In this document: positions 1 through 64,000 of the stretch, piece after piece
Layout: every line of letters begins with the position of its first letter
Position numbering within the stretch: position 1 is the stretch's first letter
IMG/VR virus record: IMGVR_UViG_3300021400_001366
Coordinates: 1-64,000 of that record
Source: a virus
Lineage: Duplodnaviria; Caudoviricetes
Length of the DNA: 64,000 nt
Reading direction: 5' to 3' (one strand)
Notes under the pieces: model-generated
What the model saw: only the letters and a program-made list of their open reading frames with translations
Databases searched by the model: none
What the model was told of the DNA's origin: nothing
Translations under genes and position numbers: made by a program

Positions 1-107
1 TGGCAGGCAGCAGGCAGGCGGTTGCTCTGTCGCCTGCATCCCTTCCAGCTTCCGACCGTGGCAGGCAGCAGGCAGGCGGTTGCTCTGTCGCCTGCATCCC
101 TTCCAGC
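1..107. repeat. 58-bp-period tandem repeat (one full copy plus a 49-bp copy; may extend left of the window)
   Basis: 1-49 is identical to 59-107 (tggcaggcagcaggcaggcggttgctctgtcgcctgcatcccttccagc). Confidence 0.95.
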
Positions 108-171
108 CCATTATACCATACTTTTGTTAAACGATACAAGCCCAGGACTGTTTTTCTTTGTGCAAAATGCG

Positions 172-270
172 CACTGTTGACAGTGAATAATGCTGTCACT
201 GTAGACAGTGTAAAGAAACGGTTAAAACATCAAATTCACTGTTGACATTCACTGTTGACAGTGCTACAAT
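172..270 (+). promoter_or_regulatory. sigma-A promoter with four CACTGTNGACAGTG palindromic operator-like sites
   Basis: TTGACA 242-247, 17 nt, TACAAT 265-270; palindromes at 172-185, 197-210, 237-250 (imperfect) and 250-263. Confidence 0.85.
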
Positions 271-738
271 ACAGCCATAGTCAAGAACGCAAGCACGACC
301 GACCGAACCGAAGAGCACAAACGACCGACCGACTCACCGCTGCCCCGGCAGCGCGAAAGACTCCCACGACTTTAGAACACGACTTCCGACCGTACGACCG
401 ACGCTCTCCTAGGCCGCATAACCGACGCGCAACTTGAAAAATGAATACTCTTTAAAGTCCTTCCACCGTGAACACGGCCGAAAACGCAATGGGTGACGCC
501 GGGGCGACTGGATAGCTAAATTTGGGTGTATTATCCGAGAGCGAAAAAGGAGGGTAGAGGCAACCGCTTATTCCGTAGGTAATAGCCGCATGAATGATCC
601 AGCGTTGCAAGTAGGACACAGAACACGGATGTGAGAAAAAGGACTTTGAAGAGAAGAGGCAATACACCGGCGACGGTGTACGCCTTGCAAGCTGTACAGA
701 ATACACCACGACCCACAAACAAAAGGAGGTAAACCACG

Positions 739-1032
739 ATGAAGAGCATGAGCGAATTTTACAAGATGAAAAACGAATACCTCAAGCGCCACGGTGGACT
801 TGAGAAAGTCGATACTTCCAGCATGGACGAATACGGCCGCTATCACAAAGAATACTTCGCTGCTGATGGTTCGATGCTTTACGAGGTAAACGGCCCTGTA
901 TGGATGGACGTTGAATTCACCGCCGACGTTCACGGATGCCCGATCCGTAAAGTTGAAAAGTGCAAATTCTTCCAGACTGAAGCCTGGACTTCAACGGATG
1001 CCCGATCCGAGTATTACATCGAAAAATGGTAA
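739..1032 (+). CDS. hypothetical early protein
   Basis: ORF with strong AGGAGG RBS. Confidence 0.8.
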   Translation: MKSMSEFYKMKNEYLKRHGGLEKVDTSSMDEYGRYHKEYFAADGSMLYEVNGPVWMDVEFTADVHGCPIRKVEKCKFFQTEAWTSTDARSEYYIEKW

Positions 1033-1093
1033 ATTCAAGCTCTGTACAGCTTGCAAGGCGCACAACGCCACAAAACACAAGGAGGTAAAAACC

Positions 1094-1423
1094 ATGTTAA
1101 AGCACATCATCACAATTGGCCTGTATGACAAGGACTCCCACAAGCAGGAGATTAGCAAGCCTGAAGCCATCGACGCCATAATTGACGCCATCAATTCCCG
1201 TGGACTTTGTGCCACGATCCTAACCGAGGGCATCTATGGAGTATACCAGCACGACGACGGCACCCGCGTACTGGAGCCCTCTATCCGCGTTGAAATTGCA
1301 GACGTGGAGTCGGCCATCATCCTGCCCATGATCCACGACCTGGGCGCGAGGTTCAACCAGGAAAGCATCATGTGGGAGACTGAACGCAAGCCCATAGCAT
1401 TCACCCACATCGAATATAAGTGA
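1094..1423 (+). CDS. DUF3574/phage SAM-lyase-like small protein
   Basis: RBS before ATG 1094; GVYxHDDG..E.S..VE and C-terminal FNQESI pattern; family call tentative. Confidence 0.45.
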   Translation: MLKHIITIGLYDKDSHKQEISKPEAIDAIIDAINSRGLCATILTEGIYGVYQHDDGTRVLEPSIRVEIADVESAIILPMIHDLGARFNQESIMWETERKPIAFTHIEYK

Positions 1424-1453
1424 AGAGTATCTAACGGTTAAGGAGGTAACAAC

Positions 1454-1648
1454 ATGCGCGATATGGTACATGGTTATGTTGTTGATACTCGCGAGGTCTA
1501 CGATAACGAGTATGAAACAATGGTTTTTCCTTGCGATTGTGACGGTTTTATCACTTCTTACACTGAAGTTGATTGTGCTCGTTATAACGATATGGCGAGC
1601 GCTGAAGCAGGCCACAAGTCCATGATAGAAAAATGGGATAGCATTTGA
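1454..1648 (+). CDS. hypothetical protein
   Basis: ORF with AGGAGG RBS. Confidence 0.75.
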   Translation: MRDMVHGYVVDTREVYDNEYETMVFPCDCDGFITSYTEVDCARYNDMASAEAGHKSMIEKWDSI

Positions 1649-1722
1649 CGGTTAGGACAGCCCGACCCGTTTGGACTGTCCCATAGCGTTAAGCGCTACA
1701 AAACACAAGGAGGTTAAATACC

Positions 1723-2181
1723 ATGGATAACAACATCAGGATCATTGACGAGGCTGTAAAGACCCTCAACATCGTGCGCCACAACACCGAACGAGGCGAG
1801 ATCCGCAATGGCAAGGTTGACATTAACCTGTCCACGGGCTTTACGTGGCTGATCCAGTCCGCTGGACAGTGCCGCTTCTACTCTTCCGACCTGCTGTATG
1901 ACATTGAGTCGATCAATGACGCGATCCAGTCCTGCGCCGACTCTATCCTTGTGGGCGACTCCAGCTTCGAGCGGGTTTTCTACCTGGGCTTCCGTGAGAT
2001 GGGCGTTGACGGAAATTCCTTCATCTCCCACAAGATTGAGCACGGAAATTGTTATACCAGCTTCGAGGGCGTCGATGCGATCCGTCACATCTACCATGCC
2101 CTCTACTGTGTGACCGTAAACGTGGTGGACTACTACGGCCCCATGGTGCAGGTGACTTTCGAGGAAGTAGGTGTTAAGTGA
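1723..2181 (+). CDS. hypothetical protein
   Basis: ORF with AGGAGG RBS. Confidence 0.8.
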   Translation: MDNNIRIIDEAVKTLNIVRHNTERGEIRNGKVDINLSTGFTWLIQSAGQCRFYSSDLLYDIESINDAIQSCADSILVGDSSFERVFYLGFREMGVDGNSFISHKIEHGNCYTSFEGVDAIRHIYHALYCVTVNVVDYYGPMVQVTFEEVGVK

Positions 2182-2387
2182 TGGCAGGATATACCTACGA
2201 GACCCGGCGCGAGGCACGACGCGCAAGACAACATGGTGAAGTCGTGGTAAAGGTGGAGGGCGGTTACATGCTCTTCACCTATGAATATTACAAAGTATGG
2301 AAAAAGCTGGCGCATTGTTAGAGGGCCTGGACTTCCAGACCTTCCATAGAATGCACGGGCATTCAAACAACAAAGGAGGAATTTTCG

Positions 2388-2642
2388 ATGAAGTACACCA
2401 ACGCGACCCGCGAACTCTTCGACCGCCTGAACGCTGGCGAGGTGTTTGGGGAAAATTTGCCCCATCGCCTGGGAGGGACTTTCTTCTGGCAAGTCCTGTC
2501 CGCCGACTCCCGCTTCATCTACTGGAGGCACTACGGCTCCAGCGCGAACGAAAACAAGCTGGAAAGTTTGGCCTGGATTCTGGAAAATATCTTTGAGATG
2601 ACCGCCGAGGAATTTCTGAGCAAGTACACGACCGCCGCCTAG
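2388..2642 (+). CDS. hypothetical protein
   Basis: ORF with AGGAGG RBS. Confidence 0.75.
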   Translation: MKYTNATRELFDRLNAGEVFGENLPHRLGGTFFWQVLSADSRFIYWRHYGSSANENKLESLAWILENIFEMTAEEFLSKYTTAA

Positions 2643-2697
2643 GAAAATCCTAGGCTTTATCCCATCGAGGAAAATTTGGGCAACCTGCACAAAAACA

Positions 2698-2753
2698 TAC
2701 ACGAATAATCGTGTAGTTTACCGATTGAACATACACGAATAATCGTGTATAAT
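2698..2753 (+). promoter_or_regulatory. promoter with two TACACGA-ATAA-TCGTGTA palindromic operators
   Basis: TTGAAC 2725-2730, 17 nt, TATAAT 2748-2753; identical palindromes at 2698-2715 and 2732-2749. Confidence 0.85.
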
Positions 2754-2783
2754 AAAGCCATCAAGAGCAAGGAGGTTAAAACA

Positions 2784-3134
2784 ATGACTAACAACATGAT
2801 TATCCTGATGGAGCGCGTCCAGCTGATGAAGGACGGAAAAATTGGCACGACTGGCCGCTATGTCGAGGTAGAGCACAAGGACGGAACCGTGGAAAAATTG
2901 GCCGAACCGGAAGAGATCCACACCTACGCGCACTGGAAGGCCCTCGGCTATCAGGTCAAGCGCGGTGAAAAGGCTGCGGCCTCCTTCATGATCTGGAAAG
3001 CTGGCAAGAGCAAAGGTGAACCGAACCCGGAGGCTCCCGAGGAAAATCTGGAAAAGATGAAGATGTTCATGAAGTTAGCGCACTTCTTCACGATGGCGCA
3101 GGTAGAACCGATTAAGAAGGTGATCCCCGCTTGA
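2784..3134 (+). CDS. ArdC N-terminal-like ssDNA-binding protein
   Basis: motif HTYAHWKALGYQVKRGEKA; RBS before ATG 2784. Confidence 0.7.
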   Translation: MTNNMIILMERVQLMKDGKIGTTGRYVEVEHKDGTVEKLAEPEEIHTYAHWKALGYQVKRGEKAAASFMIWKAGKSKGEPNPEAPEENLEKMKMFMKLAHFFTMAQVEPIKKVIPA

Positions 3135-3300
3135 CGCAAGCGTTGGAAAATTTAGCGCAATTCACGCCATAATGAGAGCTTCGATAGTTACAGAGAATCG
3201 AGGTATGGCGGCGCTAATGCGGCCTAGGACGGTTGCAAGCCCGTGTAAACGCAGAGCAGCGCAAAATCACACAAGGAAAATTTGAAGGAGGTAAATCACA

Positions 3301-3681
3301 ATGACGCGCTTCGACAAGATTCATGAGGTTTTGGAAAATCTGGACAGCTACGAGGTAGTTAGCGCCTGGAACCGCTACTGCGATGAAGTCTCTTACTTCG
3401 ACGATATGGTTTACACCATGGACGAATTCGATGATCTGATGTATGGCCTGAAGCCCTCTGAAATCGTGGCAAAGCTGGACTCCGACTTCGACGTGACGGA
3501 AAATTTCTTCACCTGGGATGAATACGGCGAGGTTGTGAGCTTCGACTACATCTCGGATAGCTGCATCGACCTGGATGATCTGGCCGAGTACATGGACGAG
3601 AACAAGGAAGATTTCGACATTGACGAGATTGAGGAAATTTTCGACGAGGACGAAGAGGACGAGGAAAATTCTGCCGCCTAA
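3301..3681 (+). CDS. highly acidic protein (candidate DNA mimic or anti-defence protein)
   Basis: very D/E-rich 126 aa; strong RBS. Confidence 0.6.
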   Translation: MTRFDKIHEVLENLDSYEVVSAWNRYCDEVSYFDDMVYTMDEFDDLMYGLKPSEIVAKLDSDFDVTENFFTWDEYGEVVSFDYISDSCIDLDDLAEYMDENKEDFDIDEIEEIFDEDEEDEENSAA

Positions 3682-3768
3682 CCGCTTAGTACATGTTGCA
3701 TAGGGTTTGGAAAACTTCAAACCCCTTGCAATGTGCATTGAGCACAAAACAACAAGGAGGAAAAAATC

Positions 3769-4515
3769 ATGAAGGTTAAGAAGTACATCGCCGCGCAGGT
3801 CAATCCCGAATATCAGGAATCCGAGTTCTCCTGGCTGGGCTATGACGAAATCTTGACGGAAAACGACATTGCCATCTTTGGCAATCGTTGGTACAAGGAA
3901 CACACTGAAGGCACGACCTACGGCGACATTAAGGAAAGTTTGGACGAGGCCATGGATGATTTCGACCTGCTGACCGAAGAACCGGAAAGCTGCTACTTCG
4001 ACAATCTGGAAGATTTGATTAACTACCATTTCAAGAAGTCCAGCGGAAATTATGACGCTGACGAGTTCGAGCGCTGGCGTAAAATCCTGGCCGACTTCGA
4101 CGATGAGGAAAAATTCATTGTCGCCGCTGCTGAACTCATGACCGGCAAGAAGTACGAGATCATTACCCTCCGTGGCTGCTGTCAACGCGAATGGGTGGAG
4201 TGCTGCAAGCCTGTTGACTCCGTGGACGTTGATTGGCTGGAAGGTAACTACTTCAATACCGGCTCCGAGTGGATTTGCTACATGGAACCCGTTGAGATTG
4301 AAGCTGGCGTCGAGTTGACCGCTGACGAGGTGAAGGAACTTTCGGAAAATCTGGACGATTCCTGTTCTACCTACTCTGTAAAGTGGGGCGACGATGAAAT
4401 CATGGAAGATTTAGCCAACTGCATCGGCTGCAAGGTTGAGGACGTTATCATGATCGACTACAACGAGAATGTGATTATGGAAAATCCCGCCATTGTGGAA
4501 AATATCGCCGCCTAA
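3769..4515 (+). CDS. acidic hypothetical protein
   Basis: 248 aa, D/E-rich; strong RBS. Confidence 0.75.
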   Translation: MKVKKYIAAQVNPEYQESEFSWLGYDEILTENDIAIFGNRWYKEHTEGTTYGDIKESLDEAMDDFDLLTEEPESCYFDNLEDLINYHFKKSSGNYDADEFERWRKILADFDDEEKFIVAAAELMTGKKYEIITLRGCCQREWVECCKPVDSVDVDWLEGNYFNTGSEWICYMEPVEIEAGVELTADEVKELSENLDDSCSTYSVKWGDDEIMEDLANCIGCKVEDVIMIDYNENVIMENPAIVENIAA

Positions 4516-4601
4516 TCTGCAATGCATTGTTAGAGCGCCGGGGTTATACTCCGACGTTCTATAGAGTGCATAGCACTACTAAACAATAGGAGGAAAATCC
4601 A

Positions 4602-4814
4602 ATGAAGATTCTGAAAATCGCAATCGTCGCCGCGCTGATCCTGGCCGCTTTCCTGGTTGGAAAATCCCACGGAAAAATCCACGCAATCGCTGATTCAACA
4701 TTCTACATCGTGGACTTCGACGAGTGGCAAGACCCGCTCGGTAACGACTTCGACACCTGCCTACTGATCGAGCTTGACGGCGACCTGTACGAGCAAGGGC
4801 TGTACATCGGTTAA
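4602..4814 (+). CDS. small protein with hydrophobic N-terminus
   Basis: RBS; MKILKIAIVAALILAAFLVG. Confidence 0.7.
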   Translation: MKILKIAIVAALILAAFLVGKSHGKIHAIADSTFYIVDFDEWQDPLGNDFDTCLLIELDGDLYEQGLYIG

Positions 4815-4833
4815 TGGAAAATTTACAATCAAT

Positions 4834-4878
4834 AATCAGTCATTAGTTATTGACAGATTAACCCGCTGGAGTTACAAT
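4834..4878 (+). promoter_or_regulatory. sigma-A promoter with AATCWGTCR-N8-TGACWGATT operator over the -35 element
   Basis: aatcagtca-ttagttat-tgacagatt; TTGACA 4850-4855, TACAAT 4873-4878. Confidence 0.85.
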
Positions 4879-4903
4879 GAGTACAAGCAAGGAGGTAAAC
4901 ACC

Positions 4904-5143
4904 ATGTTTAAACACTACTACAAAGCGGAAATCTCCACGGATGAACTGAACGAGGCCATCACCGCGCTGGCCGCAAGGATGCAGGACATGCAAGACCTGT
5001 ACACCCGCTGCATTGAAGCTGATCGCCCCTGGGAAGCGGAAAATGTCATGAATCGCTATAACCTGATGCGCTCCGCAAAAGCCGCTCTGGAAGCTGCTGA
5101 GTTTGGCTCCGAGTGGGTGGATGACGAGGAAAATGCAATGTAA
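4904..5143 (+). CDS. hypothetical protein
   Basis: RBS before ATG 4904. Confidence 0.75.
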   Translation: MFKHYYKAEISTDELNEAITALAARMQDMQDLYTRCIEADRPWEAENVMNRYNLMRSAKAALEAAEFGSEWVDDEENAM

Positions 5144-5157
5144 AGGAGGAAGGAACA

Positions 5158-5373
5158 ATGAAACACAACGTTATCCCGCGCACATTCGGACACATCATCG
5201 TCAAGTCCCTGATGCCTAGCAACGCTGGAAAATCTGGCACGGTATTCAAGATCAAGAAGAACGAATATGGCGAGTACATCGGGGAAAATCTGGCGAACGG
5301 CGAACGCTGGCACATGTTCCCCGCACACATTCGCAACGCTGAACTGTACGAGTTCATGGAAGTAGCACTGTAA
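5158..5373 (+). CDS. hypothetical protein
   Basis: ORF with RBS. Confidence 0.75.
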   Translation: MKHNVIPRTFGHIIVKSLMPSNAGKSGTVFKIKKNEYGEYIGENLANGERWHMFPAHIRNAELYEFMEVAL

Positions 5374-5603
5374 AGGAGGAAGAAATCATGAAGTGGTCAT
5401 GGGTAGACGCTGTAAACCTGGCGCTGGACATTGCCAAGGAAAATCCTGGCACTGATACCGACAAGCTGGCAACCGAAATCTGGCAGGATATGCAAGCGGA
5501 AAATGCTGATTAGGGCGCTGGTTAGCTATCCGGTTCATACTGGATAGTGTACCAGTTTCCTAACAAGGAACAATTAAGGAAAATATAAAAGGAGGATAAC
5601 ACC

Positions 5604-6440
5604 ATGAAGAACAACGAGAACATCAAGGCCCTGAACAAAATCAATCCCAAGGCTTTCCGCGCCCTGCGTCAAGAGGTCGGCTTCGACTTTGAAAAGCCCT
5701 TCGCCCTGTTCCGCATCGACGGTAACTTCACCGTTCGCAAGCTGGAAAATCTGATCGACGAGGCTGGCATGGATAGCCGCAATGACGCCGTTGCGCTCCT
5801 GATGCACGAGCCGCACTCCACCTGGCACAAAGACCTCCGGCTGGCCACGCTGAACCACGGAAAAATCGAGGTCGAGCATCGCGCGTATGGCCTGGGCAAC
5901 TTCTGGCGCAAGTCCGATTTCGAGGATATGCGCAAGTCCCGCAATGCTGAAACCTTCGTGATCGTCCAGTCCCGCGCTTTCATCAAAGCCCACGAGGAAA
6001 AGCCCATCGACCTGAACGGAAGATTTAAGACCGCGCCGCACCGCCGCACATGGAACGGATTCCGCGCCACTTCCAGCACCTACACGCTGGATAAGAGCGG
6101 CTACATCGTTGACATCCGCAAGGAAAATCTGAAGCAACGCGCCTACAATCTCCACAAGGAACGCGCGAAGAACGCCTATCTGCTGACGGACAACACCGCC
6201 AAGGTTGAGGAACTCCGCAGGAAGATCGCCGTCCGTAAAGCGGAAATTGTGAACGACCTGATCTCCGCAACTGATGCCCAGAGCGTCAAGGACGTGGCAA
6301 GCAAGCTGGATTGGGGCGGCTTGTACAGCGTCATGAGCCTGTTCGAGGATTACGAGCGCCTGACCAACACGCGCGGATATTCCAGCATCGAATCTTCGGA
6401 ACGCGCTTATAACACCATCCTGGAAAAGCTGGGCGCTTAA
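5604..6440 (+). CDS. hypothetical protein
   Basis: 278 aa ORF with AGGAGG RBS. Confidence 0.85.
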   Translation: MKNNENIKALNKINPKAFRALRQEVGFDFEKPFALFRIDGNFTVRKLENLIDEAGMDSRNDAVALLMHEPHSTWHKDLRLATLNHGKIEVEHRAYGLGNFWRKSDFEDMRKSRNAETFVIVQSRAFIKAHEEKPIDLNGRFKTAPHRRTWNGFRATSSTYTLDKSGYIVDIRKENLKQRAYNLHKERAKNAYLLTDNTAKVEELRRKIAVRKAEIVNDLISATDAQSVKDVASKLDWGGLYSVMSLFEDYERLTNTRGYSSIESSERAYNTILEKLGA

Positions 6441-6784
6441 TCGCGCCTGGCTGATCTGGAAAATACAAACAAGGAGGATAATAACATGTGGGTTGCAAGA
6501 GCTAAATACGCTGATGGTTCTGAGTTCGAGGAAACTTTCTCTTACAATGCGAACGGAAACTACGCCAAGGAATGTGACGAACAGTACGAGATCGAGTGCT
6601 GGCTGCTGGAACGTGAAACCGATTCACCTTGCATCTGGTACTCCGTTGACTACGAGGAAGATTAAGCGCATAGAGAGTTGACTAGCCATCTGACCCGCTT
6701 AGATGGCCTGTCAATTCCCTAAGTGGAAATAAGGAAAAACCCAACGATAAATCGTTGGAAAATTCAAGCAAGGAGGTTACTGCC

Positions 6785-7012
6785 ATGAGGAAAATCGGAA
6801 AATGCTATTTCTTCCGCGACCATCAAATCTGTCCGAACTATGGCGGCTGGGTGCTGCTGAACGACTTCGGGCTGGGCGACTGGAATATTTACAAGACCCT
6901 GGAAGATGCTAAGAACGCTTACCGCAAGCGCCACGATGGAACGCACAAGGCTGAACCGAGAACCATTGGCAGGATGACCGACGAACAATTCATTAACGCA
7001 CTGAACATCTGA
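6785..7012 (+). CDS. hypothetical protein
   Basis: RBS before ATG 6785. Confidence 0.7.
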   Translation: MRKIGKCYFFRDHQICPNYGGWVLLNDFGLGDWNIYKTLEDAKNAYRKRHDGTHKAEPRTIGRMTDEQFINALNI

Positions 7013-7090
7013 ACGCTAGGAAAATCCCAACGATGAATCATTAGAAAACCCTAGGCTAAAGCCTAGGAAAATTTGAAGGAGGTAAACACC

Positions 7091-7501
7091 ATGTACGAAC
7101 ATCGTCTTTTCATCGTCCATCGCACTGAACTCTATTCCCGCAAAGAGGGCACGGAAAATCTCGTTATCGGCAACATGATCGCTGAATACAACTGCTCCCG
7201 GATGCCGCACAGCTTCTTTGACCTGTTCGCTGATGCCAAGGAAATCGACTTTCCGCTTTTCGTCAACCAGGGCGATGCTTGCGTGGAAACCAAGGAAGAT
7301 TGCTATGGCAACCACTGCACCATGCTCAAGCTGCCTGACGTGATCGCGTATCTGGAAAAACTGACGGACAGCGAAGAGTGGGGAACCTACCGCCGACTGG
7401 CTCCGCTGCTGGGCTTGCTCAAGGGCTTCGACGAATCGCAATGGGAAGAAGCCACGCAGAGAGGTAACGACTCGCTGTGGGTTGTCCATTACGGCTATTG
7501 A
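7091..7501 (+). CDS. hypothetical protein
   Basis: RBS before ATG 7091. Confidence 0.75.
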   Translation: MYEHRLFIVHRTELYSRKEGTENLVIGNMIAEYNCSRMPHSFFDLFADAKEIDFPLFVNQGDACVETKEDCYGNHCTMLKLPDVIAYLEKLTDSEEWGTYRRLAPLLGLLKGFDESQWEEATQRGNDSLWVVHYGY

Positions 7502-7513
7502 TGGGAGGGCAAC

Positions 7514-7792
7514 ATGACAGACAAGGAAAAGCGCAACCTGAAAATCCTCTACATGGTCAAGTGCGGACACACCAACGCTGAGATAGCTGCTGCGTTTGAT
7601 CTAACACCTGGAACAATATCAGCAATCAGGAAAAATTACGGCATGTCCCGCAAGCCCTTAACCCGCAAAGACCACGCGCAAATCGTCAACATGTATTGTA
7701 ATCAGCACATTCCACAATACGCCATAGCGGAAAAATACAGCGTAACTCCCAAGCACATACAGCAAATCATTGCTATGTATAAGGCGGTGTAA
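7514..7792 (+). CDS. double helix-turn-helix protein
   Basis: two HTH-like segments, TNAEIAAAFDLTPGTISAI and PQYAIAEKYSVTPKHIQQI. Confidence 0.7.
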   Translation: MTDKEKRNLKILYMVKCGHTNAEIAAAFDLTPGTISAIRKNYGMSRKPLTRKDHAQIVNMYCNQHIPQYAIAEKYSVTPKHIQQIIAMYKAV

Positions 7793-8247
7793 CCATGCAA
7801 TACATCGAAGGAAATTTTGACGGCTTGCATGATGGTATGAACTACGTCAACATTGTTTCTCCTGATCTAAGCTATCGACGATTCAGCATTATCGGAAAAT
7901 ATAACACGCTGGATGAAGCCAAGGAAAATCTGGCGGCTGACTGGCAAGCGTGGAAGAAGAATCACAAGGGCATTTACAGTTACGCGACCATCTCAATTCA
8001 GTTATAAATGAGTTACACAGTAATTACATTACAACATATAGGAGGTAACTATAATGAATCACAACATCTATCCGACGAAGCATCTGGCGAATCTGGAAAA
8101 GCACAGCGACGAGAAGATCATCAAGGTTGTCGGAGGTTATGCCATCGTTTCCACCTGGTACAGCGAACGCATGAGCCACCGCAAGCCGCGCAAAGCGGCC
8201 TGATTGCCAAGGAAAATATAAAGCAGGAATTTAGGAGGTAAAACGCC

Positions 8248-8604
8248 ATGTTTGATCGGAAAATCAAGATTCACTACGAGGACGGAACGTCTGCTGTAAT
8301 GACCACGCGCGACAACATCCCGACTTTGGTGTCCAATTTTTTGGACAGTACGAACGGAAAATCCCGCGCTCGGTGTATCGAATTTCTGAACCTGAACATC
8401 CACCACTTCGGCGGTTCTTACATCGGAAGGTTACGCCGAATATACAGCGTTAGTGACAAGTTCATGCAGCGACATAACCTGTGTAACCGATTCAGATTCA
8501 CGACGTACATCTACAACAGGTACGAATGGTTCTTCTCGCCTGAACCGAAGTACGAATTTAAACGCGATGCAGCGTATATCGAAGGAATGTTTTCGACATT
8601 ATAG
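8248..8604 (+). CDS. hypothetical protein
   Basis: ORF with AGGAGG RBS. Confidence 0.7.
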   Translation: MFDRKIKIHYEDGTSAVMTTRDNIPTLVSNFLDSTNGKSRARCIEFLNLNIHHFGGSYIGRLRRIYSVSDKFMQRHNLCNRFRFTTYIYNRYEWFFSPEPKYEFKRDAAYIEGMFSTL

Positions 8605-8959
8605 GAGGTAATATTATGGTATGTATTCTCGCGTTGTTTATCCCTATGGGGCTTGTGGCTGTGGTATTTGAAAGCATCATGGAAGTAATCGATCATAGAA
8701 AGTATGTCAAGGAAGCTCTTAAACAGCGTGGGGAAAGGTATCATTTCTCGTAAATGTATAATTATACATAATACACCGTATAACAATATAAGGAAAATTT
8801 GGAGGTACATATGGACGTTAAAGCACTCAGAAAATCCTTTCATTCCCTGATCTCCAATCGGCTGGCAGACTACGAACGCGATTGTTGCAGCGGCGAGGAC
8901 TTATACCGGCTGCTGCTGAGCATCGAAAGCAACTGGGACGAACTGACGGAGGGCGAAGG

Positions 8960-9355
8960 ATGAGACACGAAGAATTTTTGAAGGGCGCGAATGTGGAGAA
9001 CATCACCGAGTACATGTACCGCTACGACAAAACTGCTGCCCTGATCGATGAACTGGCGAAGCATGGCAACGCATGGACGAACGAAAATATCAGCCGTGCA
9101 ACCGCTGAAACCAACTGCTTCGAGTTTTCCTCTGATGACGTGGAGTTTATCGGACGCTGGCAGAATGATGCCAAGGCGCAGAAGATCGAAGAAAATATCT
9201 CCAAGCTGCTGAAATGCATGGAGGATATGGACATCGAACACCGCAGAAAATACTACAAAGAGCAGGTGGAACCGCTTCTTGACGCGCGGAACAAGCACAA
9301 GCAAAAGCTGAAAATGGGGCTGAATCATCTGGTATTTTATGGTTGCACTACTTGA
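8960..9355 (+). CDS. hypothetical protein
   Basis: GGAGG RBS before ATG 8960. Confidence 0.7.
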   Translation: MRHEEFLKGANVENITEYMYRYDKTAALIDELAKHGNAWTNENISRATAETNCFEFSSDDVEFIGRWQNDAKAQKIEENISKLLKCMEDMDIEHRRKYYKEQVEPLLDARNKHKQKLKMGLNHLVFYGCTT

Positions 9356-9402
9356 AATGAGGGGATAAAATGCGTATAATGTTACCTGGGACGGTGAAAG
9401 AA

Positions 9403-9999
9403 ATGAGCACGATCATAGCCGTATGTAGCGGGAATTTCTGCCTCATGGCTGCTGATTCCAGGATGGTTGTCAATTCCGATAACGCTGGCTGGGAAGTTTA
9501 CAGCGACGATGCCAAGAAGATTTTCAAGATCGGCAATGTTTTGTTTGGTGTAATCGGCAAGCTGTGGAAGGATGAAGTTATGACAGCACCGTTTGTTGGT
9601 TACAACAACATGAACATATATAACGCTCTGGATATTCTGGAAAAGTATGCTATGGACAATATACTACATATCTATGACTATCCGCGCAACTACATTTTAT
9701 GTGGTCAAGAGAGCGACGGAAAGTATATTATCGTTGTCCTGAAGTTCAACGCGGAGAAACATGGCTTTGATCGTGAAGTGTATCGTCCACCGGAGGAATA
9801 CGATAAAGCCTATGTGCTGGCCTTGCCGCCGTCATTGGCTGATAGGATGGAGTATTTCAATAAGCTGCTGGAACGTGAAATCAACGCTTCAAAGTCCACG
9901 GATGAAATGAAGAATCGCTTAACCAATCTCATACGGAAGATCGGCAAGGAAGATGTACAGCACACCGTTGGCGGCAAGATTCAATGCATAGTGATATGA
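9403..9999 (+). CDS. Ntn-hydrolase (proteasome beta/HslV-like) fold protein
   Basis: N-terminus MSTIIAV...AADSR, later KIFKI and C-terminal TVGGKI; own promoter TTGAAA 9352 / TATAAT 9375. Confidence 0.6.
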   Translation: MSTIIAVCSGNFCLMAADSRMVVNSDNAGWEVYSDDAKKIFKIGNVLFGVIGKLWKDEVMTAPFVGYNNMNIYNALDILEKYAMDNILHIYDYPRNYILCGQESDGKYIIVVLKFNAEKHGFDREVYRPPEEYDKAYVLALPPSLADRMEYFNKLLEREINASKSTDEMKNRLTNLIRKIGKEDVQHTVGGKIQCIVI

Positions 10000-10000
10000 G

Positions 10001-10210
10001 GTGCAAACAATGCCTGTTATGATCGACCTGACCGGCAGAAGATTTGACCGGCTGACCGTTGTCGAAGCGACCAACCAAAGGGAAGGATCGTCTGTGGTCT
10101 GGAAGTGTCGATGTGATTGTGGGAATTTTTGCATGGTATCATCCAGGCGATTGACGGCCAACAAGAGAAGTTCATGCGGCTGTCGCAATAAAAGGAAGGG
10201 GGAGTCCTAA
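10001..10210 (+). CDS. isolated N-terminal Cys-rich domain of HNH/AP2-type phage endonucleases (fragment-like)
   Basis: DLTGRRFDRLTV...WKCRCDCGN...SCGC with no nuclease domain. Confidence 0.65.
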   Translation: MQTMPVMIDLTGRRFDRLTVVEATNQREGSSVVWKCRCDCGNFCMVSSRRLTANKRSSCGCRNKRKGES

Positions 10211-10224
10211 TAAGACTCCCCTTT
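10198..10224. terminator. intrinsic terminator between convergent genes
   Basis: GGGGAGTC-ctaataa-GACTCCCC followed by TTT. Confidence 0.8.
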
Positions 10225-10226
10225 GA

Positions 10227-10649
10227 TTATATGAACTTGTGCGGATTGATCCGATAGCTTCCTGAAAGAATCTTAATGAAGTCAATGAGCGCGAGGATTA
10301 TTCCAATGCCGATCCAGCACGTCAAAAGCCGCAGGATGCCCTTCTTAGCTTCGCCCATGACGAAGTTGTGAACGCCTATGCCGCCTAGCAGGAAGCACAC
10401 AAGGGCGATTAGATAGGGATTATGGCCATCTAAATACCGTGGTTCAGGTTCGTAATAACTCCTGCTGGTCGGAGCATGAGAAACCGCACCATTAGAGGCA
10501 GCGCGAGAAACCGCGCCGGTAGCACGATAACCTGTATCGTTAGAAGCGGTACGAGAATCCGTATCGTAAACGACACGAGAACCGCAAGCAAAGCAATACT
10601 TTGCATCGTCGTTGAGCTTCTGGCCACAATGGGAACAATACATAGTCAA
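10227..10649 (-). CDS. zinc-ribbon plus TM2-domain membrane protein
   Basis: CSHCG..DDAKYCFACG; LCFLLGGIGVHNF-type TM2 motif. Confidence 0.85.
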   Translation of the reverse strand: MTMYCSHCGQKLNDDAKYCFACGSRVVYDTDSRTASNDTGYRATGAVSRAASNGAVSHAPTSRSYYEPEPRYLDGHNPYLIALVCFLLGGIGVHNFVMGEAKKGILRLLTCWIGIGIILALIDFIKILSGSYRINPHKFI

Positions 10650-10867
10650 TCCTCCATTTCAACATAGCATATCAAATCGCCTGGTTGACAGTGTAGCAGA
10701 CCGCAGATAATCTCAATGTTGCTTGTGGCGATCATCTGATTGTTACGGAGCTTCTGGATGGTTGATTCACTCAGGATTTTTTCAGTCCGTAGTTTATACG
10801 TTGTATAGCCACGGTCTTTTAGCGTTTCCAGAATATCGAACTTATATTTCAATCCCATCAACATCAC
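10646..10867 (-). CDS. Cro/C1-type (HTH_26) transcriptional regulator
   Basis: LKDRGYTTYKL...STIQKLR...IEIICGLLHCQPGDL. Confidence 0.85.
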   Translation of the reverse strand: MMLMGLKYKFDILETLKDRGYTTYKLRTEKILSESTIQKLRNNQMIATSNIEIICGLLHCQPGDLICYVEMED

Positions 10868-10869
10868 CT

Positions 10870-11058
10870 CTACAGACCTTCATTCATAGCCTTTTCAATG
10901 GCCAATTTGCACCAAGTAGCTACCTTAATATCCTTGTCCTGACAGTACGCCTTGATCTTTTCAAAATCTTCTATTGAGTAGTCGAGGACAACTTGTTTCC
11001 GCTTCGCAGCCCTGTATTTCAAATCCGCTTTGCGCTTCGCTTCTGTTATCGGAGCCAC
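10870..11058 (-). CDS. ribbon-helix-helix-like regulator
   Basis: TEAKRKADLKY...KQVVLDY...IKAYC...WCKLAIEKAM; GGAGGTGA RBS on the minus strand. Confidence 0.65.
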   Translation of the reverse strand: MAPITEAKRKADLKYRAAKRKQVVLDYSIEDFEKIKAYCQDKDIKVATWCKLAIEKAMNEGL

Positions 11059-11086
11059 AAGATCACCTCCACAAATGGATTATACC

Positions 11087-11205
11087 ATACATGTAATGTA
11101 CCGTCAAGGGATGATACATTACAAGTAATGTACATAACATACATTACAAGTGATGCATTTTTGTGAAAAGGGTCAATGGACAATGCATTACAAGTGATGT
11201 ATAAT
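11087..11205. promoter_or_regulatory. divergent promoter region with three TRCATTACAAGTRATGYA palindromic operators
   Basis: copies at about 11115-11132, 11140-11157 and 11184-11201; the last lies inside TGGACA-17-TATAAT. Confidence 0.8.
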
Positions 11206-11402
11206 TGAGACATCAAATCAAGGAGGAACACGAAAATGTTTAACCTCGTATACACCAACCGCAACGGCAAGATCATTCGCCTGACCCTGAACACCTGGGA
11301 CGATGTGGAGAAGTGGACGAACCGGCTTGACGCGAGAATCGAAAAGGGTACTTGCGGCGGCTACAACGTAAGCAAAGCGTGAACGGAAGGAGGAACACCA
11401 CA

Positions 11403-11771
11403 ATGAAGATCACGATTGATAAGAAGATGACCACCGTCGATAAGATGCAGCGCACCAGAGAACAGGTCAAGGAGTTCAAGGAAATCTACACCGATGGCGA
11501 CTTGCTCAGGATGTTCCGCGACGCTGTTGATGGCTGGAAGTACGGCTACTCTGATGAGATCGTGTATTGCAATCTCAGCGCTTTCCCTGGCGGCACGATG
11601 GAAACCGACGAAACCCATTACAGCGTGGACATGCTGCTGGAAGGTTTTCGCAGGTTCACGAAGGTTCACTTCTACATTTCGCAGAGCGGCGAGGTTGACA
11701 CTCGTTGGGTGTTCGACGGACAGGGCAGCATGATGCAGATGTACAGCATCGAACAATACAAGATGGCATGA
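11403..11771 (+). CDS. hypothetical protein
   Basis: RBS before ATG 11403. Confidence 0.75.
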   Translation: MKITIDKKMTTVDKMQRTREQVKEFKEIYTDGDLLRMFRDAVDGWKYGYSDEIVYCNLSAFPGGTMETDETHYSVDMLLEGFRRFTKVHFYISQSGEVDTRWVFDGQGSMMQMYSIEQYKMA

Positions 11772-12055
11772 TCGACAAGCTGGGCTAACGGCTATACGGG
11801 CTAGGGGAGTGATTATGATTTCAGATACCAGCTAACAAGGGTGCACACCAAGATCAAACGGAGGTAAACGCGATGCCCGAAGAATTTATGCAGGAACTTC
11901 ACGAACTGGAAGCCCAATACTTCACGATCATTCAAGAGGACATGCTGGAAGAACGACCTGAAACCCGACAACTCAGAGCGCGACTGAACACCATGTACGA
12001 CGAGATTGAGGCCAACGGATTGGACACACTCGACATTTATTAGGAGGGTTACATA

Positions 12056-12823
12056 ATGCAGAACAGTATCGAGATTTTCAACAATAGCACCTTTGGCAAC
12101 ATCCGCACCATGACCATTGACGGCGAACCGTGGTTTGTTGGCCGTGACGTGGCCGCAAGTCTCGGATTCAAACAGGTTGTCGCCGCTGTCCGTCGCAAGG
12201 TCAGCCCGAACTACAAGCGCGATTACGTCATGACTTCCAATGGCGGGGAGCAGCACATCACACTCATCAACGAACAGGGCATTTACAACCTGGTCATGAA
12301 CTCCCGCCTCCCGAACGCGCTGGCCTTTCAGGACTGGATTTACAAGGACGTGATTCCGTCCATCCGTAAGCACGGCATGTACATGGACAAGACGCTTCTG
12401 GAGTTGTCGCTGAAAGACCCGGAGTATGCAATGGGTATGCTCAAAGCCTATGCGGATGCTACGAAGCAGGTCAAGCAGCTTAAATGCACCAATGCCGCCT
12501 TGACGGAGAAGATCATGAAATGGGATGACCGGCTTGTCCTGAGCGCCCTCATCCGCGCCTATGGTGCAGGAGTTTTCAAGGGCAACATGCAGCTTGCATG
12601 GAACAGCTTCTACAAGGAGCTTTTGTACCAGCAGCACATTTGCGTCAAGGCAAGACGCGCCATGAACAGCAGCGCGAACACGATGGTTGAACTCATCAAG
12701 CCCGAAGAATGGCCGCGAGTAATCAAGTGTGCGGTGGCTTTCTGCGAGAAAAAGAAGATCAAAACCGGAGAAATCTTGGCACACTACAACGGCGAGGTCG
12801 AGGAAACTCCAATCGCAAGCTAA
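12056..12823 (+). CDS. BRO-N domain antirepressor-like protein
   Basis: IFNNSTFGNIRT..IDGEPWFVGRDVA..LG; FQDWI...VIPSIRKHGMY. Confidence 0.92.
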   Translation: MQNSIEIFNNSTFGNIRTMTIDGEPWFVGRDVAASLGFKQVVAAVRRKVSPNYKRDYVMTSNGGEQHITLINEQGIYNLVMNSRLPNALAFQDWIYKDVIPSIRKHGMYMDKTLLELSLKDPEYAMGMLKAYADATKQVKQLKCTNAALTEKIMKWDDRLVLSALIRAYGAGVFKGNMQLAWNSFYKELLYQQHICVKARRAMNSSANTMVELIKPEEWPRVIKCAVAFCEKKKIKTGEILAHYNGEVEETPIAS

Positions 12824-12893
12824 CCTGAATGGCGGAGGGGCAGAGCCTAATCTGCCCCATATAAATAGGTAGGAACTCACAAGGAGGTACACC

Positions 12894-13139
12894 ATGTTTG
12901 ACATGAACGAATTTAGGAAAGGCTTCACCGCTGAGCTATCCTTTATCCGCTGGCTGGATGCCAAGGGCGATACATACACCAAGCCTTACGTGATGCAGGA
13001 ATTTAAAACCAACATGAAGAGTAGGGAATACGAGGACTCCTTCTGGAAATTCTTTGAAGGTCGGGTCGCGGTATCTCTTGACGAGTGCATGGCCTTTGAA
13101 CTGGCGGTAGAGAACTATTTCTACGCTGAGCTGGCCTAG
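12894..13139 (+). CDS. hypothetical protein
   Basis: ORF with RBS. Confidence 0.7.
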   Translation: MFDMNEFRKGFTAELSFIRWLDAKGDTYTKPYVMQEFKTNMKSREYEDSFWKFFEGRVAVSLDECMAFELAVENYFYAELA

Positions 13140-13155
13140 AAAAATATTTTTGAGA

Positions 13156-13201
13156 AAATCAGTCGTTAGCTATTGACATTGCGCATGATCTATGGTACAC
13201 T
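13156..13201 (+). promoter_or_regulatory. promoter with AAATCAGTCGTTA element
   Basis: TTGACA 13173-13178, TACACT 13196-13201. Confidence 0.8.
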
Positions 13202-13233
13202 ATAACTGTCAGCAAGCAAAGGAGGATTTGAAA

Positions 13234-13674
13234 ATGAAGAGCATCATAGATCAGCGTCGTGAACAGTGGAAGCTCCTGGAGCAGTTGAGGGCTGAGAAAC
13301 GCGCGGAGCAAGACAGGCTGGAAGCCGAGGACATCGCCAATCCGATGGAGGATGAAGAATGGTATTCCCGCATGGACGCCATCGACGCCAAGTATGATGA
13401 TCGGATTTCTCAGTGCAGCCGCCGTCACTACTGGTTGGGCTACAAGTCCTGCCGCAACGACTGGTTCAAGTGCTTTGTGGAATCCTTCGGGCTGTGCGAG
13501 AGCAAGCGGATTTCCCGCAAGCAAGCTGAAATCTTCATGCGGTACTGCGAAACGCAGAAGGAATACCAGAACGCCAGAGGGATGCGCTACCTTGCCAGAG
13601 TTGGAAACCTGTGCGTCAAGTGCAGCGTGTACGGCGACCATCAACCGGCTTACGTCACCATAATCGAGTTCTAA
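13234..13674 (+). CDS. hypothetical protein
   Basis: RBS before ATG 13234. Confidence 0.75.
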   Translation: MKSIIDQRREQWKLLEQLRAEKRAEQDRLEAEDIANPMEDEEWYSRMDAIDAKYDDRISQCSRRHYWLGYKSCRNDWFKCFVESFGLCESKRISRKQAEIFMRYCETQKEYQNARGMRYLARVGNLCVKCSVYGDHQPAYVTIIEF

Positions 13675-13687
13675 GGAGGTCTGAACC

Positions 13688-13948
13688 ATGATTAGCAAGT
13701 CCAAGATCGACAACTTCCTTTGGGAGGTTGAAAAGGCTCTCATGAACCGCTACGGTGTGGATGCGGCACAGCGCGACATGTCCACGCTGTACTGGTACAT
13801 CAATACCGGTCGGGCGTGTGTGGAGTTCCTGCATCTGCTGACCAAGGCCAAGCCCTTCATGGTGGCTAGAAGGTTGCACAATGGCGGCTCAGACGAGGAA
13901 ATCATCAAGCGCATTAAAGCCTTGATCGGATTCAGGGAGGTGGCCTGA
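13688..13948 (+). CDS. hypothetical protein
   Basis: ORF with RBS. Confidence 0.75.
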   Translation: MISKSKIDNFLWEVEKALMNRYGVDAAQRDMSTLYWYINTGRACVEFLHLLTKAKPFMVARRLHNGGSDEEIIKRIKALIGFREVA

Positions 13949-15221
13949 GTGGCGAAGAATCCAGAGGTATACGTGCTCTGTACGCGATATAAAGTACCTC
14001 CACACTATTGGGAAAAGGCTCCGTGCTACGAGTTCTGTTTTCTCGGAGTGTTCCTGGATAAGCAAGCTGCGTATAGGGCAATGGTTGATTACGTCGCGCA
14101 ATATAACAGGCCGCATAATGACGTTAAGGTGTTTGGTGTTACATCTGGCGTTATAACGTATGGCGTAAACGAAAATTGGGATTAATGGAGGTGGCTTGAG
14201 TGAGCAAATACGTCACGTATTACAATACGGCTGTGAGTTTATACAAGGCTGGATGGCACGACATTACTCCTGGAATGATCTATGGGAGCGAGTTTTACAC
14301 GTCGAAAGAACAGAAAATCCTGGAACGCGCTGCCAACGACGTGATGGATAAAGCCTACCTTCTGGCCATCAAGCATCATCCTAACTGGCTGTTTGCCGTA
14401 AAGTCTGGCGCTTCACCCGAAAGATGTATAGTAGCATGGCATAACGACGATCCAGATAGCAAATGGCTGGATGAACTAAAGCACATTGAAAGCGAGGTGG
14501 AAGCATGAACAAGCTCAAAGACATCATCGAAACCTGGATTTGGGATGGCAAACCGCCAGCCAAGAAGATGCCACAATATATGGCGGATGTGCTGATTGAC
14601 ATATACAATGGGTTGTGTACATCTGGTATGGCAACATTCATTGAATCTGAGCTTCTGCCCGTGCTGAGCAAATGTGGCATCAAAACGGAAGCGCATGGAG
14701 TGGGCTATGCAGCATATATCGAACGATAGTTCATAGGAGGAACGCAATGTACGAAGTCATACTCATGGAGAAAGACTCAAAGCTGTGGAGCGAAAAGATG
14801 GGCAGACTCAACCACCTGGACGCTCAGATCGGTGACGCAGAATGGATGTGCTGCTACACTGAAATGCTAGGCTCTGAAATCGACGAAATCATCAAGGCCA
14901 AGGAAACGCTGCTGGCGGCATACAACAGGGTCATTAAGCGCGAAGGATATTTTGATACAGTAGAGGGGTGAAACCATGACGGAAAACCGCAGACACGTAT
15001 ACGGCATACGCATTTACCTGAAGGATGGTTACAAGCCTATGGCAGACCTTGCCTTTGGCGTTGGTGGCCGGACGAATGGTGAGATAACAACCATTGAATG
15101 GGACAGACCAAACGAACGTGAAAAGTATCACATTGATAGCTACACGTTCATTTGGGATGATCGTGAGCCTGTTCAATCTCAGTCGTTTCAGGAATACGCG
15201 AACGGACACAACAAAGGATAA
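13949..15221 (+). other. run of five small coupled hypothetical genes (13949-14185, 14200-14508, 14505-14729, 14747-14971, 14976-15221)
   Basis: abutting + strand ORFs, each with an RBS. Confidence 0.65.
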
Positions 15222-15235
15222 AGGAGGGAATTACG

Positions 15236-16027
15236 TTGAAACTCAGCGAATGCACCAAGAATTATACCAAGCAGCGCGTGATTATGTACAACCGCGACCA
15301 GACGAAAGCGCTGTATAAAAACCGTCTTTTATCATGCGTAAACGGCTGTATTTACGTCGGTGAACCTGTCTATGACAACTACAGAAACGAACTTTTTGAT
15401 GTGTTCGCTAAGTTTCCTGGGCTTCCTGCGCTTTGGCTGAACACCTTTAGCGGACGCTGTGAGATCAATGGTATGGAACAGTGGGATGTAATCAAGGATA
15501 TGGCAAGCCTTGACGCATTTGTGGAATCCATGAAGCAGAAGATCAAGGATGAAAGCCACATTCGCCTGACGGAGATCCTGCTGCTGGAGAACATCGACAA
15601 GAAGCTGGCCAATGATGCAGTAGCGGCAAAAGCTGCATTTGAAGAAAATCTCAAGCGGAAGCACGACGAGCGCAACCGGCAGGACGCAGAAGAAGCGGCA
15701 CGGCGAAATGCTGAAACCATGAAGGAGATCGAAGCAGCGGAACAAACGATTATCAACGGAGGTGAACTTAGCAACAACCCCATCATCATCTATGGAAAGT
15801 ATACATGGGAACGTCAAAGCTACACGATGATTGAGTACCTGATGCAGAAATACGGTGTCGAGCCAAAAGGCAGAACCAAGGGCTGGATTCGCGAGAACCT
15901 GAAAAGAGTCGAGATCAACGACCATGCTTTTACCTGGCACTATCAGACTTCATCCAAGAGAAAAAGTAGCTTCGATAGCGCTGCGAACTCTCTAAGCGAA
16001 CTTATCATGAAGGTGAGGAACAAATGA
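15236..16027 (+). CDS. hypothetical protein
   Basis: 263 aa ORF, TTG start with GGAGG RBS. Confidence 0.8.
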   Translation: MKLSECTKNYTKQRVIMYNRDQTKALYKNRLLSCVNGCIYVGEPVYDNYRNELFDVFAKFPGLPALWLNTFSGRCEINGMEQWDVIKDMASLDAFVESMKQKIKDESHIRLTEILLLENIDKKLANDAVAAKAAFEENLKRKHDERNRQDAEEAARRNAETMKEIEAAEQTIINGGELSNNPIIIYGKYTWERQSYTMIEYLMQKYGVEPKGRTKGWIRENLKRVEINDHAFTWHYQTSSKRKSSFDSAANSLSELIMKVRNK

Positions 16028-16753
16028 AATACTTTGTAGAAATCGTCAAAGACCAGGGCTTGTATTACGCCAATGTGTTGATTGGCGGCATGGATGAAAA
16101 CGGCATCTTCCATGAGCCGAGGTTCAACGATAAGATCAAAGAGTACATACCCTATGCGGCACTGCGTCATGAGATTTGGAGCAAGGCTGGTATTCCACTC
16201 CCGCGATATAGCGATCTGAACTGGAATGCTCATCAACGGAAGTATTACGCTTACATTGAAGGGAAGGTCGGCAGATTTCCCGATATTCTCCCCGACGTAG
16301 GGCATGATTACGAAGTGGATTGGAGGGAATCCGCATGATCGGTGTATTCTGCTTAGACACGAAAAGAACCCTATACTTCGATGCAAAAACGCCATATGAG
16401 GCCATGGAAAAGCTGATATACTATCTGAACTTGAGCCACAAAGATCCGAACGCTAAGATACAGTTGGTAGGCAAGGGGCGGCATCTGACCGTGATTCACA
16501 ACGGCAAGACCTACAGTGTGAGAAACTATTAAAGGAGATCAGGATGGGAAAGAATCTGATTTGCAGCGCGGGAAGCAAGGAACAATTGGAGCAGATGATT
16601 AATCGTTGGTATCTGTCCGAGAACTACGTCATCACTAAGGACAACGGCGAGTACAGAGCCTATAATAAGAAGCTGAAGCGGTACTCTGAAATGCTGGTGA
16701 AGGAACAGGGAGGACGCTGGAGATTTGAAAGACCAGGTTTAACAAAGAGTTAA
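16024..16753 (+). other. three small hypothetical genes (16024-16338, 16335-16532, 16544-16753)
   Basis: overlapping start/stop codons and RBS. Confidence 0.65.
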
Positions 16754-16768
16754 TATTTCAAGGCGTCA

Positions 16769-16814
16769 AAATCAGTCGTTAATACTTGACATTTAACAAA
16801 TCAGGGTGTATAAT
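16769..16814 (+). promoter_or_regulatory. promoter with AAATCAGTCGTTA element
   Basis: TTGACA 16786-16791, TATAAT 16809-16814. Confidence 0.85.
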
Positions 16815-16845
16815 ACAGCCATAGAAAAAAGAGAGGTACTGAAGA

Positions 16846-17175
16846 ATGAATCGTATGATTTACTTTCCTGACGGTTCCAGTGAAGCTGTATATGGTAGCA
16901 CTACTGATGAAATCAAGTATCGGTTCTCTGATATTCTTGAAAATAAGTGCGGCCTTGAGGCCGCCCAGCTCTTTCAAGAGCTGGCACTCAGGGAAGAAAA
17001 GGTAAACAATGATGACTATGAACGTATCTCTGATGGTTACTACCAGATGCTCAATAGCACTGTTGATGAACTGGACGCGATCCTGGAAAGCATCAAGGAA
17101 GGTAAGCGGCTGAACCGTGACAAGCTGTACACCAGCATCCTCCGTATTCGGAACGAGATCAACTCAAATATTTAG
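16846..17175 (+). CDS. hypothetical protein
   Basis: ORF downstream of a promoter, with RBS. Confidence 0.75.
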   Translation: MNRMIYFPDGSSEAVYGSTTDEIKYRFSDILENKCGLEAAQLFQELALREEKVNNDDYERISDGYYQMLNSTVDELDAILESIKEGKRLNRDKLYTSILRIRNEINSNI

Positions 17176-17182
17176 TTAGAAA

Positions 17183-17228
17183 AAATTTGTCGTTAGCTAT
17201 TGACATTTGGATGATCTGGAGTTATACT
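17183..17228 (+). promoter_or_regulatory. promoter with AAATTTGTCGTTA element
   Basis: TTGACA 17200-17205, TATACT 17223-17228. Confidence 0.8.
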
Positions 17229-17262
17229 TGGTACACAAGCAAACGAAAGGGGATTAACCACC

Positions 17263-18585
17263 ATGAAGGACATGAACGGTATCGACATCAAGCTGGGTAG
17301 CATCGTCAAGATCGACAACTCCTATTTCAAGACCGACTCCGGTTACTGGTTCGTCACTCGTTCTGATTCTGATCTCACCCTCCGCAAGATCAATAAGAAC
17401 GGCAAAATCAGCGTTACCGAAAAGGTTTGCTTCTGGCCGCTCAAGTCCTACTGTAGCGATCACTGGAAGAACGTCGCCGCCAATCAGCACAACAAGGCCA
17501 ACGCCACCATCCAGGTTGTGAGCGATATTCCTTCCTTTGATGTTTCCCGCTGGTTCGCTGAAGAAGCTGCCAAGTATCGTGAACTGGCAGATGATAGGAT
17601 GCGGCGCGGTTGGGCTGAATCCGAGTATAGCAACCTCGTTGAACTGGCTGAAACCTTTGAGCGTGTCGCTGCTGATAACCAGTGCGCCGCTCCTGAGAAG
17701 AAGGTCGAAACCGGCATTAAGTTCTACTGGAACGGCATCAAGGTAGATGGTGGTCGGCTGATCTCCTGCACCTACGGCATCGACGGCGACAACGTTCGTA
17801 TGTATGCAAGCAAGTACAATTCTAAGTTGCCTGGCCGTTACTTCGACGTTGAGAACTATTCGGACAGTATGACCGATTACTTTGAGTATGACCACGCTAC
17901 GATTACTCCTGAACATCCTCTCTATAAGGTAGCTTACTATTACGCCTGTGCTGCGGCTGCAAAGAGTGCTAAGCAGAACATGGCCTACTGCGAAAAGCGT
18001 CTGGCTCAGACTGGCAACCGCTACTATGAGCAGCAGATTGATTCCTACAAGTCCAGCATTGAACGCTTCGACGGCATGGTCAATCCGGGTCAGCCTACCG
18101 AGGACGATTACAAAGCGATTGACGCTCTGCGCATCCAGAAGAAGCAGGAACGCGAAGCGAAGGAAGCGGAAGAACGTGCTGCCGCTGAAGCTGAGATGAA
18201 CCAGAGGATCGCGGATGGCAAAAAGTTCATCGAAGAAACGATTGAGAAATACCCGATCATTGACGGTGAACCCGTTGTGACCTTCCTGTGGTCTGAAAAT
18301 CCCGCGTTCTATGCTTGGAATGACGGCGAACTCAAGACCTCGCTCATGGCTGCTGACATCATTCTGGCGCACTATGATACTAAAATCGAAGTCCCGAAGG
18401 GCTACGACAAGACCAAGATCATGGTATCGTATTTCAACCCTGAAACCAATGAAGAAGAGGACATCACCGACCGCTATGACCTGGGCGACATGGAATTTAA
18501 AGGGCTTGCAGGACTGATTGAGGCTTGGGAAAACCAGACGCTTGCCTGGATGATGTGCAAAGCAAAAGCGCGATATGCGGCATAA
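17263..18585 (+). CDS. polyvalent protein with LPD29-like and LPD25-like motifs
   Basis: NYSDSMTDYF (LPD29-like); C-terminal GYDKT...RYDLGD (LPD25-like). Confidence 0.6.
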   Translation: MKDMNGIDIKLGSIVKIDNSYFKTDSGYWFVTRSDSDLTLRKINKNGKISVTEKVCFWPLKSYCSDHWKNVAANQHNKANATIQVVSDIPSFDVSRWFAEEAAKYRELADDRMRRGWAESEYSNLVELAETFERVAADNQCAAPEKKVETGIKFYWNGIKVDGGRLISCTYGIDGDNVRMYASKYNSKLPGRYFDVENYSDSMTDYFEYDHATITPEHPLYKVAYYYACAAAAKSAKQNMAYCEKRLAQTGNRYYEQQIDSYKSSIERFDGMVNPGQPTEDDYKAIDALRIQKKQEREAKEAEERAAAEAEMNQRIADGKKFIEETIEKYPIIDGEPVVTFLWSENPAFYAWNDGELKTSLMAADIILAHYDTKIEVPKGYDKTKIMVSYFNPETNEEEDITDRYDLGDMEFKGLAGLIEAWENQTLAWMMCKAKARYAA

Positions 18586-18793
18586 GGAGGGCATTAGAAT
18601 GACGATTAAGAAGTTCACGAAAAAGCACGGTTTCGGTGTCGGCACTATCGAATTTGATGGTGAAATGTATCAGGGCAGGTGCTCAACGAATGAATCCACG
18701 GCGAAATACCGTGATCTGAGCGTCTGCATTCAGAAGATGATCGATATGGGTTGGATTTTGTTGCCATAGGAAAATCAGTCGGGAGGTAACGAC

Positions 18794-19024
18794 ATGAGTA
18801 AACCAATGCCACCGTGCGGAAAGCACTGTCCGAAGCGCGTCCTGTATTGCCGTTCTACCTGTCCTGAATGGGCTGATTATAAGAAGAAATGCGACGAATA
18901 CATGCAAGTCAGACGGAAGCTGGGTCAGCTTGGCCGTGACCTTGGCGGGGTGATGCAGGAACGTAAGAACAGGCGCGACGAGAATAAGAACGCCTATGTG
19001 AAGTATAAGGACTTTTTCAAATGA
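18794..19024 (+). CDS. small Cys-rich basic protein
   Basis: PCGKHCPKRVLYCRSTCPEW; RBS. Confidence 0.7.
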   Translation: MSKPMPPCGKHCPKRVLYCRSTCPEWADYKKKCDEYMQVRRKLGQLGRDLGGVMQERKNRRDENKNAYVKYKDFFK

Positions 19025-19217
19025 GCTGGCGCAACGACATCGGAGAAATCGTCTTTGAGTTCACCTGCGATGACGAGGATTTTGTAATCGCTAAAAACTC
19101 GGATGGCAAGTATCAGATTTTCCGCTGCTATGGATATTATGGTTATGAATCGTATTCTATGACCTGTGATACGCCTGGCGAGTGCCTGAACGGTTGGTTT
19201 GACTTGGAGGTAAAAGC

Positions 19218-20072
19218 GTGACTGAGATGCAGAAAATCTACCACAACATTCAGGTTGGCGGCTTGTGCTATATTCCTGAACGGAGTGTCAACGGCTTCAA
19301 CACGTTCATTGATTGCGGCATTGTTACCGAGATCGACGGCGATAATGTTACCGTCAAGCGTTCTGTTTTCGACCCTGAACTCTATGGCAGGATGAAGGGC
19401 GGTTACAAGGATATTTACGACGTGTTCAATATCTTTGACGTGTTCACGTATAGTAAGGATGGCCGCGAACTCTGCGAACAGAAATTCGGTGAACGCTGGT
19501 TTGATTTTCTGTGTCATGGCTGCGACTGTTACCACCGCGCGGATCAGGGCTATGAACCGAACTGTGCCAGATGCGCCCACGTCCAGAAGAAAACCGATGG
19601 ACTGAAAAGCTATGGTGTCTGCGACAAATGCGGATTTGAAATGCGTGTAACGGAAGAATACCACCCGAATGGCGCACACTTCTGCAAACACTTTGAGCCG
19701 AAGTGGCCGCAGGATAAGCCAATCTATCAGGATTTCGATTCATGGATGGAGCATCAAAGGGTCTGCGAACACAATAGAGAATGTCCGTTTCATAAAAATT
19801 CTGCATGGAAAACCAGGGACTATGAAACATGGCTCAATGAACTGGTACATCTGGGTGTTCATGCACATTATCATGGCCGCGAGGTTAGAGAAATCGCGTT
19901 TCCCAGGAAGAATCGGATTAACGCTGACTTCTACCTTGGCAATGGTAAATTCGTCTGTTCGATGGTGCGGTATTCTCCTAAACTGAACCAGAATGGAACG
20001 CTCAAAAAGGGTGAATCGTGGAATGATTGGGCTGAATGTCCCGAAGGATTCATTGTTGTTGACGAGGTGTAG
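19218..20072 (+). CDS. Cys-rich hypothetical protein
   Basis: 284 aa with several CxxC motifs; GGAGG RBS. Confidence 0.75.
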   Translation: MTEMQKIYHNIQVGGLCYIPERSVNGFNTFIDCGIVTEIDGDNVTVKRSVFDPELYGRMKGGYKDIYDVFNIFDVFTYSKDGRELCEQKFGERWFDFLCHGCDCYHRADQGYEPNCARCAHVQKKTDGLKSYGVCDKCGFEMRVTEEYHPNGAHFCKHFEPKWPQDKPIYQDFDSWMEHQRVCEHNRECPFHKNSAWKTRDYETWLNELVHLGVHAHYHGREVREIAFPRKNRINADFYLGNGKFVCSMVRYSPKLNQNGTLKKGESWNDWAECPEGFIVVDEV

Positions 20073-20073
20073 C

Positions 20074-20874
20074 ATGGAATATATTCGTGAGAATGAGCTG
20101 CGGTATCTGTGTGAAGGATTTGGGCCTCATGGTGAAAAGCGCTATGAGGTCTGGGAGAAGGGCAATTACGATCTGAAGCGCGTGGATAAGCTGGAATGGT
20201 GGTCAAGCAGCAAGGAAGCGGCGATCCAGCATTTCGAGATGGTGAAGGACAGGCCGAAATACAAGGCTCCGAGGGCAGATTGGGGATGGTTGAATGGCTA
20301 AGAAGGAATTTTATATCCGCGTTGGATTGTCTGGCAATGATACAGCGGATTTCAGGAAGCAGGAAGGGCAGACACTAAAGAATGATTATGGCCTTGACCT
20401 GGGCATCGGCTATCACTACAAGCAGATGGGGAAGGACAGGCTGTATAAAGAAGTCAAGATATACGTCATCACTGAACTGCACACCGGCTTGTCGGTGAGT
20501 TATGGTGAGACTAGAAAAGAAGCTATAGAAAATATGCGCAGCGACATCGAAAGGGCTGGCGGTATCGAAGCGTTCAAGCAGAAGATCACGGATTACGTCG
20601 CTGAACACGGTGAATCGCCGCTATACAAGGTAAGCTGTACATATCTATGGGGAAAGGACAAAGCATGAGAGATATTCAAAGGATTGGTAAGTTTTGTGAG
20701 CGGCTGGCGGCTGCGTGGCGCTATGTGCCTGATATGCGGTTTGGCCAGTTGATCTACAACGTGTTCTCAGAGATCGCAAGTCAGGGCAAAGACCCGTTCT
20801 TCCCGGAAGAAGATGAGATGATTGAGATCATCGAGAAGTATTGTAGGGAGAACACGCCGTTCAAAGTGGATTAA
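20074..20874 (+). other. three small hypothetical genes (20074-20301, 20294-20668, 20665-20874)
   Basis: coupled ORFs. Confidence 0.65.
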
Positions 20875-20971
20875 TGTTAAAAGTTCAGTATATTTCAAAA
20901 ATGTTAGAACTCGTAAACCTATTGGAAATGATGTTCATACAAAGTTATTGAAATCGAAATTAGCGATTTGC

Positions 20972-21126
20972 TTGCAATGATAAAGAATAAGTGCTATAAT
21001 ATTGTCCACGAAAGAAAGCCCTAGCGCGTAGATAGCTTGGCGGCAGAAACGCATTAGGGCAAATCCACAGACAGGTGAGTTTTAGTCTGTAGTTCCTATT
21101 CTACTACATTTCATCCTCCCTGTCAA
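20972..21126. promoter_or_regulatory. convergent promoter pair predicting a ~80-nt antisense RNA over a structured leader
   Basis: + strand TTGCAA 20972 / TATAAT 20995; - strand TTGACA 21126-21121 / TAGAAT 21103-21098; hairpin 21018-21060 next to an A-run forms a - strand terminator. Confidence 0.6.
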
Positions 21127-21213
21127 GCAGAATTTATTATACACAGGGAGGACATTTTTATGCCCATAATCGGTTAGCATACCCGTCCACGGTTAATTTA
21201 ATTCAGCGTTCGA

Positions 21214-21270
21214 TTTACTTTTTGATCTTGTGGGTGTATAATTGTTTCACACAGCAAGAACAGATGTTCG
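21214..21270 (+). promoter_or_regulatory. promoter with Bacillota-type LexA (SOS) box
   Basis: TTTACT 21214 / TATAAT 21237; AGAACagatGTTCG 21257-21270. Confidence 0.7.
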
Positions 21271-21308
21271 ATTGCTTCCCTATAACGACCAGGCTAGGAG
21301 GTGTCAGC

Positions 21309-21611
21309 ATGTATTACGCGACCTATATTTACTGCCCGTGCGCTGTTGCGATTTTCGACAATCCAGATGATCGTGACAGGTGGGTTCACCACATCGACCA
21401 GTGTTCACAAGGCTGGACGGGAGTGGACAGGGCGGCGCTGTCATACGATCAGGCTAAGAAAGTTATTGGTGACTCTCTGGACGATGAAAAGAATTATTAC
21501 ATAGACGATGGTATCACTTGGATAGAATCTGAAACCCAGTACCCGACCGATGAATTTCTTGAAGGTAAAAGCCCGACCGTGTTTGAAGTCCTGGGCGTGA
21601 GCATGTTATAG
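21309..21611 (+). CDS. hypothetical protein, probably SOS-regulated
   Basis: AGGAGG RBS; downstream of the SOS box. Confidence 0.7.
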   Translation: MYYATYIYCPCAVAIFDNPDDRDRWVHHIDQCSQGWTGVDRAALSYDQAKKVIGDSLDDEKNYYIDDGITWIESETQYPTDEFLEGKSPTVFEVLGVSML

Positions 21612-21669
21612 AATTTCCATGCATAGCATGTTGAAATAGATTAATCAACGACAGAAAGAGGTAGAGAAT

Positions 21670-21876
21670 ATGCGTAAGTACGGTATCGAAGTAACTTCCA
21701 AGGGCAGCAGCAAGATTATCATGTACAAGAACGACGAACAGGCTAAGACCGAGGCCGAAGAGATGGCGGCAACCCTTCCGACAGGCGAAACCCTGATGCT
21801 GTTCACCGCTGAATGTGACGATGAAGGCAAGCTGGCAAGCAACCTGCGGCATGTCGTTAAGACCTGGCAGCATTGA
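21670..21876 (+). CDS. hypothetical protein
   Basis: ORF with RBS, followed by a terminator hairpin (21883-21909). Confidence 0.7.
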   Translation: MRKYGIEVTSKGSSKIIMYKNDEQAKTEAEEMAATLPTGETLMLFTAECDDEGKLASNLRHVVKTWQH

Positions 21877-21924
21877 TCGTGCGACCCCTTGTCTCACGAC
21901 GAGGGGTCAAAAATTTTCTGGAGA

Positions 21925-21970
21925 AAATCTGTCATTATGTATTGACAAAGCCTGAGACTGGAGTTATAAT
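21925..21970 (+). promoter_or_regulatory. promoter with AAATCTGTCATTA element
   Basis: TTGACA 21942-21947, TATAAT 21965-21970. Confidence 0.85.
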
Positions 21971-22000
21971 CTAGTCATCAAAGGCAAGGAGGTCAATACA

Positions 22001-22933
22001 ATGGAGATGGCGATTAACTGGGGTGCTTACAACAATGATAATGTGGTCGAGTTCAAGCCGGTTAAGCTCCGCGCTGATGGACAGCCCAAGCAGACCCGCA
22101 ACAACAAAAAGGCTGGCGTCAAGGCCGAAGTCCGCTACCTCGAAATGGAGGACGCCAAGCTGATGCTGGATTACTTCATTGACCGTGAAGAGTGGCTGTA
22201 CGCTTTCCTGTTCATGATCTCGTCCAATCTGGCGCGTCGTAACAGCGACATCCGAGCATTGACCTGGAAGCACTTCTTCAATCCTGAAACCGGCAAACTG
22301 CGTGACAAGGTTCTGTCGTTCAGGGAGAAGAAAACCAGCAAGTATTCTGAACCCGACATCAATGAGATGGTGAAGTTCGCTATTGACTTTTACGTGGAGA
22401 AGTCCGGTTGTAATCCCGCCGCTAACAACTACGAAAACCCGATCTGCTTGCAGCTTACCGGCAACTATGCGGGTCGCGTTCTCTCCTATGCGGCTTTCGA
22501 CAATGCCATCAAGAGGGCTGGCAAGGATTTAGGGATTCCTTATAATGTAGGAACGCACAGCCTCCGCAAGACCTTTGGTGCGTGGCTGATGAAGAACAAC
22601 CCGAAAGATCCCCGCATGTTGGAAACGCTGTCTGTCGTGTACAATCACTCCAACACGCGCGTAACCGAGAACTACACCGACCTCACCCATGAAAAGGTTC
22701 GCGGATGCTACGACGAGTTTGGCAGCATGATGGCCAAGTATGTTGTCGGCAGCGAAACGCCTGAGTTCGATTCCAAGACTCCCACGATCTCCATTGACAG
22801 CAAGCGGCTTGACGAGATCCTGCGCATGGCCTACAAAATGGGCATGGAAAACGCCGCAATCACCGACGTTAATGAGCATCTGGCCGCTTATGACGCTATC
22901 CGTCAGGCGGTATCGGACGCGATCAAGGAGTGA
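22001..22933 (+). CDS. tyrosine recombinase/integrase family protein
   Basis: R in LARRNSDI, K in REKKT, HSLRKTF, NHSN..VT..Y catalytic set. Confidence 0.9.
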   Translation: MEMAINWGAYNNDNVVEFKPVKLRADGQPKQTRNNKKAGVKAEVRYLEMEDAKLMLDYFIDREEWLYAFLFMISSNLARRNSDIRALTWKHFFNPETGKLRDKVLSFREKKTSKYSEPDINEMVKFAIDFYVEKSGCNPAANNYENPICLQLTGNYAGRVLSYAAFDNAIKRAGKDLGIPYNVGTHSLRKTFGAWLMKNNPKDPRMLETLSVVYNHSNTRVTENYTDLTHEKVRGCYDEFGSMMAKYVVGSETPEFDSKTPTISIDSKRLDEILRMAYKMGMENAAITDVNEHLAAYDAIRQAVSDAIKE

Positions 22934-23229
22934 CAATGAGATATAAAAGGTTGACGATAAACGACCTTAACGATGAGGGCTGTATCAATGTGTTGTGCGA
23001 GTTCGTCCGGGTAGTAGGCGAAGAATACGAACAATGCCTTGACACAGCCCGAAAATACCCTTCTGATATGACGAGCAGAGAACATCAGCGGTATCTTGAA
23101 CGGTTTATGAGGTCGAATTATTTTTGCAAATTGACTGGGCTTGACGGTGACGAGGTTATCAAGCTCATGAAAGAACGCTACTATACGAGGGTAAACGCTG
23201 GAAGAGTTAGAATGTTTCAGGACGTGTAG
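22930..23229 (+). CDS. hypothetical protein
   Basis: coupled ORF. Confidence 0.7.
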   Translation: MTMRYKRLTINDLNDEGCINVLCEFVRVVGEEYEQCLDTARKYPSDMTSREHQRYLERFMRSNYFCKLTGLDGDEVIKLMKERYYTRVNAGRVRMFQDV

Positions 23230-23251
23230 GTTTCTGTAATAAATTTGAAAT

Positions 23252-23297
23252 AAATCTGTCGTTAAGCATTGACATTTTGTAATAGTTATGATACAAT
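23252..23297 (+). promoter_or_regulatory. promoter with AAATCTGTCGTTA element
   Basis: TTGACA 23269-23274, TACAAT 23292-23297. Confidence 0.85.
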
Positions 23298-23449
23298 ATA
23301 CTTGTCAGCAAGACAAGACGTATCATTCGCTCGGCGGCAGGAATGATAATTGAAAGGGTGTGTGTTCCGATGGCTATGAAAACATAGGTCGATCCCGATG
23401 CTATGCCGCCTGAATTACGCTACATAACAAGCGAAAGGGGTGGCTATAG

Positions 23450-23833
23450 TTGAAGCCTAGATTTGGTGAAATTTGGATGTGCAACCTCTTGGAAAGGAGC
23501 GGCAGCGTCCAGAGCGGGTATCGGCCTGTGTTCGTCGCGTCAAATAACCTGAACAACGAACATAGTCCAACGATCAACATCATCCCGATTACGTCCAGGA
23601 TGAGCAAGAAAAGGCTTCCTATCCATGTGTATCTGTCCAGGTATGATGACTACGGCCTGAGCAGACCCAGCACCATGCTCGTTGAGCAGATCACCACGGT
23701 TCCTGCGGATTACATGTCAGTGAAGCTCGGAGAAATTACGGACGATTGTACTCTCAGCATGATCTTTGATGCAATCGGCATCCAGTTCCCGATAGTTTCC
23801 ATGTTCGCGGGAAAATCTGTGAGCGTCGCTTGA
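23450..23833 (+). CDS. PemK/MazF-family protein
   Basis: GSVQSGYRPVFVASNNLNN..SPT..IPITS...LPIHV...EQITTV. Confidence 0.9.
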   Translation: MKPRFGEIWMCNLLERSGSVQSGYRPVFVASNNLNNEHSPTINIIPITSRMSKKRLPIHVYLSRYDDYGLSRPSTMLVEQITTVPADYMSVKLGEITDDCTLSMIFDAIGIQFPIVSMFAGKSVSVA

Positions 23834-23882
23834 CAGAGTTTAGCCGTGATGGTATAATGAGCGAAGATAGGGAGGGCTGAAT

Positions 23883-24863
23883 ATGCAACTATGCACGACA
23901 GAACAGCTAATTAATGAGTATTTCGCTGCTCAGACTGGAAGGACGGCAAAGTACGACAAAACCAGAATGGACATTGAGAAAATCAGTCAATACGAAGCGG
24001 AACTAGGTAAACAGATTACCGAGATGAACGCGGATGAATTGATTGGGCTGATTAATGTCCTGCTCCCACCACCGAAGATAGTTGATAACAGCTATTCGGG
24101 AAAGTACCAGCAGCTAACTTGGCGATTCAGGGCCATGTTTGAATACTACACTGAGCATTACGCGCCGATAGTGAATCCGTGGAACAAGATTCGCGGCAAG
24201 GATCTTCTTGAGAAAATCAACGAGGGCAGCGAACACCTGAACACGGCCTATCTGATTGGCGTTATCGACAGTCTGTATAAGAACTTGGAGTTTTACCGCG
24301 CGAAATACTTTGAACTGATTCTTCTACTGTTCTACTCTGGTTTTGCGCACGGGAAAGAGATAATCGCGTTCAAGGAAGCGAACATTAACCACGAGTCTAA
24401 AAGCGTCTATGCCATCGATCATATGATTCAGCTTACGGACAGGTGCTATGAGCTGCTTATTGAGATGCATGGTATACAGTCGCTTACCGGCGAGAATTTC
24501 CAGGTGAACCAATTTGTGGCGTATAATGGCAGCTACTTCCATTTTCCCACGAAGTACACTGAATCAAGGTTTAATTCGATGGACGAGGTGTATGTTGCAA
24601 ATTCCATCCATAGGTTCATCACCTCTCAGATCAACAAGGCATGTGGCTGCAATCTCAACTATCACATTGTCTATTGCCTTGGGCTGTATGATCGGATAGT
24701 GAAAGAACTTGGGAAGGAAGAAGCCGATCAAAGGATTACAAGCAGGAAGGACAGACAGAGCGACAAGATTCTCAATGAAGCAGCACGAAAAGCTGGAAGT
24801 AAGTATGATACCTCAAGGCTGAAACGCGCAATGTCGATATTTGTCGATGCGGAGGCCACTTAG
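23883..24863 (+). CDS. tyrosine-recombinase-fold protein lacking catalytic motifs (MrpR/YopR-like repressor candidate)
   Basis: 326 aa; LILLLFYSGF...EI..FK..NI resembles recombinase box I without the Arg; no HxxR; own promoter TTGACA 23830 / TATAAT 23853. Confidence 0.55.
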   Translation: MQLCTTEQLINEYFAAQTGRTAKYDKTRMDIEKISQYEAELGKQITEMNADELIGLINVLLPPPKIVDNSYSGKYQQLTWRFRAMFEYYTEHYAPIVNPWNKIRGKDLLEKINEGSEHLNTAYLIGVIDSLYKNLEFYRAKYFELILLLFYSGFAHGKEIIAFKEANINHESKSVYAIDHMIQLTDRCYELLIEMHGIQSLTGENFQVNQFVAYNGSYFHFPTKYTESRFNSMDEVYVANSIHRFITSQINKACGCNLNYHIVYCLGLYDRIVKELGKEEADQRITSRKDRQSDKILNEAARKAGSKYDTSRLKRAMSIFVDAEAT

Positions 24864-24887
24864 TTGGCCTCCAAAACAAGTTTATAA

Positions 24888-24933
24888 AAATCTGTCGTTA
24901 GGTGTTGACAAACGTTTGGACTTGTGGTATCAT
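24888..24933 (+). promoter_or_regulatory. promoter with AAATCTGTCGTTA element
   Basis: TTGACA 24905-24910, TATCAT 24928-24933. Confidence 0.85.
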
Positions 24934-24967
24934 ATAACCGTAGTCAAGAGAAAGGGAGGCGAGAGAG

Positions 24968-25666
24968 TTGATTGGCTACATGTTATCGGATGGTCGCGGA
25001 AACTACATCAGGTTCGATGGTGGAACCGGCAAGTACGTCCCTGTCCCGTTGAAGAAAGCGGGGTTCGTCTGGAATGATCGCGCCAAGGCCAACAAGATTC
25101 TGAAGAACTCACTGGCGAAGGAACTCAAGAAGAAGTATTCCGTCGTTGTCAGCGAGATTGAGGAAGCCAAGGACGAGCAACCGGCTATGGTTGATGAACC
25201 GACTAGCGTTGAAACCAAGGTCGAAGCACCGACTATGGTTCCTGTCGTGGAGAAGCCCAGGAAGAAGGTCAACAAGATTGATCGCAGCTTGCTTGAATAC
25301 GTCGCGGACGAAAGCGGCATGGAGCAGATTGAGCGCAAGATCGAGGACATGATCCGGTTTTCTACATATGTACAGTCCCGGCAGGAAATCCTCAATGATG
25401 AACTGAGCAAGGTTGACCGTGAAATCTCGGACATTCATCACTTCATAGAGTTTGAATGTCTCAACGCCTATCAGGGCTGGGTCGTGTACAAGCTACTGCA
25501 AAAGAAACTGCTCAAGCGCCGGTCAATCAAGGATGAAATCATGATCGCTGGCAACGTTTTGAGCAGCAAGATCGACTATGTTTCGCTGAACAATGTGAGC
25601 AAGTCAATCAAGGGCTTGGAGCATCGAATGTACAAGCCACGGGAGCTGTCTGATTTGTTTGCATAG
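24968..25666 (+). CDS. coiled-coil hypothetical phage protein
   Basis: LSKVDREISDIHHFIE..LNAYQGW...RR.IKDE...YKPR pattern. Confidence 0.75.
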   Translation: MIGYMLSDGRGNYIRFDGGTGKYVPVPLKKAGFVWNDRAKANKILKNSLAKELKKKYSVVVSEIEEAKDEQPAMVDEPTSVETKVEAPTMVPVVEKPRKKVNKIDRSLLEYVADESGMEQIERKIEDMIRFSTYVQSRQEILNDELSKVDREISDIHHFIEFECLNAYQGWVVYKLLQKKLLKRRSIKDEIMIAGNVLSSKIDYVSLNNVSKSIKGLEHRMYKPRELSDLFA

Positions 25667-25694
25667 GCAGAATCAGTCATTAAGGAATGAGAAC

Positions 25695-25988
25695 ATGAAG
25701 AACGGTCTGTATGTTTGCAACACCGACTGGCGCGGCAATCCCACCCTGGATTACAAGGTCAGGTTGAAGGAAACCGAGAAGTCCTACATATTGACGCTGG
25801 TCGAGAATAACACAAGGTACTCCACCGGTCATATCGAAATGATGTTTGGCAACAAAGGCAAGGTTGTAATCCCGAAGGATGGCCGCTGTCCGCATTGTTT
25901 CAACATCGTGGATGGCATGGATAACTGGTTCTGTGTTTATCCTGGTCGCGCTGGTATTCCATTTTCGTTTAGCTGGGCTGGTGATTGA
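25695..25988 (+). CDS. hypothetical protein
   Basis: ORF. Confidence 0.7.
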   Translation: MKNGLYVCNTDWRGNPTLDYKVRLKETEKSYILTLVENNTRYSTGHIEMMFGNKGKVVIPKDGRCPHCFNIVDGMDNWFCVYPGRAGIPFSFSWAGD

Positions 25989-26312
25989 ATGGAGAACATG
26001 ACGAGAGATTTCATCTACGCGATGAAGCGCCGTGATAAACCCAGGGAAGAAGCTCTGATCGACTTCATGTGTGAACAAACGCTGTCACCGAGGTCATCTT
26101 ATCCACCGAGCATCGTGGAAAGAGTGGCAAGGCGAATGTTCGTGGACTACATATCAACTTGTGACAATCCCGCCTATGAGGTTGACTGTCTGCTGGAAAT
26201 GATGGATCACATCACGGACAAAGCGGACGCGCTCATTGCAACGCTGGAATTGGTGAAGGTCAGAGATAAAGGAAAGTACGTGAACGGATTCTCCGACGAA
26301 GGGGAGTCATAA
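25989..26312 (+). CDS. hypothetical protein
   Basis: ORF. Confidence 0.7.
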   Translation: MENMTRDFIYAMKRRDKPREEALIDFMCEQTLSPRSSYPPSIVERVARRMFVDYISTCDNPAYEVDCLLEMMDHITDKADALIATLELVKVRDKGKYVNGFSDEGES

Positions 26313-26319
26313 TAGGACT

Positions 26320-26365
26320 CTGCGCGAATCTGAACCAAACATAGATTCTTGGGAGGTTCGCGCAG
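26320..26365 (+). promoter_or_regulatory. CRISPR leader-like inverted repeat, copy A
   Basis: ctgcgcgaatc...ACATAGA...ggttcgcgcag; paralogous to 28104-28152, both about 190 nt upstream of the first repeat. Confidence 0.6.
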
Positions 26366-26401
26366 CATTTCAGGAATGTTGGCGATTTAATTGCGCTGAC
26401 A

Positions 26402-26512
26402 TTGGGCGACCTACCGCCCATAAGCCGAGAAAGTGATACATAATGTTAAGTATAATACACTCGGTAAATCACATTTGTGCAAAGTTGAATATCAGAATTG
26501 TGCGTGTTTGCG
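26402..26512 (+). ncRNA. putative Cas12f tracrRNA, copy A
   Basis: hairpin GGGCG-ACCTAC-CGCCC whose loop complements the repeat end GTAGG; ATAAGCCGAGA...CTCGGTAA stem; homologous to 28188-28298. Confidence 0.8.
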
Positions 26513-26662
26513 GCATCAACTTACACGCAAGTGTGAGTTGTAGGAACGATCTGATAAAGTATTGCATCAACTTACGCGCAAGTGTGAGTTGTAGGCACGA
26601 TCTGTAAGTGTATTAACGTCTCTCATTCTGGCATCAACTTGCACGTAGGTGTGAGTTGTAGG
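26513..26662 (+). CRISPR. CRISPR mini-array A: three 32-nt repeats GCATCAACTTACACGCAAGTGTGAGTTGTAGG; spacers 19 and 35 nt
   Basis: repeats at 26513-26544, 26564-26595, 26631-26662; palindromic; followed by hairpin gtcggc..gccgac. Confidence 0.9.
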
Positions 26663-26720
26663 TAATGTCGGCTTTTAACTCGCCGACCAACTGAACCAGC
26701 AGTACGCGAAAGGATAATAA

Positions 26721-28097
26721 ATGAAGTTCAATAAAGTTATCAAGATTTATGCAGACCTCGACAGGTCGCAGCCTTGTAATATAGATTTCTACGGTAAGGA
26801 CAGTTTGACCTCGGTAATTCGTGGATTGCAGTATGATGTCAGAAGTCTCAAGAACCGTACCATGCGAATGGGTTACGATTACGACCAGGCGCAGTTCGAT
26901 TATTACAAGTTCATCGAACGCTGCAAGGCCGAAGTAATGGCAGAGCATTTCCCATCTGTAACTCCGCTGGATTTTTCAAAGTACAAAACCTTTGATGGGT
27001 TCATATATGACTCACTTGCAAGCGGCTATGTCAATATCAATAAAGGAATTGTGGCTTCCCTAACACGTAAGATTTGGGGTGAGTACAAAAACGACAAGAA
27101 GCAAATTGTATCTGGCGAAAAGTCGCTGCGTACATACGGCAAAGATCAGCCGATACCTATTCCCGCGAAACTCTGCAAATTGGATTTTGTGGACGATTTC
27201 AACTACGTGTTCACCGCTTCGCTGCTTTCATCTGGTTTGCAAAAAGAACTCGGCATGAATCGCGGTGGTATCAAGTTTATTCTGCGAGATCAGACCGAAA
27301 GTGAACGCGCTATCCTGAATCGGCTTGTCAGCGGCGAATACAAATTAACCGAATGTCAGCTTGCATATGACCCGCGCAAGAATCGCAGGACGAAGCAGTT
27401 TCTCGGCTGGTATTTCTGCATCGGCTATTCCTTCGAGAAAGACACGTCGAATCCAGAATTGGATAAGAACAAAATCCTTGGCGTTGACCTGGGCGAAACG
27501 AATGTAGTTTACTGCGGATGGAACGGCGACCCCTACTTCAAGAAGTATGTTCCTGGCAGCGAACTCAAAAAGTTCAATAACGTCATCGATAAGCGCAAGC
27601 GCGAACTTCAGATGAGCAGAGTTACAAGGGGAGGCGGTTCCATTGGACACGGCAGAAAATGCGCAATGAAAGTTGTGGATAAGCAAGGCGAGTATGTTCA
27701 CAACTTCATGGAAAACAAAAATTGGCATTATGCGCATTTCGTGGTTGATACAGCCATTGAAAACGGCTTCGGTGTAATCCAGATGGAGGATTTGTCGGGG
27801 ATTACGAACAGCGAAAAGTGTAATCGCCGCTGGACTTTTTACAGCTTGCAGCAAAAGATCACGCAAATTGCCACCGAGAACGGCATTGAGGTCAGGAAGA
27901 TAAACCCGAAGCACACCAGCCAGCGTTGCTCAAAATGCGGGTTTATTTCAAAGGATAACCGAAAGACACAGGCGGTTTTCAAGTGTACGGCTTGCGGGTT
28001 CATGAAAAATGCCGACCACAATGCGGCGATGAACATTTCGATTAGCAATATCGAAGAACTCATTGAACAGCAGTTGAAGGTGCAAAACGCTGCTTAA
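26721..28097 (+). CDS. cas12f: Cas12f1-like (type V-F) miniature RNA-guided nuclease, catalytic motifs intact
   Basis: 458 aa; RuvC-I ILGVDLG, RuvC-II IQMEDLS, zinc finger CSKC/CTAC, RuvC-III NADHNAAMNI, GHGR motif; arrays on both sides; no tnpA. Confidence 0.88.
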   Translation: MKFNKVIKIYADLDRSQPCNIDFYGKDSLTSVIRGLQYDVRSLKNRTMRMGYDYDQAQFDYYKFIERCKAEVMAEHFPSVTPLDFSKYKTFDGFIYDSLASGYVNINKGIVASLTRKIWGEYKNDKKQIVSGEKSLRTYGKDQPIPIPAKLCKLDFVDDFNYVFTASLLSSGLQKELGMNRGGIKFILRDQTESERAILNRLVSGEYKLTECQLAYDPRKNRRTKQFLGWYFCIGYSFEKDTSNPELDKNKILGVDLGETNVVYCGWNGDPYFKKYVPGSELKKFNNVIDKRKRELQMSRVTRGGGSIGHGRKCAMKVVDKQGEYVHNFMENKNWHYAHFVVDTAIENGFGVIQMEDLSGITNSEKCNRRWTFYSLQQKITQIATENGIEVRKINPKHTSQRCSKCGFISKDNRKTQAVFKCTACGFMKNADHNAAMNISISNIEELIEQQLKVQNAA

Positions 28098-28103
28098 CAT
28101 TCA

Positions 28104-28152
28104 CTGGTGCGAACGAATAGCTTACATAGAATCCCTGATACCTTCGCACCAG
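28104..28152 (+). promoter_or_regulatory. CRISPR leader-like inverted repeat, copy B
   Basis: ctggtgcgaa...ACATAGA...ttcgcaccag. Confidence 0.6.
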
Positions 28153-28187
28153 ATTGTAAGTATTCCGATGATTTAATTGCATTGGAA

Positions 28188-28298
28188 TCGGGCGATCTCA
28201 CGTCCATAAGCCGAGATAGTAACTTTAAAATGTGGAAGTGATACACTCGGTAATCATACTTGCGCAAAAATTGAATAGCGTGATTGTGCATGTCTGCG
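28188..28298 (+). ncRNA. putative Cas12f tracrRNA, copy B
   Basis: hairpin GGGCG-ATCTCA-CGTCC whose loop complements the repeat end TGAGA; ATAAGCCGAGA...CTCGGTAA stem. Confidence 0.8.
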
Positions 28299-28528
28299 GA
28301 TTCAATTCACGCGTGTGTACGAATTGAGAGATTCGCTTCATTCAAGCGCTCTTCCAGTTCGCCGATTCAATTCGCGCGTGTGTACGAATTGAGAGCTGGA
28401 GAAGCTCGTGATATTTCGTGATCTCGGCTGATTCAATTCGTGTGTGTGTGTGTGGATTGAGAGTCAGCAAGAGCGAAAACACACTACTGCGCTTAAGATT
28501 CAATTCACGCGTGTGTACGAATTGAGAG
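28299..28528 (+). CRISPR. CRISPR mini-array B: four repeats GATTCAATTCACGCGTGTGTACGAATTGAGAG; spacers 33, 34 and 33 nt
   Basis: repeats at 28299-28330, 28364-28395, 28430-28463 (degenerate, TG expansion) and 28497-28528. Confidence 0.95.
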
Positions 28529-28763
28529 ACATAAAAGAAGAATTTGATGGGGGTGTGCTACTTGATGACGTTTAAGAATCTCATGCAGCTAATCAAAACA
28601 GACACTGTATATCTTGCGTTCTGCAATGTGCGTGGCGAATACTTTCGCACTGACCTTTGGGGTCGTTATGAAGGTCTGGATTTGCTGAAGATTATAGCAA
28701 AATGGGGCGATTGCAACGTAAAGTCTGCATCTCCGCTTGACCACTCTTTGGAGGTTGTGCTGT

Positions 28764-29036
28764 ATGCCTAAGATCATAGACGGAAGCGCCATGATACAGC
28801 GCGTCAGGGAATTGTACGAAAAAGGCAAAGTCGATCTGCCATATTACAACATCGTCAAAGAAGCTGTCCAGATGGAACCGGCATTGAAAGCGCAGGAGCC
28901 GGTGGAGCCAAAAAAACTGATGGCGAAAGACAAGAATGGATATAGGTGGAGATTCTATTGCGGCAAATGCGGCGGTGAAATAGATAGACTTGACAAGTGT
29001 TGCCGACACTGCGGAAGTGTGGTGAAGTGGGAATGA
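28764..29036 (+). CDS. small zinc-ribbon protein
   Basis: CGKCG...CCRHCG; RBS. Confidence 0.7.
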   Translation: MPKIIDGSAMIQRVRELYEKGKVDLPYYNIVKEAVQMEPALKAQEPVEPKKLMAKDKNGYRWRFYCGKCGGEIDRLDKCCRHCGSVVKWE

Positions 29037-29491
29037 CGTTTGAGGATTACAAGAAAATCCACCGTGATGATACGCCTGAGAAAATGGTCGAACAGTTACT
29101 TACTGAAAGTGATGTAATTGCAACATGTTTATCAACTAGATTCACGGCTATTGATTCGTATACTTTTGATTATTGGAATCGCGAGTATAAGTCACACAAG
29201 GAGCGCCAAAAGTGGCTTGCAAAACAGCTTTCCAAGATGGTTAAACCGCGCGTTCTAACCATAGAAGAGGCAGTAAAAGCGCCATATGTCTGGCTTGAAA
29301 GCAAAGGCGGAACGCTGCATGACATGTACAGAATTAGGCAAGTCCCCATTGATAGTACGGCGATCATGATTTATAAAATGTTTAGTGGCGACGGTGTTTC
29401 TGTTTCTCTGGATTATTTTGATGAGCGTTTCCGCTGCTGGTCGGACAAACCCACAAAAGAGCAACAGGTAGAAGCAAGGCAGGTGATGTAA
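29033..29491 (+). CDS. hypothetical protein
   Basis: coupled ORF; RCWSDKPT motif. Confidence 0.7.
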   Translation: MTFEDYKKIHRDDTPEKMVEQLLTESDVIATCLSTRFTAIDSYTFDYWNREYKSHKERQKWLAKQLSKMVKPRVLTIEEAVKAPYVWLESKGGTLHDMYRIRQVPIDSTAIMIYKMFSGDGVSVSLDYFDERFRCWSDKPTKEQQVEARQVM

Positions 29492-29748
29492 TCTGAGCTT
29501 GGGTGGTTTAATCGGTATCGCGGTGGTGGCTATTGTGCTGGCTGTAATCGCATGGAGTTAGGAGGTTTTTGATGGAGGACTTTATTCTGGTTGCGCTCTG
29601 GCTGGTCATGTGTATTTTCGACATTGTGCTGGCCTATTTCAGTTTCAAGGCGGGGAGTAACATCATTGGCGGCGCTTACGTTGCATCAACTCTGCTACTG
29701 GCTGTCGCCGCTATTCTCAGAATCAACGGCCTATAAAGGAGTGAATGT

Positions 29749-30477
29749 ATGAACAGCCACTTCAGAAAGATTGAGGATAACCGGCGACTGAAAAAGCTGT
29801 GTGAAGAAACCAGGGGTCGGCAAAAGGCTGGCGCGTGGTTCAACGACAGGAAGGGACGCTACATACAGTATTCACATAGCGATAACTCGGATAGCATGAA
29901 GCTCTGCAAACGCTGGTCAAACAGGAAGGTCAGAAGGGCGAAGGAAGCGTTGAGCCGTGGACTGTATAAGCGGCTGCTGGATATGTGGTGGATGTTGGAT
30001 TGAGGTACAATATGAAGAAAGTAACTGGATATATTGATGTTAGAGCGTTGGGTCGGCACAAATTCGAGTTTTACGTTGATGACGCTCTGACCGACAAAGA
30101 GATCAAGAAGAGGGTTTACGACGAGTGCGATTTTTACGTCAGCTATGACGTTGAAGATGGCTATGAAGAAGTAACGAGGACGATTACGGAATACCACAAG
30201 CGCGATGATGAACCGTTTGGCATGGTTAGTAAGCCCGTGAATTGTGTAACACGTAGCGCTCCGATACATAAGATAGAAGGTGACTAATAGCATGGACGAA
30301 TTTTTGAAGATGATCTACAATGAATGTGTTTCGCGCTTCGGCAGTTCAACCGAGGTGAGTATTCTGGTCAATGAAGATGGCGTTGAGCTAACGACGGTGA
30401 ACAATGCTTATTCGCTTCATCCAGAAGTTATCCCTCATCGCAAGATCACGGGTGAAAAGTACACGGTGGTTAAATGA
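29749..30477 (+). other. three small hypothetical genes (29749-30003, 30012-30287, 30280-30477)
   Basis: coupled ORFs with RBS. Confidence 0.65.
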
Positions 30478-30911
30478 GAAGATTGTTTATCATGCGCAAA
30501 GACCTGAACATGTCGCCTGGAAAGCTGGCGGCACAGGTTGCACATTGCGCGGAAGCCTATTGGACGCGGGACATTTCCTATTATTCACATTCAGATCATG
30601 TCACTGAGGTTGGCGACCTTCTGGAAATCCCGATTTATGTAGAAAAATCGGTTTTTAAAAACTACATTTGTGGGTCATTCGTCAAGACTATATGTGAAGC
30701 CAGGAACAAGAATCATCTGCTAAAGGCCAAAGACAAGGCAATTGAGCTGGGCTTGGTAGAGAATACCGATTTCGGCTTGATCTACGACAAATGCTTAACT
30801 GAACTGCAACCAGAGGAAGAGAACGGCACGACGCTGACCGGTATTTGGTTTTGTCCGCTGCCTGATGATGTGGCGCACGAAATCAGCAGGAAGTATCAGT
30901 TATACAGATAG
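30474..30911 (+). CDS. peptidyl-tRNA hydrolase type 2 (PTH2) family
   Basis: MRKDLNMSPGKLAAQVAH...D...TEL...T..G signature. Confidence 0.85.
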   Translation: MRRLFIMRKDLNMSPGKLAAQVAHCAEAYWTRDISYYSHSDHVTEVGDLLEIPIYVEKSVFKNYICGSFVKTICEARNKNHLLKAKDKAIELGLVENTDFGLIYDKCLTELQPEEENGTTLTGIWFCPLPDDVAHEISRKYQLYR

Positions 30912-30930
30912 ACTCAAATTTATAACACAG

Positions 30931-30976
30931 AAATCAGTCGTTATGTGTTGACAAATAGTTGCGCTGGAGTTATGAT
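30931..30976 (+). promoter_or_regulatory. promoter with AAATCAGTCGTTA element
   Basis: TTGACA 30948-30953, TATGAT 30971-30976. Confidence 0.85.
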
Positions 30977-30999
30977 AACAATGTCAGGAGGCGAAAGGT

Positions 31000-32061
31000 T
31001 TGAAATATTTCTATGACAGTTATAACAATTTCATTGAGGGGTTCTCGAAGAAAACGGGTAAATACTTCCGCAGCGGAGTCCTTGACAGAAAAAACAAAGA
31101 CACTGGCATTGATCCTTTCATGCGCTGTTTCCCAAACCTCATTGATATTGGTATCATGACTCGCTGTGTTTGCGTGAACCAGTGCAAGGTTGACTGTTAC
31201 CAGAGGGCGATTGATCGAACCGGCGATAACATGTCGCTGAAAGACTATCAGTCCATCATGGAACAGTGCAAAGGTAAGATTTGGCAATGCGCACTTGGAG
31301 GAAGTGGTGATCCTGATACTCATGAGAACTTCCGCGAGATCATGGAAATGACCAGGGCTTACGACATTGTGCCTAATTTCACGACATCTGGCATTGCTTT
31401 CAACAAAGAGAAAGCAAAGATTTGCAGATATTACGCTGGCGCTGTCGCGGTTTCTGAACACAACGCAGATTACACGCACAATGCCGTTAAAATGCTGCTT
31501 GACGCTGGCGTGAAAACCAATATCCATTATGTTCTGTCCAATGAAAGCATTGACCCTGCGATTCAGCGGCTACGCAGTAACTACTATGGTAACTTGAACG
31601 CCCTGGTTTTCCTACTGTACAAGCCGATTGGCCTTGGCAAGCCTGAAAAAGTGTTGAAGCCCGATGATCCCAGACTGGCAGAGTTTTTCCGCGTGGTCGA
31701 TGACAACCAGTGTACGCATAAGATCGGTTTTGATAGCTGTACGGCTCCCGCTATCCTGAATCATTGCAAGAAAGTGGACATGGATAGCATCGACTTCTGT
31801 GAGGGTGGCCGCTTTTCAATGTACATCGACGCGAACATGAACGCGATGCCTTGCAGCTTCGGCAATCAGGATAAGAAGTGGTTTGTCAGCCTTAGAGATC
31901 ACACGATTGAAGAAGCGTGGAACAGCGACGTATTCCACAAGTTTAGGCAATCGCTCCGCTTGTCCTGTGGTTCATGTGCTGAACGATCTGCTTGTGCCGG
32001 TGGCTGTCCGATTTGCCGTGACATCGTACTTTGCAACCGAAAGGAGAAGGTATTACTGTGA
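31000..32061 (+). CDS. radical SAM/SPASM-domain protein
   Basis: CxxxCxxxC-type cluster motif (CVNQCKVDCY), ALGGSGDP; SPASM CEGG...PCS...CxxC..RSACAGGC. Confidence 0.88.
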   Translation: MKYFYDSYNNFIEGFSKKTGKYFRSGVLDRKNKDTGIDPFMRCFPNLIDIGIMTRCVCVNQCKVDCYQRAIDRTGDNMSLKDYQSIMEQCKGKIWQCALGGSGDPDTHENFREIMEMTRAYDIVPNFTTSGIAFNKEKAKICRYYAGAVAVSEHNADYTHNAVKMLLDAGVKTNIHYVLSNESIDPAIQRLRSNYYGNLNALVFLLYKPIGLGKPEKVLKPDDPRLAEFFRVVDDNQCTHKIGFDSCTAPAILNHCKKVDMDSIDFCEGGRFSMYIDANMNAMPCSFGNQDKKWFVSLRDHTIEEAWNSDVFHKFRQSLRLSCGSCAERSACAGGCPICRDIVLCNRKEKVLL

Positions 32062-33740
32062 CCAATCTGATTGAAGTCGTTGAGAACAGCAGCGCAAAGA
32101 AGAATTTCTATCCTACACCTGATTCGGTTGCCGAGGAACTGCTGAAGGACATCCAGGTTCATAGGTTTCACAACATCCTTGAACCCAGCGCTGGCAAGGG
32201 TGATTTGGCGAAGTACGTCATAGGCAAAGCGTTTGAAGAAACAAGCGCACATTATTGGAGAGATCAATTCTTCGCTGGTCATTGGCCCAAGGATGAGTTC
32301 GATTGGAATAAGGCGTTTGAGCGAGTCAACATTGAGTGCATTGAAATCGACCCTGTTCTCCGTAATGTGCTTGAAAGTGAAGGTTTTCGCGTTATCCATG
32401 ATGATTTTCTTACCTATGAAACTCAGCAGAGGTATGACCTGATCGTAATGAATCCCCCATTTGACCAGGGCGCGGAACATTTGCTTAAAGCCATTGGCCT
32501 GATGCAGCATGGTGGCACAATTGCCTGTATTCTGAACGCTGAAACGCTGAAAAATCCGTACACCATCAAGCGGCAGGAACTCATGAAGGAACTGAAAAAG
32601 TATGATGCCGAGGTACGGTTCGTTGAGAACGGATTTTCTGACGCTGAACGCAAGACGGATGTTGAAATCGCGCTTATCACGCTGAAAATTCCAGAAGTCA
32701 AAGTCGATAGCACCATCATGGACGATATGCGGAAAGCGCCGACCTATAAATCCGCTGGTATTCCGCAAGGTGTTGAAGAGCTGGTCAAGTATAACGAGAT
32801 TGAGAAGTGGGTCAACCGCTACAATTTCGAGGTGGCTTGCGGTATTCGCCTGATTGAAGAATACGAGTCGATGAGTCGAGTGCTGGGCGAAGGGGCAAAC
32901 GGTGATAGCGCTGGGTTTGGCTTGTCTTTGACCGCTGGCAAGGATAGAGCGCCGAATATCAACACGTTTATTCGTTCGACTAGGCTCAAATATTGGCGCA
33001 TGATCTTCCGTCAACCGATGATAACCGAGAAATTCACGTCCAATCTGATTCAGGAGCTTGACAACAGCGTTGAAAAGCTGGCAGACTACGAGTTTTCCGT
33101 GTTCAACATTCTCACTCTGATTATCAAGATGAACAGCAAGGTAATCATGGGCGTAGAAGAAACGATTATCAAGCTGTTCGACGATTGGACAGCAAGCTAC
33201 TGGCATGAGGACAGCCCGAACCGACATTATTACAATGGCTGGAAAACCAACGATTGCTTCAGGGTAGGCAAGAAGGTTATCGTGCCTTTCTATAACGCCT
33301 ATAGCGATTGGAGCGGCAATTTTCAGTCTTACCAAGTGACGAGTAAATTCAACGACATTGAAAAGACGTTCGATTATCTGGATGCTGGCCGCACGAAGTA
33401 CGACAGGGACGTATTCGACATCATGAACGAGGTCGAAAGAACGCAGAACGCCAAGAAGATCGACACGAAATACTTTGTTGCGACCTTCTACAAGAAGGGA
33501 ACCTGTCACCTTGAATTTAAGGACATGGACTTGCTTGAAAAATTCAACGTGTTCGCGTCCCAGAAGAAGGGTTGGTTGCCTCCGATGTACGGTAAAAAGC
33601 GCTATAACGATATGACAGAAGAAGAAAAGACTGTTGTCGATAACTTCCAGGGCAAGGAAGCCTACGAAAAGGTCATGAGCAACCCAGACTATTTCCTGAA
33701 CGCTGGCAGCAACCAGCTATTGATCGGAGCGGCAGTATAA
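32058..33740 (+). CDS. adenine DNA methyltransferase-like protein (DUF4942 type)
   Basis: FYPTP, ILEPSAGKG, IVMNPPF; C-terminal FYKKGTCH. Confidence 0.88.
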   Translation: MTNLIEVVENSSAKKNFYPTPDSVAEELLKDIQVHRFHNILEPSAGKGDLAKYVIGKAFEETSAHYWRDQFFAGHWPKDEFDWNKAFERVNIECIEIDPVLRNVLESEGFRVIHDDFLTYETQQRYDLIVMNPPFDQGAEHLLKAIGLMQHGGTIACILNAETLKNPYTIKRQELMKELKKYDAEVRFVENGFSDAERKTDVEIALITLKIPEVKVDSTIMDDMRKAPTYKSAGIPQGVEELVKYNEIEKWVNRYNFEVACGIRLIEEYESMSRVLGEGANGDSAGFGLSLTAGKDRAPNINTFIRSTRLKYWRMIFRQPMITEKFTSNLIQELDNSVEKLADYEFSVFNILTLIIKMNSKVIMGVEETIIKLFDDWTASYWHEDSPNRHYYNGWKTNDCFRVGKKVIVPFYNAYSDWSGNFQSYQVTSKFNDIEKTFDYLDAGRTKYDRDVFDIMNEVERTQNAKKIDTKYFVATFYKKGTCHLEFKDMDLLEKFNVFASQKKGWLPPMYGKKRYNDMTEEEKTVVDNFQGKEAYEKVMSNPDYFLNAGSNQLLIGAAV

Positions 33741-33741
33741 C

Positions 33742-33990
33742 ATGGATAAGATCGTATCTGTTCTGGATATTCCGACTGGATATACCAGGCTTGGAGCGCA
33801 TAAAAACAGGGATAAGGCAGGTTACACCATAATAATAAGCCGATTAGATGAGAAACATGATCTTCATTCTGAGCTAAGTGGCGATGAAACCTATGAGCCG
33901 CTAATGGGTATCGTCATTAATAGTAGCGATTCAGCCAGAGCATACGCCAAATTCTTTGAAAGAGTTGCCGAATCAATAGACAAGGAGTGA
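33742..33990 (+). CDS. hypothetical protein
   Basis: ORF. Confidence 0.6.
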   Translation: MDKIVSVLDIPTGYTRLGAHKNRDKAGYTIIISRLDEKHDLHSELSGDETYEPLMGIVINSSDSARAYAKFFERVAESIDKE

Positions 33991-33994
33991 CTAT

Positions 33995-34432
33995 ATGAAG
34001 GTAAGAACAGACTTTGTAACAAACAGCTCAAGCAGCTCATTCGTGATTGCATACCGTGATTCCCAGCCGTTCGACGATGAAACGCTCAGGAAATATCCGA
34101 TTTTGAAGCATGTCGGCAACGTCGTGCAACTTCTGCTGGATATGACTAGCGATTGGGGTGAAACCCGCGCGGCAGACATCATCGCGGACGAAAAAGACCT
34201 TGAGTATTACATCGTTGACAATTACGGCTGTCGTGATTGGAACATCGACGTGACTCTGTGCAATGATGAATACGCCAAGAAGCTGTATGAAAAGTGTAAG
34301 GAGTATCTTGACAAGGGCTACAAGATAGCTTTGAAGGATGTTGCCTATGGTGACGAAATGCTTTCAGATGCTATTGAGAAGCTGTCCATGAACAACGAAG
34401 ATTTCATTCTGCTGGGAGTTGACGAAGTATGA
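33995..34432 (+). CDS. MKxRTDFVTNSSSSSF-motif protein 1
   Basis: N-terminal 16 aa shared with the next gene. Confidence 0.8.
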   Translation: MKVRTDFVTNSSSSSFVIAYRDSQPFDDETLRKYPILKHVGNVVQLLLDMTSDWGETRAADIIADEKDLEYYIVDNYGCRDWNIDVTLCNDEYAKKLYEKCKEYLDKGYKIALKDVAYGDEMLSDAIEKLSMNNEDFILLGVDEV

Positions 34433-34899
34433 AGATCAGGACGGATTTTGTAACCAACTCAAGCAGCAGCAGTTTTATTCTCGGTTTCAACAACGAAAAA
34501 TCCGTTATTTCAGAGATTAAAGATAACACACCGCTGGGTGGCTACATTGAACGATTGCTTGAAGATGTCGGCAAGGCAAAAAGAATGAGCCGTGAAGATG
34601 TTGAAGCTCAACTCAGAGAAGAACAGGAACCTGCTGTTGAATATGAGCTTGCGCGTATTCTTCAAAGGCAAGGCTATTCTTATACAGAGTCGTGGGATTA
34701 TGTGTATCGCACAGATGAAGGTCGGGATAAGGTTCAAAATATGTTGGATGAGTGGATGAAGGAAACCTCTATGAGGTTGGACGAGTGTTCCGTTTTCGTT
34801 GAAGTTGAATATGAAGATCATACCGACATCGGCAGCGATATGGAACATGAAGTTATGCCTCGCCATCCGAACACCATTGCACGATTTAGTTATCATTAG
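34429..34899 (+). CDS. MKxRTDFVTNSSSSSF-motif protein 2
   Basis: N-terminal 16 aa shared with the previous gene. Confidence 0.8.
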   Translation: MKIRTDFVTNSSSSSFILGFNNEKSVISEIKDNTPLGGYIERLLEDVGKAKRMSREDVEAQLREEQEPAVEYELARILQRQGYSYTESWDYVYRTDEGRDKVQNMLDEWMKETSMRLDECSVFVEVEYEDHTDIGSDMEHEVMPRHPNTIARFSYH

Positions 34900-34910
34900 G
34901 CGGTGATCCT

Positions 34911-35654
34911 ATCGAGAGCTACATCAAGCAAGGCGATTGCATAGAATTGATGTGCGAAATTCCCGATGGCTCTGTCGATATGATCTTGTGTGACTTGCCC
35001 TATGGTCAGACAGCGCGAAACTATTGGGATAAGATCATCCCGTTTGATGAACTTTGGGAACACTACGAGCGAGTGATTAAACCCAATGGCGCGATTGTGC
35101 TGTTTGGCCAGGGCATGTTTACCGCAGACCTAATGACGAGTAAGCGCGAACTATGGCGGTATAATCTCATTTGGCAGAAAACGCAGCCAACAGGATTTCT
35201 CAATGCCAAGCGGATGCCTATGAGAAGCCATGAGGATATATGCGTATTCTATAAGTCTTTGCCTACATATAACCCGCAAATGACCCACGGCCATACACGG
35301 AAGGTCAGCACGGCAGCACATCATGTAAACAGCAAGAAAACGATGGACTATGGCGAACACGGTTTGACTGATTATGACAGCACAGACCGTTATCCACTTT
35401 CAATTATCACGTTTTCAAAAGACACTCAGAAACACGCGCTACATCCAACGCAGAAACCCGTTGCTTTGTGCGAATACTTGATAAAGACGTATACGAATCC
35501 CGGCGACCTCGTGCTTGATAACTGCATGGGTAGCGGCAGCACGATTGTCGCGTCGATCAATACGGACAGGAAGTACATCGGTTTTGAATTGGATGATGGC
35601 TATTTTGAAGTGGCTCAACAGAGAATAGGAGAAACGCTTGGAGAGTTACATTAA
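34911..35654 (+). CDS. N4/N6 DNA methyltransferase (beta class)
   Basis: ILCDLPYG, HPTQKP, VLDNCMGSGST; probable ATC start at 34911 after GGCGGTGA, giving ESYIKQGDC. Confidence 0.9.
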   Translation: MESYIKQGDCIELMCEIPDGSVDMILCDLPYGQTARNYWDKIIPFDELWEHYERVIKPNGAIVLFGQGMFTADLMTSKRELWRYNLIWQKTQPTGFLNAKRMPMRSHEDICVFYKSLPTYNPQMTHGHTRKVSTAAHHVNSKKTMDYGEHGLTDYDSTDRYPLSIITFSKDTQKHALHPTQKPVALCEYLIKTYTNPGDLVLDNCMGSGSTIVASINTDRKYIGFELDDGYFEVAQQRIGETLGELH

Positions 35655-36281
35655 ATGCGGCGATTGTATGCAGCTCATGGGCGAGATCGAACCCTCTATA
35701 GGGGGGGCATTGAGCTATGCGTTACGGATATTCCGTATGATGTAGTCAATCGCGATTCAAACGGTATCAGGAATTTCGACAAGGGGAAAGCCGACGAGGG
35801 TACATTCGATCTTGAGGATTTTCTGTCTGGTCTGCTTCGGGTTGTGAAGGGCAGCATTTACATATTCTGTTCAACAGAGCAGGTAAGTTGTATCCGCAAG
35901 TTTTTCGTAGATCACAAGTTATCAACTCGGCTTATCATTTGGGAAAAGACAAATCCTTCGCCTGTAAATGGTCAGCATATTTGGCTTAGTGGGGTCGAAT
36001 GCTGCGTGTATGCGCGAAAGAAGGGCGCTGTGTTTAACGGTTTCTGCGAGAATACGGTGCTGAGATTTCCATGCGGCAGGAACAGGCTGCATCCTACACA
36101 AAAACCTGAAAAGCTGATAGAGAAACTTGTTGAAATGAGTTCAAACCAGGGCGACGTAGTATTTGACCCGTGTATGGGCAGCGGCACGACATGCGTTGCA
36201 GCGAAGAACCTGGGTCGTAAATACATAGGCTTTGAACTTGACGAAAAGTATTTTGAGATAGCTAAACAAAGACTGGCTTAA
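35638..36281 (+). pseudogene. N4/N6 DNA methyltransferase frameshifted at a G7 tract (phase-OFF)
   Basis: TTG 35638 reads MESYIKCGDCMQLM.. to G7 (35701-35707); TDIPY, HPTQKP and FDPCMGSGTT lie in another frame; G8 restores the frame. Confidence 0.8.
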
Positions 36282-36315
36282 AATTGATTTTTTATATTGT
36301 ATGAGAGGTTAGCAA

Positions 36316-36973
36316 ATGCGTGTTTTAGTTGCTTGCGAAGAATCCCAGGCTGTAACAAAAGAACTGCGGAAATTGGGGCATGAAGCGTACAGTTGCGACC
36401 TCCAAGAATGTAGCGGAGGTCATCCCGAATGGCATATTCAGGGTGATGTCACATCTATTCTAGGGGGGGGGCTGTGACTTCGTGACGATGGATGGTGTGC
36501 AACATAGCATACCCGATAGATGGGATATGATTATTGCACATCCACCATGCACACACTTATGTTCGAGCGGCCAAAGATGGTTCACCGAAGGTAAAAAAGA
36601 TTACCGGCTTCAGCGCGAAGCAATAGCATTTTTCTATCAATTTGTTATGGCCGACTGTGATCGTATCGCCATTGAAAATCCGGTAGGAGTAATGAGCACA
36701 GCTTACAGAAAGCCAGATTGCATCATCAATCCATGGCAGTTTGGTGATCCAGAACAGAAGAAAACATGCCTTTGGCTTAAAGGACTTCCTCCGCTAAAAG
36801 AAACAAATAACGTCTATGATTATATGATGACACTACCGCCCAAAGAACGTGCTCGAATATGGTATTTGGGTGGTGGTCACGGCAAAGAGCGAAGTAAAAC
36901 ATATCCTGGAATTGCCCGTGCAATGGCAGAACAATGGGCTGGTGATGCAACACTAACCGACTCAAAATCTTAA
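36316..36973 (+). pseudogene. cytosine-C5 DNA methyltransferase-like gene frameshifted at a G9 tract (phase-OFF)
   Basis: ATG 36316 MRVLVACEESQ..GGHPEWHIQGDV stops at TGA 36475; AHPPCT and IENP follow in another frame; G8 or G11 restores the frame. Confidence 0.82.
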
Positions 36974-36980
36974 CAGAGAA

Positions 36981-37025
36981 AATCAGTCAATCCCTATTGA
37001 CAGATTCTTGGAATTGTGGTAAAAT
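36981..37025 (+). promoter_or_regulatory. promoter of the tRNA/ncRNA cluster with full palindromic operator
   Basis: aatcagtca-atccctat-tgacagatt; TTGACA 36997, TAAAAT 37020. Confidence 0.85.
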
Positions 37026-37222
37026 ACATAATGTCGAAGGGAGATGACGGCATGAGGCTGACGAGTGGTTTTCCTAGTATTCGGTGGCAGTTCCCGCGCT
37101 GATCTCGCCCAAGAAAGTGCGGCGCATGGTTTGGATGGCGGCTGGTGATGCGCACATCAGCAAGGCAGGATCATCCGATAAGTCTAAACCATGCGATATG
37201 AGAATCAGTCGTTAAGCAATGA

Positions 37223-37297
37223 AGTCCTTTAGTAGAGAAGTAAGCACACATGGCTTTGACCCATGGGAAGGTGGGGCAGTACCACCAAGGACTACCA
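37223..37297 (+). tRNA. trnQ: tRNA-Gln(UUG), atypical T-loop
   Basis: acceptor agtcctt/aaggact, anticodon arm catgg-ctTTGac-ccatg, T-loop GGCAGTA, CCA. Confidence 0.8.
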
Positions 37298-37351
37298 ACG
37301 GCAAGTTTCACGATGTTAGCCTAGAAAATCGAAAGCGGGGATTCCCGCTGT

Positions 37352-37441
37352 GGCTACTTGGTCGAGTGGTTTAAGACGGCGCACTTGAAATGCGTTGACG
37401 GGTAATACCGTCCGTGGGTTCAAATCCTACAGTAGCCGCCA
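37352..37441 (+). tRNA. trnS: tRNA-Ser(UGA)
   Basis: cloverleaf with long variable arm, ctTGAaa, GCCA end. Confidence 0.95.
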
Positions 37442-37726
37442 CATTCAGGGTCGCGCCCTGACGATCTCGCTGCGACACAGTGAGCCAGAATGTTATCTTG
37501 TCTTGACGGAACACATACGCGGGACAGAGTGTTTAGAGCCTAGCGGTGTGGGAAGTAGTTGCAACCAAGGCAGAATGTCGGTTAAACCGCTTGCACCTTC
37601 CGGTTCATAGGGTAGCAAGTTAAGCCACTTACCTTGACTTCGGAGATTAGGTGTCGATGATGTTGTCGAGGACAAACGAAGTGGTAGCCGAATTTACACT
37701 CATGCGGTTTGTCGGCTTTTGATTAT

Positions 37727-37802
37727 GCTTCCGTAACTCAATTGGCAGAGCAGCGCACTTGTAATGCGCAGGTTGTAGGTTCAAATCCTATCGGAAGCTC
37801 CA
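37727..37802 (+). tRNA. trnT: tRNA-Thr(UGU)
   Basis: cloverleaf, ctTGTaa, CCA. Confidence 0.95.
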
Positions 37803-37803
37803 T

Positions 37804-37955
37804 CGGGAACTAGCTCAGTAGGTTAGAGCAGCGGCCTTGGGGCGGTAGTGTAAAGAGCACACTAGAAAAGCAAGAGTCTAGTAGCGTAAGGGCGGTACTT
37901 AGACGCTCCACCAATAAGCCGTGTGTCCAGAGTTCAAGTCTCTGGTTCCCGACCA
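37804..37955 (+). tRNA. trnI: tRNA-Ile(UAU) split in the anticodon loop by a 75-nt insert (halves 37804-37838 and 37914-37955)
   Basis: joined halves give a 77-nt cloverleaf: cgggaac/gttcccg, gctc/gagc, gcggc-ctT|ATaa-gccgt, cagag-ttcaagt-ctctg, ACCA. Confidence 0.88.
37839..37913 (+). ncRNA. nested tRNA-like element ending in CCA
   Basis: ggggcg/cgctcc-A-CCA acceptor, gtgt/gcac D arm, ctaga/tctag arm with 10-nt loop, taag-GGCGGTA-ctta T arm. Confidence 0.8.
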
Positions 37956-37959
37956 TCAT

Positions 37960-38043
37960 GCCCGATTGGTGGAATAGCAGACACTCGGCACTTAAAATGC
38001 CGTACCGTTAGGTGTGCAGGTGCAAATCCTGTATCGGGCACCA
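37960..38043 (+). tRNA. trnL: tRNA-Leu(UAA)
   Basis: cloverleaf with variable arm, ctTAAaa, ACCA. Confidence 0.95.
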
Positions 38044-38075
38044 TTAATATTGAATAGGAAAAGGAGACTAAGATC

Positions 38076-38711
38076 ATGCGTGAAGAAATGACTGTCCACC
38101 AGGCACTCTGCGAACTGAAGGTGCTGAGCAAGCGCGTTCAGAAGGGAATCCAGACCATTAAGCCGATCTCCGTGAAGGAACATGCTTCTTCCAAGGTTGA
38201 CGGCATGGACGTTGCCGAGTTCAAGAAGAACGCGGAAAGCGACTATGCGTCCGTGACCACCCTGATTAACCGCTGGATGGCCATTAAGGAAGCAATCAGC
38301 AAGTACAACGCTTCCAAGGTTGTCACCGTAGCCGGTAAGGAGTATACCATCGCTCAGGCGATTTGGTATATGAACTACGACCTAGCCGATAAGACGCAGT
38401 TGCTCGAACGTCTGACCAAGATGTACAACACCTGCAACGCCAACATCGAAAAGGCCAACGGCGAGAACCTTAACCGCCGCGCTGAAGCTGCTATGGAGAG
38501 CATCTACGGTGCAAAGGAAAAGGCGAACAGCGATGACTACCTCGAGGGCCTGGAAGCATACAAGACCGCACACGCGATGGAGCTGGTTGACCCGCTCAAG
38601 ATCCGTGATGTGATCGAGAAGCTGGACGAGGAAATCTCCAACTTCAAGTCTGGCGTGGACGCTGCCATCCAGATTGCGAACGCTACTACTACGATTGTGA
38701 TCGAGTATTAA
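38076..38711 (+). CDS. helical/coiled-coil protein with MTVHQALxELK N-terminus
   Basis: 211 aa, strong RBS, strongly biased codon use. Confidence 0.85.
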   Translation: MREEMTVHQALCELKVLSKRVQKGIQTIKPISVKEHASSKVDGMDVAEFKKNAESDYASVTTLINRWMAIKEAISKYNASKVVTVAGKEYTIAQAIWYMNYDLADKTQLLERLTKMYNTCNANIEKANGENLNRRAEAAMESIYGAKEKANSDDYLEGLEAYKTAHAMELVDPLKIRDVIEKLDEEISNFKSGVDAAIQIANATTTIVIEY

Positions 38712-38718
38712 GCCTTTG

Positions 38719-39098
38719 CTTGCCTATGCAGCGAAAACCGTAAACCCGCTTTCCCTCCGTCGATATGCCGTCATGACTGAGGTTAAAAGTTAAACAGACG
38801 GTAACAGAAGAAATTGATATTTTCTTAATAAGTAAATTTGATTTGCGCTATGGCGTAAGTGTAAATTTATTGATTACTGAAAATTGATTATTTCTTACTG
38901 ATTGACTGAATATTGAATATGCCGCGCGTTCTTTTTATAGGGTGAATAGAAGATTATTCAACAAAAAAGTTGGCGGCACTAATACTCAATATTGAAGGAT
39001 TTGAATACTGCTGATTGGTTATTAAAATCCATGAAGCAAGGTTCGCCATTGAAAACGGATTGGGCTTCGGTTGTCCTCATGGCTGCTGTGTAGGCAAG
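38719..39098 (+). ncRNA. putative ~380-nt structured RNA
   Basis: 14-bp closing stem 38719-38732 / 39085-39098, several internal hairpins, no ORF. Confidence 0.55.
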
Positions 39099-39157
39099 AC
39101 CGTTATAAAATTACGATTTTATCTCAATAGAAAAGCAGGAATTTAGGTACTTTTAAA

Positions 39158-39553
39158 ATGGCATTTTTCAAGAAAAAAGTGCAGTCTGAGCCTCCTAAAA
39201 TCCAGGAGCCGCCAAAGTGTACGCATAAGTTCAAAGACTTTCCGTGGTATGTTGAATACAAGTATTATCCCTGTGAGAAGCGATTTAAAATCGTAGTATA
39301 TGAACCATATGTTTGCGTCCTATGCGGGAAACGGATAGACAAAGAACTTTATAGACATGAAAGTTCTGGAACCAAGAAAGATGCAGATGCTTTAAAGGAA
39401 GCCATTGAAGAAAAGTACGGCGACAAAATTGAAGATCGTGTACTCATTGAGGATGAGATCAACGATTTGCAGTTGGTTGACCGCGAATACCTGAAATTCT
39501 ACGAGATGATAAAGACAGGCAAGTTCCATCCAATAGAACTTAAACTGGAATAA
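39158..39553 (+). CDS. hypothetical protein
   Basis: ORF with CxH and CxxC motifs. Confidence 0.7.
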   Translation: MAFFKKKVQSEPPKIQEPPKCTHKFKDFPWYVEYKYYPCEKRFKIVVYEPYVCVLCGKRIDKELYRHESSGTKKDADALKEAIEEKYGDKIEDRVLIEDEINDLQLVDREYLKFYEMIKTGKFHPIELKLE

Positions 39554-39631
39554 CAGCGTGTAGCTCAGTTTGTTTAGAGTGCTTGCCTTGGGAGCAAGAT
39601 GTCGCGAGTTAGAATCTCGCCACGCTGACCA
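39554..39631 (+). tRNA. trnP: tRNA-Pro(UGG)
   Basis: cagcgtg/cacgctg, cttgc-ctTGGga-gcaag, ACCA. Confidence 0.92.
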
Positions 39632-40073
39632 TCGGGTGAAATGATATATCCCGAAAATCCTTAACCTCTCATATATTTATACACAAAGGCGACGACAGTG
39701 CAAATATCTGAGAGTTTGCCCGACCAGGGAAGTCTCACTCGGTCATGGGAGTGTAGGCGCAACGCCAGATGCTTCGCCACTAGAAACAGGTCAACCATCT
39801 GGGTAGGACGTTGTTTACATTACTGAATTTGAGTAGGTAGTCTCTTTACTGAATTGAACGGCAGCGATCTACATGACGGACGCACTACCTGAAATGTGCC
39901 GTGGAACCCATAGCCAATCCCGATAACAAACCGCGAGGCGTAAAGAAAAACATTACAGTTCTGCGCGGAGTAGCAGCCCAATGGTGTGGAGTGGTTCTGG
40001 CTGATCTCTGAAACAAGTCAAGGCCAGAGTGTAGCGTGTGAGATATTGCGGATTGATTATGGGTTTTGTCTTT

Positions 40074-40158
40074 GGCCGCGTGGCGAAATAGGCAAACGCA
40101 CTGCGCTTAGAACGCAGCACCATAGAGCTTATGGGTTCGAGTCCCATCGCGGCCACCA
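40074..40158 (+). tRNA. trnL: tRNA-Leu(UAG)
   Basis: ggccgcg/cgcggcc, ctgcg-ctTAGaa-cgcag, TTCGA T-loop, ACCA. Confidence 0.95.
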
Positions 40159-40210
40159 CATCTTTATTACGCATATGCGATCATATAATCAAAATCAAAG
40201 GAGAATAGTT

Positions 40211-40891
40211 ATGGAACTGGTTTATAGTAACAATACCTCTTGCGACTATAGCTGGGAAACAGCGCCAAGCAATTCGGTCACATCCAACCTTGGCAACATT
40301 ACGATCAAGGCTGGTGATGTGTGCAATTGTCTGTCTGACATCGTGAAGCATGTGGACGAACCAACAGAATCAAAGGAAACGAAGTTGAAGCTGACCGGCG
40401 ATGCTTTCTGGCTGAAAGTTACCAAGTTCAAGGATGGCGTGGAGCAAGACAATTACAACGTTATCCCTGACATCAACGATGTCCGCATCTACAACAACAA
40501 CGCTGGCAAACCTTGCGCGGTTTACCTTGACTTTGTTGATGGTACGACCACAAGCGCGGCTGTCCGTGACCAAGACTCTTTCAATATTGAAAGTGGTATC
40601 ACGATCTGTCTGGCGAAGAAGCTGCTGGACATGAGAACCAACGGCTGCGGAAGTTCTACCTATAATAAGCTGGTCAAGTACGCAATGAAGCGTTATGAAG
40701 CCAACCGCAAGTATGACGAGATGGTAGAACAGGAAGAAGCAGAAAACGAACGCCGTTATAAGAAGCTCTGCGAGAAGAAGCAGCATCGCAAGGAACGTCT
40801 GGCCGCGAAGGAACGTGAACGGCAGATCGAGATCCAGAAGGAAGCGTTTGTTCGAGCGCTGCGTGAGTATCAGTCCGATGATTTGAAGTAA
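40211..40891 (+). CDS. hypothetical phage protein
   Basis: AGGAG RBS before ATG 40211; F.DGT.T...D.F..E.GI.ICLAKK pattern. Confidence 0.75.
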   Translation: MELVYSNNTSCDYSWETAPSNSVTSNLGNITIKAGDVCNCLSDIVKHVDEPTESKETKLKLTGDAFWLKVTKFKDGVEQDNYNVIPDINDVRIYNNNAGKPCAVYLDFVDGTTTSAAVRDQDSFNIESGITICLAKKLLDMRTNGCGSSTYNKLVKYAMKRYEANRKYDEMVEQEEAENERRYKKLCEKKQHRKERLAAKERERQIEIQKEAFVRALREYQSDDLK

Positions 40892-40910
40892 TCGAAGGGA
40901 GGCATGAGAT

Positions 40911-41696
40911 ATGATTCTGGTAACTGGCGATACGCATGGTGATTTCAGAAGATTCTCAACCTCCCGCTTCCCGCTTCAAAAGGAAATGACCAGGAGCGAT
41001 TTCGTCATCATCTGCGGTGACTTCGGCGGCGTTTGGAAGGATTCACCGGAAGAACGCTATTGGTTGGACTGGCTGAACGATAAGCCGTTTACTACGCTGT
41101 TTGTGGATGGAAATCACGAACATCATTTTAGGCTCAACCATGATTTTCCACTTCAAATGTTCGCCGGTGGTCAGGTTCATTGGATAAGAAGCAATATCCT
41201 GCATCTGATGCGCGGTGAAGTATACGAAATTGATGGCAAAAAGTTCTTCACATTCGGCGGCGCAAGTTCTCATGACATCCGAGATGGTATTCTTGATCCT
41301 GCTGAGTATGACAACCCCAGAGATTTCAAGCGTGACTACAATCTGATGGTTAGAATCAGGCAGCAGTTCAGGGTAAAAGGCGTTTCCTGGTGGCCTGAAG
41401 AGCTACCGAGCGACGCAGAAATGCAGCACGGCATTTATACGCTGGCAAAGCACGACAACAAGGTAAACTACGTGATTACGCATTGTTTGCCGCAGGAAGT
41501 TGCGTCAACATTTTCAATGGGGCTGTACAAGTCGGACAAGCTGACCATGTATTTCAATAGCTTGCTTCAAAACGGCTTACAGTTTGACCATTGGTTCTGC
41601 GGTCACTATCATGTTGATCGTCGCATAATGGGTAAGTTCGACATTATTTATGAAAACTTTATCATGCTAGGAGATGATGTCTATGAGCGAGTTTGA
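40911..41696 (+). CDS. calcineurin-like metallophosphoesterase
   Basis: GDTHG, CGDFG, DGNHE, ITH, GHYH. Confidence 0.92.
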   Translation: MILVTGDTHGDFRRFSTSRFPLQKEMTRSDFVIICGDFGGVWKDSPEERYWLDWLNDKPFTTLFVDGNHEHHFRLNHDFPLQMFAGGQVHWIRSNILHLMRGEVYEIDGKKFFTFGGASSHDIRDGILDPAEYDNPRDFKRDYNLMVRIRQQFRVKGVSWWPEELPSDAEMQHGIYTLAKHDNKVNYVITHCLPQEVASTFSMGLYKSDKLTMYFNSLLQNGLQFDHWFCGHYHVDRRIMGKFDIIYENFIMLGDDVYERV

Positions 41697-42189
41697 CCGT
41701 TCTGCCGGTTGGGTTTCGCAAGATGTGTTCGATCAAGTCAAATGGGAACGCGACACGGCGATTGCGCAGCTCAACGAAATCGGTGCTGGATTTGGCGAGA
41801 AGATGGACAATTACCAGCAGATCATACATAGCAAATGGACGGATATGGGCGACTTCTGGCAATGCGGTAACTGCAAGGCCACGCGCCTGAAACACTTCAA
41901 GTCGTATTACGGAAACACGATAGCAGGCAATCCTGGTGATTTCTGCTCTGCATGTGGTGCTAAGATGGACGGTATCAATGAAGTTCCAAAGTGCAACGTA
42001 TGCGGAAAGCGGCTTGATAAATTGGATTTGCAAGAGAAATTCGGCTTTGACTATCATGTTGGCTATGGTTCAAAGTATGACCTCATGCATCTAAAAGCAA
42101 GTTTCTGCTGTGATTGTTTCGACAAGCTCATTGACGAGATCAAAGAGAAAGCCATTATCAATCCTGTCGTTGGGGTGGATGATGAATAA
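41683..42189 (+). CDS. zinc-finger protein
   Basis: four CxxC pairs. Confidence 0.7.
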   Translation: MSEFDRSAGWVSQDVFDQVKWERDTAIAQLNEIGAGFGEKMDNYQQIIHSKWTDMGDFWQCGNCKATRLKHFKSYYGNTIAGNPGDFCSACGAKMDGINEVPKCNVCGKRLDKLDLQEKFGFDYHVGYGSKYDLMHLKASFCCDCFDKLIDEIKEKAIINPVVGVDDE

Positions 42190-42462
42190 TGGTAGCTATT
42201 ATTATTGCTTTTGCGGTGATCGTATTAATAGAAGTCGCAATTAGGATTTCAACGGCAAAGCGCCGTCGAGATTATATCAACAAATACTTTAGGAGGTTCT
42301 GATTATGGGAAATTGGAACGCTGTGCAGTTGGCTTGGATTCGCGCCTGTGAACGGAAGCTCAACAAGAAGGTTGAGTGCAAGAGCGCGGAGGATGTTCGC
42401 GTGTTGGCTAGAATGTGCGTCCAAACGTATTCGCCTGAAACGCTGATCGTTGACGGGGAGGA

Positions 42463-43047
42463 ATGACATTGAAGAAGGTTATCTTGGTTGCATGTATGTG
42501 CGTCGCTCTGTGTGTTGCGCTTGCTGCGTGTGATGGTCTTGATGATGCCACAATGTATAATACGAGAGCGGATGTCGACAAGACCATGAATGTTGCTTCC
42601 AGCCTTGCAGAGAGACAGCCTACGCCCAGCGATATTCAGTACAGCCTTGAACGCTATAATCTAACTCGTCGTGCTTATTGGGTAAATGGCATGCGAGAAA
42701 AAGCGCGAACTCTACCCTGTCCGATTGCGGATGTCCCGATGGGTTATGTCGTACTCCTGACTGAGAGCGGCGGTGTAGTTGGTCGTTTTGAAGTCGATGG
42801 CAAGGTTTCAAGTCTGAATAGCTATCTTACACCTGATAGCGAATACTTTGAAATTGTTTATGGCGGCTATGGTACTTACTACAATAAATGGATTGCCGAT
42901 GTAGATGGCAGCTATGGCGAGAATGACAACGGTATTTTCTTCTTCACACCCGATGATCGCTATATAGAGTGGAGTGGCATTTACCTGTATTCAGACATTC
43001 CGTTTGAAGTCGAAAATCCTGTTGTGACGTACAATATAGGAGGCTAA
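42463..43047 (+). CDS. predicted lipoprotein
   Basis: signal peptide with LAAC lipobox. Confidence 0.75.
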   Translation: MTLKKVILVACMCVALCVALAACDGLDDATMYNTRADVDKTMNVASSLAERQPTPSDIQYSLERYNLTRRAYWVNGMREKARTLPCPIADVPMGYVVLLTESGGVVGRFEVDGKVSSLNSYLTPDSEYFEIVYGGYGTYYNKWIADVDGSYGENDNGIFFFTPDDRYIEWSGIYLYSDIPFEVENPVVTYNIGG

Positions 43048-43048
43048 T

Positions 43049-43426
43049 ATGAGAGAAGCGGCAATAATCGTTTTGACGGTGGTTATCGCCCTATTCCTTT
43101 TGTGGGCTTTTACGCCTTATGGCAGAGGGATTATCAACCGCCATTCCTATGAAATCCAGAAGGTCGATGACGCGACCAGCTACAAGACGCTGAAACAGGT
43201 CGAAGATACAGCCAGGGCAATGATTTCCAGCTATGAAGCGGACAAGCTGATGTACGAACAGTATATCGGAAGTGACAACCTCGAAGAAAGAAGCTGGGCG
43301 AATCAGGCAAAGAACAGGGCGAACAAGACCGCGAGTTCTTATAACAACTACATCTTGCAGAATAGTTTTGTCTGGCGCGACAACATCCCCTCTGATATTC
43401 GATCGTCGTTAGAGGTAATCCAATGA
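43049..43426 (+). CDS. membrane-anchored protein
   Basis: N-terminal TM helix; coupled to the lipoprotein gene. Confidence 0.75.
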   Translation: MREAAIIVLTVVIALFLLWAFTPYGRGIINRHSYEIQKVDDATSYKTLKQVEDTARAMISSYEADKLMYEQYIGSDNLEERSWANQAKNRANKTASSYNNYILQNSFVWRDNIPSDIRSSLEVIQ

Positions 43427-43577
43427 AAGAGTTTTGTAAAATCTTGTTTTGCGTGATTGTTTTTTGTAGTATTACGATGACTAAGATCGACGGGTATACA
43501 CCATTTCAGGCGTTTCTAATTCGTTTAATTGCGTTTGTGATTGAATTTGGTTTGCTATATGGCGGAGGTTTCTTCTC

Positions 43578-44696
43578 TTGAAGGTTAAAAAGGATAAACA
43601 ATTCATAGTTTTTGACTTTGAGGATGGCAATACATGTAAGTATGACCTGGCTCAGAAGAAGATGATTGGCAAGCGCGGCGGCAACGTCAAGAGCCTGAAT
43701 AACCAGTTATCAGGTTTGAAGCCTAATGAGCTGATCGATTCATGCACAGATCGGAACTATGCGGACTTTCTGTATTTTGTCAAAAATTTAGTCGAAATGA
43801 AAGGATGTACCATCAAGAATGTTGGTACAATTCTGAAGCACGTCAGTGAATACAGCCTTTTTGAGCAATTCTTTTCCGCTGGTCTTAAACATATAAGGGC
43901 AGATTTCGGCTATTACATTTCAGAGGTTCCCGCTGGACTTATCAAGCTGTGCAAGAATTTCGATATAACGCTGGATAACGATTTGGTCAGGTTCTATAAG
44001 TCGAACCCAGATGCTTACAACACCGCGTATTCATTGCAGTATGAGTCGTTGGATTGGCAAGATGTTTTGTACTTCACAACCGCCTATATTTGCGATAATA
44101 GCACTAACTGGAAGCGCAAAAGCATTTTCACTGTCCTCATTGACAATTACGGCTACAACGCAAAGTCGCTCATGCTGTATGTTGACCGGTTGAAAACATT
44201 TGAAGCGATAGACCGAATGTCGAATCTGGTCAGGGAACTTTATGACTACGCTTCGATGATGCAGCGCATTGGCGGCAGATTTGACCGTTATCCGCGACAT
44301 TGGCTGACTACTCACATGATCGCGTCAAGGAACTACAACCGGCTCAGACAGACGTTCGATGAAAATGCGTTTGCGGAGCGCATTGACCAGGGTATGCAAT
44401 GGAAGTATGGCGACTACATCTTCATCTATCCGAAGTCAACTCAGGAGATCAAGGATGAAGCGGTTGCGCAGAATAATTGTGTTGCTTCCTACATAAAGCG
44501 TGTGATTGACGGTGACTGTCATATCATGTTCATGCGGTACAAGAACGCGCCTGATGAATCGCTGGTTACTCTTGAAATCAAGAATAACAGAATCGTTCAG
44601 GCAAAGCGCCACTATAACTACGATGTCACGCAATCGCAGAGTGAAGCCATTGAAGCGTGGAATCGCTGGAACAAGAGAAGGGTGGAGGCCGCATAA
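43578..44696 (+). CDS. PcfJ-like protein
   Basis: C-terminal PKS..EI.DEAV.QNNCVASY...I.FMR...SLVTLEI...QAKR. Confidence 0.85.
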   Translation: MKVKKDKQFIVFDFEDGNTCKYDLAQKKMIGKRGGNVKSLNNQLSGLKPNELIDSCTDRNYADFLYFVKNLVEMKGCTIKNVGTILKHVSEYSLFEQFFSAGLKHIRADFGYYISEVPAGLIKLCKNFDITLDNDLVRFYKSNPDAYNTAYSLQYESLDWQDVLYFTTAYICDNSTNWKRKSIFTVLIDNYGYNAKSLMLYVDRLKTFEAIDRMSNLVRELYDYASMMQRIGGRFDRYPRHWLTTHMIASRNYNRLRQTFDENAFAERIDQGMQWKYGDYIFIYPKSTQEIKDEAVAQNNCVASYIKRVIDGDCHIMFMRYKNAPDESLVTLEIKNNRIVQAKRHYNYDVTQSQSEAIEAWNRWNKRRVEAA

Positions 44697-44958
44697 TGGG
44701 CGTAGAGTTTACGGGCGGTACGCTGTTTATGGCTGACGGAACTAAGCTGATGGATTTGACCGATGTTACGACGATCAACCCAGAAGTTGAGCAGCATAAG
44801 CCTATTTCATTCAACACGGAAATAAGCGGCACATTCACGTTTGATTCTCCATGTACAAAACGCGGCTTAATCAGGTTACATAGGGCGCTGCTTGGCAATC
44901 TGCTACCCAAAGAGTTAGGCAGACGCAGACAAATTAAGAAAGCAATGAGGATGATGAG

Positions 44959-45468
44959 ATGCAGTTTTTCAAAGTAAGCAGAGAGCAGTTTGAGAAGGAT
45001 TGGGAAGATTGTAAGAAGAATTTTGCTGGCTATATGACTTACGATTCTTATAACAACAATCCGTATGACGAAATAAAGCTGCCGAAACGCGCAACGAAGG
45101 GATCGGCTGGCTATGATTTCTATTCTCCGCTGGAGTTTACGCTGGCTCCTGGTGAGATTATAAAGTTCCCCACGGGTATTCGCGCGAAGATCGACAATGG
45201 ATGGGCGCTGCTGATGTTCCCACGAAGTGGTCTGGGTTTTAAGTACAGGCTTCAGCTCAATAACACGGTTGGCATTATTGATTCTGACTATTTCAGTGCC
45301 AACAATGAAGGGCATATCTTTATCAAGCTGACCAACGATGGTGACAAGCGTCTGTATGTTGAGAAGGGCGATGCCATTGTTCAGGGTATTTTCATGCCGT
45401 TTGGCGTAACGGTTGACGATGATGCAGACGGTGTGCGCGTTGGCGGTTTCGGGAGTACAAGCAAGTGA
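44959..45468 (+). CDS. dut: trimeric dUTPase
   Basis: SAGYDF, PRSGLG, GIIDSDY, QGIF, RVGGFGST. Confidence 0.95.
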   Translation: MQFFKVSREQFEKDWEDCKKNFAGYMTYDSYNNNPYDEIKLPKRATKGSAGYDFYSPLEFTLAPGEIIKFPTGIRAKIDNGWALLMFPRSGLGFKYRLQLNNTVGIIDSDYFSANNEGHIFIKLTNDGDKRLYVEKGDAIVQGIFMPFGVTVDDDADGVRVGGFGSTSK

Positions 45469-46490
45469 CACTTAAAGAGATTTCCGAGAAGATCACGTCG
45501 GATGAGTATGGTTTCCTCTATTCCAATGAGAACCTTTGCGAAAATCTGATTCTTGTTGGGCTTGGAGGAAGCCACGCTTACGGTACAAACACAGATGAAA
45601 GTGATCTGGATATTCGCGGGATTGCAACAAATACAAGGCATAACATTCTGGTTGGCAAAGATTTTGAACAGGTCGTAGATGTTAAGACGGACACGACGAT
45701 CTATTCCTTTGACAAGATGATTAAGCTGCTGTGCGCGTGTAATCCTAACTGCATTGAGCTTGTCGGGCTAAAACCAGAACACTATCTGTATATCACGGAT
45801 GTCGGTCAGTATATCGTAGATCATGCTTCCATGTTCTTGAGCAAGAGGGCAATCCATTCATTCGGCGGTTATGCCAATGCTCAATTGCGGAGATTGGACA
45901 ACAAGGCGGCAAAGGATGCCGACCAGGTAGAGCGCGAAAAGCACATTCTTGAAAGTCTCAAAAATGCGTCGTATAGCTTTAAGGATAGGTACAGTGATGC
46001 TCCAAGCGATGCGATCAAGCTCTATACGGATGAATCCTCACGGGATGAATTTGAAGAAGAGATTTTCATGGATATTGTCTTGCATCATTATCCGCTGAGA
46101 GATTACGCCGGTATGATTTCAGAGTACCAGTCGATCATCAGGCAGTATAACAAATGCGGCAGACGCAATGACCGAGCGTATACGCATGGTAAAATCGCCA
46201 AACACATGATGCATCTGGTCAGGCTGTATCTAATGTGCTTCGATATTCTGATTGACGGCAAGGTTGTAACTTATCGTGAGAAGGAACACGACATGCTGAT
46301 GGACATTCGCAATGGCAAGTTCCTGGATGAGAATAATCAGCCGAAGAAAGTGTTCTATGAGCTGGTTGACGAGCTGGACAGCAAGCTGGCCTACTGGAAG
46401 GAACATACCGACCTTCCTGATTCTCCAGATATGTCGAAGGTTGAAGCACTGGTAGAAAAGGTAAACGGTGATATTTGTGGCAAAGAGTAA
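45465..46490 (+). CDS. DNA polymerase beta-superfamily nucleotidyltransferase (RlaP/YcgL-like)
   Basis: GGSHAYGTNTDESDLDIRG; NPNCIE; KHMMHLVRL. Confidence 0.88.
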   Translation: MTLKEISEKITSDEYGFLYSNENLCENLILVGLGGSHAYGTNTDESDLDIRGIATNTRHNILVGKDFEQVVDVKTDTTIYSFDKMIKLLCACNPNCIELVGLKPEHYLYITDVGQYIVDHASMFLSKRAIHSFGGYANAQLRRLDNKAAKDADQVEREKHILESLKNASYSFKDRYSDAPSDAIKLYTDESSRDEFEEEIFMDIVLHHYPLRDYAGMISEYQSIIRQYNKCGRRNDRAYTHGKIAKHMMHLVRLYLMCFDILIDGKVVTYREKEHDMLMDIRNGKFLDENNQPKKVFYELVDELDSKLAYWKEHTDLPDSPDMSKVEALVEKVNGDICGKE

Positions 46491-46848
46491 TTCTTTTACC
46501 TGTCCGAAGTGTGGTTCTACATCATTCGATTTAAGACAGGCGGGAAGGTATACCGAGATCGTATGTCGGGATTGCGGTACATTTATACGCTACCTGAGAA
46601 ACGGCAACGACATTAAACGGGCGTTTGAGATGCTGCGAAAAGAAGGTAGAGACATGAGGGCGCAAAAGGTCATCAAGAAAATTGGTGATGTTATAACGGT
46701 GCGCTGCGATCTCTGCTTTACCATCTTATACAGTAGCGCATTTCCTCCTATTCCTAATGGTCAATACGACGTACTGAAAGCAAACTACTGCCCGAATTGT
46801 GGCAAAGAGTTTGTCGATGAACAGAAAATATTCACAAAACCGACGTAA
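46468..46848 (+). CDS. zinc-ribbon protein
   Basis: CPKC, CRDC, CDLC, CPNC. Confidence 0.65.
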   Translation: MIFVAKSNSFTCPKCGSTSFDLRQAGRYTEIVCRDCGTFIRYLRNGNDIKRAFEMLRKEGRDMRAQKVIKKIGDVITVRCDLCFTILYSSAFPPIPNGQYDVLKANYCPNCGKEFVDEQKIFTKPT

Positions 46849-47092
46849 ATACTTAATGACAGAGTTTGCCGATTGTGGTATAATCTATATCAGAAAATGA
46901 AGGAGGGGCTTAAACATGGTATGTTCAAGGTGTATCAAACCGATGAAGCGTGTCCTGCGCTTTAATGGCAAAACGAGCTATGAACTGTACAAGTGTCCTA
47001 TATGCGGCGCTGAATCCAAACCCACGCCTTTTATTTTGTATGGTAAAAATCTGTCGTTATGCAATGACACGAAAAGATATAGAGGTGCATAG

Positions 47093-49453
47093 ATGTACTG
47101 CGGGTATATCACGACGATCAAAGAAATTCATAAACACTCAAACGCTGATAGGCTGGCCTGTGCGACGATTTTCGGCAACAATGTCATTGTCGATCTTACA
47201 TATGAACCTGGTAAGCGCGTCGTGTATTTTCCGGTTGATGGTCAGCTCAGCGAAGAGTTCTGCAAGGACAACGATTTGGTAAGGCGTAAGGACGAAAGCG
47301 GCAAGCAGGTTGGCGGCTATCTCGATCCTGATAAGCGTAACATCAGGGCAATCAAGCTGCGTGGCGAGAAGTCCGAGGGTCTGGCGCTACCGATTGAAAG
47401 CCTGTCAAAGTATTGCAACGTAGACGAGTTGAAGGACGGCGACCAGATCACCATTCTCAACGGGCATGAAATCTGCTGTAAGTACATTCCTAAACGCGAT
47501 CATAGCGGTGGAGGCTCTGGCGGCAACAGGACGCGGAGCAACAAAGAACGTGATAAGCAGGAGTGGCCGCTGTTTGAGCAGCATGTCGAGACTGAACAGC
47601 TTGCTTATAATGAGAGCGCATTTAAGCCCGGTGATACCTGTTACATCACGCTGAAGATGCATGGTTGTTTCTCATCTGGATGTAGGGTTAATCTATGGGC
47701 TGGTGGAAGATCGAAAACTATGTCGCAAGTTCAACCTGGCGACATCGTTATAGGTTTCAAAGATGGTAAATTAGTGCCATCTAAAGTTCTTGATAAGTAT
47801 AATAATGGCAAGGAAACTGAATGGCAAAAGATAATCATAGAAAGAAATGGAATGAACGGCGAAAAGTATTCAAAAATCCTTTGTACACCAGATCATTTAT
47901 TCTATGATTGGAAATTGCAAAAATATATTCGCGCAGACTCAATAAGGGCTGGCGATGAGATAATGATGGTCAAACAGACACCAATCCTATCAAGAGAAAT
48001 AAAGTCTGTGCTGCTCGGTATGTACTTAGGTGATGGACATTATGTAGAAAGAAACCGTGTTTCAAAACTTGAGTTTTCTCATAAAATAGATCATTCGTCA
48101 TATTTAGAATACATTGAAAAAATGTGCAACGGCTTGGTTAAAGTCGAAGATCGAATATATATATCTGGATATGGCACACAGATGATGAGGGCAAAGACAA
48201 AAGAATGCGTTGACATATATGACTTTTTCAATCTGTGGATTAATAAAACCGGAGGACACAAACTAACTGATAGCATCTTGGATTACTTCGATGAAATATC
48301 TCTAGCATATTTGTATATGGATGATGGTAGTTTGTCACACTCATCAATACAAACAGATAGGGCGGCAATTGCCATTTGCGATTATGACGATCATGATGCT
48401 ACACTTATAAGCAAATGTATAAGTAATCTAGGGATTGAGAATGTTCTATTTAAAGACCCTGATGGTTATAATAGGATAAGAATAAACAGGGAAGCATCTA
48501 TAAAACTGTTCGACATGATTTCACGATATATACCGGCAGTTATGAGGTATAAACTTCCTGAAGAATATCGTAACAGGGATTATATAGACACCCCGTTTGA
48601 TTTGGAATATGGCTACAAGCCGATCATTGTTAAGGTTGATTCAAGTGAACATGAGACACATAGAAAGATGGATAAATTCGATCTGCACACAGAAACGAAT
48701 AATTATGTTGTAGGCGGTATACTTGTACATAATTCGTCTGGGCGTACTAGCAACACCATCCATGTTCAGCAGAAGAAGCAAACCCTGATGGATAAGATTC
48801 TGCATCGACCTCCGAAGTATGAGCTTTCTTATGATGTAATCAGTGGAACACGGCGTACAGTCCTCAGAGACTTCGACCATGGCTATTATGGCAACGACGC
48901 TTTCCGCAAGGGATTCCATGATTTCTTCGCTGAAAGACTTCCTAAAAATACAGAAATTTTTTACGAGATCGTCGGGTGGGTTGACGAGAACACGCCTATC
49001 ATGGGTCGCTGCAAGAACAAACTCATCAAAGACCCTGAGTTCGTCAAGCAGTATGGCGAAGAAACTGTTTTCCACTATGGTTGCAAACCTGGTGAAAGTC
49101 GCTGTTTCGTTTACCGCATGACCATGACGAATCAGGATGGATTCACCGTCGAGATTCCTACGGAGCAATGCAAGCTGCTGTGTGAAAAGATGGGCGTTGA
49201 GTTCGTGCCTATCTTCGAGAAGTTCTTCTTTACGACTTGGGACGATCTCATGCAGCGCGTAGAGAAGTATTACGATGGCCCCGATCCGATTGGCAAGACG
49301 CATATCCGTGAAGGTGTGGTTGTGCGAATCGAGAACCGAGAAAAATTTGAAGCGTATAAGCATAAAAACTTTAGCTTCAAATGCCTCTCTGGGATCATTG
49401 CCGATAACACTGATGCCGACAAGGTTGACGAAGAAATCCTGAGCGAGATGTAA
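47093..49453 (+). CDS. ATP-dependent RNA ligase (DRB0094/Rnl2-like, N-terminal OB-like domain) containing an intein
   Basis: HSNADRL, KLRGEKSEG; motif I TLKMHG|SS restored by splicing; FYEIVG, REGVVVR, YKHK. Confidence 0.88.
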   Translation: MYCGYITTIKEIHKHSNADRLACATIFGNNVIVDLTYEPGKRVVYFPVDGQLSEEFCKDNDLVRRKDESGKQVGGYLDPDKRNIRAIKLRGEKSEGLALPIESLSKYCNVDELKDGDQITILNGHEICCKYIPKRDHSGGGSGGNRTRSNKERDKQEWPLFEQHVETEQLAYNESAFKPGDTCYITLKMHGCFSSGCRVNLWAGGRSKTMSQVQPGDIVIGFKDGKLVPSKVLDKYNNGKETEWQKIIIERNGMNGEKYSKILCTPDHLFYDWKLQKYIRADSIRAGDEIMMVKQTPILSREIKSVLLGMYLGDGHYVERNRVSKLEFSHKIDHSSYLEYIEKMCNGLVKVEDRIYISGYGTQMMRAKTKECVDIYDFFNLWINKTGGHKLTDSILDYFDEISLAYLYMDDGSLSHSSIQTDRAAIAICDYDDHDATLISKCISNLGIENVLFKDPDGYNRIRINREASIKLFDMISRYIPAVMRYKLPEEYRNRDYIDTPFDLEYGYKPIIVKVDSSEHETHRKMDKFDLHTETNNYVVGGILVHNSSGRTSNTIHVQQKKQTLMDKILHRPPKYELSYDVISGTRRTVLRDFDHGYYGNDAFRKGFHDFFAERLPKNTEIFYEIVGWVDENTPIMGRCKNKLIKDPEFVKQYGEETVFHYGCKPGESRCFVYRMTMTNQDGFTVEIPTEQCKLLCEKMGVEFVPIFEKFFFTTWDDLMQRVEKYYDGPDPIGKTHIREGVVVRIENREKFEAYKHKNFSFKCLSGIIADNTDADKVDEEILSEM
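47666..48733 (+). mobile_element. 356-aa intein with LAGLIDADG homing endonuclease
   Basis: starts CFSSG, CTPDH block B, LGMYLGDG and AYLYMDDG, ends VHN followed by Ser; AT-rich. Confidence 0.93.
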
Positions 49454-49454
49454 T

Positions 49455-51100
49455 ATGAACGGAGTGGATTTGATGTTTATCGGATTCATTGTTGGACTGA
49501 TTACCGGTATCGTCATCTTTTATTTCACCGATACTGCGCGTTTACGGCATTTCAGTGATAGAGGATATGATAGGGCAGTTGCAGACATTATGAAGTATGG
49601 CTACTACTACGACAAGCACAATAGGCGACGATACATATAAGGAGATCATATGCTGATTCCTAAAATCATTTGTCACAGAAAGAACGAGCATAGGGTTGCT
49701 TACCAGCTAACCAAAGAGAACGCCGAGCAGTTGCTTGACTTCATGGAATACAAACTTGGCGATGACGAGAAAGGCCAGTACGCCAGAATTACAGATGATG
49801 GTATCGAGTATGGGTTTCACGGCAGCTACGACAAAACCGCGAAATTCGGCACGATCTTTGTTGTGGAAGATGCTCATGACTGGTGGCACAACTACAGCAT
49901 GGCAGAGTTTAACAAGAAGTTTGACGTTGTTTCAGGATAACGGAGGTACATATGAGCGCAAGAGACAATTGGGCGAAGTCGTTTGATCTCAGCAAGACCA
50001 CGCTATATCCGCTTGAATCGTGTGATATTCGGCTGTACATCACCAAAGATGTTATCCATACGGGGCCTTGCATTGGCAATGAAGATCCGCACGGTAGGCT
50101 TCCGATCTATCATGTTTGGGATGGTGACAAGCATGTTTATTGCGGTCAGTCAATGCAGTATGCGTACAATATGTATCGTAAGCTGTTGAATGACGCTATG
50201 AATCGAGCGGCTACATAATAACAGGTGAGGCTTATGGATAGACTGATTTCGTTTAACAAGGTGTGCGAATACGCAGAATCGCTTGGGTTAGAGAAATTGG
50301 CAGTAGACGGAGATTATCACGGCATGTACGTCTGTTTGGCAAGAGCGATAAGTAAATATCAGGGTATTGATGCCGTTGAAGTTGTTCGCTGCCGTGATTG
50401 CGTAAAGCGCAAAACCGAGGATTGTCCTATGTATTTCTGGGATGAATACGATGACGGGTATACCGACAACACAAAGGACGATGGATTCTGCGATAGGGGT
50501 GAAGCGATTGAAAAATGATCTGATTTCGAGAGTGGCGGTGCTACGCTTGCTTGATGAAAACAGCGTAGTGTTTCGCGGTGAGATTGAAAAGTTGCCTACC
50601 GTAGATGCCGCGCCGGTGGTACATGGGCGATGGATAGATCACAAAGATGAACACCAATGTTCTGAGTGTAAGGAAATTACAATCGTTGATTTCTACGTTT
50701 GGAAGAACGTGCAATTTGATTATTGTCCTTATTGCGGCGCGAAGATGGACGGTGAAGCGTAATGGATGATCTAATTTCTAGGGCGGCGGCGATTGATTAT
50801 CTAATGACAAATATGAACTGGCATGACGAGGACGGCTATACGGTTGATGACGCAGATGAAAAACGAGCTATCATAACGGATTTGGTTAATGGGATTCCCG
50901 CTGTGGAAACTGTGCCGGTAAAGCATGGGCGGTGGGAGGCTGATAGTGACGGATTACCTGTATGCTCAGTCTGCGACGAAGTTGCAATGCAGAGGTTACA
51001 TTGCGATACTTTGCATGGGGCATGGAGGTATGATGTGCGTTTGGTGAAAACACCTTATTGCCCGAACTGCGGCGCGAAGATGGGTAAAACAGATGTATAA
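49455..51100 (+). other. run of small hypothetical and zinc-ribbon genes (49455-49640, 49650-49940, 49952-50218, 50225-50518, 50508-50762, 50762-51100)
   Basis: coupled ORFs; DLISRxA..., HGRW, CSxC, YCPxCGAKM motifs typical of Bacillota phages. Confidence 0.7.
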
Positions 51101-51293
51101 ATACTGTACCTACTGCGGCAGCGACCAACACGATACAAAGTATTGTCCACATACATGGGATGGCCAGATTAACCGTGCAAATTTGTATTGCGTTTACTGC
51201 GGCTCAAGAAACCATACCAGCAAGTATTGTCCTAAAGTATGGGGCGGCAATTCAAACAGACTGAACAATTCGAAAGGCGATTTCATTGATTAG
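51093..51293 (+). CDS. double CCHC zinc-knuckle protein
   Basis: CTYCGSDQHDTKYC and CVYCGSRNHTSKYC (Cx2Cx4Hx4C twice). Confidence 0.8.
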   Translation: MYKYCTYCGSDQHDTKYCPHTWDGQINRANLYCVYCGSRNHTSKYCPKVWGGNSNRLNNSKGDFID

Positions 51294-51304
51294 GAGTAGA
51301 TGCA

Positions 51305-53028
51305 ATGACAATAGGAGAAGCCGTTGAAATTCTTGAAGAAGTAAAGATTATGGACGATTCCATGTATGCGTTTAACGACTCCTATTTGGTCGCGCTTGAT
51401 ATGGCGATTGACGCGCTGAAAATGCAGAATCTAACGGTAGAGCCGAAACTGCTTGAGCTTGAAGATGAAACCAAGGCATGGCTAGACGAAATGGATGCCG
51501 TCGATGCGTTGGGGAATATTGCCAACATATGCATGGACTTTGATGGTTATAGAACTGCAAATGGCCTTGGTGAATTAATCAACGAAGTTCGGACTTATGC
51601 CAAATACTGTGCTGACAGGCTCAAAGCGCGTGAACAACAGCACGATTACGAAACGTCTGTTGAAGTGGCTCAGTATTGCGAACGATATGAACCGACTTAT
51701 AATCCAGAAGATGGGAGCATGTAAATGTGTACATACTTTAATAACAATGGAAAAGCGCCGTGTTGTACGCATGATTGTGAAGGGTGCATATGGCATGAAG
51801 AAGAGGATGATGACGAAGAATGACCGGCAGAGAATTGATTGACTGGATTGTGGATTTCCACGCAGAAGATATGGATATTGTCGTTCAGTATCGTGACGGT
51901 GGCGGCGATTATATTGGCGGCGAGATCGTAAATCAACCGATATTGGCGAATGTGCGCAGCTCTGGTATACCGTATTCCGATGGAGTCACTATAACATACG
52001 GCGGCTTACCGACAAATGGAGTGATTTTGTAGCATGATTGCAAGCGGATTAATGGTTGACCTGCTTGATACGTTTAAGCAGGAGAGTCCAGACCAAATTC
52101 TTGTGGTAGAAACACCAAAAGGAACCGTGTCTTTGCGAATTGGTGACGCTCTTATTTATGAGGATGGCTACGGGCGTGTTGTTATCGATTCTGAATGAGG
52201 TCTGATTGTCATGAAACTATTTCATTGCCCATACGAGGATTTGCTTGAACAAGGGAAGATGGTATGCGATGACGGAGCTTTAGGCTGCGATGATTCAATC
52301 AAACAATGTCCAACCGATGTGTTCAATAAATGTCAGGAGGGTGAGTGCATGGATGAAAAGTATTTGCCAGGCCAAGCGTTGGCACAATACAAAGATCGAA
52401 TAGAAAAGATGCATAAGATAGACGAAGTAATTAAAGGATTGAAAATCTGCGATCTGGATGCTTGCACAAAAGAAAGACGAGAACAATGCCCTTATTACGA
52501 AGGGCCTGAAACCGATTTCTGGGGCAATCCAGATGGTTATATGTGTAATTACAATTTGCGACATGACGCGATTGAATTCCTGGAGGCACAATTTAAAGCC
52601 ATAGACTTTCTGCTAAAGGCGCTGGATGCGCTTCGCCTGATAAGACCATGAATGAGGAATGAAACGACACTTTTAAGGGCGGTGAACACATGAGCAAGTC
52701 GGGTATCTGGACTGAAATGGTTGAAGAAATCGGCAGTTACTTCGATGATACAAACGAAGGAGAAGCGGCTAGAAGCTATAACTATGGCCTTGAATGTGCT
52801 ACTTCTATAGTCAACAAGTACAAAGATGAATTATTGAACGAAGAAACGGAATGGCTGAAGCCAGACAGATGCCTTCATGATACGTCAGACCAAATGTATA
52901 TCGCCTATCAACCCGGCTATCCTCTGATGATTGCAGATTGGCAAGTAGGGCGCGGATATAGAGATGTAAGAACCGATATATCAATTCAGCCGACCTACCT
53001 TTCCAGATTTTCACCGCCCAAAATCTAA
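51305..53028 (+). other. small hypothetical genes (51305-51724, 51820-52032, 52211-52651, 52690-53028)
   Basis: + strand ORFs with RBS. Confidence 0.6.
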
Positions 53029-53039
53029 GGAGCGTTCGC

Positions 53040-53852
53040 ATGGTAAACGACGAATTAGGCAAGCGCATGAAAAAGTATGAGTACATAACGCGCACTCATT
53101 TAACTCCAAGAACGCCAGTGATTATCAGGATTGATGGCAAGGCATTTCATACGTTCACGCGCGGTTTCAAAAGGCCGTTCGATGAAATCCTGGTCAGCAC
53201 TATGCAAAAGACCATGAAATACCTTTGCGAGAATATTCAGGGCTGTGTCCTAGGCTATACGCAATCGGATGAAATCACGCTGGTTCTCGTTGACTACAAG
53301 AATATAAATAGCGCCGCATGGTTTGACTATAACATCCAAAAGTGTGTAAGCATCTCCGCGAGTATGGCGACCATGGCGTTCAACAGAATCCATTTGAAGG
53401 TTAATAGCGATTATGCTATTCAAAAGACTTCTGCGCGTAATGACATCTGGCTTGTTGGCGAAGATGCTGAATTGTACGACGTTCACGAAAAGGCCGCACA
53501 AAAGGGTGCTATGTTTGATGCCAGAGCATTCAATCTCCCCAAAGAAGAGGTTTGTAACTGCCTCTTATGGCGACAACTAGACGCAATTAGGAACTCGATT
53601 CAGATGGTTGGTCAAGCAAATTTCAGCCATAAGGAATTGCAGAACAAATCATGCAACGACATCCAGGAAATGCTTTTCTCGCAGAAGGGCATTAACTGGA
53701 ATGATACGCCTATACATCTGAAACGTGGTAGCTGTTGTGTGAAGAAAGAAAACGCAGACAAGATGGGTAGGTCAAAGTGGGTTATCGACCTGGAAATCCC
53801 GGATTTCAAAGGTGATGGCAGAGAATACGTCGATAAGCTCATTATGATATAA
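53040..53852 (+). CDS. thg1: tRNA(His) guanylyltransferase Thg1-like protein
   Basis: RMKKYE, IIRIDGKAFHTFT, YTQSDEI, FDAR, WRQLDAIRNS. Confidence 0.95.
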   Translation: MVNDELGKRMKKYEYITRTHLTPRTPVIIRIDGKAFHTFTRGFKRPFDEILVSTMQKTMKYLCENIQGCVLGYTQSDEITLVLVDYKNINSAAWFDYNIQKCVSISASMATMAFNRIHLKVNSDYAIQKTSARNDIWLVGEDAELYDVHEKAAQKGAMFDARAFNLPKEEVCNCLLWRQLDAIRNSIQMVGQANFSHKELQNKSCNDIQEMLFSQKGINWNDTPIHLKRGSCCVKKENADKMGRSKWVIDLEIPDFKGDGREYVDKLIMI

Positions 53853-53871
53853 GGGGGGGGGGTGCGGCGAC

Positions 53872-54381
53872 ATGAAGAAAGAAAAGATGGTATTCAATCT
53901 TTCTCACAAAGATCAGGATGAATGGAGAGAGTACCCGATAGACATTGATTTTGTATTCTATCCTAAAGAATCTCACATGCATGGCTTCCACGATGAGCCT
54001 CCTAAAACTTTCAAGGGAGTCTACAAGGTTTATTACTGCTGGGCGATAGAGAAAACCAAGGGGCCACATCCTGCAAAACCGTTGTTTAGCATTGGCTGCG
54101 ACGAGTGTTCTGCCTTGACTGATTTGTCCGAAGTAATACGCCAGTGCATCAGAGAAAAGAAGGATAAACGCTGTTTAACGGCGGGTCAAGATGGTTCTGA
54201 CTGGCATTTATTCTTCATAAAACGTGGCTTTTATCCTGCTGCAAGAATCGGTTTTTACGTGTTTAGCAACTTCACTAACAAGGGCTATCGCTTCTATCTT
54301 GAAGCAGAACGCGCTGAACAGTTTGCAGATTTCCTCGATGAAGTGAACAACCATATGCTGGAGAATGGAGAACCGATATGA
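53872..54381 (+). CDS. hypothetical protein with a G10 tract at its RBS position
   Basis: ORF; G10 at 53853-53862. Confidence 0.7.
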   Translation: MKKEKMVFNLSHKDQDEWREYPIDIDFVFYPKESHMHGFHDEPPKTFKGVYKVYYCWAIEKTKGPHPAKPLFSIGCDECSALTDLSEVIRQCIREKKDKRCLTAGQDGSDWHLFFIKRGFYPAARIGFYVFSNFTNKGYRFYLEAERAEQFADFLDEVNNHMLENGEPI

Positions 54382-54653
54382 GAACTATTACGACATATCA
54401 GTGCGAAGGATGTGGCAAGAGGTTCACTGAAAGATTTGCCGCAGCAAAACACGAAGCCGAGTGTTATAAGATTCGGCTGGATGATATGAGGGCATGGGCT
54501 TCTGCATTGGACACTGTTCACACTGGTACCCGTAGTTGGGACAGAATTGCCGACGCAGACGCTTATCTGGATCGCTTCTATGAGAAGTATAAAACGTCCA
54601 GAGATAAGATGCCTTATTACTACGAACCTTATATACATATCAGATATGATTAA
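54378..54653 (+). CDS. hypothetical protein (C2H-type zinc finger)
   Basis: YQCEGCGKRF...HE..C. Confidence 0.65.
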   Translation: MRTITTYQCEGCGKRFTERFAAAKHEAECYKIRLDDMRAWASALDTVHTGTRSWDRIADADAYLDRFYEKYKTSRDKMPYYYEPYIHIRYD

Positions 54654-54831
54654 AGTAAAAGCATTTAGATGGCGCTCTTCTCTTAATGACGATTTACCAG
54701 AAACACAACTAGAGCGCTACATAAAGTATTGGGGCATATCCAGAGAACAGATAATTTCTATCACATCGGGTCGTAGTGACGGATGTGAGGTTTTATATCT
54801 GGTATACGATGACAAGTCGAGGTTTTGATAA

Positions 54832-55344
54832 ATGAAGATGGACAAAGTATGTGACAGCAAGAACGACGAGTTTTACACACCAGAATACGCGATCAGGCCA
54901 ATTATGAAGTACATTGCCCCCCCCGCAAAGATATGGTGTCCGTTTGATACTTCAGACAGTTTATTTGTGAAATGCTTTACAGAATCAGGCTATGAAGTTG
55001 TCAACACTCATATAAGCGATGGCGATGATTTCTTTGATATGGAAGTGCCAGAGTGCGATTACATAATCAGTAACCCGCCTTATTCGCTAAAAACGGAAGT
55101 GTTAGAACGTCTGTTTGAAATAGATAAGCCGTTTGCAATGCTTGTTGGCGTTGTCGGGTTGTTTGAAAGCAAGCGCAGGTTTGAAATGTTTTCAAACAAC
55201 ACTTTTGAGATTATGTACTTGAATAAGCGTGTTTCCTATTTCAAAGATTATTCAGAACAGAAACCATCGTTAAACCCTCCATTTAGTAGCGTATATGTCT
55301 GCCACAATTTACTGCCAGAGAAGATAGTATTTGAATGTGTATAG
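54832..55344 (+). CDS. small adenine DNA methyltransferase-like protein, in frame through a C8 tract
   Basis: DEFYTP, IWCPFD, IISNPPYS; C8 at 54917-54924. Confidence 0.82.
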   Translation: MKMDKVCDSKNDEFYTPEYAIRPIMKYIAPPAKIWCPFDTSDSLFVKCFTESGYEVVNTHISDGDDFFDMEVPECDYIISNPPYSLKTEVLERLFEIDKPFAMLVGVVGLFESKRRFEMFSNNTFEIMYLNKRVSYFKDYSEQKPSLNPPFSSVYVCHNLLPEKIVFECV

Positions 55345-55356
55345 GAGGCGATTCAG

Positions 55357-56296
55357 TTGAAAACACCGGACGAACTTAGAGAAATCATAGCCAACGCCAA
55401 AGAAGAAGTCAGACAATTCGACCATCATACAACCTGGGATGATGTAAAGGATATGACTACTGCCGAAGCTATCAGCGTATTATCTAGGCTTGCAAACTCA
55501 GATGGCAGAGATTGGAGCGCAAGACCGCATCTCGCAAAAGCATGTCAAATGGCTATCGAAGCACTACGGAAGGAGAAGGATAATGAAGCCGATTCCTAAT
55601 GGTTATACATATACCCGCTGCGATCAGTACACGCCAGAAGAGTTTGCAAAGCGCCATACAGATTTTCGCGGAAAGCCCAGACCAATTTGTGTTGAGTATA
55701 TGCGGGATCATCCCAAGAAAGTGTATACCACGGATGACGATATTGCGCTAATCGAAATGCTGAATGAACGTAGCGTCGGCAGTATGATACAGTTGACAGG
55801 CAAAAACACCACGAAGCGCTATAAGTATGAGGTCGTGTAGATAGCAGCGAGAATAGAACGTATGAAAGAATACTATCCTGTCTATGACAGAAAGAATGGA
55901 TTGTATTTCATCAAAGATAAGCTACCAAACAACCAGACCATTATCATGTCGTTTGAAAACTACGATAATTCGTATGACACGGATTATTGGAATATCGCGC
56001 TATGCGTTGTGAACAAGCGTAAACACATCGACCATGTTTTTGATAACTGTGAAATCACTGGTGGCGATCCTGTTGCGACGGTTCGTATTGCCAGGGATAT
56101 GTTTTCTTCACTTGAAAACCAGATTATACGAGACATAGATTTATACGGCACGAAACAACACGTTTCATGCACATGGCTTGACGCGAAACGACGGAATGTT
56201 TATGCACATTTCTTGAAGCGGCGAGGGTATCAATACGGCATGTTTGACGGTAAGAAAGTATTGTACAAGGTGTATAAAGGAAGTGATGTTGATTGA
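55357..56296 (+). other. three hypothetical genes (55357-55599, 55583-55840, 55862-56296)
   Basis: coupled ORFs. Confidence 0.65.
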
Positions 56297-57972
56297 TTTT
56301 AACCGAAGATCAGGCAAGTAGAATATCATCAGATGGTTTAATCCATGACGCTGAACGCCTGAAAGAACTGCAAGCTCTACCGCTAGAACGTAAGATTGGC
56401 ATTTCAACGGCAAGAATCATTGAATGGTATCAGTATTGGAATGGCAACGTTTACGTGAGTTTTTCAGGCGGCAAGGATAGTACAGTTCTGCTACATCTTG
56501 TAAGAAGCATTTTCCCGGATGTGCCAGCGGTTTTCTCAAACACAGGTCTTGAATATCCTGAATTGCAGAAATTCGTAAAATCGTTTGATAACGTCATCAC
56601 TCTCTATCCTAAGATCGGTTTCCGTGAGGTTATTTCTACATATGGTTATCCGCTAATCAGCAAGGAAGTAGCTGAAGCTATTTACTATGCACGTAGAATT
56701 AAGCCTCAAAATACCGGGGGGGGGTATTCAAGACTACAAACCGGAAACGTACAGAACTCCAGGGATTGCGAGAGGATTCAGGGAAGCAACAGCAAAACGC
56801 AAAGACCTACTCGGAATACGGGGGGGGGCATCTCGAAACGGATCGTCGAAGGAAAGACCTGCTCAACCTCCGCTCCACGACTGGCGACGAATGGTTCTGC
56901 TCGGAAGCTGCCCCCCCCAAGTACAGACTGGACTAACTGGCGACGTGCATGTCTCTGCAACGCACAAAAACAATTTGGCGAGAAGAGCATGTTCAACAAG
57001 GAGAAGTGGTTGCCGATAGCGCGTGATCTGCCAGTGCCTATTTCTCATTACTGCTGCAATATAATGAAGAAACAGGTCATGAACAAATACGCGCATGAGA
57101 CTGGTCGTAAACCTATTATTGGAACCATGACCGAAGAAAGTCGAATGAGAAAGCAAGCGTGGATTCGTCATGGCTGCAATGCATTTGATAGCAAGAAAGC
57201 GTCCAGTCAACCGCTGAGTTTCTGGACTGAACAGGATGTTCTCACTTATATCAAGTTGTTTGAATTAGAAATCGCGCCAGTGTATGGCGACATCAACATT
57301 GTAGATAGTAAAGGCAATATCGTCGAAACCGACGAAGCTGGTATGCCTGAAGGTTGCAAGTGGGCTTGCAGTAAGTGTACAAGAACAGGTTGGTAATACA
57401 GCCGTGTGTAGTGGCGACATTACATATAATAATAGTGTGAACCCTATTGCTCAGGGGTGTGGCGAAAGCTGCTAACGGTGAAGCCCTTCACGGGGTAATA
57501 CCGTGCCGTTGATAATGCTTAAATTTATTGACGCTAAACAAGCAAATGTCAAATATATTTTACATTATTTGCGGTGTAACGACTATGGTGGTTGCACCAG
57601 TAGGACAGATGATGAGCTACTGTCCGAAGCGCACTACATCTCACTGAGATGAAGAGATAGTCTGGGCTTGTGGAAACACAAGAATAACCGTGTATATACT
57701 GCGGTTTCGGCGCTCACTTAGAGAAAGGCGAAACAAGGTTCCAGCGTCTTGCGAAAACTCATCCACGACAGTATGAGTATTGCATTGGCGGTGGTCAATG
57801 GGTAGATAATCCTGCTTATGATCCTACTGCCAGCATGGAGCCTGATGAAATGGGCTGGGTAAACTACAATCCGAAAAAGATATTCGTGCCTAGCAAAGAT
57901 GGCATTGGCCTGGGTACGGTATTCAAGATGGCTAACGAAGTCATGGGTTACGAATTGTACAGATGGGAGTAG
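56293..57972 (+). CDS. PAPS-reductase-family (PP-loop) protein, two exons (56293-57390 and 57691-57972)
   Basis: VSFSGGKDSTVL, NTGLEYPE, CCNIMKK, PLSFWTEQDVL; splicing restores RTG-CIYCGFG...RFQRL..THP. Confidence 0.88.
57391..57690 (+). ncRNA. group I intron (IA2-like), 300 nt, no ORF
   Basis: 5' exon ends in U paired with G in P1 (ggttg/cagcc); terminal G; P7 GACTAT 57581-57586 / ATAGTC 57657-57662; P8 catctc/gagatg; P9 cttgtg-gaaa-cacaag; P10 ataca/tgtat. Confidence 0.92.
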
Positions 57973-57997
57973 GGGAGTCATATTAGGACTCCCCTTT
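57971..57997 (+). terminator. intrinsic terminator
   Basis: AGGGGAGTC-atattag-GACTCCCCT-TT. Confidence 0.85.
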
Positions 57998-58063
57998 GGG
58001 AACGACATATTTTCACCAGAAAATACAGTTTGATTGTATTATGCGGTGAAAATGAGGTATAGC

Positions 58064-58597
58064 ATGAAGATTCTTTTCAGGGGTCGTAGCAACGATATAT
58101 GGTACTATGGAGATCTGGTTCATAAAGGCTCTCAGCCACAAATCATTGGATGTACACCGTTCGAATATCGTCAGAGGACGGTAATAATCAACAAGAAAGT
58201 TGATGTTGAGAGTGGTACGGTAGGTCAGTACAGCGGCATTAAAGATCAACGCGGCAACATGATCTTCGACGGCGACATCATCAAGTATGAGCACGAATAC
58301 GAAAGTATCATTTACATATGTGTGGTCAAATATGGCAGATACGAACAGGATGGTAGCGGCGGTGAATATGGCGCGTCAGATTGTCTCGGATGGTATGTCG
58401 AAGCCAAAAGAATGATTATGCCCGACTGGATGTATGAGGATGATGCAGAGTATTATCCTCCTGAATATGAGTTCCAGAGAGGGCTTCTTGAAGTTAACAA
58501 ATCCTGCGAGGTCATAGGTAACATATACGACGATAAGGAGTTGATAGGTAATGACGGTCTGGGAATTGATTGTCGAACTAAGCAAGCATCCACCTGA
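58064..58597 (+). CDS. YopX-family protein
   Basis: ILFRG...WYYGDL...GQYSGIKD..G..IFDGDII...EVIGNIYD. Confidence 0.9.
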   Translation: MKILFRGRSNDIWYYGDLVHKGSQPQIIGCTPFEYRQRTVIINKKVDVESGTVGQYSGIKDQRGNMIFDGDIIKYEHEYESIIYICVVKYGRYEQDGSGGEYGASDCLGWYVEAKRMIMPDWMYEDDAEYYPPEYEFQRGLLEVNKSCEVIGNIYDDKELIGNDGLGIDCRTKQAST

Positions 58598-58724
58598 TAC
58601 CAAGGTTGTAGATTGTTTCGACAGTGAAGTGCTGGTTGCAGTTGAAACCGATGTTCATGTAGCGCATGGCTATAAGGTTGAAGATGAGTTGACCAGGGTT
58701 GTCAGGATTTCATAGGAGGCAAGC

Positions 58725-59276
58725 ATGAGTAAACTTAGCGAAATCTGTAAGTATTACCACGACTTCAAGAATATTAAAAAGTCCGTTGGAGATATGGAGC
58801 TTGACTGTTGCGGCGACATCAATCGTGATATTGACCATCTCATTAGGGCTTGCGAATGGTATGAAAAGTGGAAGATCGACAAGGTGTACTACACCGGCAA
58901 CATTTCAAAGGTCGATGACTGGGTTGGCATTGCAAGAGTAGATCATATTCCGAATAGCACGGTAAACTTCTACAAGCCAATCGAGCTTATGCAAATCTGG
59001 TTTGCTACAGGCCCTTACATTTTCGGTGACGATTACGACAGCGACTTCTTCTCAAAGTTCTATGAAGAGATCAAGAACTCGGTGCCGAAACCAGAATATG
59101 TTGACGATCTGAATCATTCGCTGTATTATTCGCCTGAAAATGCTGCTGCTGCCTACGAAAACTATAAGCGTATCTATAAAGAGTACATGGACAAAAACTT
59201 TGAGCGCCGCAAGCAGAAGCGTATGCAGTATTTGCGTGACGAACTGGACAAGCTGGAAGGTAATCAAGATGGATGA
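58725..59276 (+). CDS. hypothetical protein
   Basis: ORF with AGGAGG RBS. Confidence 0.75.
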   Translation: MSKLSEICKYYHDFKNIKKSVGDMELDCCGDINRDIDHLIRACEWYEKWKIDKVYYTGNISKVDDWVGIARVDHIPNSTVNFYKPIELMQIWFATGPYIFGDDYDSDFFSKFYEEIKNSVPKPEYVDDLNHSLYYSPENAAAAYENYKRIYKEYMDKNFERRKQKRMQYLRDELDKLEGNQDG

Positions 59277-59490
59277 TTGGATTCTCGTCAAGGATAAGCT
59301 GCCGCCTAACGATGATTGGGTCTTAGTTACGGTTAAAGACGAAAACGGAGACACGCCTTATACATATGTTGACTTTGGCTGGTACGCAGAAGTATTCGGC
59401 TGCGGCATTTGGGTAGTTGACAACATGCTTCGACGCGACATTATGGCGTGGCAACCGCTACCCAAACCGTATCATGAGGTGAAGAAATGA
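59269..59490 (+). CDS. DUF551-like protein
   Basis: WILVKDKLP...AWQPLPKPY. Confidence 0.8.
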   Translation: MDDWILVKDKLPPNDDWVLVTVKDENGDTPYTYVDFGWYAEVFGCGIWVVDNMLRRDIMAWQPLPKPYHEVKK

Positions 59491-59622
59491 ATTGGGTTGT
59501 AACGATGATTGTAGCTGTGTTGTTCGTATTCCTGCTTTTTATATACTCTTTGTTGAGCATAAGTTCGGAGATCAGCAGAGCAGAAGAAGCATACATGCAT
59601 TACGAAGAAGGAGAGCCTGAAT

Positions 59623-59919
59623 ATGATAGCGACGCAGAAGCCGATTGAGTATTCCTACTTTCAGTTTGATGGAGATTTCATGTATTCAAATGGTGAATAC
59701 TACGTGCCGAAGTGGGCGGTTGAAGCTCTCAACGATGGCGACTTTTACTTCGGTAGCGTAAACCGGGATTCGCCGCCTTGCGATCTGTTTCTTGTGGTAT
59801 GGCGTAACGGAATCAGGATGGATGTTCTGGTCGAACCCGGTGATTATATTGTTCGCGATCCTTGGGGAAGCATTTATGCTTGCAAGGCCGAGTATTTTCT
59901 TAACGAATTTAATACATAA
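59623..59919 (+). CDS. hypothetical phage protein
   Basis: KP..Y.QFDG...GDYIVR...Y.CK..F pattern. Confidence 0.7.
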   Translation: MIATQKPIEYSYFQFDGDFMYSNGEYYVPKWAVEALNDGDFYFGSVNRDSPPCDLFLVVWRNGIRMDVLVEPGDYIVRDPWGSIYACKAEYFLNEFNT

Positions 59920-59985
59920 AATCAGCACAAACTTAATATTTAACTGATATACTGAATCAGTCGTTAGGAAATGAGAGGTGTGTGA

Positions 59986-60546
59986 ATGACCGACAAACTT
60001 TTAGGCAGTAAAATAGCTGGTGGAAACACGGCTTATGGACGGATAAAATCTGACTTTTATCCAACGCCAGCCGAGGCCACGCAAGCACTTTTAGACTTCT
60101 TACATATCCCTAAGACTTGCAAAATCTGGGAACCAGCTTGTGGCGAAGGTCATATGGTTCAAACACTCAGAAGCAATGGCTATGACGTGATTAGCACTGA
60201 CATAAATCAAGGCCAGGATTACTTAGAGATTAACAAACCGGATGGCGTTGACTGGATTATTACCAACCCACCATTCTCACATGCGGTTGAATTCATTTCT
60301 AAGAGTATAGATCATGGATTGCCATTTGCTTTCATTTTAAAAGCTCAGTTCTGGAACGCGAGAAAGCGCTATCCAATTTTCAACAAGCAGCCGCCTACAT
60401 GGATTTTGCCGTTGACTTGGCGACCTGATTTCCTGTTTAAGACCAGGGGAAAGGGTGCGCCGTTGATGGATGTGATGTGGTGTGTTTGGCTTCCTGGAAA
60501 CACAGATACTAGGTTCAAGCCATTGCTGAAACCTTTTATCGAATAG
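59986..60546 (+). CDS. adenine DNA methyltransferase-like protein
   Basis: DFYPTP, IWEPACGEGH, IITNPPF. Confidence 0.85.
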   Translation: MTDKLLGSKIAGGNTAYGRIKSDFYPTPAEATQALLDFLHIPKTCKIWEPACGEGHMVQTLRSNGYDVISTDINQGQDYLEINKPDGVDWIITNPPFSHAVEFISKSIDHGLPFAFILKAQFWNARKRYPIFNKQPPTWILPLTWRPDFLFKTRGKGAPLMDVMWCVWLPGNTDTRFKPLLKPFIE

Positions 60547-60579
60547 AGACAATCTATCAGTAAGAAATGAGGCGATATT

Positions 60580-61557
60580 ATGAACAGCTATCCGATTTTC
60601 ATTATGATGATGGGCTTGAGCGGCAGCGGCAAGAGTACGCTTGCAAGCAATTTGTACATAGATGAAAATGGCAACATTGACATCCGCGAAGAGCCGAACG
60701 CTACCGGCGATCCCGTTATTCACTCTTCCGATAATCTCAGGGCTGAATTGTTTGGTGATGTGAATAATCAGAAGAAAAACGACGAGCTGTTCATTGAACT
60801 TCATCGAAGGATTAAGCGCGACTTGGCGGCTGGCCATAACGTTATCTATGATGCGACCAACCTCAACAAGAAGCGCAGGATCGCTTTCCTTGAAGAACTC
60901 AGACGTATTCACTGCGTCAAGTATTGCTTGGCCGTAATGACTACCTTTGAAGATTGCAAGAAGAACAATGCCAAACGCGAACGTCATGTTCCCGAAGATG
61001 TTATCAAGCGGCAGTTTATGAACTGGCAACCTCCGCACTATCATGAGGGCTTTGATAACATCTGGCTTGTTTTCCCTTGCAGCGATGGTTTTAATCCTGA
61101 TTATTATGTCCATGATGCAAACTACGACAATATGAAGAAGTTCAATCAGGATAACAGTCACCACGCTTTGTCGCTGGGAGATCATTGCTTTGAAACGTTT
61201 AAGTCTTGCAGAAAGTGGGACGAAGAAAACAGCGTTCTCCAAACGGCGGCTTATCTTCATGACGTTGGCAAGCTCTATACTAAGACCTATGTCAACGCGA
61301 AAGGCGAGAAGGACGGTCAAGCGCATTACTACCAGCATGAATGTGTCGGGGCTTATGTCGCCGCTTTCATACTGAACAGCACGGGCTATCCCGTCAATGA
61401 GACTCTTGATGCTATCAACATGATCTTCTACCACATGCGGCCATATCTGGCTTGGAAGGATTCTGAAAAGTCAATGGAGAGAGACAAGAAACTCATTGGC
61501 GAGAAGATGTTTAACGACGTAATGCTGTTACATAAAGCCGATGTAGCAGCGCATTAA
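60580..61557 (+). CDS. polynucleotide kinase-like P-loop (AAA_33) plus HD-domain protein
   Basis: GLSGSGKST, SSD, YDATN; H..SLGDH...LHDVGK...HE. Confidence 0.88.
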   Translation: MNSYPIFIMMMGLSGSGKSTLASNLYIDENGNIDIREEPNATGDPVIHSSDNLRAELFGDVNNQKKNDELFIELHRRIKRDLAAGHNVIYDATNLNKKRRIAFLEELRRIHCVKYCLAVMTTFEDCKKNNAKRERHVPEDVIKRQFMNWQPPHYHEGFDNIWLVFPCSDGFNPDYYVHDANYDNMKKFNQDNSHHALSLGDHCFETFKSCRKWDEENSVLQTAAYLHDVGKLYTKTYVNAKGEKDGQAHYYQHECVGAYVAAFILNSTGYPVNETLDAINMIFYHMRPYLAWKDSEKSMERDKKLIGEKMFNDVMLLHKADVAAH

Positions 61558-61566
61558 GGAGAGTTT

Positions 61567-62208
61567 ATGGCAGAAACAAAGAAAACCAGCGTATTTGAAA
61601 AACTGTATGCGATTGACGCATCTGGCAAGATCAAGAAGAAGCAGAACCTTTCCTATATTTCTTGGGCGTCTGCACTGGCAGAAGTTAAGAAGGTATATCC
61701 TGATGTTTCATTTAATGTCTATCCTCAGGTGATGGACGATTATGGAAACACGCGCTTCTGGCATGATGATGGTAAGACTGGTTGGGTTGACGTTGGTGTA
61801 ACAATCGAAGGTGTTGAACAGCGTATTACACTTCCGATTATGAACGCCAGAAACCAGTCAATCGCCGCAGATCAGATTACTTCATTTGACGCGAACAAGG
61901 CTCAAATGCGCTGCTTGGTCAAGGCATTGGCTTTACACGGTGCGTTTACCCACATCTTTGAAGGTGAAGATTTGGCAGAGGAAGTCAGTCGTAATAACGA
62001 ACTGCAAGAAGAAGTTGGCAACCTGGTCAATAAGAAGGTAGCGCTTTCCGACAAGGCCAAAGAGAAGGTTGCCGAACTTTGCAAGGCGGCAGAAAAGGAA
62101 GCACATCCCGATTACGGCGATGATGAAATCACCGGCAACTATAAGAACATTGATGACAACGAGATTCTGGAACGACTGAAGCGGCAGTTGCTTGCCGTTC
62201 GCAAGTAA
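61567..62208 (+). CDS. Sak-like (DUF1071, Rad52-type) single-strand annealing protein
   Basis: LSYISWASA, LPIMN.RN, NKAQMRCLVKALALHG..IFEGEDL. Confidence 0.85.
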   Translation: MAETKKTSVFEKLYAIDASGKIKKKQNLSYISWASALAEVKKVYPDVSFNVYPQVMDDYGNTRFWHDDGKTGWVDVGVTIEGVEQRITLPIMNARNQSIAADQITSFDANKAQMRCLVKALALHGAFTHIFEGEDLAEEVSRNNELQEEVGNLVNKKVALSDKAKEKVAELCKAAEKEAHPDYGDDEITGNYKNIDDNEILERLKRQLLAVRK

Positions 62209-62220
62209 TAGGAGGCACAC

Positions 62221-62673
62221 ATGGGACTGAGAGATAATTCATTTGCAAAGATTTGGAGCGCGAAGAAGGGCAACGGTAATTCGTACTCCGTCAACATGAG
62301 CATTAGCCGCAAGGATAAGGAAACCGGCGAATACAAGACACAGTTTTCGGGCTTTGTGAACTTTGCCGGTGAAGCTGCTAAGAAGGTAGCCGAGCTTGGC
62401 TTACCTGCGACTATGGACAGGGAACACCCGCAGAGCCGCAGCATCCAGATCAAGGGTTCGCCTGATGTTACTACCTATTATAATCCCGATCAGTACAAGC
62501 GTCTGATGGCGGCAGCGAACGGCAACGATGAGCTTACAAAGTTTGTCCGTAGTCGAGCGAACGAAAAGTATATCACTATTTGGGATTTCGAGTTGGCAGA
62601 TGGTTCAACACCGAAGCCCCAGCAGACCGCCAAGAAGGAAGAACCTCAAGAAGAAGATGAACTCCCGTTCTAA
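62221..62673 (+). CDS. ssb: single-stranded DNA-binding protein
   Basis: next to the annealase; acidic C-terminal tail EEDELPF. Confidence 0.7.
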   Translation: MGLRDNSFAKIWSAKKGNGNSYSVNMSISRKDKETGEYKTQFSGFVNFAGEAAKKVAELGLPATMDREHPQSRSIQIKGSPDVTTYYNPDQYKRLMAAANGNDELTKFVRSRANEKYITIWDFELADGSTPKPQQTAKKEEPQEEDELPF

Positions 62674-62687
62674 CAGGAGGTTGCCGC

Positions 62688-63302
62688 ATGAACGATAATC
62701 TGGTCAATGAGTTTGAAAGGCTGCTTTTCTCAACAAAGCGGCCTGGCATTGAAAAGCTGGTTGAATACATTCGCAAGACTGATTTCTATACAGCGCCAGC
62801 AAGTACAAAGTATCATGGATGTCATGAAGGTGGACTTCTTGAACATTCGCTAAATGTATACAAATGCCTTATGGCCAAGAAGAACTCAGAGACATGGCGA
62901 GAAGTCTTTCAGAATATCACCGACGAAAACATCATCATTACCGCTTTGCTTCATGATCTCTGCAAGACCAATTTCTACGTGGTCGAGATGAAGAACAAAA
63001 AGGTATATAGCGAAACCGGCACTAAAATGGATAGTAACGGACGCTATGATTGGGTTTCTGTTCCTGGGTATTCTATTGAAGATAAGAACCCGATGGGGCA
63101 TGGCGAGAAATCAGTAATTATGATTATGAACTTCATAAAGCTGGTTCCTAACGAAACCTATGGCATATTGTTCCATATGGGATTCACTCTGCCTAAAGAA
63201 GAATGGAATACGTTAAGCGCCGCCATTCAAAAGCATCCATTTATTCTCGCTGTCCATGAGGCAGACCTCGAAGCGACGTATCTGCTGGAAAAGGAAGAGT
63301 AA
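62688..63302 (+). CDS. HD-domain hydrolase
   Basis: FYTAPASTKYH..GGLLEHSLNV, LLHDLCK, GHGEKS, HMG. Confidence 0.9.
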   Translation: MNDNLVNEFERLLFSTKRPGIEKLVEYIRKTDFYTAPASTKYHGCHEGGLLEHSLNVYKCLMAKKNSETWREVFQNITDENIIITALLHDLCKTNFYVVEMKNKKVYSETGTKMDSNGRYDWVSVPGYSIEDKNPMGHGEKSVIMIMNFIKLVPNETYGILFHMGFTLPKEEWNTLSAAIQKHPFILAVHEADLEATYLLEKEE

Positions 63303-63303
63303 C

Positions 63304-63690
63304 ATGGGAGTCAAGACTAACGAGCATCAGGCAAGGGCAGATTTGCAGTTAGTCCGCGATCTCTGGTCGAAGTATGTTAACAAAACCGTTTCATGGAGCT
63401 TGCTAAACAAGGTGCTCAACGGGTTTGTTGCGGATGGCTTTGAAACGGGTTATCTTGTGTTTGTCATGAAGTATATCATTGACCATCACAAGAAACTGAA
63501 CCATCCGCTAGGATTGAAGTATTACGTCGGAGATCAAGAAATCCAATCTGCCTATGCCAAATCAAAGATACCTAAGATAAATCCAGATCAGTTTAAAGTT
63601 GCCGAATCGCAGGACATTCCGCAGCCAGAATGTAGCTCAACGCCAAAGCGAGTAACAAGTTTTGCAGACATTCTTGGAGGTGGGACATGA
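63304..63690 (+). CDS. hypothetical protein
   Basis: ORF coupled to the helicase gene. Confidence 0.7.
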   Translation: MGVKTNEHQARADLQLVRDLWSKYVNKTVSWSLLNKVLNGFVADGFETGYLVFVMKYIIDHHKKLNHPLGLKYYVGDQEIQSAYAKSKIPKINPDQFKVAESQDIPQPECSSTPKRVTSFADILGGGT

Positions 63691-64000
63691 GAGACATAAA
63701 TGAAATTTCAGACGTTCAAGCAGAAAGCGGTATCATAGGTACATTAATCTATCACCCAGAGTTTATCATGTACTCTGACTACCTAAAAGCAAGCTACTTC
63801 ATCGGACGTGAAAATGGCGCGGTCTATTGGGCTATTGGCGAGTTGTACAAGGAAGGTATTACCACAATCGACGCTTTCAATCTCACGAATAAGATCAAGA
63901 GCAACCGCGCCGTCCAAAGGGTACTTGAAGAAAAGAATCTGATTAACGTCCACGAATACATTGAGTTATATAAGGAAACCGCAAGAAACTCTGTTGAAGA
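63687..64000 (+). CDS. dnaB: DnaB-like replicative helicase, N-terminal part (runs off the window)
   Basis: MRDINEISDVQAESGIIGTLIYHPEF...YF..EN..VYWAI.ELYKEG...ID, matching the DnaB N-terminal pattern; GGAGGTG RBS. Confidence 0.7.
   Translation, partial: MRDINEISDVQAESGIIGTLIYHPEFIMYSDYLKASYFIGRENGAVYWAIGELYKEGITTIDAFNLTNKIKSNRAVQRVLEEKNLINVHEYIELYKETARNSVE

Follow-up and report, generated by a model that had tools for sequence, protein, structure and literature searches.

Type V-F1 Cas12f1 nucleases act as an asymmetric homodimer on each guide RNA and cleave double-stranded DNA in a PAM-dependent manner. The adaptation genes cas1, cas2 and cas4 occur in some V-F loci and are missing from V-U3-like loci, and because of this variation their absence is not a defining trait of type V-F1. 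TnpB from IS200/IS605 elements relies on a single omega RNA, which has one guide and sits at the end of the transposon; there is no array and TnpA is often encoded nearby.

Among described systems, AsCas12f1 (PDB 8J12) and OsCas12f1 (Guan et al. structure set) resemble the locus studied here in featuring a miniature effector with RuvC and zinc-finger parts (E 1e-68 to 2e-71) and a tracrRNA in which a hairpin loop that forms a pseudoknot with the repeat 3' end is followed by a AUAAGCCGAGA...CUCGGUAAG stem and then by the long anti-repeat. The 32-nt repeats are shared with OsCas12f1 and Ob2Cas12f1. Unlike AsCas12f1 and OsCas12f1, our system is carried by a phage and has two diverged cassettes of scaffold and array around one gene. 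Stems 1 and 2 at the 5' end are extra with respect to the Os and As single-guide listings, the anti-repeat directly follows stem 4 and the tracr continues into the first repeat. That one Cas12f accepts co-changed anti-repeats and repeat has a parallel in the reprogrammed AsCas12f1 tracrRNAs termed Rptr/PUMA, for which mismatched anti-repeats are inactive (Jiao et al. 2024, PMC11246509); these were engineered, whereas the phage has two naturally occurring co-varying versions side by side in its genome. Virus-encoded CRISPR-Cas systems without adaptation genes and viral mini-arrays, with a presumed role in inter-virus competition, likewise combine a phage effector with short arrays and no cas1/cas2 (PMC11656645), and the parts of this review considered here make no mention of two tracrRNA classes for one effector. 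Cas9 loci with a second tracrRNA also hold more than one candidate per locus; they involve another effector family, and array-specific co-varying docking loops are not described in the portion of that preprint considered here (bioRxiv 10.1101/2020.09.02.279885). The omega/reRNA of TnpB and the phage RNAs have a core of stem, pseudoknot and 3' guide in common. Further likenesses are the start of cassette B 7 nt past the cas12f stop codon, where an omega RNA would lie, and the solo units of relative L016. True repeat-spacer arrays, a separate anti-repeat and the lack of a detectable TnpA set the phage locus apart from TnpB elements.

The cas12f gene and its genomic setting

The window, a stretch of 64,000 nucleotides, is part of an IMG/VR virus record of 137,609 bp (CheckV 89%) that stems from a phage genome of about 140 kb and a gut or rumen-type metagenome. 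Phage-type gene content is evident from PHROG matches to integrase, RNA ligase, polynucleotide kinase, nucleotidyltransferase and methyltransferases, and five tRNAs are present. The features of the locus are as follows:

26320-26512, + strand: tracr-like module A as a whole, running into array A
26320-26365, + strand: stem 1 of cassette A, inverted repeat I6, with arms nearly invariant in sequence throughout the family
26375-26403, + strand: stem 2 of cassette A with a conserved 9-nt loop (AUUUAAUUG); covariation, present in the MFE fold
26404-26419, + strand: pseudoknot hairpin of cassette A, with loop ACCUAC (26409-26414) as short anti-repeat to the repeat end GUAGG
26420-26465, + strand: stem 4 of cassette A (AUAAGCCGAGA ... 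CUCGGU); covariation, motif common to the AsCas12f1 tracrRNA
26466-26491, + strand: long anti-repeat of cassette A, pairing with nt 1-25 of repeat A
26492-26512, + strand: linker between anti-repeat A and first repeat, with a second short complement to mid-repeat and a conserved UUUGC at its end
26513-26662, + strand: CRISPR array A, three 32-nt repeats ending GUUGUAGG (starts 26513, 26564, 26631)
26545-26563 and 26596-26630: spacers of array A (19 and 35 nt)
26721-28097, + strand: cas12f (458 aa), type V-F1, catalytic residues intact (Pfam, PDB matches, invariant residues)
28104-28298, + strand: tracr-like module B as a whole, running into array B
28104-28152, + strand: stem 1 of cassette B, inverted repeat I4
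28162-28188, + strand: stem 2 of cassette B, with compensatory changes relative to A and other cassettes
28190-28205, + strand: pseudoknot hairpin of cassette B, with loop AUCUCA (28195-28200) as short anti-repeat to UGAGA in the repeat end
28206-28251, + strand: stem 4 of cassette B; covariation
28252-28277, + strand: long anti-repeat of cassette B, pairing with its own repeat at -15.3 kcal/mol
28299-28528, + strand: CRISPR array B, four repeats ending AUUGAGAG (starts 28299, 28364, 28430 and 28497, the third irregular with 34 nt)
28331-28363, 28396-28429 and 28464-28496: spacers of array B (33, 34 and 33 nt)

The protein contains a Cas12f1-like TNB domain (PF07282, E 9e-21) and finds its best PDB match in Cas12f chain 9nzq (E 2e-71), which agrees with OsCas12f in length and sequence. 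Chains 8j12, 7wju and 8dzj, all of AsCas12f length, match at E ~1e-68 (range to 7e-68), and OsCas12f and AsCas12f are the closest solved relatives. RuvC residues D256, E356 and D432 as well as zinc-finger residues C403, C406, C422 and C425 are invariant across 18 homologues and align with those of the AsCas12f-type and 9nzq-type chains, in agreement with a previous sequence-only reading in which the nuclease was said to keep its three RuvC acidic residues and the zinc finger. Size (458 aa), a split RuvC (D, E, D) and the zinc-finger TNB domain are those of a V-F1 effector. Outside the phage clade, identity to the nearest homologues is 36-40%. When set against cas12f from the sibling phage L002, 84 synonymous and 38 non-synonymous codon differences were counted, and judged by these numbers the gene is under purifying selection. 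The same reading had proposed a comparison with Cas12f1 and TnpB: by its relationships the protein is a Cas12f1, lying within the Cas12f1 clade, and not a TnpB of the IS605 type. An IS200/IS605 element with TnpB and omega RNA was ruled out by the arrays on both sides, the absence of a Y1 transposase and the Cas12f1-clade protein. Neither a Y1 transposase/tnpA gene nor transposon ends were found in the 137.6-kb record, which encodes a single PF07282-type effector.

The lack of cas1 and cas2, noted before for the window, extends to the whole 137.6-kb record, in which no family match to cas1, cas2 or cas4 was obtained; bacterial relatives of the locus are also without these three genes within 3 kb. 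A search of the region against Rfam yielded no family match. Scanning for sigma-70 promoters and intrinsic terminators in and between the cassettes gave nothing convincing, with match counts at shuffle level, and no promoter or terminator consensus was found in linker A. No close relative was detected among GTDB species genomes, and IMG/VR returned none with a single protein query and one close relative only (L026) with an alignment query.

Scaffold structure and pairing specificity of the two cassettes

Modules A and B are paralogous, span about 193 nt and can be aligned at a constant offset of 1786 nt. Each runs without a gap into its own array of 32-nt repeats (three in A, four in B), just as had been described for a module of ~190 nt on each side of the gene. 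Every feature named in that earlier description was located where it had been placed. The repeats, earlier called markedly different, are indeed only about 60% alike. The tracr cores share 61% identity, and each of them is at least as similar to cassettes from other phages as to its partner; on account of this low identity, the idea of a recent duplication within the genome was rejected.

Four stems, supported by covariation, are common to both modules. The proposed covariance analysis of both tracr copies was carried out on 12 related cassettes, in which 95.9% of the cells pair vs 33-48% when the partners are slid by one to three columns; 18 pairs show changes on both sides and the observed covariation score was reached by none of 500 shuffles. 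A covariance model built on the cassette family and searched across the 137.6-kb record matched modules A (26320-26469, 146.9 bits) and B (28105-28255, 152.3 bits) only, stem 1 being included in both matches. Helix 1 comprises 10 pairs (94% paired), with a double change from U-A to C-G in the A type, while stem 2 is paired in 99% of the cells and changed on both sides in seven of nine pairs. Helices 5 and 6 of stem 4 are 100% and 94% paired with double changes in all four inner pairs, and the hairpin stem of cassette B carries a double compensatory change in L002. The homologous hairpin of the AsCas12f1 tracrRNA is situated directly 5' of the same AUAAGCCGAGA motif; that the AsCas12f1 scaffold has this motif had been stated before, and the statement proved correct upon comparison with the published tracrRNA sequences (PMC10090079 Suppl. 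Data 1).

Loop A forms an uninterrupted run of five Watson-Crick pairs with the 3'-terminal 5 nt of repeat A and two pairs with the B end. Loop B likewise makes 5 bp with the end of repeat B vs 2 bp with that of repeat A. These numbers confirm that each loop matches its own repeat end. Loops and repeat ends covary across relatives in six classes. UCUCA:UGAGA, UUUCA:UGAAA, UUCCA:UGGAA and UCCCA:UGGGA occupy one register, relative to which the class A pair CCUAC:GUAGG is shifted by one nucleotide; the pair published for AsCas12f1 is GUUCA:UGAAC. Across lineages, each long anti-repeat fits the repeat of its own cassette. Anti-repeat A binds repeat A with -21.5 kcal/mol (z = -6.3 vs shuffled repeats, 0/1000 as good) and for anti-repeat B z is -3.5, consistent with the reported segments that match the reverse complement of their own repeats. 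The B duplex is weak in the studied phage: anti-repeat B fits the B repeat of sibling L002 better than its own (-24.7 vs -15.3 kcal/mol). It even pairs better with repeat A (-18.6 kcal/mol) than with its own repeat, and anti-repeat A with repeat B gives -14.5 kcal/mol. The long anti-repeats are thus not orthogonal and only the pseudoknot discriminates, so that separation of A and B depends entirely on a 5-bp interaction. The claim of two orthogonal scaffolds therefore stands for the loop pseudoknot (5 vs 2 bp) and falls for the long anti-repeats, which cross-pair.

In silico, both cassettes exhibit the long duplex and the short pseudoknot at the repeat 3' end typical of V-F1 tracrRNAs next to a CRISPR array, the two arrays having unique spacers. 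A fused RNA of tracr A and first repeat folds as a single guide with the repeat end left free for the loop (z = -4.4); in the fused B RNA the expected hairpin is not formed at MFE (z = -2.05).

Proposed operation and competing explanations

We consider it probable that the phage carries an adaptation-less type V-F1 (formerly V-U3-like) Cas12f system in which one active nuclease is served by two separate guide-RNA sets. In each of these, stems 1-4 build the tracrRNA scaffold, which comes with a short anti-repeat loop and a long anti-repeat and leads directly into the set's own array. Since each docking loop matches the repeats of its own array only, one enzyme probably runs two guide pools. Both cassettes look functional in view of the scaffold conserved in the two, their retention in the sibling phage and the compensatory changes in B stems. 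This sibling (L002/L003; protein 92% identical) keeps both cassettes with different spacers, and identities amount to 98% for tracr core A, 92-93% for B and 89% for the cas12f gene. L002, L003 and L006 come from rumen/gut assemblies. The two-cassette layout, which had been suggested as a thing to look for in related phages, also recurs in the cultured Alicyclobacillus phage MMB025, where two cassettes with different repeats and cognate anti-repeats lie in tandem; a convincing pseudoknot was not found in these.

The region lies entirely on the + strand and would probably be transcribed by read-through from the surrounding gene cluster. Each tracr would pair with repeats of its own array via the long duplex and the 5-bp pseudoknot between loop and repeat 3' end. 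The first repeat is predicted to fold back on the anti-repeat in cis, yielding a natural single guide, and later repeats would be served in trans. Topology, tracr-array junctions devoid of promoters and terminators and the covalently fused solo scaffold-repeat-guide units of L016 point to such a natural tracr-repeat-spacer fusion. The Cas12f dimer would recognize the scaffold shape common to both sets, so either set could be loaded, and the pseudoknot would remain incomplete whenever a tracr of one set meets a repeat of the other, which would keep the guide pools apart. Interference against competing phages or other mobile elements is the likely role. For AsCas12f1, long and short repeat:anti-repeat duplexes are fully reprogrammable, scrambling either anti-repeat, even the short one alone, abolishes activity and the data indicate that the protein does not read duplex sequences (PMC11246509). 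One effector with two guide sets free of cross-talk appears mechanistically credible because of this reprogrammability and the loss of activity upon scrambling of the short duplex.

It is conceivable that a type I (I-C-like) system of the host makes use of the arrays, whose function would then have nothing to do with the tracr similarity next to them. We regard this as highly improbable. The repeats are palindromic, 32 nt long and end in an AUUGA-type 3' end, with a size and 3' ends that presumably resemble those of I-C repeats, and their internal hairpins (-6 to -16 kcal/mol) show covariation; yet arrays and tracr are linked through the covariation, in six classes, of loop with repeat end and of anti-repeat with repeat, and the published repeats of OsCas12f1 and Ob2Cas12f1 are of the same 32-nt kind. 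Recruitment of Cas1-Cas2-Cas4 from a host I-C system solely for adaptation would be compatible with two guide sets for the phage enzyme. Somewhat less remote, albeit still improbable, is a cassette that serves or sabotages a chromosomal Cas12f of the host, either by hijacking it with guides chosen by the phage or as an RNA decoy. Close homologues with the same scaffold do reside in Clostridia chromosomes (L010, L011, L015), exploitation of host systems by viral mini-arrays is established (PMC11656645), and phage-encoded guide mimics acting on Cas9 are reported in two preprints. However, the phage's own intact effector sits between both cassettes, a full tracr plus array exceeds the needs of a decoy and the bacterial loci compared represent a third pseudoknot class, UUUCA:UGAAA, which forms 3 bp with the phage loops and fully matches neither.

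Of greater weight, though in our estimation unlikely, is the possibility that only one cassette is the working partner of Cas12f and the other, brought in by recombination with a related phage, a passenger or a decaying relic. The tracr cores are only 61% alike. Core A clusters with cassettes located upstream in other phages and core B weakly with bacterial-type cassettes located downstream, which suggests separate origins; recombination may have brought in one of the two, which would not have to be adapted to this Cas12f protein. The far better fit of anti-repeat B to the L002 repeats, the irregular third B repeat and the shortness of array A with its truncated duplicate spacer point in the same direction. 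On the other hand, both scaffolds keep all family-invariant positions and score as high as those of single-cassette relatives, and both persist in the sibling despite 11% nucleotide difference in cas12f, with compensatory changes in stem 3 of B and a near-identical A. Moreover, the AsCas12f1 data indicate a protein that is blind to duplex sequences (PMC11246509).

If one Cas12f does operate two guide sets, the phage would provide a natural case of coexisting scaffolds that differ in their pseudoknot code, a situation previously created artificially by tracrRNA reprogramming. Natural scaffolds without cross-talk for one miniature nuclease could aid multiplexing. The six loop/repeat-end classes form a ready covariation series for the short anti-repeat rule and MMB025 offers, together with A. 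acidoterrestris MMB007, a cultured phage-host pair with a testable two-cassette locus. More tentatively, and with considerable doubt, phage Cas12f systems may repeatedly evolve mutually exclusive docking codes (six classes in one protein clade) and stack at least two per effector; such codes might partition guides among host, competing phage and own systems and could protect against RNA decoys or tracr cross-talk, with cassettes swapped between phages as self-contained modules. Our observations suggest that tracr and array cassettes move as modules among phages and Clostridia hosts.

Spacers and array turnover

Comparison of the spacers with the 137.6-kb genome itself gave nothing above chance (best 22/35, as for shuffled spacers), and a resemblance of spacer A2 to a helicase gene start (21/30), pointed out earlier, is likewise at chance level. 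No matches were obtained in the fetched related loci, in INPHARED phages or, for the two spacer starts tried, in IMG/VR, and none of the spacers has a protospacer in these sets from which a PAM might be inferred. Every relative with sufficiently long flanks carries arrays. Array renewal would probably proceed via host adaptation enzymes in trans or recombination between phages. One of only two spacers in array A is a truncated, diverged copy of the other; the leader-end spacers differ in L002 and L006, and the trailer spacer of array A has an identical copy in L006.

Two structured modules around a single Cas12f gene

The Cas12f gene lies between two modules, each of which leads into a CRISPR array:

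26320-26512, upstream of cas12f: structured module A (193 nt), then three 32-nt repeats
26721-28097, + strand: cas12f ORF (458 aa)
28104-28298, downstream of cas12f: structured module B (195 nt), then four repeats

Module B begins 7 nt past the cas12f stop codon and a fixed offset of 1786 nt aligns it with module A, bearing out the sequence-only reading of the same module of about 190 nt on both sides of the gene. The two-cassette observation is real, and one effector with two guide sets is its best-supported reading; that both sets serve this effector as separate pools we consider fairly likely. V-F1 Cas12f with a pseudoknotted tracr is known and the arrangement is new. A limited literature search returned no Cas12f described with two natural tracr classes.

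The 458-aa protein contains a Cas12f1-like TNB domain (Pfam). Its top solved relative in a PDB comparison is the 433-aa Cas12f chain 9nzq (E 2e-71), one of the structures of Guan et al. (bioRxiv 2025.08.14.670346 / PMC13186708); the aligned sequence of 9nzq fits the OsCas12f1 protein given in PMC10090079. Chains 8j12, 7wju and 8dzj come next (E about 1e-68), 8J12 being the AsCas12f1 structure (PMC11246509), and TnpB structures score far below the Cas12f chains, in agreement with the initial assignment to Cas12f1 rather than TnpB. The three RuvC acidic residues and the zinc finger, originally read as retained, are indeed invariant in 18 clade members (D256, E356, D432 and four cysteines), and cas12f of the window differs from that of the sibling phage L002 by 84 synonymous and 38 non-synonymous codons. 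On these grounds the nuclease looks intact and its gene is under purifying selection.

The 137,609-bp IMG/VR virus record, of which the window is the initial 64 kb (CheckV completeness 89%), encodes an integrase, RNA ligase, polynucleotide kinase, nucleotidyltransferase and methyltransferases, all phage-type genes, along with five tRNA genes (37352-40158). Only one PF07282-type effector exceeds the cut-off in the whole record, and neither Cas1, Cas2 and Cas4 nor a Y1 transposase has a match anywhere in it, which extends the absence of cas1/cas2 beyond the window. A weak sub-threshold match (17 bits, internal stop) to the Cas12f/TnpB zinc-ribbon family at 46459-46581 is probably an unrelated zinc ribbon. 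A 786-aa ORF (47093-49453) joins an RNA ligase to a LAGLIDADG homing-endonuclease segment; together with a nearby nucleotidyltransferase (45465-46490), a polynucleotide kinase-like gene (60580-61557) and the five tRNA genes it suggests a tRNA-repair module.

Scaffold fold and docking loop

Every close-homologue contig fetched (54-92% protein identity to the window Cas12f) carries the same module adjoining its array. Four stems are shared by 12 cassettes (RNAalifold), with 95.9% of cells paired versus 33-48% when partners are slid. Eighteen pairs show changes on both sides, stem 2 has double changes in 7 of its 9 pairs, and none of 500 shuffles reached the observed covariation score. The covariance model suggested earlier for both tracr copies, built on the core, matches two places in the phage record and no others; Rfam has no family for the module core. 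The arms of stem 1 (GYGCGAAY ... GGTTCGCRC; window 26320-26365 and 28104-28152), unlike the other stems, are almost invariant across the family. According to the published tables (PMC10090079 Suppl. Data 1), the AsCas12f1 tracrRNA contains a hairpin, its loop 6 nt long, followed by AUAAGCCGAGA...CUCGGUAAGG, and OsCas12f1 follows the same plan with a 32-nt repeat. The window core has this hairpin and AUAAGCCGAGA...CUCGGUAAGG in common with AsCas12f1, so the likeness first suggested was correct.

Loop A (ACCUAC) forms 5 bp with the last five nucleotides of repeat A (GUAGG) and loop B (AUCUCA) 5 bp with UGAGA of repeat B, versus 2 bp at most in the cross pairs; each hairpin loop thus matches its own repeat end, as proposed. 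Across relatives, the same two positions in loop and repeat change jointly, and four loop:repeat classes share one register:

UCUCA:UGAGA, most phages
UUUCA:UGAAA, three Clostridia chromosomal loci
UUCCA:UGGAA, L026 (contig of a relative)
UCCCA:UGGGA, L016 (a further relative)

In class A the register is shifted by one nucleotide, which brings the final repeat nucleotide into the pairing. The AsCas12f1 sequences in the published table are arranged in the same way, the repeat end being the complement of the tracrRNA hairpin loop (PMC10090079 Suppl. Data 1). The joint changes and the AsCas12f1 sequences are clean evidence for a real and selected loop:repeat-end interaction.

Long anti-repeats and a possible tracr-repeat fusion

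Directly 3' of stem 4, both modules contain a near full-length complement of their own repeat that covaries with the repeat between lineages. The proposed match of anti-repeats to their own repeats holds against shuffled repeats (z = -6.3 for A, -3.5 for B) but not as a preference in B, whose anti-repeat pairs better with repeat A (-18.6 kcal/mol) than with its own (-15.3); the A anti-repeat reaches -14.5 kcal/mol with repeat B. Since the B anti-repeat fits the B repeats of the sibling L002 much better (-24.7), the window B array looks drifted or exchanged. The long anti-repeat does not separate A from B, and any A/B orthogonality would depend on the pseudoknot of 5 bp. Both duplexes of AsCas12f1 are fully reprogrammable, and activity is lost when the long anti-repeat, the short one or both are scrambled (PMC11246509). 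By analogy with this homologue, a pseudoknot mismatch alone should be enough to block cross-use, and Cas12f should be indifferent to which guide class is loaded. The third B repeat (28430-28463) departs from the regular form (34 nt, including a GT run), and the B anti-repeat pairs better with its 3' half than with the other three repeats.

A 21-nt linker separates the 3' end of the anti-repeat from the 5' end of the first repeat, and the two ends face each other as in an engineered single guide. Fused A RNA folds like a single guide, with the repeat end still available to the loop (z = -4.4); fused B RNA has no such fold at MFE (z = -2.05). No promoter or terminator consensus was found between tracr and array. 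In both cassettes of Alicyclobacillus phage MMB025 (PV686781) the anti-repeat directly abuts the first repeat, and in L016 each of two scaffold units closes on one repeat-like piece. A natural tracr-repeat fusion is plausible as a model. The L016 copies (3855-4050, +, directly past the gene; 1020-1211, -, 1.3 kb upstream on the opposite strand) have loop GUCCCA, repeat end UGGGA and no array; they look like natural single-guide genes and are reminiscent of omega RNA. The window linkers (26492-26512 and 28278-28298) contain another short stretch that is complementary to the repeat's 5' half and changes along with the repeat subtype (A and B of window and L002); both linkers end in conserved UUUGC.

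Distribution and origin of the dual layout

In a Cas12f protein tree with outgroups of 36-40% identity as root, a single class-B cassette lies upstream in the basal phage lineages L012 and L013 and in several others, and downstream in a derived subclade including the three bacterial loci, L014 and L016. The search for the two-cassette layout in related phages was successful for the sibling L002/L003, in this tree the only member besides the window to have both. Tracr A groups with upstream cassettes of other phages and tracr B weakly with the downstream bacterial type. These separate groupings and the 61% identity of the two tracrs speak against recent duplication within the genome; they favour an old duplication or gain through recombination. 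L002 keeps both cassettes, tracr A being 98% and tracr B 92-93% identical versus 89% for cas12f, and a change in stem 3 of tracr B is compensatory.

The arrays change at their tracr-proximal end: the window and L006, contig of a relative, have a trailer spacer in common and differ at the leader end, where a second repeat subtype is present in L002 and L006. Such a pattern fits either polarised acquisition through host enzymes or recombination between arrays. Spacer A2 (26596-26630) and its trailing sequence are common to the window and L006, and spacer A1 (26545-26563, 19 nt) is a shortened copy of A2 that has diverged from it (14 of 19 positions identical). No protospacers were found for the window spacers. 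The only protospacer-like hit concerns the last spacer of L012 (2896-2930), which matches 2130-2162 (minus strand; CTTG 5' flank) with 2-3 mismatches, in a 60-aa gene just upstream of L012's own cassette; this would fit targeting of a related phage's allele, the own copy escaping by its mismatches.

Two relatives are in culture. Bacillus phage Mgbh1 has a compact tracr and two repeats upstream of a gene annotated as 'transposase-like'. MMB025 contains two tandem paralogous cassettes (L025:1462-2240) upstream of a Cas12f-like gene annotated as 'transposase', with different repeats and cognate anti-repeats (cognate pairing -29.8 and -26.4 kcal/mol, cross pairing -24.7 and -18.6); no pseudoknot partner was identified in these cassettes. 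Annotated hypothetical CDSs overlapping the MMB025 arrays on the opposite strand are probably spurious. In Mgbh1 (L024:2465-2495) and MMB025 (L025:2174-2225) a stem-1-like element is situated between array and gene start, not at the tracr 5' end.

Follow-up and report, generated by a model that had tools for sequence, protein, structure and literature searches.

Two similar neighbouring spacers in a phage-borne Cas12f locus that probably reflect two variants of one target site

A short repeat-spacer array in a phage genome (array A) holds two neighbouring spacers, A1 and A2, that read much alike, which raises the question of whether both are directed at one site in two related elements and, if so, which gene contains that site. 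The initial annotation placed it at the start of a helicase gene in competing relatives of the phage. The array lies in the window, i.e. the stretch of DNA that was analysed, which covers the first 64 kb of an IMG/VR virus record of 137.6 kb (89% complete). The features considered below are given by their window coordinates and strand:

26313..26512, + strand: tracrRNA-like module A, leading directly into the first repeat of array A
26513..26544, + strand: repeat 1 of array A, 32 nt, identical to the main repeat of the relative L002
26545..26563, + strand: spacer A1, 19 nt, AACGATCTGATAAAGTATT, absent from the sister array L011
26564..26595, + strand: repeat 2 of array A, with 1 mismatch to repeat 1
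26596..26630, + strand: spacer A2, 35 nt, the last (trailer-end) spacer, of which an exact copy is the last spacer in L011
26631..26662, + strand: repeat 3 of array A, a degenerate terminal repeat with 3 mismatches
26721..28097, + strand: cas12f, 458 aa (P0001), assigned by Pfam, PADLOC, and alignment with solved structures
28098..28295, + strand: tracrRNA-like module B
28296..28528, + strand: array B, with four 35-nt repeats and three spacers of 30-32 nt; its repeat differs from that of array A
63687..63716, + strand: start of the phage's dnaB-like gene, the site compared with A2 (a 21/30 match that is not clearly beyond chance)

Judged from its sequence, the locus is a phage-borne type V-F system without Cas1/Cas2. 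In it, a 458-aa Cas12f is combined with two arrays, and a separate tracrRNA-like module precedes each array. P0001 matches the Pfam Cas12f1-like TNB domain (PF07282, E 9e-21) and PADLOC Cas12f (E 4.5e-103, residues 27-451, nearly the full length), and it aligns over nearly its full length with the solved Cas12f 9nzq (E 2e-71). The RuvC motifs GVDLGE, IQMEDL, and NADHNAA and two CxxC zinc-finger motifs are aligned with 9nzq as well. The protein has the attributes of a V-F effector, being small and homologous to known Cas12f, with a split RuvC (D, E, D) and a zinc-finger/TNB domain. The adjacent repeats with variable spacers that also belong to a V-F locus are present in arrays A and B: spacers vary among the window, L011, and L002, and repeats and flanks are conserved. 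According to profile searches, neither Cas1 (PF01867) nor Cas2 (PF09827) is matched anywhere in the 137.6-kb record (89% complete), and no cas1 or cas2 adjoins the bacterial homologue of this Cas12f either. The adaptation genes cas1, cas2, and cas4 are present in many V-F loci, though not in all.

Compared with type V-F Cas12f/Cas14 of the 'V-U3' group (9nzq, 8j12, 7wju, and 8dzj), the window system shares the effector (458 aa, near-full-length alignments with E from 1e-68 to 1e-71), the conserved RuvC and zinc-finger motifs, a repeat with a short hairpin, 5' of the guide, a long tracrRNA-like structured RNA next to the array, and T-rich flanks at the two target sites that could be placed for its relatives. 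It differs in being carried by a rumen phage of ~140-160 kb with no Cas1/Cas2 in the record, and in combining one nuclease with two arrays of diverged repeats, the first repeat of each being fused to a tracr-like module of its own. It also differs in spacer length, since about a fifth of the phage spacers have only 19-28 nt.

The ~200-nt module upstream of the arrays is conserved in 11 loci of the Cas12f family. RNAalifold predicts 39 pairs for it, 18 of the 39 with compensatory changes, and the pairs of the repeat hairpin co-vary among relatives. By eye, AAGTTGA in module A is complementary to TCAACTT in repeat A, as is AATTGAAT in module B to ATTCAATT in repeat B; this stretch of 7-8 nt, complementary to the cognate repeat, co-varies between the two modules. 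We read the module as a putative tracrRNA. As for other elements, a consensus scan for promoters and terminators yielded sites in numbers no higher than in shuffled sequence. In the third repeat of array B (window 28427-28461), a (GT)n run takes the place of the hairpin loop, and identity to the reference repeat is only 66%.

The locus also bears a likeness to TnpB (IS200/IS605). P0001 is ~36% identical to ordinary TnpBs and matches the NCBIfam model of RNA-guided TnpB. Downstream of cas12f comes a scaffold RNA and then at once a guide; a scaffold RNA downstream of the gene with the guide directly after it is the TnpB layout (omega/reRNA). TnpB guides are typically ~16-20 nt long, a range that includes A1 (19 nt). 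In contrast to TnpB, however, the window locus stands without transposon context and has multi-unit repeat-spacer arrays, with spacers that vary between relatives.

All but two of the close Cas12f homologues fetched (54-92% identity) carry arrays. For these two, the L080 contig ends 235 nt past the gene stop, and no array lies within ~820 nt in L081. The homologues with arrays include a chromosomal copy in a Clostridia MAG. Spacer content turns over between sister phages. The relative L002 (92% identical) has six different spacers in array A, and L011, a metagenome contig of a sister phage with a 96% identical flank, has A2 exactly as its last spacer and three other spacers in place of A1. A1 and A2 are genuine CRISPR spacers of a phage-encoded Cas12f system. 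Since A2 is kept as the last L011 spacer and A1 is missing there, A2 is an old trailer-end spacer and A1 a lineage-specific one.

Of the 39 spacers in phage arrays, 8 are short (19-28 nt), compared with 0 of 13 in bacterial arrays. The arrays that contain them are those of the window (26545-26563), L002, L004, L065, L071, and L078. A 57-nt spacer in L002 resembles two spacers fused through loss of the repeat between them, and both L002 and L011 mix two repeat variants within one array. Outside phages, a 59-62% identical Cas12f occurs in Clostridia MAGs (L007, L068, L069, L070, and L080) at a fixed chromosomal site, between the genes for an FAD oxidoreductase and a flavo-diiron protein, near spoIIP and spo0A and with no cas1/cas2 nearby; where the contig extends far enough, it is accompanied by an array of 7-8 repeats. 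These chromosomal copies may point to the host group. The Cas12f homologues in 35 related IMG/VR phages are distant TnpB-like proteins only, and thus no further arrays came from those phages.

A1 and A2 are truly related to each other, beyond chance. As the initial annotation described, A1 and the first 19 nt of A2 are identical at 14/19 positions, in register and without gaps, and the reverse complements translate to NTLSDR (A1) and MRDVNTLTDR (A2). Among the 1326 in-register pairs that can be formed from 52 spacers of 13 related arrays, A1-A2 ranks first (binomial p 3e-5). The second-ranked pair (20/33) comes from L068, where every repeat except the terminal one has the same sequence, and it is also adjacent, only 39 of the 1326 pairs being neighbours. 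The top rank of A1-A2 together with the adjacent L068 pair argues for repeated sampling of one site, and not for the drift of a duplicate. Two homologous target sites are the most economical explanation of the likeness, and A1 and A2 probably reflect two variants of one target site. We infer separate acquisition, i.e. that the two spacers were sampled one by one from homologous sites, with confidence evenly balanced between yes and no.

In-register likeness of neighbours is seen in bacterial chromosomal arrays at L068:4814-4912 (20/33, also in L069 and L070) and at L007:5851-5949 (16/33). In both pairs, the intervening repeats are identical to each other.

The site may be a coding one. The synonymous differences between A1 and A2 that had been put forward to this effect are indeed seen, but they form a weak argument alone: five random substitutions leave at most 1 amino-acid change in 3.3% of trials in the named frame (p 0.033) and in 23% in some open frame (p 0.23 over all open frames).

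Alternatively, A1 could be no independent guide but the outcome of a 51-nt tandem duplication, covering repeat 2 and the 19 nt of A2 next to it, with later divergence, or else a product of recombination between arrays. Such a duplication yields exactly the observed layout, i.e. repeat, 19 nt, repeat, and 35 nt, with A1 in register with A2, which makes this a serious rival. Recombination is evident in these arrays, in the mixed repeats of L002 and L011 and in the irregular spacers of 19-28 and 57 nt, and the coding-like pattern of differences is non-significant once all frames are allowed. However, A1 and A2 differ at 5/19 positions, whereas the repeats that precede them differ at 1/32 and the flanks of sister phages by ~4%, and one sister is without A1. 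Repeat 1, moreover, equals the canonical L002 repeat and not repeat 2, and the short spacers in other phage arrays have no similar neighbour. The comparable L068 pair is 39% diverged between mutually identical repeats, hence drift of a duplicate cannot explain that pair. On balance, we consider an origin of A1 by duplication or recombination somewhat unlikely and retain two variants of one target site as the preferred reading.

As for the gene concerned, the helicase proposal derives A1 and A2 from the first dnaB codons of competing relatives, with the phage's own allele (21/30) escaping. The DnaB-like gene at 63687 does begin with ATGAGAGACATAAATGAAATTTCAGACGTT, encodes a Pfam DnaB N-terminal domain, and is identical to the reverse complement of A2 at 21/30 bases. 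When only the 657 ORF starts of the genome are considered, dnaB is the sole outlier (21/30, the next best having 17), and a shuffle test confined to these starts yields p ~0.005. The encoded L-[ST]-D also fits the DnaB family motif ELSD, and spacers of relatives match genes of the replication/recombination module of the phage family. However, the restriction to ORF starts was chosen after the match was seen, and the genome-wide p is ~0.12, 23 of 200 shuffled 30-mers (11.5%) having at least 21/30 at some place in the 137.6-kb genome. Over the full 35 nt, the dnaB site shows 21/35, and three other places in the genome are equal or better. A six-frame peptide scan covering 1.2 Mb places the dnaB start in a tie for the top, within a smooth tail of scores.

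Comparison with other DnaB sequences counts against the helicase start as well. Among the dnaB starts of 45 related IMG/VR phages, none exceeds 18/30 to A2, and 0 of 120 DnaB protein clusters begin like MRDVNTLTDR in what is a densely sampled family. The DnaB nearest to A2 in this comparison is the phage's own. In addition, T8 and R10 as encoded by A2 clash with the near-invariant S8 and [IV]10-Q11 of the family. A protein search for DnaB variants restricted to the N-terminus gave two proteins only and was uninformative. The start of an unrelated gene, that of the annealing protein of L041/L042, matches A2 equally well (22/35), which shows that such likenesses arise easily.

A degenerate pattern coding for the A2 peptide, searched in IMG/VR, JGI metagenomes, and GTDB, likewise matched only the array itself and three chance-level sites. 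IMG/VR contained no match to it, JGI metagenomes gave the array itself in the sister contig and one match in a soil-type contig that was judged chance, and GTDB (one genome per species) gave two matches, also judged chance, in a Pirellulales MAG and in Boudabousia. The three sites have 23-26/35 identity to A2, and their count is near the rough expectation by chance. With that genome-wide p, no nearer DnaB in relatives, and no protospacer, the helicase start as a target of A1 and A2 is left unsupported. It is one weak candidate for the target gene, which we regard as unlikely and which should not be carried forward as a result.

Searches with the five window spacers revealed no protospacer, neither in IMG/VR (A1, A2, B1, and B2), nor in 47 related phage records (for A1, the stretches around their dnaB genes), nor in the genome of the phage itself. 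Neither the exact 35-mer of A2 nor its PAM-proximal 19-mer occurs in IMG/VR, and the same holds for 20-mers of B1 and B2. With up to 3 mismatches allowed, the first 22 nt of A2 and the first 24 nt of B1-B3 have no site in the 47 related phage records (13 complete). According to blastn against INPHARED, A2 and the whole locus have chance matches only, and a BLAST comparison of all window spacers, A1 included, with the 10 kb on either side of dnaB in 48 related loci gave no match. The closest sites in the phage's own genome reach 22/35 to A2 and 15/19 to A1, and there is thus nothing for an allele of its own to escape from.

An 18-mer of A1 has two distinct sites in IMG/VR (L062:8772-8789 and L063:3441-3458), which were rejected as targets, their number being that of a rough chance estimate and the genes being unrelated (a T4-type tail-sheath-like gene in one and a 78-aa ORF in the other). 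The phages that carry them look unrelated and non-rumen. Both sites read NTLSDRP in the same frame, in unrelated genes, which is probably a coincidence.

The spacers might also be aimed at the bacterial host or at a plasmid, in the service of host takeover or regulation, and not at another phage. This alternative can draw on the CRISPR systems of huge phages (Al-Shayeb et al. 2020, PMC7162821) and on the close Cas12f homologue with an array in a Clostridia MAG chromosome. Against it, the A2 peptide-coding pattern has no relevant match in GTDB with one genome per species, both arrays gave nothing in BLAST against PLSDB plasmids, and the two placeable spacers of relatives match phage genes. We consider a host or plasmid target very improbable and continue with another phage as the presumed target.

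These two spacers emerged from a comparison of the family spacers (47-52) with the phage genome and ~1.1 Mb of related loci, by blastn-short and a six-frame peptide scan, in which nothing apart from one spacer of L071 and one of L078 was conspicuous. The last spacer of L071 (L071:2895-2930) matches a 60-aa gene of its own phage at 32/36 positions (L071:2128-2163, - strand), and this near self-target lies ~300 nt upstream of the array. The differences are at spacer positions 1, 3, 10, and 22, i.e. two synonymous third positions and two PAM-proximal ones (1 and 3); the spacer encodes KCSECRRQPYCK, compared with KCSECRRQPYCH in the phage itself. The first spacer of L078 (L078:5607-5639) matches the annealing-protein gene of the relatives L024 and L059 (7840-7872 in both), with 15/15 at the PAM-proximal end, 23/33 overall, and differences at third positions. 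The matched stretch belongs to the N-terminal portion of a conserved gene (212 aa) of related phages, which in L024/L059 we take to encode a Rad52/Sak-type annealing protein. The flanks of the placed sites are T-rich, namely GCTT(G), TATC, and TTTC, and the sites are homologous but inexact.

These matches bear on the broader claim that the spacers target competing relatives and the phage's own allele escapes. As a general idea it finds backing in L071, where the phage's own gene would be spared by seed mismatches, and in L078; for the window's five spacers it would be an extrapolation. The two cases support a model, read from spacer and target sequences, in which guides would come from alleles of genes of the phage family and the own copy would be protected by mismatches, and accounts of virus-borne mini-arrays (PMC6858448) and of CRISPR in huge phages (PMC7162821) agree with it. 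Matches to closely related viruses were seen only for the L071 and L078 spacers, as homologous alleles and inexactly, and for none of the window spacers. As 0 of the 5 window spacers match the 47 related phage records (for A1, the stretches around dnaB), the notion of competing relatives is drawn from the arrays of relatives.

The explanation that we propose, to which as a whole we give a fifty-fifty standing, is the following. Array A would function as a mini-CRISPR array within a phage-borne V-F system that lacks Cas1/Cas2; it would be read on the + strand, each guide lying 3' of its own repeat. A1 and A2 would guide the nuclease to homologous sites in a single unsampled mobile element that exists in two sequence variants, most likely another phage of the same habitat. 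Of the two, A2 would be the older trailer-end guide common to the sister phage, and A1 a lineage-specific short guide directly behind the tracrRNA-fused first repeat. Interference would consist in RuvC cleavage of DNA adjoining a T-rich 5' flank.

Virus-borne mini-CRISPR arrays have been described in interviral conflict (Medvedeva et al. 2019, PMC6858448). In common with these and with the systems of huge phages (PMC7162821), the window locus has small arrays on a virus, no adaptation module, and spacer content that differs between sister viruses; spacers of two relatives match alleles from within the phage family, and for one of the two the gene is the phage's own and contains mismatches. Archaeal mini-arrays come with no cas gene and borrow those of the host (PMC6858448), whereas the window phage brings its own effector and putative tracrRNAs. 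In contrast to virus-borne mini-arrays, no target in a related virus was found for the window's five spacers.

Phage-borne CRISPR arrays aimed at other mobile elements are already known, and the general idea is not new. The locus is a compact natural example, with one 458-aa nuclease, two guide cassettes, and sister phages that have different spacer sets. If targets were found, it would give a view of how guides are chosen and renewed without adaptation genes and of how the own allele is kept safe. The paired similar spacers, here and in the bacterial relative, hint at repeated sampling of one site. A further-reaching idea, which may be called allele tracking and which we rate as quite unlikely, is that neighbouring spacers would be drawn repeatedly from one protospacer site as the allele of a competitor drifts (A1/A2 and the L068 pair), that the phage-only spacers of 19-28 nt would mark an unconventional addition of guides without a host integrase, and that own alleles would be safe through seed/PAM mismatches.

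Elsewhere in the window, a tRNA cluster (37223-40158) contains five or six genes, namely Ser-TGA, Thr-TGT, Leu-TAA, Pro-TGG, and Leu-TAG, with a further weaker Rfam match at 37223-37294.

Follow-up and report, generated by a model that had tools for sequence, protein, structure and literature searches.

We find that positions 37804-37955 of the window, by which we mean the whole 64,000-nucleotide stretch that was analyzed (an IMG/VR virus record of 137.6 kb, of which it covers the first 64 kb), hold a tRNA-Ile(UAU) gene that is split within its anticodon by a second, tRNA-like RNA of 75 nt. Homologs of this RNA occur in other phages, both nested in tRNA genes and free-standing, and we use TLE (tRNA-like element) as our own name for the 75-nt family. 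We judge the anatomy to be solid and new: members of one conserved family of tRNA-like RNAs lie inside the anticodons of three different phage tRNAs. The mechanism is put forward as a well-motivated hypothesis in which the TLE would be released by tRNA end-processing and the two tRNA halves would be sealed by a phage-encoded Rnl5-type ligase. Taken as a whole, this is our best explanation of the sequence comparisons, and we place it slightly short of an even chance. Our survey of the literature brought up neither a tRNA-like element nested in a tRNA nor RNase P-dependent splicing; its coverage was incomplete, and the result is absence of evidence only.

The nested gene lies in a same-strand tRNA array, preceded by tRNA-Ser and tRNA-Thr and followed by tRNA-Leu, with tRNA-Pro and another tRNA-Leu beyond. 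The tRNA-Thr(UGU) gene (37727-37802, plus strand; ARAGORN and Rfam, 64.8 bits) ends 1 nt upstream of it, and the tRNA-Leu(UAA) gene (37960-38043, plus strand; ARAGORN and Rfam, 49.8 bits) follows 4 nt downstream. Relatives were located via an adjacent gene of 211 aa and their contigs were then compared; they share the gene order Thr - Ile(UAU) - Leu(UAA). The tRNAs of the array and the nested gene probably share one precursor transcript. The 5′ half of the outer tRNA occupies 37804-37838 (plus strand, 35 nt) and comprises tRNA positions 1-34 (C1 ... C32 U33 U34), as assigned by Rfam, ARAGORN and the uninterrupted relative L007. The 3′ half, at 37914-37955 on the same strand, has 42 nt, comprises positions 35-73 and the encoded CCA (A35 U36 A37 A38 ...) and terminates in ACCA. 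Between them lies the 75-nt insert at 37839-37913, which reads GGGGCGG...CTCCACCA.

The interval 37804-37955 is called neither by ARAGORN with default settings nor by Rfam with gathering filters. With permissive filters, the Rfam tRNA model RF00005 (gathering score 29) spans 37804-37952, model positions 1-71, with 49 bits and an E value of 9e-9, and this match tolerates a 75-nt insertion in the anticodon loop. When 37839-37913 is removed in silico, the junction becomes ...GCGGCCUU joined to AUAAGCCGU... (CUU-AUAA), and default ARAGORN calls a 77-nt tRNA-Ile(tat) in which all four stems are paired and the loop is CUUAUAA. The outer gene thus combines a full-length match to the tRNA model with a cloverleaf that has a 7-nt anticodon loop. 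The original prediction had described this same 77-nt tRNA-Ile with loop CU-UAU-AA, and it is borne out by ARAGORN, by Rfam and by L007. In the latter, positions 830-904 hold a tRNA without an insert, which agrees with the window across 41 nt of its D and anticodon arms and reads …GCGGCCTT followed directly by ATAAGCCGT…, that is, CTT-ATAA. It follows from this empty-site sequence that the anticodon is UAU and that the insert, which separates U34 from A35, corresponds exactly to 37839-37913.

The TLE of the window (37839-37913, plus strand) extends from G1 to ACCA and is supported by alignment A1 and by a score of 93 bits with covariance model R1. Its acceptor stem pairs 1-6 with 66-71 (6 bp) and is extended by a purine-purine pair, G7.A65. 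There follow a D arm (10-13/19-22), a stem (24-28/39-43) capped by the 10-nt loop AAAGCAAGAG, and a T-like arm (48-52/60-64) with the loop GGCGGUA. These acceptor, D and T-like arms and the terminal ACCA agree with the cloverleaf from G1 to an encoded CCA that had been drawn from this sequence alone. The likeness that had been noted to the T-loop of a nearby tRNA-Gln is likewise real, as the tRNA-Gln-like gene at 37223-37297 has the T-loop GGCAGUA, one base off that of the TLE. All TLE copies are exactly 75 nt long, from G1 to RCCA. In alignment A1, which consists of 12 non-redundant TLE sequences, a 6-bp acceptor stem is closed by a purine-purine pair that alternates between G.A and A.G, and the D stem has 4 bp. 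In 11 of the 12 sequences the acceptor stem includes a G3.U70 pair. A 5-bp stem carries a nearly invariant 10-nt loop, AAARCAAGRR, which is the loop that had been reported in the anticodon position of the insert. The T-like loop is RGCRRUA, and its arm is well paired only in the Ile-nested copies, being reduced to 2 bp in the free, Lys-nested and Trp-nested ones.

Base pairing in the family is supported by covariation. The score of A1 is 0.227 versus 0.103 for shuffled alignments (none of 500 reached it), slid controls stayed at or below 0.091, and six pairs have changed on both sides. The acceptor, D and 24-28/39-43 helices are paired in 86-100% and the T-like helix in only 62%. Judged by this covariation, which supports a conserved secondary structure, the TLE is a structured RNA family. 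No Rfam family matches it, including tRNA and tmRNA and with a free-standing copy searched at E values up to 10, and ARAGORN makes no tRNA call on the element itself. The TLE also departs from tRNA in its 10-nt loop, in its T-loop RGCRRUA and in a D-loop that lacks GG. On these comparisons it is a conserved single-copy phage RNA gene and not a decayed tRNA. Its conserved loop AAARCAAGRR, which is common to the Ile-nested, Lys-nested, Trp-nested and free copies, looks like a protein-binding site. Several other readings of the element were considered and rejected. As a guide, the loop could pair CAAG with CUUG at the Ile junction, without covariation with the host. A pairing of GGCGG in the T-loop with a 3′ CCGCC was ruled out by copy L142, which carries AGCAAUA at that place. 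A tmRNA, a Y-RNA-like RNA or a known self-cleaving ribozyme was dismissed for lack of a significant Rfam match and because the geometry fails.

Further copies of the TLE were found by pattern scans of IMG/VR, and a scan with a pattern from the 3′ half returned the same 11 loci and no others. Application of R1 to 8 phage records gave exactly one TLE per record in all 8, whether nested or free, and the TLE of the window is the sole copy in its 137.6-kb record. In L009, a homologous 75-nt insert sits at CTT/ATAA of a second tRNA-Ile(UAU) backbone that has a long extra arm; in four near relatives (L003, L004, L008 and L010) the long-extra-arm tRNA-Ile(UAU) is uninterrupted. A third tRNA-Ile(UAU) backbone, in L142 and L143, is again split between positions 34 and 35, and the three Ile(UAU) backbones are unrelated to one another. 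The host is tRNA-Lys(UUU) in L014 and L021 (loop CUUU/UAA) and tRNA-Trp(CCA), with A1-U72 and G73, in L149 and L153 (loop CUCC/AAA), in both cases with the split between 35 and 36. Five records (L148, L150, L151, L152 and L154) carry free-standing copies. In all of these but L151, an intact tRNA-Ile(UAU) comes first, the free TLE starts 3-4 nt after it, and an ORF for a small membrane protein follows.

The search that had been proposed for the insert in related phages, with compensatory changes, thus yielded homologs in Ile, Lys and Trp hosts and, as described below, compensatory pairs between L149 and L153. The TLE is absent from GenBank phages, and there were no matches in 185,579 prokaryote genomes, so that there is no sign of prophage copies. 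R1 detected no TLE in the fetched parts of insert-free relatives, including 7.6 kb of L199-L201. A metagenome pattern scan gave chance matches only among the 119 matches listed, and nothing useful came from an IMG/VR search with neighbor proteins or from an exact 3′ pattern. A multicopy mobile element or MITE was rejected on account of the single copy in each of the 8 records and the lack of a target duplication; the only terminal inverted repeat of the TLE is its acceptor stem. Retro-insertion by a phage reverse transcriptase was set aside as well, since 6 records contain no RVT_1 domain. The insertions may go back to errors of the phage ligase, by which mature TLE RNA was joined into tRNAs that anticodon nucleases had cut.

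The interrupted tRNAs are in good condition. Exact excision yields a canonical tRNA with a 7-nt loop, as called by ARAGORN, in all seven nested loci (six distinct genes), of which four are Ile, one is Lys and two are Trp. The split loop always totals 7 nt and keeps C32, U33, A37 and A38. In the four whole records with a nested copy that were scanned (G000, G001, G004 and G005), the nested tRNA is the sole gene for its anticodon, and sister genomes retain an intact copy. The split gene of the window is the only one for tRNA-Ile(UAU) in its phage. Uninterrupted orthologs are known for each identity, namely for Ile in L007 and G005, for Lys in G004 and G005, where the acceptor stem GCGCCAT is shared with the nested Lys host, and for Trp in G003. 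The insert therefore shows what is expected of an intron, in that some orthologs have it and others lack it at an identical site and its exact removal restores an intact gene.

A comparison of the two Trp-nested loci, L149 and L153, provides a measure of how the two parts have evolved. Their outer exons are about 80% identical, and the neighboring intact tRNA-Leu is 77% identical. The outer stems contain three double compensatory changes, at pairs 6-67, 11-23/24 and 49-65, together with several changes that preserve pairing and one broken pair, and the split anticodon loop is unchanged. In the outer acceptor stem of L153, an A.C mismatch stands in place of one pair, and another pair is G.U. 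The original prediction that the outer halves are intact and the inner element has drifted was half right. The outer halves are canonical in 7 of 7 excised loci, but the element has not drifted, since in this only comparable pair the two TLEs are identical at 73 of 75 positions versus about 80% for the outer exons. By the same token, the reading of the insert as an intron held in respect of same-site presence and absence with intact outer tRNAs and failed insofar as it made the insert a degenerating tRNA copy. The outer pattern in L149 and L153 resembles that of a working tRNA and not of a pseudogene, in a comparison of few sequences in which the TLE may have been transferred. These comparisons make restoration of the outer tRNA at the RNA level reasonably likely.

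Our proposal for how this could happen is as follows. The nested gene would be transcribed within the tRNA array, RNase P would cleave at the junction of U34 with G1 of the TLE, and a second cut, by an endonuclease, would fall directly 3′ of the CCA of the TLE. The two tRNA halves would stay together through their acceptor, D/T and anticodon stems. Within the anticodon there would be a nick with 3′-OH and 5′-phosphate ends. An Rnl5-type ligase could then seal this nick without end-healing, which would give a normal 77-nt AUA-decoding tRNA. The TLE would accordingly be an intron that sets its splice sites through its own tRNA-like fold, with neither a ribozyme core nor a bulge-helix-bulge involved. 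The ends of the TLE must be those of an independently processed RNA because the same 75-nt unit occurs free-standing in tRNA arrays. The Ile junction allows a 4-bp UUGG/CCAA helix, of which 3 bp are left with Lys as the host and 2 bp with Trp; since no junction structure is common to the three hosts, recognition must lie in the TLE. In each copy, +1 is a G and -1 is a U or C, the acceptor stem has 6-7 bp and the 3′ end is RCCA, all of them known RNase P determinants. A concern is that recognition by RNase P is not assured, given the weak T-like arm and the lack of any Rfam or ARAGORN tRNA call on the TLE. The second cut is also problematic because no general bacterial activity is known that cleaves precisely 3′ of an encoded CCA and leaves the RNA beyond it uncut. 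Bacillus RNase Z is inhibited by CCA, and cleavage after CCA is known only from certain enzymes, namely Thermotoga RNase Z and E. coli RNase BN. The particular enzymes, that is, RNase P, a cut after CCA and ligation by an Rnl5 enzyme, are named with some reservation, as a possibility that sequence comparison makes attractive but not yet probable. That the arrangement provides a conditional AUA decoder, or a tRNA shielded from anticodon nucleases, as had been suggested, is speculation.

A candidate for the sealing enzyme is encoded 9 kb away, at 47093-49453 on the plus strand, where we find an ATP-dependent RNA ligase, probably of the Rnl5 family (DraRnl/NgrRnl-like), with a LAGLIDADG intein inside. 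Its profile matches are to the phrog_968 RNA ligase (E 6e-65) and to a LAGLIDADG endonuclease, and its Pfam matches are to the PHA02142 OB fold, Hint/intein and RNA_ligase. TIGR02306 (RNA_lig_DRB0094) is the best NCBIfam match, with 110.9 and 48.1 bits, under the equivalog cut-off of 151. An intein-free homolog in G004 matches the Naegleria RNA ligase NgrRnl (5cot) over the catalytic domain with an E value of 2e-31. The intein-free form of the ligase is seen at L178:8143-9375. A PF09414 ligase scores above cut-off in 5 of 5 related records, 6-15 kb from the TLE. A phage RNA ligase of the kind on which the original prediction relied, with a predicted 3′-OH/5′-phosphate chemistry, is thus encoded both here and in all five of these relatives. 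Phages with a free-standing TLE encode the ligase as well, so that its occurrence is not diagnostic. RNase P and RNase Z-type cuts leave 3′-OH and 5′-phosphate ends, and the chemistry of Rnl5 therefore fits the proposed route. Rnl5 ligases seal 3′-OH/5′-PO4 nicks with an RNA 3′-OH strand, and the characterized members act on nicks in duplexes (PMC5397189, PMC4408790). The nick in the anticodon loop is not in a duplex, which counts against sealing by Rnl5. The physiological functions of the nick-sealing Rnl5 RNA ligases have been described as uncharted (PMC5397189). One relative also carries a Thg1-like tRNA repair gene.

An alternate explanation is that the outer tRNA is dead, the TLE having landed in its anticodon loop so recently that the halves still look intact. 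Phage tRNA sets are dispensable and variable, the outer acceptor stem of L153 has its mismatch, and splicing is a mechanism read from sequence comparison. On the other hand, all 6 distinct nested genes, of three identities, are called as normal tRNAs after excision. The three compensatory double changes between L149 and L153, with a divergence like that of the intact tRNA-Leu, and the constant 7-nt loop with its four retained bases are also at odds with decay. Three independent and exact hits within anticodon triplets would be an odd coincidence if the insertions were neutral, so we regard this explanation as unlikely. A different possibility is that the chimera itself is the product, the outer tRNA being left unrestored as a scaffold that stabilizes or presents the TLE in the manner of engineered tRNA-scaffold RNAs. 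RNAs placed in the anticodon stem of a tRNA become stabilized, the TLE is the conserved single-copy part, and selection for a scaffold would keep the outer stems just as selection for a tRNA would. Such a role seems to us distinctly improbable, because the TLE is free of any scaffold in five records, because G+1, U-1 and RCCA should make it an RNase P substrate and so split the chimera, and because the exactly canonical split loop and the sole-copy anticodon of the host would be left unexplained.

The TLE could also be a true intron that is removed by another route, through a dedicated phage or host endonuclease or self-cleavage of the TLE. The resulting 2′,3′-cyclic phosphate and 5′-OH ends would first be healed, after which the phage ligase or the RtcB of the host would seal them. 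A calcineurin-type metallophosphoesterase encoded at 40911-41696 is kept beside the tRNA array in relatives, and enzymes of this type can be 2′,3′-cyclic phosphodiesterases in RNA repair. The protein-binding appearance of the loop AAARCAAGRR and the Thg1-like gene of one relative point in the same direction. No polynucleotide kinase was recognized among the neighboring genes scanned, however, no self-cleaving ribozyme family of Rfam matches the TLE, and the free-standing copies need no dedicated nuclease, which makes this route rather unlikely in our view. Much less credit is due to a classical intron, either group I or bulge-helix-bulge, at 37/38 of a tRNA-Pro(UGG), an explanation that owes its existence to intron-aware ARAGORN (option -i), which calls tRNA-Pro(tgg) with a 75-nt intron. 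The outer tRNA does bear C1-G72 and A73, a combination typical of bacterial tRNA-Pro, and the last base of its 5′ exon is U, which is also the case at group I splice sites. The orthologs nevertheless read CTTATAA, which refutes the Pro reading, and the same program miscalls the other nested hosts too, Lys as Gln and Trp as Leu; from the empty-site orthologs and these miscalls, the Pro(UGG) call is an artifact. A group I intron is contradicted by the lack of an RF00028 match with either gathering or permissive filters, by a length of 75 nt that is far too short, and by a last base that is A and not G. As to a bulge-helix-bulge, the two 3-nt bulges around a 4-bp helix are absent. The splice sites fall within the only possible junction helix, U33 U34 G1 G2 / C73 C74 A75 A35, next to which lies a 1x3 internal loop, and neither the Lys nor the Trp hosts conserve this helix. 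A classical intron is accordingly very improbable. Misassembly or a chimeric contig is a natural worry with a metagenome assembly, but the same junctions occur in L002, an independent ENA assembly of a phage about 96% identical in which the nested gene matches at 151 of 152 positions. Nestings homologous to that of the window are found in at least 6 other independent assemblies (Logan and several IMG/VR samples), so that an artifact of this kind is barely conceivable.

The TLE belongs to neither of the known kinds of tRNA intron, as the defining features of both were tested for and failed. That it was neither group I nor bulge-helix-bulge had been suspected from the sequence, and the Rfam scans, the size, the terminal A and the junction geometry all bear this out. 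Group I tRNA introns, for example that of cyanobacterial tRNA-Leu(UAA) between U34 and A35, resemble the TLE in that they interrupt the anticodon loop, in the Ile hosts at the same 34/35 position, in that the 5′ exon ends in U, and in their same-site presence and absence with intact exons. They differ in having a ribozyme core, more than 200 nt and a terminal G, whereas the TLE is coreless, 75 nt long and ends in A, and it exists in addition as a free-standing gene whose ends are the ends of a processed RNA. The bulge-helix-bulge introns of archaea and eukaryotes, including those of split and permuted tRNA genes, are small and non-catalytic, may occupy non-canonical sites, and are excised by protein enzymes and a ligase, as we propose for the TLE. 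Archaeal and eukaryal tRNA introns can even carry other functional RNAs, such as box C/D RNAs. In contrast, the TLE has no bulge-helix-bulge motif and no junction structure common to its three hosts, and the ends expected from its route (3′-OH/5′-phosphate) are unlike the products of EndA. We know of no splicing endonuclease in bacteria or their phages.

The closest parallels to the proposed route lie elsewhere. In mitochondrial tRNA punctuation, plant mitochondrial t-elements and the mascRNA of MALAT1, a tRNA-shaped module is excised from a longer transcript by RNase P and a 3′ endonuclease, which sets the ends of the neighbors on either side, as would be the case for the TLE. In these known cases, however, the flanks are not rejoined, whereas the flanks of the TLE are tRNA halves that need ligation. 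Such a ligation has a counterpart in the tRNA repair of phage T4, in which Pnkp and Rnl1 counter the anticodon nuclease PrrC and where a break in the anticodon loop is resealed by a phage RNA ligase, and the classic target of PrrC, tRNA-Lys(UUU), is among the hosts of nested TLEs. The break in the TLE-containing genes would differ in being programmed by the structure of the gene, where that in T4 is the work of a defense nuclease, and in being sealed by Rnl5 instead of Rnl1 with no healing step. By analogy, then, the proposed route would work most like tRNA punctuation or mascRNA processing followed by resealing in the manner of T4. Phage T4 also makes the species 1 and 2 RNAs, stable small RNAs whose genes lie in tRNA arrays and which mature together with the tRNAs. 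In this they resemble the TLE; they are not known to be nested in tRNAs.

The kind of intron that a tRNA contains is a textbook marker of the domains of life: in bacteria these introns are self-splicing (group I), and in archaea and eukaryotes they are spliced by an endonuclease and a ligase. The TLE may represent a third kind, a tRNA-like gene that is cut out by RNase P and a post-CCA cut and whose exons are joined by Rnl5, a suggestion that we make tentatively and with rather less than even confidence. If it is true, tRNA splicing that depends on protein or RNase P would be known from the bacterial world for the first time, and the Rnl5 ligases would have their first physiological substrate. 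The route would also represent a new splicing logic, punctuation plus ligation, and would tie phage RNA-repair enzymes to gene expression, beyond counter-defense. The nested genes further expose a blind spot of annotation, as default ARAGORN and Rfam with gathering filters miss them and intron-aware ARAGORN assigns the wrong amino acid. Whatever the mechanism, the TLE is a new conserved family of phage RNAs.

The nested tRNA genes, each interrupted by the conserved 75-nt tRNA-like element (TLE), are an annotation pitfall. At all nested loci they were overlooked by tRNA finders at default settings, and ARAGORN -i imposed a 37/38 intron on them that led to a wrong identity, with Ile called as Pro, Lys as Gln and Trp as Leu. 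Miscalling also affects a tRNA-Ile(UAU) that we refer to as type B: ARAGORN -i sometimes takes it for a Pro(CGG) tRNA containing a 6-nt intron. Type B is found uninterrupted in related phage loci (L003:3226-3316, L004:3395-3484, L008:59-149 and L010:63-153) and with a nested TLE at L009:591-757. It has an additional variable arm, about 20 nt long, whose loop CUAACAA is conserved, and the uppermost part of its anticodon stem contains two A.G mismatches, which is unusual for a class I tRNA.

Within the tRNA arrays of the insert-free relatives lie free-standing HNH_3 endonuclease genes (L003:3341-3868, L004:2303-3025 and L008:174-701), that of L003 being immediately 3' of tRNA-Ile(UAU), and these genes may drive the shuffling observed in the tRNA-array region. 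A conserved 52-aa hydrophobic ORF (MNKYKFGR...; L148:10163-10321, with homologues in L150, L151, L152 and L154) starts about 16 nt downstream of the free-standing TLE.

A tRNA-Gln(UUG)-like gene at 37223-37297 of the window (+ strand) was not called by ARAGORN and scored only 36 bits with the Rfam tRNA model; it has a degenerate D arm, but its stems are otherwise well formed (acceptor, anticodon and T). Its unusual T-loop, GGCAGUA, also occurs, inside the 10-mer GGGCAGTACC, in free-standing TLE copies. A co-altered D/T-loop elbow may be a class trait of some tRNAs and tRNA-like RNAs in this phage group. Two nucleotides after an intact tRNA-Ile(UAU) in another related virus, G004, lies a structured RNA roughly 125 nt long (L177; G004:C1:106641-106765), closed by a stem formed by GGGCGGAG.../...CUCUCCACCC and bearing a T-like arm, AGGGA-GGCGGUA-UUCCU. 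It gave no match to R1, the TLE covariance model, and could represent a second tRNA-like RNA family adjoining tRNA-Ile(UAU).

The CUA-anticodon tRNAs of G004 (C1:105503-105588 and 117034-117116) and of a further related record (G001:C1:50570-50643), which ARAGORN labels 'Pyl', are amber suppressors, and part of this phage group may recode TAG.

The window encodes a probable Rnl5-type RNA ligase (47093-49453, + strand) whose reading frame is interrupted by an intein with a homing endonuclease of the LAGLIDADG type. Its homologues in related phages are intein-free (e.g., L178:8143-9375, 410 aa). In a more distant relative, the tRNA array is flanked by genes for a PemK-type toxin and for a Thg1-like enzyme, a member of the family that repairs tRNA 5' ends (L199:1-216 and 5810-6241), and these two genes represent a further investment of this phage group in tRNA repair or conflict.

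Follow-up and report, generated by a model that had tools for sequence, protein, structure and literature searches.

A three-tract repeat cassette in a phage PAPS-reductase-family gene that probably yields several full-length isoforms as well as OFF states

Phase variation by simple sequence repeats is usually a two-state switch. Diversification of a single protein segment, with the rest of the protein kept constant, is known from diversity-generating retroelements and shufflons. Unlike these systems, the phage cassette described here is accompanied by no reverse transcriptase, template repeat or invertase, and its variants appear to be pre-stored in overlapping reading frames and chosen by slippage. 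In the fucosyltransferase genes of Helicobacter pylori, a poly-C tract is combined with a -1 frameshift cassette that restores the frame. These genes resemble those relatives of the present gene in which a prfB-like +1 element is found, but they reset the frame by a translational signal and hold no alternative motif copies, whereas in the locus studied here the frame is reset by a third DNA tract. Among phages, the poly-G tracts of Campylobacter (Fletchervirus) phages, the subject of work by Sorensen et al. in 2021, reportedly vary within populations and generate phenotypic diversity; they are said to lie in receptor-binding genes and to have been described as ON/OFF. The likeness lies in the occurrence of poly-G within phage coding genes, whereas the gene analysed here encodes a PAPS-reductase-family enzyme, and we know of no multi-frame internal cassette reported for the Fletchervirus tracts.

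Phage contingency loci are the subject of a recent preprint (bioRxiv 10.1101/2025.10.21.683753), the accessible part of which deals with T2 agt and other homopolymers of 6 or more, and interprets reversible frameshifts that give heterogeneous progeny as bet-hedging against host defence. The present locus is similar to those of Gomez, Barrick and Waters in that homopolymer slippage affects phage genes, including a DNA-modification gene; as far as the accessible part of their account goes, those are single ON/OFF tracts, whereas here three tracts would act jointly and give alternative full-length proteins. In bacterial phasevarions (Type I hsdS, Type III mod and Type IIG genes), repeats randomly switch DNA-modification genes, and in some hsdS genes repeat length alters specificity, according to the accessible parts of two accounts (PMC7383803, PMC4889913). 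The phasevarion genes treated there belong to the host, and their alternatives arise via truncation or spacing, whereas in the phage gene one and the same segment is readable in three frames. Literature searches returned no published account of such a cassette, nor of repeats in phage PAPS-reductase genes.

The window analysed comprises positions 1 to 64,000 of a 137.6-kb IMG/VR contig of an uncultivated phage, and the sequencing runs containing this contig are gut and rumen metagenomes of sheep, cattle and goats. Megablast of positions 55800-58000 against GenBank phages gave no match, and no close relative is found there. The ORF that bears the tracts (56293..57396) matches PF01507 (E-value, 3.3e-18; above the curated cut-off) and phrog_424 (E-value, 1e-38). 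The gene is composed of the following parts:

56293..57390, + strand: exon 1 of the PAPS-reductase-family (PP-loop) gene, including the variable insert (ORF, Pfam and PHROG evidence)
57391..57690, + strand: group I intron of 300 nt, just 5' of a C-x-Y-C-G-F-G-A-H block (Rfam RF00028 and intron-less alleles)
57691..57972, + strand: exon 2; the spliced coding sequence, join(56293..57390,57691..57972), encodes 459 aa

The end of exon 1 was fixed from the intron-less allele L051. Comparison with this allele and with the intron-less proteins P0128, P0133 and P0134 (460 aa) revealed that the junction is exact and in-frame, with a T at the end of the 5' exon (57390) and a G at the end of the intron (57690). 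The stretch 57391-57690 has the attributes of a group I intron, though its match to RF00028 (33.6 bits; E-value, 2.6e-6) lies under the gathering score of 50.

Exon 1 contains an S-G-G-K-D-S PP-loop, which is invariant across 55 homologues. Membership of the PF01507 family is indicated by the profile match, the PP-loop motif S-G-G-x-D-S and a CysH / APS reductase fold. The AlphaFold model has a CysH-like core (pLDDT >90), and its best Foldseek matches are CysH and APS reductases (E-value, 1e-6; target TM ~0.6), while searches of solved structures by Foldseek and by sequence retrieved generic CysH/CysD-type relatives only. An assimilatory CysH equivalog was considered and rejected: with the NCBIfam cysH models the protein reaches 20-35 bits, well short of their cut-offs (154-254), and in place of the C-terminal E-C-G-L-H of CysH there is a Cys-rich extension with the C-x-Y-C-G-F-G-A-H block. 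An initial reading of the DNA, made from the sequence only, had called the enzyme DndC-like. This designation had to be abandoned, as NCBIfam gave no DndC match at E <= 0.01 and returned partial matches of the generic CysH/CysD type only. PADLOC yielded weak matches confined to the P-loop region, to BrxP (E-value, 3.5e-12; residues 46-95) and SspD (E-value, 1.7e-8).

Within exon 1, the insert spans 98 residues between a Y-Y-A-R-R helix and a conserved F-N-K-E-K-W block, and is predicted to be disordered. In the AlphaFold model, residues 140-209 have pLDDT <50, leaving no usable model of the insert, and a low-confidence helix (residues 214-223; pLDDT ~60) covers the motif copy designated M5 below. 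The initial reading had taken the insert for a likely DNA-recognition element, a role for which this model gives no support. The elements of the cassette, with frames numbered relative to the frame read in this assembly (frame 0), are arranged as follows:

56716..56724, + strand: tract 1, G9; sets the frame of segment 1; Gly-Gly-Gly in any frame
56725..56819, + strand: segment 1, 95 nt, stop-free in three frames; frame 0 motif-free, frame 2 with M1, frame 1 with M2
56745-56765, + strand: M1, frame 2
56795-56815, + strand: M2, frame 1
56820..56828, + strand: tract 2, G9; the frame of segment 2 depends on tracts 1 and 2 combined
56829..56910, + strand: segment 2, 82 nt, stop-free in three frames; frame 0 motif-free, frame 2 with M3, frame 1 with M4
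56847-56867, + strand: M3, frame 2
56885-56905, + strand: M4, frame 1
56911..56918, + strand: tract 3, C8, the reset tract back to frame 0; Pro-Pro in any frame
56934..56936, + strand: frame-2 stop (TAA) beyond the C tract, used if the C tract fails to reset
56941-56961, + strand: M5, of the W-R-R-x-C-L type, frame 0, read in the window assembly
57017..57019, + strand: frame-1 stop beyond the C tract, used without reset; the end of P0130

The sequence-only reading had described two G9 tracts and a C8 tract that enclose stop-free alternative frames, five motif copies distributed over three frames, and alternative frames that terminate beyond the C tract. All of this was reproduced. The tracts lie exactly where they had been placed, and the 203 nt from 56716 to 56918 contain zero stop triplets in all three forward frames. 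The probability of three open frames by chance is 1e-4 in mononucleotide and 3.5e-4 in dinucleotide shuffles that preserved the tracts and segment composition; for comparison, the flanks in exon 1 carry 24 and 20 alternative-frame stops per ~405 nt. The pattern K/R-K/R-x-x-[LIMVF]-x-G/N is matched five times versus 0.24 expected, with a maximum of three in 5000 dinucleotide shuffles, and past the C tract the stops are at 56934-56936 (frame 2) and 57017-57019 (frame 1). In the window assembly both segments are read in the motif-free frame 0 and the protein is still full length. M5, located just 5' of the F-N-K-E-K-W block, is present in all full-length states. The possibility that the cassette contains an RNA element or an intron was considered as well and rejected: no Rfam family was detected in 56700-56990, and repeat-free relatives that are in frame, together with conservation at the protein level, also speak against it.

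Based on this layout, and on the alleles and homologues presented below, the locus is best described as a multi-tract simple-sequence-repeat (contingency) cassette that gives several full-length isoforms in addition to OFF states; we put the probability of this reading at roughly 0.75. Replication slippage, the presumed cause, would alter the tract lengths by one or two bases. The length of tract 1 would then determine how segment 1 is read, the lengths of tracts 1 and 2 together how segment 2 is read, and tract 3 would return reading to frame 0. Whenever the net shift is divisible by 3, the enzyme would be full length and always include M5; segment 1 would add nothing, M1 or M2, and segment 2 nothing, M3 or M4, giving up to nine isoforms. 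Any other net shift would lead to the stop at 56934 or 57017 and hence to a truncated enzyme (OFF).

Natural alleles were collected from the 90%-identity cluster of the protein and its nearest neighbour, and from public contigs placed on the window. They comprise (tracts 1 / 2 / 3, followed by the frames of the segments):

Window, L003 and L004: CC-G9 / G9 / C8; segments 1 and 2 both in frame 0; full length, M5 only
L002 / P0002: CCC-G9 (+1) / G8 / C8; segment 1 in frame 2 (M1), segment 2 in frame 0; full length
L051 / P0128: G9 / G11 / C9; segment 1 in frame 0, segment 2 in frame 1 (M4); full length
P0132 and P0133: segment 1 in frame 0, segment 2 in frame 1 (M4); full length; protein sequences only
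P0134: segment 1 in frame 0, segment 2 in frame 2 (M3); full length; protein sequence only
L057, partial contig: tract 3 C10; segment 2 in frame 2 (M3); in frame downstream
L052 / P0130: CCC-G8 (0) / G10 / C9; segment 1 in frame 0, segment 2 in frame 2; not reset; 242 aa

Tract 2 ranges from G8 (L002) through G9 (window) and G10 (L052) to G11 (L051), and tract 3 from C7 (a contig of run X9) through C8 (window) and C9 (L051, L052) to C10 (L057); all of the variation recorded lies between contigs of different strains or samples. The window probably derives from a sample of which X9 is a further run. In a sister sublineage the first base of tract 1 has changed from G to C, giving CCC-G8 in L052, and relative to this background the CCC-G9 of L002 represents a net +1. 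The tract changes of the full-length alleles compensate each other (+1/-1; +2/+1). Point differences are linked to the variants, whose sources are assemblies from Logan, ENA and JGI.

These alleles bear directly on what had been proposed from the sequence. That tract length selects the frames of the internal segments is borne out by the compensated full-length alleles found in public contigs and proteins. That the last tract has to reset the frame is supported by the unreset allele L052 / P0130, the product of which is truncated at the frame-1 stop 57017-57019. The proposal of up to 3x3 full-length variants plus OFF states stands in part: four of the nine conceivable full-length states are represented among the alleles, along with one truncated state, with segment 1 occurring in frames 0 or 2 and segment 2 in frames 0, 1 or 2, but segment 1 in frame 1 (M2) was not encountered in any natural protein retrieved by search, which is weak evidence. 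An exact 25-mer from segment 2 gave no match in IMG/VR. As is typical of a contingency locus, frame-setting tracts are situated within the ORF and differ in length between close relatives, and both expressed (full-length P0001, P0002, P0128, P0132, P0133 and P0134) and non-expressed (truncated P0130 / L052) states occur. Related lineages that are out of frame are L053-L055, L144 and L145.

The homologues of the gene number in the thousands (at least 8000 matches in the first search alone), and their inserts at the same site range from 29 to 178 residues. Inserts were taken from 119 loci, which gave 95 distinct sequences; a scan of JGI metagenomes provided 8 loci, with a readable cassette in L057 and L059, and L056 and L058 were added via tblastn. 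The repeats recorded in this survey are G or C runs, (GA)n and (AC)n, each of which gives one peptide whatever the frame. By the number of repeats, the distinct inserts are divided as follows:

No repeats: 45 in frame, 1 out of frame; 4.18 stop triplets per 100 nt
One repeat: 13 in frame, 18 out of frame; 3.86 stop triplets per 100 nt
Two or more repeats: 8 in frame, 10 out of frame; 0.23 stop triplets per 100 nt between the repeats and 2.09 elsewhere in the insert
Gene flanks, for comparison: 3.86 stop triplets per 100 nt

Frame variation among the 95 inserts is essentially confined to the repeat-bearing ones, and in many homologues the end of the insert is read in a frame other than that of the window. 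No stop in any frame occurs from the first to the last repeat in 16/18 multi-repeat inserts, and the stop-free stretch is significant by itself in 11/12 representative lineages (P <= 0.022). Homologues with multi-repeat inserts likewise keep their alternative frames open, but in a sister clade of 120-139-kb contigs a single (GA)5 to (GA)15 occupies the cassette site and the alternative frames contain many stops. The number of (GA) units differs in 4/8 sister-clade pairs that diverge by <=0.2% over ~2 kb; in this clade, repeat number thus turns over far more rapidly than point substitutions build up. At least one strict in-frame copy of the motif was detected in 71/92 full-length homologues, with near-matches in most others. 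Insert-poor homologues, such as P0003, carry an M5-type motif at the same position.

The same repeat-bounded module was identified in seven lineages, namely the window, L053, L058, L059, L056, L144 and L145. In the six other scored lineages, motif A in one frame (a) is followed by the adjacent motif B in frame a-1, and M1 and M2 of the window show the same frame offset as motifs A and B. Between lineages, Arg codons are exchanged between the AGR and CGN families and Leu codons between TTR and CTN, with the residues kept. Nucleotide identity across the module lineages is about 57-60%, and amino-acid identity reaches 60% and 54% in the motif frames versus 25-29% for the same bases in other frames, values that are inflated in the motif frames by the choice of the compared windows by pattern. 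For whole repeat-bounded segments, the mean local alignment score is 58 in the A frame, 65 in the B frame and 36 in the third frame. In several assemblies, the frame of motif A or B is at present not connected with both ends of the gene; conserved motifs in such frames imply that these frames are translated often enough to be exposed to selection. From these comparisons of sequences we infer that selection keeps the alternative frames translatable and that the motif copies matter to the protein.

A different means of returning to the frame was noticed among the relatives. A prfB-like element occurs in 35/95 distinct inserts: a spacer of 3 nt separates a purine-rich Shine-Dalgarno-like run from C-T-T, which T-A-G follows directly, and the element is always in the register where a +1 slip enters the downstream frame. 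Alleles with an insert length of 1 modulo 3 are all open exactly up to the stop of the element, and the sole apparently out-of-frame repeat-free locus also fits this pattern. Judging by the sequence, some alleles scored as out of frame may be expressed via recoding. The prfB-like element is absent from the insert of the window, where one base fewer fuses the two frames, and the C tract, as far as can be read from the DNA, is the only reset there.

The least elaborate alternative is that the locus is an ON/OFF switch only, with the insert serving as a tolerant disordered linker whose alternative readings are functionally equivalent, and with the open frames kept merely so that compensated double slips restore a working protein. 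Insert pLDDT values <50 fit a tolerant linker, as do homologues that have accommodated inserts of 29 to 178 residues and different frames over evolutionary time, the single-(GA)n sister clade with its many alternative-frame stops, and the full-length product of the window assembly with both segments motif-free. A linker of this kind does not account well for motifs A and B, which are conserved as protein in two frames through codon-family swaps at ~57% nucleotide identity, nor for the strict in-frame motif of 71/92 full-length homologues and the near-matches in most others; moreover, the compensated shifts of L002, L051, P0134 and L057 land on motif-bearing frames. We therefore regard this explanation as unlikely, and consider it the most serious of the alternatives.

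The observed frames could also arise chiefly at the level of RNA, by slippage of RNA polymerase or the ribosome, which would make differences in the DNA secondary. Slippage in both transcription and translation can be promoted by long homopolymers; the prfB-like +1 element of relatives additionally makes recoding plausible in the family. However, the window has fused frames in place of this element, and compensated length differences were observed directly in the DNA, which makes RNA slippage an improbable main source of isoforms. Still less credence can be given to sequencing or assembly error at the homopolymers, or to a decaying gene. Homopolymers are error-prone, in runs X3 and X9 the contigs are interrupted at the tracts or close to them, and many relatives are out of frame. 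Nevertheless, homopolymer error is disfavoured because the variants compensate (the pairs +1/-1 and +2/+1 keep the frame), carry linked point differences and recur in three assembly pipelines. Neither errors nor decay would be expected to leave 45/46 repeat-free inserts in frame or to deplete stops between repeats in many lineages, and we consider this explanation very improbable.

The multi-tract contingency cassette is thus the preferred reading, and what its isoforms do is a separate matter. A difference in function between them, for example in partner or substrate binding, is conceivable, with the odds somewhat against it. More tentative still, and rather doubtful at present, is combinatorial diversification, in which overlapping frames would store versions of a short binding motif and slippage at three tracts would pick the ones displayed.

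The genome contains six G or C runs of >=8 versus ~1.5 expected (an estimate from base composition), all of which sit between 36.4 and 57 kb. Its other long G/C runs are all found within or adjoining DNA-modification genes:

35701: G7, shifts an N6_N4 methyltransferase gene
36463: G9, splits a phrog_757 methyltransferase gene
53853: G10, between a stop codon and the next start codon; G4 in L051
54917: C8, in frame in a phrog_799 methyltransferase gene; C9 in strain L051, with no gene called there

The presence of neighbouring methyltransferase genes, pointed out in the sequence-only reading, was confirmed, and three of these genes carry tracts of their own. The PAPS-reductase-family gene and these nearby tract-bearing methyltransferase genes may together make up a phase-variable set that serves DNA modification or counter-defence.

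In virome studies, members of this family are usually labelled cysH and listed as auxiliary genes of sulfur metabolism (e.g., PMC13369170). The repeats, the frequent out-of-frame state and the adjoining tract-bearing methyltransferase genes suggest that the gene is a contingency gene related to conflict and not one of housekeeping metabolism. Several tracts combined with open, motif-bearing frames in one gene would constitute a multi-state switch between different full-length proteins. If combinatorial diversification is true, each phage lineage would have access to up to nine functionally different enzymes plus an OFF state, with isoforms that diverge, for instance, in their specificity for a partner, host factor or substrate, and the cassette would represent a slippage-driven analogue of shufflons and diversity-generating retroelements in a DNA-modification or counter-defence gene.

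Relatives of the phage, compared at loci carrying homologues of the PAPS-reductase-family gene, differ from one another both at the site of the variable insert and at a second site further downstream in the gene. Two features of this gene are concerned:

Sister clade, loci L006–L047 (IMG/VR contigs of 120–139 kb): a (GA)n repeat at the equivalent site of the gene.
Window 57391–57690: a group I intron of 300 nt inside the gene, directly 5' of the conserved Cys-rich block.

Throughout the sister clade, the repeat ranges from (GA)5 to (GA)15, its copy number is unequal even between near-identical contigs, and the insert lengths modulo 3 fall into the classes 0, 1 and 2 in roughly equal shares. 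The group I intron is polymorphic as well, being precisely missing from the 460-aa sister alleles (proteins P0128, P0133 and P0134) and from locus L051, which encodes P0128.

For the last part of the insert, members of the family show either a reading of the W-R-R-x-C-L type or a Gly-rich one. Comparison of L005, L013, L023, L040 and other loci with window positions 56919–56990 revealed that both are frame-shifted translations of the same DNA, and which of them is fixed varies by lineage. Within the insert of many relatives (loci L005–L050 and others, e.g., L024, L019, L020, L026 and L045), a prfB-like element, a candidate signal for programmed +1 frameshifting, was also observed, composed, in this order, of a purine-rich run, a 3-nt spacer, CTT and TAG. 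Judged by its register, a +1 slip would lead into the downstream frame, and in all alleles with an insert length of 1 modulo 3 the reading is open exactly to the TAG of the element. The prfB-like element is absent from the insert of the window.

Homopolymer runs were also found at four further positions in the window, three of them in DNA methyltransferase genes:

53853–53862: G10, starting right behind the stop codon that ends the preceding gene; 9 nt separate the run from the ATG at 53872.
54917–54924: C8, in frame within the phrog_799 DNA methyltransferase gene (54832–55344).
36463–36471: G9, dividing the phrog_757 DNA methyltransferase gene into two differently framed parts.
35701–35707: G7, close to the 5' end of the N6_N4 DNA methyltransferase gene (ORF 35655–36281).

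Two more simple repeats, (GT)7 at window 28440–28453 and (TA)10 at genome positions 137410–137429, are present in the phage genome.

The G10 run occupies the place where a ribosome-binding site would be expected; its counterpart in strain L051 (L051:1–143) is only G4. At the site matching the C8 run, the same 93%-identical strain (L051:1045–1212) has C9, and no gene is called there. The phrog_757 gene is out of frame in the assembly of the window, its parts 36316–36471 and 36482–36970 corresponding to profile positions 15–60 and 72–222, respectively. The N6_N4 methyltransferase gene likewise seems to be shifted, since a typical methyltransferase N-terminus lies upstream of the G7 run in a different frame, and one additional G in this run would fuse the two parts.
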